This document shows, piece after piece, positions 1 to 17,813 of a DNA stretch of 17,813 nucleotides. The stretch lies in IMG/VR virus record IMGVR_UViG_3300009131_000001, positions 1 through 17,813 of that record, one strand, 5' to 3'. This DNA is from a virus. Its lineage: Duplodnaviria > Heunggongvirae > Uroviricota > Caudoviricetes. Every line of letters begins with the position of its first letter. Within the stretch, counting starts at the first letter, position 1. The notes beneath the pieces are model-generated. The model had not been told where the DNA came from. It worked only from the letters and a program-made list of their open reading frames with translations, and did no database searches. Position numbers and translations under genes: made by a program.

Positions 1-1620
1 GAGGAAGAACAGCCTTATAAACAAATGTATCAGCAACTTAAAGCTACAGGGCAACTTGCCAAGAAGTATAATCCTACTACAGGAAAGGTTGAAGAGGTTA
101 ATCCTTTTACCCAATCTGTAGTAGATTCTGAAGGAAATTTAATTCCTCAAACTAGTATAGACTACGGAGATATTAGAAAAAGAGGTGACTATATAGATTA
201 TATAGGTAAAAATATTGTAGACCCTCTTAATAAGAGAATGAGGGATTTAGGGCTTAAATATAAACAAGGCCCATTTGCATTTACTAAAACAAGTATTCAA
301 GGTAAACAGGTAGGCATGTCTCCTGAAGAAGCGGCTGCTACTGTAGATAATAATGTAGCTAAAAGATTCCTAGAAGAAAATCCTACATTTGCATTTGAAT
401 TTGGGAATGATGTAGAAACTGCTAAAAACTATATTAAGGATATAGTTAAACAAAAGGCTATAAAACAAACAGATTATCAGTATGGTAATTTGTCAGACCC
501 ATTAGCAGGAAAAAAATATAAGGCATCTTTAGAGGCTAGTAAGTCTAAAGCAGGATTACCAAGTAATTTCTTACCGCCATCAAAAGAACAGGGGGAAGTA
601 AACCCTTTCATAACTGCTAGGCAGCAAGGAGGTGAAACACTGCATCAGTTATATAAATCCTCAGTAGGGAAAGATTATAAAAACCCTAATGAGGTATTAG
701 CAGGTTTTAGTAAAACTGCTGCACAAATAAAACAGATGAGTGCTAAAAAGAATTTAACTCAGGCAGAAGCATATCAACTTTCTAATCTAAAAACTACATT
801 AGATAAGCAGCGCAAAGATTTCTTAAGGTATAATAATGAGGTTGCTGAAAGAAAGACTAATTGGTTTGACCAAGCAGCCCAATCCATAACAGGTAGTCCA
901 GATGCTAGATATAAAAATTTAACATCAGAGCAAAGAAGAAAAGTTAGAGCACAAGCACCTAAGAATGAAGAACAGTGGGCTAAATACTTTGATGATGATT
1001 TAGAAGGTAAGACATTGACTTATAGAAATGAAAGACCTTTAGAACCTGAATTGCAGAAATATATAGGAGCAGGAATTAACTATTCTGGAAATTACTTTAG
1101 AAGTAGTAAGGGGGGAACTGCTAGTAAGAACTTTAAAGATGTTGCAGATGAAGCGGGGGTAGATGAATTAGCATTAAAACAGGCAATTCAAACCAGAGCA
1201 TTCCCTGTACATAGAATAGATGCTACTGGTGAATATGCAATTAGAATACCTAAAGATTTGAAGATTAATCCTTCAGGTAAACTAGACTACAAGAAAACAT
1301 CTACTAAAAAAGATGCAGTTACCCTATACTTTACTTTTGATGATGCTACTCAACAGATGAGTGAAATGCTTAGATGGGCAGAACAAAATAGATTTGAAAC
1401 TGGTAAGAAAAGTAAGACTTTTCAAACACCTGTTGGTAGTATAACTATTGAGAAAACAAGACAACCCGGTATATTTAAGGCTAATAATCAACTGGTAACT
1501 AAGGAAGGATTGGAGAGGTATATGTTAAATGCTTCGGATGAATATATCTCAGATAGATATAGAGTCTATCTACCCTCTAAAAAACTTAATCAACCAACTG
1601 AAGAATACTTGGAAGAGTAG
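1..1620 (+). CDS. 5'-truncated protein of unknown function; probable virion cargo/ejected protein by position
   Basis: Frame is open from base 1 (GAG GAA GAA CAG CCT TAT AAA CAA ATG...), so the ATG at 25 is probably internal; stop TAG at 1618-1620. Lys/Gln/Ala-rich, no catalytic motif recognised. The functional guess rests only on its position directly upstream of the crAss-type RNAP gene. Confidence 0.75.
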   Translation, partial: EEEQPYKQMYQQLKATGQLAKKYNPTTGKVEEVNPFTQSVVDSEGNLIPQTSIDYGDIRKRGDYIDYIGKNIVDPLNKRMRDLGLKYKQGPFAFTKTSIQGKQVGMSPEEAAATVDNNVAKRFLEENPTFAFEFGNDVETAKNYIKDIVKQKAIKQTDYQYGNLSDPLAGKKYKASLEASKSKAGLPSNFLPPSKEQGEVNPFITARQQGGETLHQLYKSSVGKDYKNPNEVLAGFSKTAAQIKQMSAKKNLTQAEAYQLSNLKTTLDKQRKDFLRYNNEVAERKTNWFDQAAQSITGSPDARYKNLTSEQRRKVRAQAPKNEEQWAKYFDDDLEGKTLTYRNERPLEPELQKYIGAGINYSGNYFRSSKGGTASKNFKDVADEAGVDELALKQAIQTRAFPVHRIDATGEYAIRIPKDLKINPSGKLDYKKTSTKKDAVTLYFTFDDATQQMSEMLRWAEQNRFETGKKSKTFQTPVGSITIEKTRQPGIFKANNQLVTKEGLERYMLNASDEYISDRYRVYLPSKKLNQPTEEYLEE

Positions 1621-1626
1621 TATATT

Positions 1627-1661
1627 TTGTTGTGTATTAATCAAGTATTTTATATAATTGC
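1627..1661 (+). promoter_or_regulatory. Candidate promoter for the giant RNAP polyprotein gene
   Basis: In the 60-bp gap: TTG(1630-1632)-N20-TATAATTGC(1653-1661), one mismatch from the Bacteroidota -7 box TAnnTTTG at canonical spacing. The same bases also read as TTGTGT-N17-TATAAT. AT-rich context lowers specificity. Confidence 0.45.
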
Positions 1662-1680
1662 CTACTAATTTAAACTGATA

Positions 1681-4600
1681 ATGGGAAAAAAGAGATTAGA
1701 TACATATGCAGATTTTAACCCAACTCCTAAACAAAATACTCCTATTTTTGAAGGATTGGGGAAAGCCTATGCTAAGAGCACTTTAACATCCCCCGAATTT
1801 GCTGGGGATTATGGTTTAAGAGATACTACAAAGTATGATGTAGGAACTGTAGCAGAAGATATACCTAATATTGAAAGAATTAGAGGTGAAAGACAATCTG
1901 CATTATCTCAAGCAGGTGCTTTTGCTAATCAAGCAATTCTAGGTGAAGTAGTTGGCGGTACAATAATGACATTAGGAGCATTAGCGGAAATACCTGAGTT
2001 AGTATATAAGGGACTTACAGAAAGTGAATCTGAATTTAATAATGCTATATTTGAGGCCGGAGATAGCCTATCTAAGTGGACTAGGGAAGTGACACCTATA
2101 TACCAAACAGGTGATAGATTTAGTGATACTGGATGGTGGTTTCAAAATGGAGTAAGTGTTGCTAGTGCTGCTAGTATGCTGTTGCCTGGAGCAGGAGTTG
2201 CTAAAGGAGTTGGTAAGATAGGTCAACTAATGAAGTGGAGTAAAACTGCTACACAACTTGCTGAAACTGGGCTAGGAGCATTAACTATGCGTCATGCTGA
2301 AAATTTCAGAGAGGCTAATGGAATATTCCAATCTGTTTATAATGAAGCCCTTAATAAAGGATTAGATGAAGAAACTGCTAGGAAACATGCATCTGACGCA
2401 GCAGCATTAGACTACGGAGCTAACTATGCTAATCTAGCATTTGATGTAATCCAGTTAGGGGCTTTAATGAAGCCTACTAAAGCATGGACTAGGAATATAG
2501 GGGGATTAGAGTATGGCTTAGCTAAAGGTTTAGGTAAACTACCTGAATCTAAATTAGGCAGGGCTATGTATTGGTCTAAAGATAAGTTACTCCCACAACT
2601 AAGTGAAGGTGTTGAAGAAGTAGTAAATACAGTTTCTCAAAAAGAAGCTGAGAGATATGGTAGAATCCTTAATGACCCAACTAAAGATGATAAAACTGAT
2701 TTTACTCAAAGGTTAGGTAACTATTTAGGAGATGCAGAAACTATCGATAGCTTCATTTGGGGAGTTGCTGGAGGGGCAGCATTTCAAGGTATTGGTAACC
2801 TATTAGGTCTAGACCAATCTAATAATGTAGTACAGAATAAGTTAGCAGAGGTTGCTAAGAGACAGGATACTATGGGTAACTACCTATCCAATATCTCAGC
2901 AGCATCTAATAAGGATATTATTACAGATTCTGAGGGTAATATTATTGAAGATTTTAGAGATGCAGATAGAGCAGATGTTACTAGGTATATTGATAGTCAA
3001 ATGGATAAGATGGCATTTGACCTATCACAATCTGCTAGCAGAGCTGGTAATGTAGACTTTCTATTGGAGCATATTGAAAGTCCTGACTTTACTAAACAAA
3101 TGGTTGAATCTGGTATTACTACTCCAGAAGAGGCTAGAGAAAGAGTAAGTAAGATTAAGAATGAGATTGAATTAGGTGAGAAATTATATAAGCAATCCTT
3201 TAATAGATATTACAACCTAGATGTACCTCAAGAAGTTAAGAACTATCTGACAGATAAAACTACTGCTTTAGAGTATGGCAGAGCCAAAGTAGCAGAAATG
3301 AAGGATACTTACTCTAGAGAATATAATGATAACTATGCTCAAGATGAGTACTTAAAGGCTTATGGTAGTAATCCTGCTGTGCAAAATACCATTGATGTAA
3401 TGTCACATCAAATTGCAATTGAGGGGTTAACTCAACAGCTACAATCTGCTAAGAAAGAAGATAAGGAAGATATAAAAAATACTATAGGTAAGCTACAAAA
3501 TAGTTTACAGGATATACAATCAAATAGATTTGGTAATGTTGACCCAAATCTTATTAATCCATCTGTATATGAATCCAAAGCAAGACAACTGGTATTTCAA
3601 CATCAATTTGATAATTTATCAGAGGATATTGCTAAAGAACAATCTCCAGAGAATATTAAGAAAACTGAGAAAAAGGTTGAGAAAACTAAAGAGTCTATAA
3701 AATCAGGTATTGCTAATAATGAGGTAACTAAAAAGAAAGAAGAGAAATCTAAAAGAGTTGCTGCTAATAAATCTATTATTAAGGATAAGGAAGCATTTAC
3801 ACTCAAACCTGAAGAAATACCAACTCAAGAAGAAATTGATAGGACTTTCGAAACTGATGAGGGAGAAGTAGTAGATGTACTAGGAGAAGAAACTTCTACT
3901 AATCTAGAGTTAGTTGGTAAATATGAAGCAGACCCAAATTATGATTTAAAAGTTGGAGATTTACTTGAAGATGGTAGTATAGTACACAAAATAAATAAAA
4001 TCACTACTGGAATAAGAAAGGGTCAGATAGGTATAATTGAAATTAAATCTCCAGATGGTAAAGTTAGTCACCATGATTCCAGAAAAATAAGATTTGACAT
4101 ATACAGGTCTTCAGATGTAATTTCAGAACAAGAGTATAATCAATTTGTTAATACTGGAAAAGTTAGCAATGATAGATTACAATCTATTGCAAGTAAAGTA
4201 ATTAATAAAGAAGAATTATCTAGTAGGGAGAATTCCATATTTACTAATAAAACTGCTGATATTAATACTATTATTAGAGAAGTATCTGGAGATATAACAC
4301 CTCAATCATCAAGACTCCAAGAGTATAATACTAAGAAACAGGAATTAGATACTGAGAGAAATAACATTCTAAGTCAGTATGATGCATTTGAAGCAGAAAC
4401 AGGGGAAAAGTTTACTAAGGAAAGGAAAGAACTTGAAGAGGCTTACAGGGCTAATTTGGACAAGCTTAATAAGGAATATGTAGATGCTATTCCTGAAGGA
4501 GAGAAATTAGAGGCTGAAGTAGAAGATACTGTTGAAGAAACTTCTAATATTCCTGAAGGATTTAATGAGGATAGCGCTAAAGAGGTTAATAATGATATAA

Positions 4601-7600
4601 ACTCTATAGATGATGAATTTCTGGATAATGACAATATTAAAAAACTTAAGAATAGCTATAATGCAATGGCTAGACTGGATAGAGAATACGCTATCAGAAA
4701 TGGAAAATATCAAGAAGTTTCTAATGATTTACATCCTAACCTGTATAAACCTGTACTTAATCCTAACAAGTATGCTCCAGGTACTAAAATAACTCTAAGA
4801 GTTGCTGATAGAAATGATATTCCTGTAACTGACCCTGTTACTGGAATGATTACTACTTGGGGAAGTATTAAGAATAGTGTTAACTATAATGAGCAAGTTC
4901 CTATTGAAATAGTAGATGAGGATAATAATGTACTGGGGTACTACCATGATATTAACTGGACTAGTAATTCTGATAAGGTAGTTAATCCTTTAGAAGATTC
5001 CGAAGAGGCTAAAAAGATTAGAGATTATGTTGTAAGTAGGGGTGAAGTAGAAACTTCTATTACTGAAAATAGGTTTGGAGTTCTCAATAGAACAATGGAT
5101 AATAAAAAGTATCCAGTTAATCAAATAGTTGAAGACCCAAATGTAACTATTGCTGTTGCTGAAAATGCTGTAGAATTATTTGAAAAGAATAACTTTAACT
5201 TAGTTAATAACTTCTTTGCATCTCCTCTACATAAAGGATGGAATTATATGATTGTTCAAGTAGGTAAGAAGCTTGGTACAGATGCTTATATTGCATTACC
5301 TTTATCTAATATGACCTATGATGAGTTAAGTAAATCCAATGAAGACTTATTCCATAAGATTCATTATAGTGTTGAGGCTGCTATTAATATTTATGTAAAG
5401 AATGGGGATAACTTAACTACTGGTGAGAAGAGCCTGTATGAATCTATAAAATCCAAGTTAGGATTAGAATTAGCCTCTCCACAAGGAATTGTATCTTATC
5501 TAGGAGCATTTCTACATAATGATAAAAAATCACCTTTAGGAGAAAAGAGTCAGTTTAAATTTGAAAATGGGAATATAACCTTTAGAAGGAAGAAACCTAC
5601 TAAAGGACAGGCTACTCAATTCTTTGTAGGTAAAAATGTGGCAGATAAAGAAAAGATGTTCCAAATTCTACATGATAATATTGAGTCAATGCTAAAGGCT
5701 CAATTCTTTAATACTAGTAAAGAGTATGTAAATGAAGATGTTAACATCCCATTACTTACAGAATCTGGAGAAGTTGAGACAATGAACTACTTGCATATAG
5801 TTAAATCTGCTACCAAAACAAATATAATGGGTAAGGAAGTAGATACTAATCCAGATGGTAGTAAGGTATACTCATATACAGTTCAGAAGGTAATTAGATT
5901 TGATACTAGTTTTATTGAACCTAAACCTACTGGTACAGATGATACTACAGTAACTATAGTTAATGATATAGTAGAAGAGTCTGATGTAGAGTATGAAGAG
6001 TTAGAACCTATGGAATTCAACTTTGTTGATGATGGGTATTCTTTTGCTGTATCTGAAGATAAATTTGATAGCCTTAGTAATTCTTTAAACTCTTTACTGG
6101 TAAAGGATTTAGGTTTTGCTAGGCAAGATGATATTGTACAGTATATTACTGAGAGAAGTTTAAGTAAACTTTCTGAGAATAAAAGTATAAATATTAAGGC
6201 TACTACTGATGAGCTAAGAGATACTTTTAATAAGAATACTGCTACAGTAGAGTTTAATATAAAGAAGATTAAAACTAATATCCTTAAGGCTAAACAATTA
6301 AAGAAATCTGATGATGTTACTAAGTTTGAACAACAACTTACTAACCTAGAAAACTTTAAAACTTTACTTAGTCAAGTTAATGCTAGTTGGGATAACTTAG
6401 TGGGATTTGCTATTAAAAGGCTTGAAAGACTTAATGGTATTAAAGTAGTTGATAATCAAGATGATGATACTGAATTTGAAAATGATTTATTTGAAATAGA
6501 AGGAGATGAAAATGCTAACTGGAAAGAAAGTGATTTAACTACTGATAGAAAAAAATCTTTAAGTAGAGATGTTAAATTATTTTGTTCTGGTATAGTAGAT
6601 TTAAAGAATGATGGGCAACCTAATAAAACTTGGATTGGTACTAATAGGTTGATGTCTTTTGACACAGTTTATAATACTGTACAGGCATTAACTCCTAATC
6701 TCCCTCCTAATCTAGATGTCATTAAGGATGAACTATCTAAATCTGTAGATGCATTCCCTTGGTTAAATGATTTTATCAGTAAGTTAGACAATGCTAAGGA
6801 TAGTACTAAAAAGTCTATTGTAAAGGCTTTAACCAACTACTATAGCAATACAACTAGTTACAAGTATTCTAAAGATGATTCTGGAAATTACTTTGTTAGA
6901 GTATTTGAATCTGATGCTACTTCAATGGGAAAGGTTATCCTTAATAGTTGGGAATCAAACTTTAATAGAAGTAGGCTAGTTACCTACGACGAAACTTTAA
7001 AATTAGATGAATCTGCTGTAAATATTTGGTTAGATAGGTATGATAATTTAGTTAAAACTAAGGGGGTAAACGTATCTATTGAAGATGTAGTAGGACTGCT
7101 AAATGAAGTTGGAGTTGTGCTGTCAAATGGTGCAATGCAGGATATTAAGAATAATGGTATTGAAATCTCCAAAAGGAAAACTATTAAACTAAATACTATT
7201 CTTAGTGATTCCGCAAGTCCTTTAGTAGTAATTAAGGAGTTTTTAGAACTGAATAAAGGCAAAGAACTTACCACTAAACTAACAACCAATACTGCACTAA
7301 AGGTTCTTGCACAACTACAAAATAGATTTGAATCTAAACTCCACTCTAATTCTCAAAAGAGTGGTGGTAGAACCATTTTTAGTTATGGTAAGCCTAAATT
7401 CTTTATTAACAGGTTCAGAAGATTTAATGATTATGTGGAAGGTAAAGATACTGAGATGGGTAAAATACTCAACTCTCCTTTTGTAACTAACCTTTTATGG
7501 GCTAAAAGTTTAAAGGATATTCATAAGAGAGAGGCATTCATGGCAAACTTTGACTATGAAATTGCTGATTTGGAACCTATTAGTGAGTTAGGGGAGAAAA

Positions 7601-10600
7601 GTAGAAAAGGAAGAGAACTTACTAATGTATCTCCTGCTGAAGTCGAACTGTTTAGACTATCTGGATTAATGGCTAAGAGGGCTGATAAATCTGGTGGAAA
7701 GAATAGGGTTATTAGTCTAGTACACCCAACTACTTCAGATAAGAGTACCATTCATAGCATTACCTCAATTGCTGCTGATTTAAAGTTTAATCCTGATGGC
7801 AGTTTTACAGAGGAATCCTACAAGATACTATTTGATAATCTAATTCTCCCTGAGATAATTAGGATTAGACATTTTGAGGCTTTGAGGGATAAGGGTATTG
7901 ATATATCTAAATTTGAGGGATGGGCTGATGGATGGGATAAATTTATGACTATTCCTGAAATGAATTCTTATGAGGAACTATTTATAGGAGATAATCTTAA
8001 TCCAGACCTTGAATCTAACTATAGGGATATTATAGACAGAGTTCTTAAGAAGCATATTACAGCCTTAGTTGAAGAGAAAACTAGATTATGGGATAAGTAT
8101 TCTATAGGATTAGATATTAAAAATGCAAATAATAAGGTAGTTGAAACTAGTAAATTTCTAGATAATGATTATCTAGGATACCTAGCAAGTAAAGGTGCAA
8201 AGGATAATACTAGAGTTGCTGCTATATATGATATGGTAGGACAATACCTTATTGGAGATACTAATACTTGGGGATTATTTAATACTGACCCAGCACAATA
8301 CTTTGATAAGAAAGCATTAAAGGCTTGGAATGAGGGTAATAAAGATTTGGCAATTCAAAAAGTATTTGAAAATATGGGTAAGAGACTTGCGGCTGATATT
8401 GCCCCAGGTGAAGAATCTGTTGCTAATGATAGTGGTACAATTACCTATGCTTTTGTTAAAGACCCTAAAGTTACCTCACTAAGATTTGAGCAACTTAAGG
8501 AGCAGTTTGGAGATTCCATTGCTAATGCTTATGATGGAATGGATGGTACAGATGCTCAGGAATTTGTAACTCTTCAAGAACATTTATTTAATATGGATGC
8601 AGATGGATTACTTCCAGATGGAATGTATGATATTATTGCAAAAACTATTCAAGAAGAAATTAGTAAGGGAAATCATTACTATACAGATACTATCATAGCA
8701 AATTTAAATGCTATAAATCCTGATTTAGGAAGTAAGTTTAAAGAATTGGTATTCCAAGTTAAGAAGCCTGTTTATGTAGAAAATGTATTTGATAGTGATT
8801 TAGGAGTTGAAAGAAGAGTATATGTTAAATCTTCTGCTTATCCTCTAACTCCAGAATTATGTGCTCAAGTTCAAATGGATGATGTCAGAATAGCAATGGA
8901 GCAGCAAGGTATTCAAAGACTTGCATTTGCTACGGCAACTAAAGTTGGTAACTATAAAAAGAATATTGAACTATTTGATACTGATGGTAATGTTAAGCCT
9001 AACATAGATTTCTCTACTTCTAAGATGGTAGTTCCTAGAAGTGGGTTGAGAGATCAGATGCCTGTTCCTTATGATGAAATGAAGAAGGAAATTAAAAAGG
9101 TATCTCAAGCATCTAAGAATCTATTTGTTAATATTAAGGATGTTCCAGGAATGGCTGAACTAGAGCAGGAATACCTTAATACCTACCATGAAATATTTAA
9201 GGAGCAGTATGCTAAACTACAATCTGAAGTATTAAATGAAAATGACACACTAAATATTCAGAATCTTAGAGAAATACTACTCGAAGAGGCTGCTGGTAGA
9301 GGATATCCACTATCAGATTTCCAGATGCTAGAGTTAGATGAGAATTTAAGACTTCTACCATTTAGTCCTAATGCTGCTAAGTATGAATCATTACTTAACT
9401 CTATTGTTGAAAATAGGGTAGATAAGGTAATGTTACCTGGTAAATCTTTTGTACTATCTACCGAGTTAGGGTACAAGGTGAAACCTGCTGAAATACTAGA
9501 AGGTAATGCTGAAAATATATCTAAACTTAAAGGTAAAGGATTAGTTACCACTAGAAACTTTACTGGAGAATTACTACCACAAAGACTTGAAGATGGGGCA
9601 GTTAAGCCAGCACAAGTTATTATGCCATTTAAGTTTAGGGATAACAATGGTAATCTACTTCACATAGAGGACTTTATGGATGGGGATGGATTTGTAGATA
9701 CTAGTAAGTTACCAGAATCTGTACTTAAGTTGTTTGGAATGCGTATCCCTAACCAAGGGCCTAACTCACAATCTGCTATTGAGGTAGTTGGATTCATGCC
9801 TCATAGTGCTGGGGATGTAATAGTTGCAACTAAAGACTATCTAGCACAAATGGGTTCTGACTTTGACGTGGATAAGTTATATGCTTATATGTTTGAAACT
9901 GAATACAGAGATGGTAGAATAGTTAAGAAGGATTCTTTAAAGAATAAGATAGTAGATATCCACCTACAAATACATGCTAATCCAGACCCAAGAGTACAAA
10001 GACAAATTGCTAAACCTATTGGTGAGTGGAAACTTAAGGATATTGCTAATGAAGTAACTAAACTTAAACCTAAAGACCATACACCATTTAGTCCTGCTAG
10101 TGATAACTATCAGAAGATGAAGTTTATAAACGCGGTATCAGGTAAGGCAGGCACTGGGGTTTATAGTGTTGCTTCAATGTTTATTGCTAATATGCAAGGT
10201 AAGAGCCTTATATATAAAGTAACAGATGAACTAGGTAATAAAGTACCGATTCAACTAAATATAGGAAATACTGTATGGAATGGAGATATATCAAATATTT
10301 ACACAATAAGGACTCAAAATTTAATTGAAAATGCTGGTGGATACAATAAACTTAACGATGATGAAAAGAAGCAAATAACCTATAAATCTGAGGTTGTAGA
10401 GGGGCATCAATCAGTTGCTGTAGATAATGAGAAGTTACAGTTAATGGATAAAACCAATGATAATAAGTTTACCTTTAACTATACTATTGCTGCAATGTCT
10501 GCTGGATTTGAAGATGAGTTAGTATGGTTAAGAAGTCAGCCTATTATATTTGATTATGTTGAGGAATTACAGTTTCTTAAATCTCCGCTATCAGGCTTCT

Positions 10601-13600
10601 TTGGTAATGCTGAATCAGAGGCTTATCATAGAGTAGTTGAGAAGTATGGATTTACAGAAGATATGGTAGGTAAGTCTAATCCAGCATTACTTACTATTGA
10701 AAACATGAAGAAAAGTATTGCTGGCGGTAATGAGGGATTTAAGGGTATTCAGAATGCTGCAATAGAAACATTCTTAAAGTTACATGAGATAGGATTAAAG
10801 ATTCAATCTGTTACATCTGCTACCAATACAGATAGTAAGGGTATTGGTATTACTATGTTAAGTAACTATGCTAAACAACAGGCTGTTGAAAACTTAGTTA
10901 ATAGTCCTATTGAGAATGCTGAAAAGTTATTAGGCAACTTTAATGTAGATGGTAAATTGGTTGAACCCACTACAATAGCTGGATTTGCTACTAAATATGG
11001 TCTAGAAACTGCTAATAACTACTGGAGTAACCTATTCCCATATCAAACTAACTCAGTTCAAGAAATGTTTAATAAAATTCTTGAATTAACTGGTTCTGAA
11101 GAAGTTGGATATACAAGTAAGGCTAATACTCAACAGGATATTTGGACTGATTTTAAGAGTTATTTATTCAGTAGAAATGACTTAGGCATAGTAGAAGATG
11201 GTACTGATATAAATAGTGAAAGAGATAGGCTATTTATTGATAGAATGGATAAGAAAGGTAATGTAACTAAGAAATCCTTTATTGCTAAGATGCAAGAGAT
11301 ATCTGAATTACCTGAGATGAAGAGAAGACCTTTTATTAATAGGCTCAACTTTACTATTGATTACAATGATAATAAAAATTCTAGAGTTGGATTTAATGCA
11401 TCTGCTGCTGAAAATTTAGAGGAAATACAAATTTACCAGGATATTATAGACTTACTAGTTAATGACAGACCTATTCCAAATAGTGATATGACTTCTAGGC
11501 AAATGATGGAAGATTTAATTAAAACTCAGTATCTAGGTGGAGGTATTCAAGAGGCTATACAGTTTATTAAGTATATCCCAGCACAATACTACTACTTAAT
11601 TCCATTTGCTGAGAAATTATCAAATGTCTGGAATGAGTTGAATGTATCTAATAACACATGGTTAAACTTTAATAGTGATTCATTACCTAACTTTATTGAG
11701 CAGTATATCCAGCATAATCCTAATAAGATAACTGATATTAAGATAGAATCATTTAAAAAGGATGATAAGGGCAATACTATTATTACAGATAAATCCATAG
11801 TCACTAAGAAAGATGATGAGAAAACTTCAGAACCTTATGTAAAAAGATACAATCCTAAAGCAAAAGGTAATAAGACTGAGTTATTTAAGTTTACTGGAAA
11901 GTTCTGTATGAAAGGATACCCTATATACATTCAGATACCCACTCTAGGAGCATTTGGTATGAGTGAGTACAATGCTAATCTACCTCAAGGCAGTATGCAA
12001 ACCTCTCTACTAATGACTACTCCAACAGTTAATCCTATAGATGCTAAGAATACAGTAGATAACTCAAACAACAACTCTACTGAAATTAGCAATCCTTTAA
12101 CTAAACTAAATAAAGTTGAGGAAACTGCATATAATCTAGGATTATCTACAAAAGAAACTGATTTAAAATCAATTCTAGAGAAAACTAGTGTAACCACTTC
12201 TAATCCATACTACCAACTACTTGCTAGTGAAATGGTAAATGTGGTAGGTAATACTAAGATAAGTATTGATAATTCTGTAGCAGGCGATGGGATGTATAAT
12301 CATTTAGAAGATACGATTAAAATTAATGTGCCATCTATTCAAAATCCTGCTAAACTTGCTGATATTATTCTACATGAAGGAATTCACGGAATAACTTCAA
12401 AGACTATTAAACAATACTTATCAGATAAATCTAAGTTACCTGTTAAAGTAAGAGAAGCTTGCGCATCTTTAGATACTTTAAGAAATACTCTAAAGGATAA
12501 GGTAAAAGACACTAAAGAATATAAAGAATACTTGGCTAAACAATATAAACGTAAGAAAGGTGAAAAAATAGTGTTTAGTCTAAGTGAAGCATCTCAATTT
12601 GCGCCACTAGATGATTTATTTGAATTTGTTTCCTATAGTTTAACTAGACCTGAAACACAAAAGTGGTTAAATGGTATTGAGTATAAGAAAGACCAAACTG
12701 CTTTAGATAGATTTAAGGATTTACTTAATAAGATATTCTTTGCTTTAAGGGGTATGGGATTTGAAATTAAGAGTGGTACAGCATTGAGTACAGCATTTAA
12801 GAATTCTGTTGTAGTATTAAATGCTCAGGAACTATATGAATCTGATGCAACTGTAGTACCAATTACCAAACTATTTAATCAATATGGTATAGACTATAAA
12901 TTTACTTTAAAAGGTGATGTAGTTGTAAATGCTGAATACAAGCAACAAAATAAAGAAGAATATGAAGAATTGAATAAGAAAAATTGGAATAGTAAATACA
13001 ATGAATTATTGCAGGAAGAAAGTAAGATATTCAATAAAATAGAAGATACGGAAGAATTAAGTGATTATGAATTATTCCCCGGTATATTTGCTAATGAAGG
13101 GCAGAGAAAAGCTATAGATACCCTTAAAAATTTTATAAATTCTGATAGAGAAGTGTTTACATTAATTGGAAGGGCTGGAACTGGTAAAACTACTATTTTA
13201 AATAAAGTACTAAGCGTGATACCTAAATCTATTAGAGTAGGGGGAGCGGCAGTATCACATAAAGCTAAAAAAGTATTAGGTAAAAGTATTGGTAATGATA
13301 AGGTAAGTACTTTAGCATCAATGTTGGCAATAAAATTAGATGAATCTACTGGAAAATTTACTCCTGATGAATTTGCCAGAGAACAAGGTAAAGTTCCTAT
13401 TAAAAAATATAAATTAATAATTGTAGATGAAGCCTCTATGATTTCTGAGGAAATGTATAAAGAAATTCTTAATATGAAAAATCCTACTACTAAAGTAATT
13501 TTTGTGGGAGATAATGCACAACTTCAACCAATTGGTAGTGAGGAAGATAGTCCTGTATTTAGTATTAATGATAAAGCAAAATTAACTGAGATAACTAGAC

Positions 13601-14895
13601 AAGCGAAAAATAGTCCAATATTAAATGTAACTAGTAAAATTGCTCAAAATATAGAATCTAAAACTTCAATATTAAAAGTAATAAATAAGGAAGATAGAAT
13701 TGATCTCTATGATCCTACTACTAATTCTTCTTTAATATTTACAAAAAATGAGGAAAAAGCTATTGATAGTATTGTTAATGATATTAAAAATTCTCAGGGA
13801 GATGTAAACTATATTAAAGCAGTGACTTTTAATAATGAAGTGCATAATAGTCCACAAAGTGTTAAAAATTTAAATATTAAAATAAGAAATAAATTATGGG
13901 GAGAACAGTCTAAAAATCAATTTAATATTGGAGAAATTTTAACAGCCTATGATGGGTATAGAAGAGATATTGGGGCAGATACTGATGAACAACCAATATT
14001 TAATTCAGAAGATTATACAGTTAGCGGAATAGAGAATATAAAGAATCTTAGGCACACTATTTTAGTACAATCAAAAAAACAAGGTACGAGAACATTTACA
14101 TATAATTATGATATAGTAATTGTGTCTTTAAAGGATTCTGATGGTAATGATATTGTAGGGTATTCTGTGCCTGTAATTGCTGAGGCATCTAAAGAACAAT
14201 TTGAAAAAGATTTAAGACATTTGTGGAATACTGATAAGCAATTAGCATTTAAATTAAAAGAGCAGTTTGCTAATTTACACTATGGTTATGCAATAACTTC
14301 TCATAAAGCTCAAGGTTCTACTTATAAAAATGTATATGTATTTGAAGATAATATTTTAGGGAAATCTAATGCTAGTTCTATAGTAAATAAAAATAAATCT
14401 CTATATGTAGCTACTTCTAGAGCAAGTAATAAATTAGTGGTAGTAAGTAATGATAATATAAAATCTGATGCAACTGTATCTAAACCAACATTTGATACTT
14501 CTAAATTTACTCTTACCCCAGAAGATTTTACAGAAGGAGATATTATAGAATCACTTGCTGTATTTGAAGAAGAGCCATTTAACTCATTACCAAGTAGAAA
14601 GGATGTTTATAATCAGTTTAAAATTTGGGATGGTAAGTTAAATAGACCTGAGACTTGGAGTATGAATGTTGACAGAAATGCTTTAATTAAGATTGCTCAG
14701 AATATCAATAAGAATAATGAAGTATATTCTGCTAAAGTAGAGCAACAACAATTCTTAGATAAGGGTAAGTATTCTACTAAACAGTATATACAACTAACCA
14801 TGAAACCTGAATTTAATAACTTGAATACTAGAATGGAATACATAATGAATAATAAGGAGAAGTTGGAAGAGTTGATGAAGACTTGTAAGTATTAA
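1681..14895 (+). CDS. Giant virion-associated RNA polymerase polyprotein, crAss-like (hydrophobic N-terminal region + RNAP + zincin peptidase + SF1B helicase), 4404 aa
   Basis: Uninterrupted 4404-codon ORF in the standard code. Catalytic DxDxD loop GSDFDVDKLY (DFDVD 9859-9873) preceded by MRIPNQG (9739-9759), matching the RIP...DFDxDK signature of crAss-like two-barrel RNAPs. Zincin and helicase motifs lie downstream. Confidence 0.92.
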   Translation: MGKKRLDTYADFNPTPKQNTPIFEGLGKAYAKSTLTSPEFAGDYGLRDTTKYDVGTVAEDIPNIERIRGERQSALSQAGAFANQAILGEVVGGTIMTLGALAEIPELVYKGLTESESEFNNAIFEAGDSLSKWTREVTPIYQTGDRFSDTGWWFQNGVSVASAASMLLPGAGVAKGVGKIGQLMKWSKTATQLAETGLGALTMRHAENFREANGIFQSVYNEALNKGLDEETARKHASDAAALDYGANYANLAFDVIQLGALMKPTKAWTRNIGGLEYGLAKGLGKLPESKLGRAMYWSKDKLLPQLSEGVEEVVNTVSQKEAERYGRILNDPTKDDKTDFTQRLGNYLGDAETIDSFIWGVAGGAAFQGIGNLLGLDQSNNVVQNKLAEVAKRQDTMGNYLSNISAASNKDIITDSEGNIIEDFRDADRADVTRYIDSQMDKMAFDLSQSASRAGNVDFLLEHIESPDFTKQMVESGITTPEEARERVSKIKNEIELGEKLYKQSFNRYYNLDVPQEVKNYLTDKTTALEYGRAKVAEMKDTYSREYNDNYAQDEYLKAYGSNPAVQNTIDVMSHQIAIEGLTQQLQSAKKEDKEDIKNTIGKLQNSLQDIQSNRFGNVDPNLINPSVYESKARQLVFQHQFDNLSEDIAKEQSPENIKKTEKKVEKTKESIKSGIANNEVTKKKEEKSKRVAANKSIIKDKEAFTLKPEEIPTQEEIDRTFETDEGEVVDVLGEETSTNLELVGKYEADPNYDLKVGDLLEDGSIVHKINKITTGIRKGQIGIIEIKSPDGKVSHHDSRKIRFDIYRSSDVISEQEYNQFVNTGKVSNDRLQSIASKVINKEELSSRENSIFTNKTADINTIIREVSGDITPQSSRLQEYNTKKQELDTERNNILSQYDAFEAETGEKFTKERKELEEAYRANLDKLNKEYVDAIPEGEKLEAEVEDTVEETSNIPEGFNEDSAKEVNNDINSIDDEFLDNDNIKKLKNSYNAMARLDREYAIRNGKYQEVSNDLHPNLYKPVLNPNKYAPGTKITLRVADRNDIPVTDPVTGMITTWGSIKNSVNYNEQVPIEIVDEDNNVLGYYHDINWTSNSDKVVNPLEDSEEAKKIRDYVVSRGEVETSITENRFGVLNRTMDNKKYPVNQIVEDPNVTIAVAENAVELFEKNNFNLVNNFFASPLHKGWNYMIVQVGKKLGTDAYIALPLSNMTYDELSKSNEDLFHKIHYSVEAAINIYVKNGDNLTTGEKSLYESIKSKLGLELASPQGIVSYLGAFLHNDKKSPLGEKSQFKFENGNITFRRKKPTKGQATQFFVGKNVADKEKMFQILHDNIESMLKAQFFNTSKEYVNEDVNIPLLTESGEVETMNYLHIVKSATKTNIMGKEVDTNPDGSKVYSYTVQKVIRFDTSFIEPKPTGTDDTTVTIVNDIVEESDVEYEELEPMEFNFVDDGYSFAVSEDKFDSLSNSLNSLLVKDLGFARQDDIVQYITERSLSKLSENKSINIKATTDELRDTFNKNTATVEFNIKKIKTNILKAKQLKKSDDVTKFEQQLTNLENFKTLLSQVNASWDNLVGFAIKRLERLNGIKVVDNQDDDTEFENDLFEIEGDENANWKESDLTTDRKKSLSRDVKLFCSGIVDLKNDGQPNKTWIGTNRLMSFDTVYNTVQALTPNLPPNLDVIKDELSKSVDAFPWLNDFISKLDNAKDSTKKSIVKALTNYYSNTTSYKYSKDDSGNYFVRVFESDATSMGKVILNSWESNFNRSRLVTYDETLKLDESAVNIWLDRYDNLVKTKGVNVSIEDVVGLLNEVGVVLSNGAMQDIKNNGIEISKRKTIKLNTILSDSASPLVVIKEFLELNKGKELTTKLTTNTALKVLAQLQNRFESKLHSNSQKSGGRTIFSYGKPKFFINRFRRFNDYVEGKDTEMGKILNSPFVTNLLWAKSLKDIHKREAFMANFDYEIADLEPISELGEKSRKGRELTNVSPAEVELFRLSGLMAKRADKSGGKNRVISLVHPTTSDKSTIHSITSIAADLKFNPDGSFTEESYKILFDNLILPEIIRIRHFEALRDKGIDISKFEGWADGWDKFMTIPEMNSYEELFIGDNLNPDLESNYRDIIDRVLKKHITALVEEKTRLWDKYSIGLDIKNANNKVVETSKFLDNDYLGYLASKGAKDNTRVAAIYDMVGQYLIGDTNTWGLFNTDPAQYFDKKALKAWNEGNKDLAIQKVFENMGKRLAADIAPGEESVANDSGTITYAFVKDPKVTSLRFEQLKEQFGDSIANAYDGMDGTDAQEFVTLQEHLFNMDADGLLPDGMYDIIAKTIQEEISKGNHYYTDTIIANLNAINPDLGSKFKELVFQVKKPVYVENVFDSDLGVERRVYVKSSAYPLTPELCAQVQMDDVRIAMEQQGIQRLAFATATKVGNYKKNIELFDTDGNVKPNIDFSTSKMVVPRSGLRDQMPVPYDEMKKEIKKVSQASKNLFVNIKDVPGMAELEQEYLNTYHEIFKEQYAKLQSEVLNENDTLNIQNLREILLEEAAGRGYPLSDFQMLELDENLRLLPFSPNAAKYESLLNSIVENRVDKVMLPGKSFVLSTELGYKVKPAEILEGNAENISKLKGKGLVTTRNFTGELLPQRLEDGAVKPAQVIMPFKFRDNNGNLLHIEDFMDGDGFVDTSKLPESVLKLFGMRIPNQGPNSQSAIEVVGFMPHSAGDVIVATKDYLAQMGSDFDVDKLYAYMFETEYRDGRIVKKDSLKNKIVDIHLQIHANPDPRVQRQIAKPIGEWKLKDIANEVTKLKPKDHTPFSPASDNYQKMKFINAVSGKAGTGVYSVASMFIANMQGKSLIYKVTDELGNKVPIQLNIGNTVWNGDISNIYTIRTQNLIENAGGYNKLNDDEKKQITYKSEVVEGHQSVAVDNEKLQLMDKTNDNKFTFNYTIAAMSAGFEDELVWLRSQPIIFDYVEELQFLKSPLSGFFGNAESEAYHRVVEKYGFTEDMVGKSNPALLTIENMKKSIAGGNEGFKGIQNAAIETFLKLHEIGLKIQSVTSATNTDSKGIGITMLSNYAKQQAVENLVNSPIENAEKLLGNFNVDGKLVEPTTIAGFATKYGLETANNYWSNLFPYQTNSVQEMFNKILELTGSEEVGYTSKANTQQDIWTDFKSYLFSRNDLGIVEDGTDINSERDRLFIDRMDKKGNVTKKSFIAKMQEISELPEMKRRPFINRLNFTIDYNDNKNSRVGFNASAAENLEEIQIYQDIIDLLVNDRPIPNSDMTSRQMMEDLIKTQYLGGGIQEAIQFIKYIPAQYYYLIPFAEKLSNVWNELNVSNNTWLNFNSDSLPNFIEQYIQHNPNKITDIKIESFKKDDKGNTIITDKSIVTKKDDEKTSEPYVKRYNPKAKGNKTELFKFTGKFCMKGYPIYIQIPTLGAFGMSEYNANLPQGSMQTSLLMTTPTVNPIDAKNTVDNSNNNSTEISNPLTKLNKVEETAYNLGLSTKETDLKSILEKTSVTTSNPYYQLLASEMVNVVGNTKISIDNSVAGDGMYNHLEDTIKINVPSIQNPAKLADIILHEGIHGITSKTIKQYLSDKSKLPVKVREACASLDTLRNTLKDKVKDTKEYKEYLAKQYKRKKGEKIVFSLSEASQFAPLDDLFEFVSYSLTRPETQKWLNGIEYKKDQTALDRFKDLLNKIFFALRGMGFEIKSGTALSTAFKNSVVVLNAQELYESDATVVPITKLFNQYGIDYKFTLKGDVVVNAEYKQQNKEEYEELNKKNWNSKYNELLQEESKIFNKIEDTEELSDYELFPGIFANEGQRKAIDTLKNFINSDREVFTLIGRAGTGKTTILNKVLSVIPKSIRVGGAAVSHKAKKVLGKSIGNDKVSTLASMLAIKLDESTGKFTPDEFAREQGKVPIKKYKLIIVDEASMISEEMYKEILNMKNPTTKVIFVGDNAQLQPIGSEEDSPVFSINDKAKLTEITRQAKNSPILNVTSKIAQNIESKTSILKVINKEDRIDLYDPTTNSSLIFTKNEEKAIDSIVNDIKNSQGDVNYIKAVTFNNEVHNSPQSVKNLNIKIRNKLWGEQSKNQFNIGEILTAYDGYRRDIGADTDEQPIFNSEDYTVSGIENIKNLRHTILVQSKKQGTRTFTYNYDIVIVSLKDSDGNDIVGYSVPVIAEASKEQFEKDLRHLWNTDKQLAFKLKEQFANLHYGYAITSHKAQGSTYKNVYVFEDNILGKSNASSIVNKNKSLYVATSRASNKLVVVSNDNIKSDATVSKPTFDTSKFTLTPEDFTEGDIIESLAVFEEEPFNSLPSRKDVYNQFKIWDGKLNRPETWSMNVDRNALIKIAQNINKNNEVYSAKVEQQQFLDKGKYSTKQYIQLTMKPEFNNLNTRMEYIMNNKEKLEELMKTCKY
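1921..2811 (+). other. Gly/Ala-rich hydrophobic segments in the polyprotein N-terminus (possible membrane-inserting/ejection region)
   Basis: Three segments: FANQAILGEVVGGTIMTLGALAEIPELV (1921-2004), GVSVASAASMLLPGAGVAKGVGKIG (2149-2223) and SFIWGVAGGAAFQGIGNLLGL (2749-2811), in an otherwise highly charged protein. The membrane role is inference. Confidence 0.5.
4129..4329 (+). repeat. 12-bp direct repeat pair CAAGAGTATAAT (QEYN) bracketing a 63-codon segment
   Basis: Copies at 4129-4140 and 4318-4329, 189 bp apart, same frame. The sequence match is certain; its significance is not. Confidence 0.6.
8380..9900 (+). other. RNA polymerase catalytic core (two double-psi beta-barrel region); boundaries approximate
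   Basis: KRLAADIAPG (8380-8409), TDAQEF (from 8548), KSSAYPL (from 8827), ATKVG (to 8949), RIPNQG (9742-9759), DFDVD (9859-9873). The first four resemble crAss RNAP conserved blocks as I recall them; the last two are the firm evidence. Confidence 0.85.
12200..12720 (+). other. Zincin-like metallopeptidase domain within the polyprotein; boundaries approximate
   Basis: IILHEGIHG with HExxH at 12373-12387, preceded by G-x-Y-(strand) GMYNHLEDTIKIN and followed by a candidate third ligand Glu in LFEFVSYSLTRPETQKWL (Glu at 12622). Confidence 0.8.
12839..12855 (+). repeat. 17-bp direct repeat, left copy (AATCTGATGCAACTGTA)
   Basis: Identical to 14462-14478; both copies encode SDATV in the same frame. 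Confidence 0.95.
13090..14445 (+). other. SF1B (RecD2/Dda/Pif1-like) helicase domain fused in frame within the polyprotein
   Basis: Motifs in correct order: NEGQRKAI; I GRAGTGKT (13168-13191); Ia AAVSHKA; II IIVDEASM (13417-13440); III FVGDNAQLQPI (13501-13533); IV LTEITRQ (13582-13602); V YGYAITSHKAQGSTY (14281-14325); VI LYVATSRA (14401-14424). Confidence 0.92.
14462..14478 (+). repeat. 17-bp direct repeat, right copy (AATCTGATGCAACTGTA)
   Basis: Identical to 12839-12855; offset 1623 bp = 541 codons; lies about 13 codons after helicase motif VI. Confidence 0.95.
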
Positions 14896-14925
14896 TAGAT
14901 TGGGAGATTTCTCTCCCCTATTTTT
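14896..14925 (+). terminator. Intrinsic terminator after the RNAP polyprotein gene
   Basis: Stem GGGAGA (14902-14907), loop TTTC, TCTCCC (14912-14917), extendable by TAG/CTA with a bulge, then TTTTT (14921-14925); begins right after the TAA stop. Confidence 0.8.
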
Positions 14926-14956
14926 ATTCAATATGTATAAAATATAAAAAAATTTT

Positions 14957-14996
14957 TACTCAAATTGAGTACTTTTAAATTTTTGAATAAAAGTAC
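14957..14996. repeat. Two overlapping perfect inverted repeats (candidate operator/origin site)
   Basis: TACTCAA-A-TTGAGTA (14957-14971) and GTACTTTTA-N10-TAAAAGTAC (14969-14977 / 14988-14996), sharing GTA at 14969-14971. Confidence 0.65.
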
Positions 14997-15252
14997 CCTA
15001 TTGTTATTTTATAGATGCTTATAATAATAGATAGTAAAAACTTTCTAAATATTTGATTTGCAGATAATTGATTGATTTGAATATGTTGAGATAATATAAT
15101 AAATATATCGGCTCGCTATAATAACATTAATCTATACCAACACATTTATTAATCAAAATTTAATTAATAATTGTCTCACCCAAAAAATAAATCTATAACT
15201 AAAAAATGATTAATACAAAATGTTAAATAGCAATGAATAAATTTAATGTATT

Positions 15253-15285
15253 TTTGATTAACTAAAATTCCCTTACTATATTTGC
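15253..15285 (+). promoter_or_regulatory. Bacteroidota housekeeping-sigma promoter (-33 TTTG / -7 TAnnTTTG)
   Basis: TTTG (15253-15256), 20-nt spacer, TATATTTGC (15277-15285): exact consensus at canonical spacing, 25 nt before the ATG at 15310, followed by an A-rich leader with no Shine-Dalgarno. Confidence 0.85.
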
Positions 15286-15309
15286 GTAAACAAAAAAAAT
15301 AAACAAACT

Positions 15310-15768
15310 ATGGGAAAAGTTTACAATACTACAAAAAAAGTAGTGATAGATTCATCTACTGGGGAAGTGATTAGTGAAGAAAATACACAATGTTACAAAA
15401 CAAAAGAACCTGCATACATAAAAACATATGTGGATGATTTAGTTAAAATTACAAGTATTCCTGATAGGAATAAAAATGTTTTATTATGCATGTTAAAATA
15501 TGTTGGATATGGTAATGATATAGACATCTCAATTAGAATAAAAACTAAAATAGCAGTAGAATTAGGATGTGGAGTTGGGAATATTAATAATGCAATAAGT
15601 GCTTTAAAAAAAGCGGGTATTTTAATCAGCACATATAGAAGTTGCTACCTACTTAACCCAGATTATTTTGCTAAAGGGGACTGGATAGCAGTAAATAAAA
15701 TAAGAACTACTATTGAATATAGTAAAAATGGTAAGAAGATTATTAGTGATTTTATAAATACTAAATAA
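15310..15768 (+). CDS. RepL-like winged-helix DNA-binding protein (152 aa)
   Basis: VIDSSTGEV...EPAYIKTY N-terminus, HTH-like KIAVELGCGVGNINNAISALKKAGIL, and wing motif YLLNPDYFAKGDW, resembling the plasmid RepL (PF05732-type) family. A role in replication is not shown. Confidence 0.7.
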   Translation: MGKVYNTTKKVVIDSSTGEVISEENTQCYKTKEPAYIKTYVDDLVKITSIPDRNKNVLLCMLKYVGYGNDIDISIRIKTKIAVELGCGVGNINNAISALKKAGILISTYRSCYLLNPDYFAKGDWIAVNKIRTTIEYSKNGKKIISDFINTK

Positions 15769-16397
15769 GAATAGTATGATATATTTAATGCAAAATAGAG
15801 ATTTCTTTAAAATCGGATATACTGATAATTTGGAAGGTAGATTATCTTCTTTGCAAACAAGTAACCCAGAAACTATATTATTAGCTGTTATAGATGGGGA
15901 TATTAAAGAAGAGAAATTATTACACAAAAAATTTGAGAAATATAGATATTCTAATGAATGGTTTTTTAAAAGTATAGATATATACGAATATTTTAAAAAT
16001 ACTACAAATGATAATAAATATTCAAATTTATCAACTAATATATCAATTCCAGTAGATCCTAAATCTAAGATATTTTCTGATGTAAGAGCATTTAGATTTT
16101 TATTATACTTTGGTACATTTATGTCAGAATCAAGGAGAAATCATTGTGGTAATATTCTATATATTGATAATTTTATCAAGAGTTATGTTTGTAAAATGAT
16201 GCATATAGAAATACCTTCTTTTAGAAATACTTTATCTTACATGATTCATAATAATATGATGGTAAAACACCCCTCTTTAAAAAATACATACATGTTAAAT
16301 CCAAATTATTTCTATAAAGGAGAATACAGTCATCATATTAAGTGTATACAGTATTATAATACGTTAGAAAATAATAAATTAGAAGAATAATATGATA
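15767..16397 (+). repeat. 15-bp near-perfect direct repeat pair spanning two start codons
   Basis: AAGAATAGTATGATA (15767-15781) and AAGAATAATATGATA (16383-16397), 14/15 identical, 616 bp apart; each contains the ATG of the following gene. Confidence 0.7.
15776..16390 (+). CDS. T5orf172/MUG113-type GIY-YIG nuclease domain fused to a C-terminal RepL-like winged helix (204 aa)
   Basis: N-terminal IYLMQ...FKIGYT...RLSSLQTSNP...EKLLHKKF...R..NEWF pattern; C-terminal FRNTLSYMIHNNMM...YMLNPNYFYKGEY parallels the upstream protein's YLLNPDYFAKGDW. Confidence 0.75.
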   Translation: MIYLMQNRDFFKIGYTDNLEGRLSSLQTSNPETILLAVIDGDIKEEKLLHKKFEKYRYSNEWFFKSIDIYEYFKNTTNDNKYSNLSTNISIPVDPKSKIFSDVRAFRFLLYFGTFMSESRRNHCGNILYIDNFIKSYVCKMMHIEIPSFRNTLSYMIHNNMMVKHPSLKNTYMLNPNYFYKGEYSHHIKCIQYYNTLENNKLEE

Positions 16398-17813
16398 CTA
16401 TCATGCCCTGATAAAAATACTACTGACTGGAAAAAGTTAGTAACCTACTTAGGTAGTGAGCAAAAGGCTATGGCTGCTTACTATGCTAATAGAAGTGAGA
16501 TACCTTCTATTGAAGAGTTGGAAGGCAAAGGAATAGGTAAAGATGAAGTACCTAGATTCCAAAGACTTATTGATAATATACAAAGACAAGTACAAATTAT
16601 TGATAAGGAAATTATTACAGCAAGAACTAAAATGTCTGACCTTGCTAAATCTAAAAATGAAAAGGCTAAAAGAGATGCCTATCTACATTTTCAACAGCTT
16701 GAAAGAGAGAAAGATAAGTTAGTTAAACAGGCTATTGAGGTTAAAAAGTTAGATAGCATTGAGAAGATTATTCCTATTGCTGAGGAACAGATTCAACAGG
16801 CTAATAATATCCTTGAAAAAGAAATATTAACAGGTGTTGATTTAGCCAGAGTTCATACTATAGCAGATGTATGGAGTAAATCTACCTCTATAGATGCAGG
16901 TGAAACTATATTCTTTACTGAGGAAGAAATACAGGCTATTAGAGAAGGAGACCCTGTATTTAAGGAAAGACTGGATAAGCTTAACTTTATTAGAACTCTT
17001 GCTGAGGATTTGAATGGTAGATGGTTACAGGTTAGTAATATCTACCTTAATAGTATGGGTATAGATAAGTTTGGTAGTAACTTTTACTATGATTTTAAGC
17101 AAGCCTATAAAGATGCTAATTGGGCTAAGAAGATGGTTATGTCTGTTAGTGACAGTGATAATCAACTACATCAGTTGCTATTCAGAGTTGCTAAAGATGC
17201 TAATACTGAAGCAGGTATAGAAGCTAATGAACTGGTTGCTGAAATTGATAAAATGTTTAAAGGATACAAAGGAGATTATAGTGAATTTGCTCAAGAATTT
17301 TCTGATGGTAGAAAAACTGGTAATTTAGTAAGTAGATTCAGTTACAAGTACTACGAGGAAAGTAAGTTACTTAAGGATAAGTTAGATAAGGTACTACTTA
17401 ATATTGAGGAATCAGATTCTCCTTTAAAAACTAAAATGGAATTAAAGGGTAAGGCATATAAGGATTATGCTTCTAAACTTAGGAATAGATCAATTATTCT
17501 TGACCCCAGAATACTCTTTCCTGAAGGGGGTGTTAGTATAGACGAAGGTAAGAAATTAGAGCATATTAAGCTTCTTAAGGATACTTTAGGAGAGAAAGGG
17601 TATAAAGACTTCATTGAAAGATTTAGTAGCAAAATAGAGGCATTTAAAGAGCAATCTGAGGCTATTAATGAAAGGTTACAGGCTGAATATGGGGAGGAAT
17701 GGTTTAGGGAATATGAGCATTGGGATGCTGAAAATAACCCATATAGATTAGCAGAAAGATTAATTGATGGTAAAGGAGAAAGTAAGATTAATGGAGAAAC
17801 TGTTAAACCTAAC
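16392..17813 (+). CDS. 3'-truncated large protein (>474 aa), probable next virion cargo protein; absent from the supplied ORF track
   Basis: Hand translation from ATG 16392 is stop-free to the window end: MILSCPDKNTTDWKKLVTYLGSEQKAMAAYYAN...KTGNLVSRFSYKYYEE...WDAENNPYRLAE...VKPN. Codon usage returns to the core style (frequent AAG/GAG/GCT). Helical/coiled-coil-like composition. Confidence 0.85.
   Translation, partial: MILSCPDKNTTDWKKLVTYLGSEQKAMAAYYANRSEIPSIEELEGKGIGKDEVPRFQRLIDNIQRQVQIIDKEIITARTKMSDLAKSKNEKAKRDAYLHFQQLEREKDKLVKQAIEVKKLDSIEKIIPIAEEQIQQANNILEKEILTGVDLARVHTIADVWSKSTSIDAGETIFFTEEEIQAIREGDPVFKERLDKLNFIRTLAEDLNGRWLQVSNIYLNSMGIDKFGSNFYYDFKQAYKDANWAKKMVMSVSDSDNQLHQLLFRVAKDANTEAGIEANELVAEIDKMFKGYKGDYSEFAQEFSDGRKTGNLVSRFSYKYYEESKLLKDKLDKVLLNIEESDSPLKTKMELKGKAYKDYASKLRNRSIILDPRILFPEGGVSIDEGKKLEHIKLLKDTLGEKGYKDFIERFSSKIEAFKEQSEAINERLQAEYGEEWFREYEHWDAENNPYRLAERLIDGKGESKINGETVKPN

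What the first reader, a model, noticed from the sequence alone, without database searches (positions are those of the whole stretch)
1681..14895. Virion RNAP + zincin protease + intact SF1B helicase in one 4404-aa chain
Seen: all three catalytic signatures are intact in one ORF. Established: crAss-like phages package an RNAP with a DFDxD loop that is delivered to transcribe early genes (phi14:2 gp66), and zincin domains are reported alongside these RNAPs. A fused RecD2/Dda-like helicase is not part of the architecture I know for them, though helicases and zincin-like peptidases do co-occur in phage polyvalent proteins. Inference: a co-ejected helicase could melt template for the RNAP, help pull in the genome, or strip host proteins from incoming DNA as T4 Dda displaces proteins.
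Basis: partly seen in the sequence, partly recalled or inferred. Interest (0 to 1): 0.8.

Follow-up and report, generated by a model that had tools for sequence, protein, structure and literature searches.

The report
Swappable helicase cassette on phage polymerase
A crAss-like phage has gained, inside the giant RNA polymerase protein that it is inferred to pack into its particle, an intact DNA-unwinding enzyme as a neat in-frame cassette that its closest relatives lack; such fusions are common in this phage group but I found no paper describing them, and they may help the injected polymerase open the incoming DNA.

Summary
Confirmed: one 4404-aa ORF (1681-14895), identical in three assemblies, joins a gp67-like N-terminus, a phi14:2 gp66-type RNA polymerase (model matches 6VR4, TM 0.78), a gp65/N4-type zincin and a full Dda-type SF1B helicase (T4 Dda, Z 30.6), all motifs intact. 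The fusion is common: 36 of 120 polymerase homologs and RefSeq cr118_1 and cr50_1 carry it, and this scan had already noted it in at least 16 other genomes. I found no text on it in the papers I could search. What this locus adds: the helicase plus a 59-aa leader domain is a 541-codon insert absent from the four closest relatives (75% identical polymerase), bounded by an exact 17-bp direct repeat, low in GC3, under purifying selection, and laterally acquired (nearest helicases, 52-59% identical, sit on polymerases 21-34% identical; AU p=0.0007). A distant phage has the same two-part cassette between a different 17/18-nt repeat. Other modules (ART, NADAR, RNase H) occur in relatives. So the helicase is an optional co-delivered module, not an obligatory polymerase part. 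Most likely job (about 45%, untested): opening and clearing incoming DNA for a polymerase that prefers single-stranded template. New variant of a known kind.

The parts
1681..14895 (+). Virion cargo polyprotein gene, 4404 aa (P0001)
1681..3960 (+). gp67-like N-terminal region (aa 1-760)
   Evidence: family profile to phi14:2 gp67 E 8e-9
5989..12120 (+). gp66-type two-barrel RNA polymerase (about aa 1437-3480)
9859..9873 (+). Polymerase catalytic loop DFDVD (aa 2727-2731); the three Asp are invariant in 65 homologs
12118..12840 (+). Zincin (MPTase) domain, aa 3480-3720; HExxH at 12373-12387, probable third ligand Glu3648
12839..12855 (+). Left copy of exact 17-bp direct repeat, at the left junction of the cassette
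12859..13035 (+). Leader mini-domain (aa 3727-3785; three strands and a helix), seen only in helicase-bearing proteins (19 of 19)
13066..14451 (+). Dda-type SF1B helicase (aa 3796-4257); Walker A at 13168-13191 (Lys3836), Walker B 13426, motif VI Arg4247
14462..14478 (+). Right copy of the 17-bp direct repeat, 1623 nt (541 codons) from the left copy
14464..14895 (+). Conserved C-terminal tail (aa 4262-4404, ends with Cys4402), joined directly to the zincin in the four relatives
14902..14917 (+). Intrinsic-terminator-like hairpin right after the stop codon
   Evidence: consensus scan only
16392..17813 (+). Start of the next cargo gene (1233 aa, runs to genome 20093), homologous to the C-terminal part of gp65
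   Evidence: E 5e-15

Best explanation
What it is (shown by comparison, about 0.9): a Crassvirales cargo polyprotein (gp67-like + gp66 polymerase + gp65-type zincin + tail) into which a two-part cassette (leader mini-domain + Dda helicase) was inserted in frame at a linker, with a 17-bp duplication of the target, from a distantly related crAss-like phage. How it works (inferred): the protein is made late, packaged, and ejected partly unfolded with the other cargo; the monomeric helicase refolds in the cell, tethered to the polymerase or released by the zincin, loads on a single-stranded stretch of the entering genome and moves 5' to 3' with ATP, opening duplex and pushing off bound proteins. 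This gives the polymerase, which prefers single-stranded template, more usable template before any phage gene is expressed. It is a booster that lineages gain and lose, not a required subunit.
For: Clean insert against four relatives with tail and zincin contiguous; repeat at both independently defined junctions, null maximum 11 nt in about 3000 trials; cassette GC3 0.126 against 0.174-0.244 in same-size windows; nested among helicase-free polymerases; identity inversion and AU p=0.00075; same cassette limits and a 17/18-nt repeat in P0191; dN/dS 0.11 and 0.05 against a second strain; Walker A intact in 65 of 67 and Walker B in 67 of 67 fused helicases. gp66 prefers ssDNA and its relative QDE-1 needs a helicase. 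gp65-67 and crAss001 gp47/49/50 are virion proteins. The helicase is by far the commonest recognised add-on (36 of 120; NADAR 4, RNase H 4, ART 2). Dda is monomeric, 5'-3', unwinds DNA and removes proteins (PMC11551737).
Against: phi14:2 and cr109_1 encode no Dda-type helicase, yet phi14:2 transcribes its early genes, so no phage Dda is needed. The helicase position varies (N-terminus, before, inside or after the polymerase), and 22 of 148 near helicases are on large proteins with no detected polymerase or zincin (some may be fragments), which argues against a specific contact. Dda-type enzymes need a single-stranded loading site (own knowledge). No virion proteomics or activity data exist for any fused helicase.
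Confidence: 0.45

Rival explanations
1. Counter-defence effector: the polyprotein is only a delivery vehicle, and the helicase strips host sensing, restriction or CRISPR complexes from the incoming DNA, independent of the polymerase.
For: Relatives carry conflict-type modules in the same region: ART-PolyVal 29 codons downstream in P0002, NADAR in P0007, a DprA/SLOG-like piece in P0073; at least 21 state changes on a 123-tip tree; position-independent; fits the polyvalent-protein pattern (PMC5512222).
Against: One polymerase clade (P0013-P0036) mostly keeps the helicase, with a tree broadly following the polymerase; no target known; overlaps partly with the best explanation (protein clearing).
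Confidence: 0.28
2. Relocated replication or recombination helper: the ordinary Dda of crAss-like phages, delivered early to aid circularisation, R-loop priming or fork passage through transcription complexes.
For: In eight genomes checked, fused (window, cr118_1, cr50_1) and standalone (Fpv1, crAssphage, crAss002) copies never co-occur; standalone copies lie beside DNA polymerase genes; T4 Dda lets replication pass bound RNA polymerase (reference title).
Against: Eight genomes only; two have none; a few packaged copies made late are a poor supply for replication; an earlier scan note (e1-1968506, not tested here) reports both forms in one phage.
Confidence: 0.17
3. Motor that pulls the genome into the cell.
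For: Fused to ejected cargo; the zincin part of the model resembles a PhiM1 ejectosome protein (Z 12.0, borderline for helical domains).
Against: Absent from most relatives although ejection is essential; Dda tracks single strands; ejection is thought to be pressure-driven (PMC10172136).
Confidence: 0.05
4. Neutral passenger or selfish cassette tolerated in a linker.
For: Recent gain, flanking repeats, empty relatives.
Against: dN/dS 0.11 with intact motifs; costs 541 residues of limited cargo space; no mobility gene in the cassette.
Confidence: 0.05

Closest known systems
Cellulophaga phage phi14:2 gp67-gp66-gp65 virion RNAP block (PDB 6VR4; Drobysheva et al., 10.1101/2020.03.07.982082)
   Same: Same order of parts, same polymerase fold and DFD[IV]D loop, same zincin; fusion into one polyprotein is reported there for other phages.
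   Different: Here gp67-like, gp66 and the zincin half of gp65 are one chain, the rest of gp65 is a separate gene, and a Dda cassette is inserted; phi14:2 has no Dda.
Suoliviridae cr118_1 YP_010110531 ('exonuclease V', 4946 aa) and cr50_1 YP_010110216 ('DNA helicase', 4774 aa)
   Same: RNAP, HExxH and C-terminal SF1B helicase in one ORF, no second Dda in the genome.
   Different: HExxH lies N-terminal of the polymerase there; helicases only 26-29% identical and on other branches; records name only the helicase.
T4 Dda (PDB 3UPU) and standalone crAss Dda genes
   Same: Full-length fold match, SF1B motif III form, all motifs.
   Different: Standalone, made during infection; here embedded in virion cargo with a leader mini-domain.
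Polyvalent proteins (Iyer et al. 2017, PMC5512222), including N4 vRNAP-MPTase fusions
   Same: Large injected protein, MPTase, virion polymerase, interchangeable ART and other modules.
   Different: Their polymerases are T7-type and their helicases SWI2/SNF2, rarely UvrD-like; no crAss, RecD or Dda mention.

Membership tests
Crassvirales virion RNAP (gp66 family) | DFD[IV]D catalytic loop | tested here: met
   aa 2727-2731, invariant Asp
Crassvirales virion RNAP (gp66 family) | Single-chain two-barrel fold like 6VR4 | tested here: met
   E 3.3e-113 profile; TM 0.78
Crassvirales virion RNAP (gp66 family) | Lies in the cargo block after the muzzle and C1/C2 genes, with gp67 and gp65 homologs | tested here: met
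   (relatives)
Crassvirales virion RNAP (gp66 family) | Packaged in the virion and transcribes early genes | not testable with these tools
   inferred from gp66 and crAss001 cargo
Dda-type SF1B helicase | Walker A/B, motif III of SF1B form, motifs IV-VI with arginine finger | tested here: met
Dda-type SF1B helicase | Full Dda fold rather than RecD2 or Pif1 | tested here: met
   Z 30.6, 412/439 aligned; RecD2 27.1, Pif1 21.5
Dda-type SF1B helicase | ssDNA-dependent ATPase and 5'-3' unwinding | not testable with these tools
   needs assay
Zincin / MPTase | HExxH on a helix with a downstream Glu | tested here: met
Zincin / MPTase | Homology to N4 vRNAP MPTase and gp65 zincin | tested here: met
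   E 3.6e-7 and 5e-12; Pfam SprT-like only E 0.09
Zincin / MPTase | Proteolytic activity, cleavage of the polyprotein | not testable with these tools
   needs assay; several homologs lack a canonical HExxH
Polyvalent proteins | Several unrelated enzyme domains with an MPTase in one large chain, variable between relatives | tested here: met
Polyvalent proteins | Listed among the described architectures | tested here: inconclusive
   no crAss/Dda/RecD in the main text; the full online set was not seen
Repeat-bounded mobile cassette | Direct repeat at both junctions with a single copy at the empty site | tested here: met
Repeat-bounded mobile cassette | Excised allele present in the same population | tested here: inconclusive
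Repeat-bounded mobile cassette | Own integrase or transposase | tested here: not met
   cassette holds only the leader and helicase

The most novel reading that the evidence does not exclude
crAss-like phages exchange whole enzyme cassettes in frame among their injected polymerase polyproteins through short direct repeats, and the commonest cassette, a Dda helicase with its own leader domain, is the phage-borne factor that opens duplex DNA for the single-strand-preferring virion polymerase, which would answer, for these lineages, how this polymerase class starts on double-stranded genomes.
Probability: 0.25. Interest if true: 0.8.

Novelty: new variant of a known kind. Interest (0 to 1): 0.57.

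Why it matters
How crAss virion polymerases transcribe a double-stranded genome is open: purified gp66 works well only on single-stranded DNA. A natural pair, the same polyprotein with and without one helicase cassette with base-exact limits, makes the helper hypothesis directly testable. It also shows that the injected cargo of an abundant phage order is a platform for gain and loss of whole enzyme domains, and that public records hide these polymerases under names such as 'exonuclease V'.

Tried and rejected
Assembly chimera or readthrough: rejected. Vertical inheritance of the helicase with the polymerase: rejected for this locus. Flanking repeats as a rule for all inserts: not supported; the ART insert of P0002, two inserts of P0004, the aa 744-874 inserts of P0001 and the helicase insert of P0105 have only 4-7 nt matches, within the null, and only 4 of 121 helicase-bearing proteins are bracketed by a 5-residue repeat (about 0.7 expected). 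Repeats of 17-20 nt also occur by chance in these AT-rich genes, so the weight rests on the position at both junctions. Empty or filled junction searches in public contigs found nothing. Close relatives in IMG/VR not found. Whole genomes of the four closest relatives were not held, so I could not see whether they have a standalone Dda. Leader mini-domain: no Pfam, PHROG or Atlas hit, not folded alone. Single-sequence PDB search missed 6VR4; the profile found it. Yutin 2018 not held. No complex prediction was run: the parts are one chain and the polymerase exceeds the size limit.

Full report
Observation. The ORF 1681-14895 is real, 4404 codons without a stop, at the start of a 99,711-nt circular genome with a 123-nt terminal overlap. 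The identical protein occurs in three assemblies from ENA, Logan and JGI.

Domains. A profile of 65 homologs hits only 6VR4 among solved structures (E 3.3e-113), and a confident model of aa 1950-3140 matches 6VR4 (TM 0.78) and then QDE-1. Family profiles map aa 1-760 to phi14:2 gp67, aa 1437-3480 to gp66, the zincin to the N-terminal part of gp65, and the next large gene to the C-terminal part of gp65. The zincin also hits the N4-like virion RNAP profile in the region that Iyer et al. identified as an MPTase. The helicase model covers 412 of 439 residues of T4 Dda at Z 30.6, ahead of RecD2 and Pif1. The genome has no second Dda.

How common. Of the 120 listed polymerase homologs, 36 carry the helicase; that search covered only proteins of 2422-7707 aa and the 1475 best candidates, so the share applies to this neighbourhood. 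RefSeq phages cr118_1 and cr50_1 have the fusion under automatic names. The helicase lies at the N-terminus, before the polymerase, between polymerase and zincin, after the zincin, or between parts of the polymerase core match. Presence changes at least 21 times on a 123-tip tree, fewer than shuffled labels (minimum 26), so it is both inherited and labile. Other homologs carry ART, NADAR, RNase H, histidine phosphatase, ASCH or DprA/SLOG-like modules. This scan had already recorded such fusions in at least 16 genomes; those are unchecked notes, not support.

What is special here. The four closest relatives (75-76% identical polymerase) have zincin and tail joined directly; the window has 541 extra codons between them. 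An exact 17-bp repeat (12839-12855, 14462-14478) sits at both junctions, and the relatives have one diverged copy. Against random junction pairs the longest match was 11 nt. The cassette has GC 0.274 and GC3 0.126, below every same-size window of the gene. The protein is nested among helicase-free polymerases. Its nearest helicases (52-59%) are on polymerases only 21-34% identical, while polymerases 43-48% identical carry helicases 28-33% identical; an AU test rejects grouping it with the latter (p=0.00075, quick tree of 34 rows chosen from the larger set). A second strain has the same left junction, with dN/dS 0.11 for the first 87 helicase codons and 0.05 for the leader. The leader mini-domain occurs in 19 proteins, all with the helicase. 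In P0191, a distant phage, leader plus helicase (545 codons) lie between a different 17/18-nt repeat at the same limits (0 of 1500 random pairs reach this, but it was picked from 121 proteins, so suggestive). Most other inserts show no repeat, so either repeats decay or several routes exist. One crossover between the copies would restore a 3863-codon gene; I could not find that allele.

Mechanism. Shown: architecture, insertion limits, lateral origin, purifying selection. From the literature: gp66 and neighbours are virion proteins, ejected partly unfolded; gp66 transcribes single-stranded DNA well and duplex poorly, and QDE-1 needs a helicase; Dda is a monomeric 5'-3' helicase that removes proteins. 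Inferred: the helicase is co-delivered and acts on the entering genome. I rank opening and clearing template for the polymerase first (0.45), counter-defence second (0.28), relocated replication helper third (0.17). phi14:2 and cr109_1 lack any Dda, so it cannot be a general requirement. Fused and standalone copies did not co-occur in eight genomes.

Known or new. Polyprotein fusion and the zincin are published. I found no text on a helicase in these proteins, but Fig. 3 of Yutin 2021 and the 2018 paper could not be seen and may show it. Polyvalent proteins give the general precedent with other polymerase and helicase types. Verdict: real, common, apparently undescribed in text; a new variant of a known kind, with an unusually clean natural with/without pair. 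Interest 0.57.

Noticed in passing
window 14896-16390: A terminator, an AT-rich 400-nt gap with a Bacteroidota-type promoter-like TAnnTTTG near 15277, a RepL-like gene (15310-15768) and a T5orf172/GIY-YIG-like gene (15776-16390) separate the two halves of the gp65 homolog; relatives keep a 152-156 aa gene here but not the T5orf172 gene.
   Followed up: partly
window 14884-14886 and 16404-16406: The polyprotein ends with Cys4402 and the next cargo begins with Cys5; phi14:2 gp67, gp66 and gp65 have cysteines only at facing ends. The cassette went in upstream of the tail and left this Cys in place.
   Followed up: partly
window 3910-4302 (aa 744-874): Two further inserts: about 65 aa unique to this genome and about 63 aa shared with P0005; no family hit, no flanking repeat.
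   Followed up: partly
L005 (P0002 aa 3616-3814): ART-PolyVal insert 29 codons downstream of the helicase site in a close relative.
   Followed up: partly
L006 (P0004 aa 3259-3408) and P0007 aa 3151-3464: The same position in the polymerase C-terminal region (window aa 3268) takes a 150-aa unknown insert in one relative and a NADAR-containing insert in another.
   Followed up: partly
P0085, P0088: Intein-type domains (Hom_end, LAGLIDADG) appear to interrupt the fused helicase near Walker A.
   Followed up: no
P0161, P0163: The helicase lies between two parts of the polymerase core match.
   Followed up: no
L015 6001-7512: A standalone close relative of this helicase clade (46%) sits among bacterial genes in a genome assembly.
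   Followed up: partly
L014 138-869: In the second strain the gene stops shortly after the helicase motif Ia region near the end of a 1-kb contig, where the sequence switches to an upstream part of the gene; probably an assembly artefact.
   Followed up: no

Follow-up and report, generated by a model that had tools for sequence, protein, structure and literature searches.

A predicted Dda-type helicase module flanked by a 17-bp direct repeat and variably present in the giant virion RNA polymerase gene of a crAss-like phage and its relatives

The stretch of DNA analyzed here, referred to as the window (17,813 nucleotides), covers the first 17.8 kb of a genome of 99.7 kb that has direct terminal repeats. 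It contains a giant ORF with the following features:

1681..14895, + strand: giant ORF (P0001), a single ORF of 4404 aa; virion RNA polymerase (RNAP)/polyvalent protein of a crAss-like phage (PHROG 16227, virion structural protein)
8278..11130, + strand: two-barrel RNAP core, aa ~2200-3150
9859-9873, + strand: DFDVD catalytic motif, aa 2727-2731, located in the sequence
12373..12387, + strand: HEGIH (HExxH, zincin-like) motif upstream of the cassette, seen in the sequence; H-E..H is invariant in close relatives
14596..14892, + strand: folded C-terminal tail, aa 4306-4404, ending in ...CKY, present in filled and empty alleles (pLDDT 75-93)
14902..14917, + strand: terminator-like hairpin directly 3' of the stop codon

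The first-pass annotation had assigned the enclosing gene to the virion RNAP type, and the core does match the virion RNA polymerase of phi14:2: a profile of 20 homologues matches PDB 6VR4 (phi14:2 gp66) with E=2.1e-92 and covers chain residues 926-1843. As a single sequence, the core gave no match in PDB, and the profile was needed. A role as a virion component is hinted at by annotation (PHROG 16227 and a Flavobacterium phage "virion structural protein"), and by analogy with phi14:2 gp66, the giant protein would be delivered into the cell together with the DNA.

Toward its 3' end, the ORF contains a helicase enclosed by two copies of the 17-mer AATCTGATGCAACTGTA:

12839..12855, + strand: left 17-bp direct repeat, aa 3720-3725, ESDATV; closes a predicted disordered stretch
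12856..14461, + strand: the inserted block itself (535 codons), which together with a single repeat copy forms the 1623-bp indel (GC3 12.6%, AAA:AAG 51:8)
12862..13044, + strand: small folded domain, aa 3728-3788, with three beta strands and a long helix (AF2 model, pLDDT 84-91)
13069..14445, + strand: predicted SF1B (Dda/RecD2-type) helicase, aa 3797-4255 (Pfam, PHROG, PDB, Foldseek)
13168-13191, + strand: helicase motif GRAGTGKT
13423-13440, + strand: helicase motif DEASM (also given as VDEASM)
13507-13536, + strand: helicase motif GDNAQLQPIG
14296-14325, + strand: helicase motif TSHKAQGSTY
14401-14424, + strand: helicase motif LYVATSRA
14462..14478, + strand: right 17-bp direct repeat, aa 4261-4266, KSDATV; starts a predicted disordered linker

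The interval had been described as a linker of ~75 aa plus an entire SF1B helicase. The helicase is complete, with the full SF1B motif set (Walker A, Walker B, motifs III, V, and VI) in order across aa 3830-4248, but in place of the linker there is a folded small domain of ~60 aa. Pfam AAA_30 (aa 3805-4008, 99 bits) and UvrD_C_2 (aa 4201-4255, 34 bits) both score above cut-off, PHROG 325 (Dda-like) is matched with E=3e-75, and sequence searches of PDB return DSH9, Dda, and RecD2. The AF2 model, with pLDDT mostly 85-95 over aa 3797-4255, has DSH9, T4 Dda (3UPU, TM 0.72-0.73), and RecD2 as its best Foldseek matches. By its motifs and predicted fold, the block encodes a Dda/RecD2/Pif1-class SF1B helicase, with putative 5'-to-3' unwinding activity. 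The small domain matched no Pfam family and is conserved alongside the helicase in L008/P0052, P0093, P0075, and L014. Both repeats lie in low-confidence linkers of the AF2 model that flank well-folded domains (pLDDT <50 over aa 3708-3725 at the left repeat; the right repeat starts the linker of aa 4262-4300). The fused helicase is the only SF1 helicase in the 99.7-kb genome, and promoter-like matches in front of it are no more frequent than expected from shuffled sequence.

Several claims of the first-pass annotation about the repeat itself proved exact. The 17-mer is present at 12839-12855 and 14462-14478, and a search allowing up to 2 mismatches finds these two exact copies only, with no third. 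The copies are spaced by 1623 bp (541 codons), share one codon phase within ORF 1681-14895, and both encode (E/K)SDATV; deleting the interval and one copy gives the predicted 3863-aa ORF, in which ...ELYESDATV is joined to SKPTFD.... However, the accompanying estimate of fewer than 0.1 chance 17-mer repeats per window was too low. The window contains three exact 17-mer direct repeats, the two others both being in-phase coding matches (one of them at 6998/13331), and the genome contains 11 direct repeats of at least 17 nt besides the terminal repeat, which corresponds to ~0.35-0.4 expected per window. For the ORF, 0.07 such repeats are expected from codon shuffles and 0.32 from synonymous shuffles. 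By itself, the 17-mer is weak evidence; it is significant not because of its length, but because it matches to the base the indel junction seen in relatives. This is a caution for sequence scanning in general: in phage genes that are AT-rich and codon-biased, perfect in-frame 17-mers are not rare, and it is the comparison with empty alleles that carries the finding. A longer, old duplication, suggested by VVVLNAQ... and VVVSNDN... upstream of the two copies, was considered and rejected; these are two independently conserved sequences, one belonging to the helicase end (KLVxxSN) and the other to the backbone (VVxxNAxELYES).

The block also differs in codon usage. Hand-counted Lys codons (AAA:AAG of 16:2, 7:9, and 3:8 in the helicase, core, and tail segments, respectively) were exactly right, and over the whole block the ratio is 52:8 vs 180:172 elsewhere in the ORF, with a GC3 of 12.6% vs 21.0%. 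No other 541-codon stretch of the ORF deviates as strongly in codon usage (G=125 vs 50.5 +/- 21). For GC3, the maximum-likelihood breakpoints are aa 3817-4297, and for Lys codons they are aa 3786-4275; the shift is real, and its breakpoints roughly coincide with the block. Low GC3 and AAA bias are also found in the helicase of P0007, a distant relative, and resemble this genome's own early genes; consequently, the composition points to a replication-gene-like origin rather than to a recent date.

The only informative relatives were those in protein collections and the associated ENA, Logan, and NCBI contigs; peptide, degenerate left-flank, and right-junction patterns gave no close relatives in IMG/VR and JGI metagenomes. 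The first-pass annotation had predicted an empty allele with a single repeat copy, and eight were found in which the left flank is joined to the right flank. The module is missing from four short metagenomic contigs (L007, L010, L011, and L012; flanks 80-93% identical in DNA) and from the more distant full-length genes P0002-P0005, where the flanks meet through one repeat copy. L007 has 93% DNA identity in the flank and an identical 17-mer; of the four empty short contigs, three keep the 17-mer unaltered, and the SDATV-type residues are single-copy in all eight empty alleles. A fifth contig, L008, is filled, with flank and cassette 76% and 83% identical in DNA to the window, respectively; it is a 1-kb patchwork contig that is reliable over 634 nt only. 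Thus, the block is a real, in-frame, cassette-like indel, since the empty alleles have exactly the predicted junction. It is hardly credible that the arrangement is an assembly chimera or a coincidence and that the helicase is not really within the gene. The right junction of the filled allele is seen in the window alone, and metagenomic assemblies can mis-join at repeats. However, assembly k-mers are much longer than 17 bp, the frame is preserved with exact domain boundaries, the same filled left junction recurs in L008 as an independent assembly, and the helicase continues into the tail in P0007, P0027, P0119, and P0081. The tail is recognizable in these four relatives and is 64-77% identical in P0002-P0005.

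The distribution of helicases among backbones bears on whether the block was gained or lost. The contig closest by flank, L007, is empty and the more distant L008 is filled, a pattern compatible both with loss by deletion and with gain. Many distant relatives (P0007, P0027, and P0093) have a helicase at this position or close to it, and so the module could be old in the lineage; in P0007, the helicase starts directly after ETENTI, the homologue of ESDATV. It could be argued from these observations that the helicase is ancestral in the whole group, that the repeat arose by chance or local convergence (exact in-phase 17-mers, such as that at 6998/13331, do occur by chance in this ORF), and that the empty alleles are all deletions, with no insertion here. 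However, a chance repeat would have to hit both edges of the indel to the base and duplicate residues that are single-copy in every empty allele. None of the four closest full-length backbones carries the module, and in the core tree the window groups with these helicase-less genes, P0002-P0005 (support 100). In the helicase tree, the window groups instead with P0007, while the helicases of neighboring backbones (P0008, P0011, P0012, P0015, and P0134) form a different clade. P0007 is the closest helicase relative, at 67-68% identity, in a backbone that is just 30-39% identical, and the helicase-to-core distance ratio for this pair is ~0.37 vs ~1-1.7 for vertically related pairs. These comparisons support different histories for helicase and backbone. 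In addition, the flanking duplication is missing in other filled lineages. With these points against it, we consider an ancestral helicase unlikely. A general rule in which left-flank residues are repeated after the helicase was also rejected (4 of 68 helicase-bearing relatives at p<=0.05 vs 3.4 expected), and since no comparable left/right duplication was found in 68 other helicase-bearing relatives, the repeat appears to be a lineage-specific scar rather than a built-in feature of the module.

The closest helicase relatives (45-67%) are other helicases embedded in giant proteins and a few stand-alone ORFs adjoining such genes. A recent transfer from p-crAssphage was rejected: a 68-nt stretch is 88-90% identical to its gp14 helicase, but the two proteins are only 28% identical overall. 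Because this stretch corresponds to the conserved motif V-VI region, and both genomes are AT-rich, the likeness is not evidence of recent exchange.

The suggestion that the acquisition was recent was not sustained, as a second backbone type, whose cassette is only 83% identical in DNA, shares the filled junction. Nor does the perfect identity of the two copies date the event, because all but one of the four short empty contigs carry the 17-mer itself without change. A recombinational switch, the other possibility raised initially, was not upheld either. Two backbone types are each known in filled and empty form, and for type B both forms come from one sample with flanks 96% identical; given the 4% difference, these contigs represent different strains rather than one clone flipping. 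A related proposal holds that the 17-mer is an att-like core, allowing a reversible cassette, possibly a circle, to move between co-infecting phages, or a helicase-plus/helicase-minus population switch. The constancy of the 17-mer against flanks of only 80-93% identity would agree with this, as would the occurrence of both states at the same junction in both backbone types, and even in one sample, and the homing-endonuclease-like genes that adjoin or sit inside the variable region. However, there is no recombinase in or beside the block, no second copy in the genome, and no inverted repeat; the co-occurring contigs are distinct strains, and homologous recombination in the flanks accounts for the pattern without a special site. 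We regard an att-like core as quite improbable.

Downstream of the helicase site, a second position varies among relatives, followed by a further gene of interest:

14548..14562, + strand: second variable site, after ESLA, empty here; relatives' similarity to the window ends at 14552-14562
15776..16390, + strand: T5orf172/MUG113 (GIY-YIG clan) ORF, putative homing-endonuclease-like (PF13455 E=3e-10, PF10544 E=8e-8)

The second site holds an ART-PolyVal cassette in L004, L007, L010, and L012/P0177 and an HExxH-containing cassette in L011. The ART-PolyVal domain lies 30 aa downstream of the helicase site, and its cassette is bracketed by a short repeated motif, SLA...SLA. The T5orf172/MUG113 ORF, 880 bp downstream, is present in L006 and absent from L002, L003, and L004. 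Homing-endonuclease-like genes lie beside or within the variable region.

A bracketing motif at both sites, with both SDATV copies in exposed, disordered linkers (AF2), could mean that the SDATV peptide is functional, for example as a processing site releasing the helicase from a polyprotein, and that both copies are under protein selection; the fused RNAP polyproteins of crAss-like phages are believed to undergo cleavage (bioRxiv 10.1101/2020.03.07.982082). However, selection on five residues does not account for the match at all five synonymous positions, no such bracket is seen in other helicase-bearing lineages, and the empty alleles retain one copy with nothing to release. This explanation is very improbable. 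It may also be proposed that the disordered C-terminal linker is a dedicated landing pad, in which in-frame domain cassettes are swapped without a recombinase via short joints, the 17-mer being att-like. The helicase cassette could then excise precisely, possibly as a circle, and re-insert into co-infecting empty alleles; the cargo would include helicase, ADP-ribosyltransferase, and metallopeptidase-like domains, and homing-endonuclease genes might stimulate the exchange. Such a system, if true, would be a domain-level counterpart of gene-cassette systems, but we think it distinctly unlikely.

Taken together, these results have led us to a different history as the probable one. In this model, the module was acquired horizontally through an illegitimate-recombination insertion that duplicated 17 bp, and was then gained and lost among relatives. 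It would have come from another phage lineage, helicase modules being exchanged among such giant genes. Illegitimate or short-homology recombination would have placed it in the disordered linker that follows the zincin-motif region and precedes the conserved C-terminal tail; recipient breakpoints overlapping by 17 bp would have generated the duplication, leaving the two repeats as the junction scar. Because the tail must be kept, only in-frame insertions into the linker would survive. Filled and empty alleles could later interconvert by precise deletion between the repeats and/or homologous recombination in the flanks during co-infection. In addition, the helicase, delivered with the polymerase, would open double-stranded phage DNA for it, by analogy with studies in which phi14:2 gp66 accepts ssDNA and denatured DNA, but not dsDNA, as a template for transcription, and QDE-1, a eukaryotic homologue of gp66, requires a helicase (bioRxiv 10.1101/2020.03.07.982082). 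The cassette need not be recent, and a programmed switch is unproven.

Illegitimate recombination, including its homology-facilitated form, and slipped mispairing produce indels bounded by short direct repeats. The present locus resembles such indels in its duplicated target stretch, its one-copy empty sites, and its lack of a recombinase or inverted repeats. Unlike the usual genes or islets, however, the insert is an exact protein-domain unit, in frame within a 13-kb ORF, and both allele states encode functional-looking proteins. A flanking direct target duplication and empty sites with one copy are also traits of an IS, but a transposable element was rejected: the block yields only helicase families in Pfam and PHROG, with no transposase or integrase, its best end-to-end inverted match is an 8-nt palindrome, and it is single-copy in the 99.7-kb genome. 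An intein or homing element was rejected as well (no Hint or LAGLIDADG family in P0001 by Pfam, and the block is translated in frame as a helicase), as was a Helitron RepHel (no Rep family by Pfam; the Helitron transposase is only a distant helicase-fold match, at rank 43 in Foldseek).

P0001 is like phi14:2 gp66 and the fused RNAP polyproteins of crAss-like phages in being a giant multidomain virion-type protein with an RNAP core carrying DFDVD and a zincin-type HExxH motif, encoded in a ~100-kb crAss-like genome; however, gp66 has 2180 aa and no helicase. An SF1B helicase within the RNAP gene is not described in the text of Drobysheva et al. or Yutin et al. 2021 (PMC7886860), where SF1 helicase is listed as a replication-block gene; here, the sole SF1 helicase of the genome sits inside the RNAP gene. 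The protein also resembles polyvalent proteins, which are very large, presumably co-delivered with DNA, and carry variable enzymatic domains, in some cases helicase modules (Iyer, Burroughs, Anand, de Souza, Aravind 2017, PMC5512222). P0001 combines RNAP, HExxH motif, and helicase in one ORF, and its relatives swap ART-PolyVal or other cassettes. Whereas Iyer et al. 2017 (PMC5512222) give architectures only and discuss helicases of the SNF2 or UvrD types, the helicase here is predicted to be a Dda-type SF1B enzyme, and the junction of gain or loss is known to the exact base, together with its 17-bp duplication and matching empty alleles. The helicase shares all motifs with T4 Dda (3UPU; TM 0.73) and Deinococcus RecD2 (3E1S) but is only 20-29% identical to them in sequence, is embedded in a virion-type protein, and has an extra N-terminal beta domain.

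The locus is a variation on the known theme of variable polyvalent virion proteins. Although the giant proteins that crAss-like phages deliver from the virion are known to differ in their domains, to our knowledge the DNA-level route of gain and loss has not been resolved. The filled allele, the empty alleles, and the duplication scar provide a base-exact example. A complete helicase can be added or removed without breaking an essential 13-kb gene because the events fall in a disordered linker before a conserved tail. Given that the phi14:2 enzyme transcribed only single-stranded DNA in vitro (bioRxiv 10.1101/2020.03.07.982082), close relatives with and without the fused Dda-type helicase offer a natural experiment that could show whether a co-injected helicase supplies the template.

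The window spans the initial 17.8 kb of a complete crAss-like phage genome (99.7 kb, 30.5% GC, direct terminal repeats), and its ORF at 1681-14895 encodes a 4404-aa protein, P0001. A profile of residues 2200-3150 matches the phi14:2 virion RNA polymerase gp66 (PDB 6VR4) with E=2.1e-92, and P0001 carries the testable features of both a gp66-type RNAP and a polyvalent protein. The testable features of an SF1B helicase are also present: this domain matches PHROG 325 'Dda-like helicase' (E=3e-75) and, by sequence, DSH9, Dda and RecD2 in the PDB, and its fold resembles that of T4 Dda (TM 0.73, Foldseek). It is the sole SF1 helicase in the whole 99.7-kb genome. A small ORF directly downstream of the giant gene (15310-15768), which matches Pfam RepL (E=1.6e-8), is kept in relatives.

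Motifs and helicase of P0001 (residue positions)
2727-2731: DFDVD catalytic motif
3565-3569: HEGIH motif
3797-4255: complete SF1B helicase (Pfam AAA_30 and UvrD_C_2, both over cut-off)

The first-pass annotation had postulated that the helicase is an in-frame cassette between perfect direct repeats. AATCTGATGCAACTGTA occurs in the window exactly twice, at 12839-12855 and 14462-14478, with a spacing of 1623 bp and in the same codon phase, giving the peptides ESDATV (left) and KSDATV (right). The length of this repeat is by itself unremarkable. Codon shuffles predict 0.07 and synonymous shuffles 0.32 such 17-mer repeats per ORF. Terminal repeat aside, the genome has 11 direct repeats of at least 17 nt, a density that implies about 0.35-0.4 per window. 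Two other exact 17-mer pairs in the window (1082-1098/6878-6894 and 6998-7014/13331-13347) are in-phase coding coincidences and serve as internal controls for the frequency of such repeats in the giant gene; a crossover between the 6998 and 13331 copies would delete the RNAP core.

Rather than these statistics, it is the coincidence of empty alleles with the repeat that shows it to be an indel junction. The closest full-length relatives, P0002-P0005, are 75-77% identical to P0001 in the RNAP core, 56-61% over the 570 aa preceding the repeat and 64-77% in the tail, and none of the four has the helicase. Their junction, ...NAQELYESD(I/V)(T/I)I-(D/T)KPKFD..., consists of the left flank, a single motif copy and the right flank. 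Closer relatives are found among short metagenomic contigs. One of these, L007, matches window 12549-12855 (89%) and then, in consecutive bases, 14462-14552 (92%), so that the two alignments share exactly the 17-mer, identical in sequence. The same 17-nt overlap is seen in L010, L011 and L012; the 17-mer is unaltered in L007, L010 and L011, and 2 bases are changed in L012. Thus, the empty allele with one repeat copy, which had been proposed as the test of the cassette, exists in all eight of these relatives.

A filled allele is also found in an independent assembly, L008, where ...ELYETDATV is followed by IPVTKLF... and then by 476 nt of the cassette at 83% identity. This contig is a patchwork: nt 1-226 diverge from the backbone, and past the cassette, nt 845-1028 jump to a segment like window 12203-12386 (72%), with the break at window 13331, where another 17-mer begins. 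Chimeric assembly could account for this contig, as could a rearranged, broken allele. The 60 aa preceding the repeat separate two backbone types, both of which include filled and empty alleles. In type A, the window is filled and L007, L011 and L012 are empty; in type B, L008 is filled and L010 is empty, and these two contigs, from one sample, are 96% identical across their common flank.

An AlphaFold2 model of aa 3640-4404 (mean pLDDT 80.9) places a low-confidence stretch (aa 3708-3725) that terminates in the left repeat, then a confident three-stranded beta sheet with a long helix (aa 3728-3788), the helicase, a second low-confidence linker that starts with the right repeat (aa 4262-4300), and a folded tail (aa 4306-4404). 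Given this order, the block edges fall exactly on domain boundaries within one long disordered linker. What had been called a linker preceding the helicase is instead a small domain, confidently folded in the model and conserved beside the helicase in P0093, P0075, L008 and L014. Both filled and empty alleles retain the tail, which ends in ...CKY, as do distant lineages. Its domain (window 14596-14892), composed of beta hairpins and helices with a CK/CKY end, is kept even in very distant giant proteins with or without a helicase; a search for a family assignment found none, and it may be a packaging or ejection part. There are no terminal inverted repeats at the block ends, no recombinase within the block and no excess of promoter-like sites in it. 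The block was also considered as a transposon, an intein or a Helitron, and the defining features of these are absent.

The history of the helicase is not vertical. In the core tree, the window clusters with the helicase-less P0002-P0005 (support 100), nested in a clade where the remaining carriers of a helicase (P0008, P0011, P0012, P0015 and P0134) have one from a different deep clade. The helicase tree joins the window with P0007; the two helicases share 67-68% identity and the two backbones 30-39%. The helicase-to-core distance ratio is about 0.37 for the window versus P0007 and about 1-1.7 for vertically related pairs (P0085/P0077 and P0145/P0121). This conflict between trees, together with the ratios, shows that helicase modules have moved between giant-gene lineages. 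The helicase lies near the C-terminus in many giant proteins. In another lineage (L014, 2-2208), the backbone gene stops directly after the small beta domain, and the helicase (54% identical) is encoded by its own ORF, which overlaps the backbone ORF end by 4 nt, an arrangement that suggests a route by which fused and unfused forms interconvert. A 68-nt segment of the window (14274-14341, the motif V-VI region) shares 88-90% identity with gp14 of p-crAssphage (Carjivirus communis), a free-standing helicase only about 28% identical to that of the window over the whole protein.

In 68 further relatives with a helicase, the residues that precede the module do not tend to recur behind it. In P0007 (L013, 4001-14410), ETENTI (GAA AAT ACT ATA) precedes the helicase and a faint echo, QNTQNTL (CAA AAT ACA CTA), follows it, a recurrence that is not significant in a systematic test. 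The 17-bp duplication is thus best read, from these comparisons, as the scar of a single event in the window lineage.

The comparisons thus establish an in-frame, domain-exact indel that carries a 17-bp duplication, one-copy empty alleles, and a helicase history that is not vertical. In the model proposed here, the module would have entered by illegitimate or short-homology recombination with recipient breakpoints overlapping by 17 bp, for instance through two breakpoints, by template switching, or by a homologous crossover at one end combined with an illegitimate join at the opposite end. Both alleles would later have been redistributed among types A and B by precise repeat-to-repeat deletion and/or homologous recombination within the long flanks, which are 80-96% identical. 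At least one deletion would fit the finding that the nearest contig, L007, is empty and the more distant L008 is filled. Since the 17-mer is conserved across relatives, the description of the acquisition as 'recent' is unsupported.

Composition bears on source. The block (GC 27.4%, GC3 12.6%, AAA:AAG 52:8) is the most deviant 541-codon stretch in the ORF (G=125 vs 50.5 +/- 21), which outside it has GC 32.7%, GC3 21.0% and AAA:AAG 180:172; the Lys-codon counts of the first-pass annotation were exact on recount. Maximum-likelihood breakpoints (aa 3817-4297 for GC3, aa 3786-4275 for Lys) agree well with the helicase and approximately with the repeats. Codon usage in the genome is bimodal: GC3 is 0.12-0.20 in minus-strand early and replication genes (20-57 kb), which use AAA for 70-90% of Lys, and 0.20-0.30 in plus-strand late genes, which use it for 30-70%. 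The helicase block has early-class usage within a late gene. Its likeness to early and replication genes on the minus strand of the same genome, and the same contrast between the P0007 helicase and its host gene, point to a replication-gene-like source rather than to a date.

A second variable site lies after ESLA (window 14548-14562), about 30 aa downstream of the helicase site. It holds an ART-PolyVal domain in P0003/L004, L007, L010 and L012/P0177 and a HExxH-containing domain in L011, and is empty in the window, P0002, P0004 and P0005. In L004 (13840-14445), a 200-aa cassette lies between TCATTAGCA and TCTCTAGCA, encoding SLA and SLA, a bracket that is a diverged 9-nt repeat. In L012 (486-1151), a GIY-YIG/NUMOD3 endonuclease gene divides the giant gene within the ART-PolyVal region; the ORF before it terminates in ...IIDRKC*, and a restart ORF (MSCIITYK...) holds the full ART domain and tail. 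P0058 and P0123 have the same ends as this split, which could be a homing-endonuclease insertion or an intron. A T5orf172/MUG113 ORF (GIY-YIG clan; window 15776-16390) lies 880 bp past the end of the giant gene, with the RepL-like gene on one side and a 1233-aa gene on the other, and its patchy presence (in L006; absent in L002, L003 and L004) is the behaviour of a mobile endonuclease gene.

Close relatives that lack the helicase show it to be dispensable or replaceable. The phi14:2 gp66 uses ssDNA and denatured DNA, but not dsDNA, as a template for transcription, and QDE-1, its eukaryotic homologue, requires a helicase and RPA (bioRxiv 10.1101/2020.03.07.982082). A co-delivered 5'-to-3' helicase could be a template supplier. 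The text of the papers examined contains no account of a helicase domain within a crAss-like RNAP gene and no base-level junctions. The second variable site and the endonuclease genes show that cargo domains recombine preferentially at the 3' end of the giant gene, a hot spot of the kind that the concept of 'polyvalent proteins' (PMC5512222) predicts.
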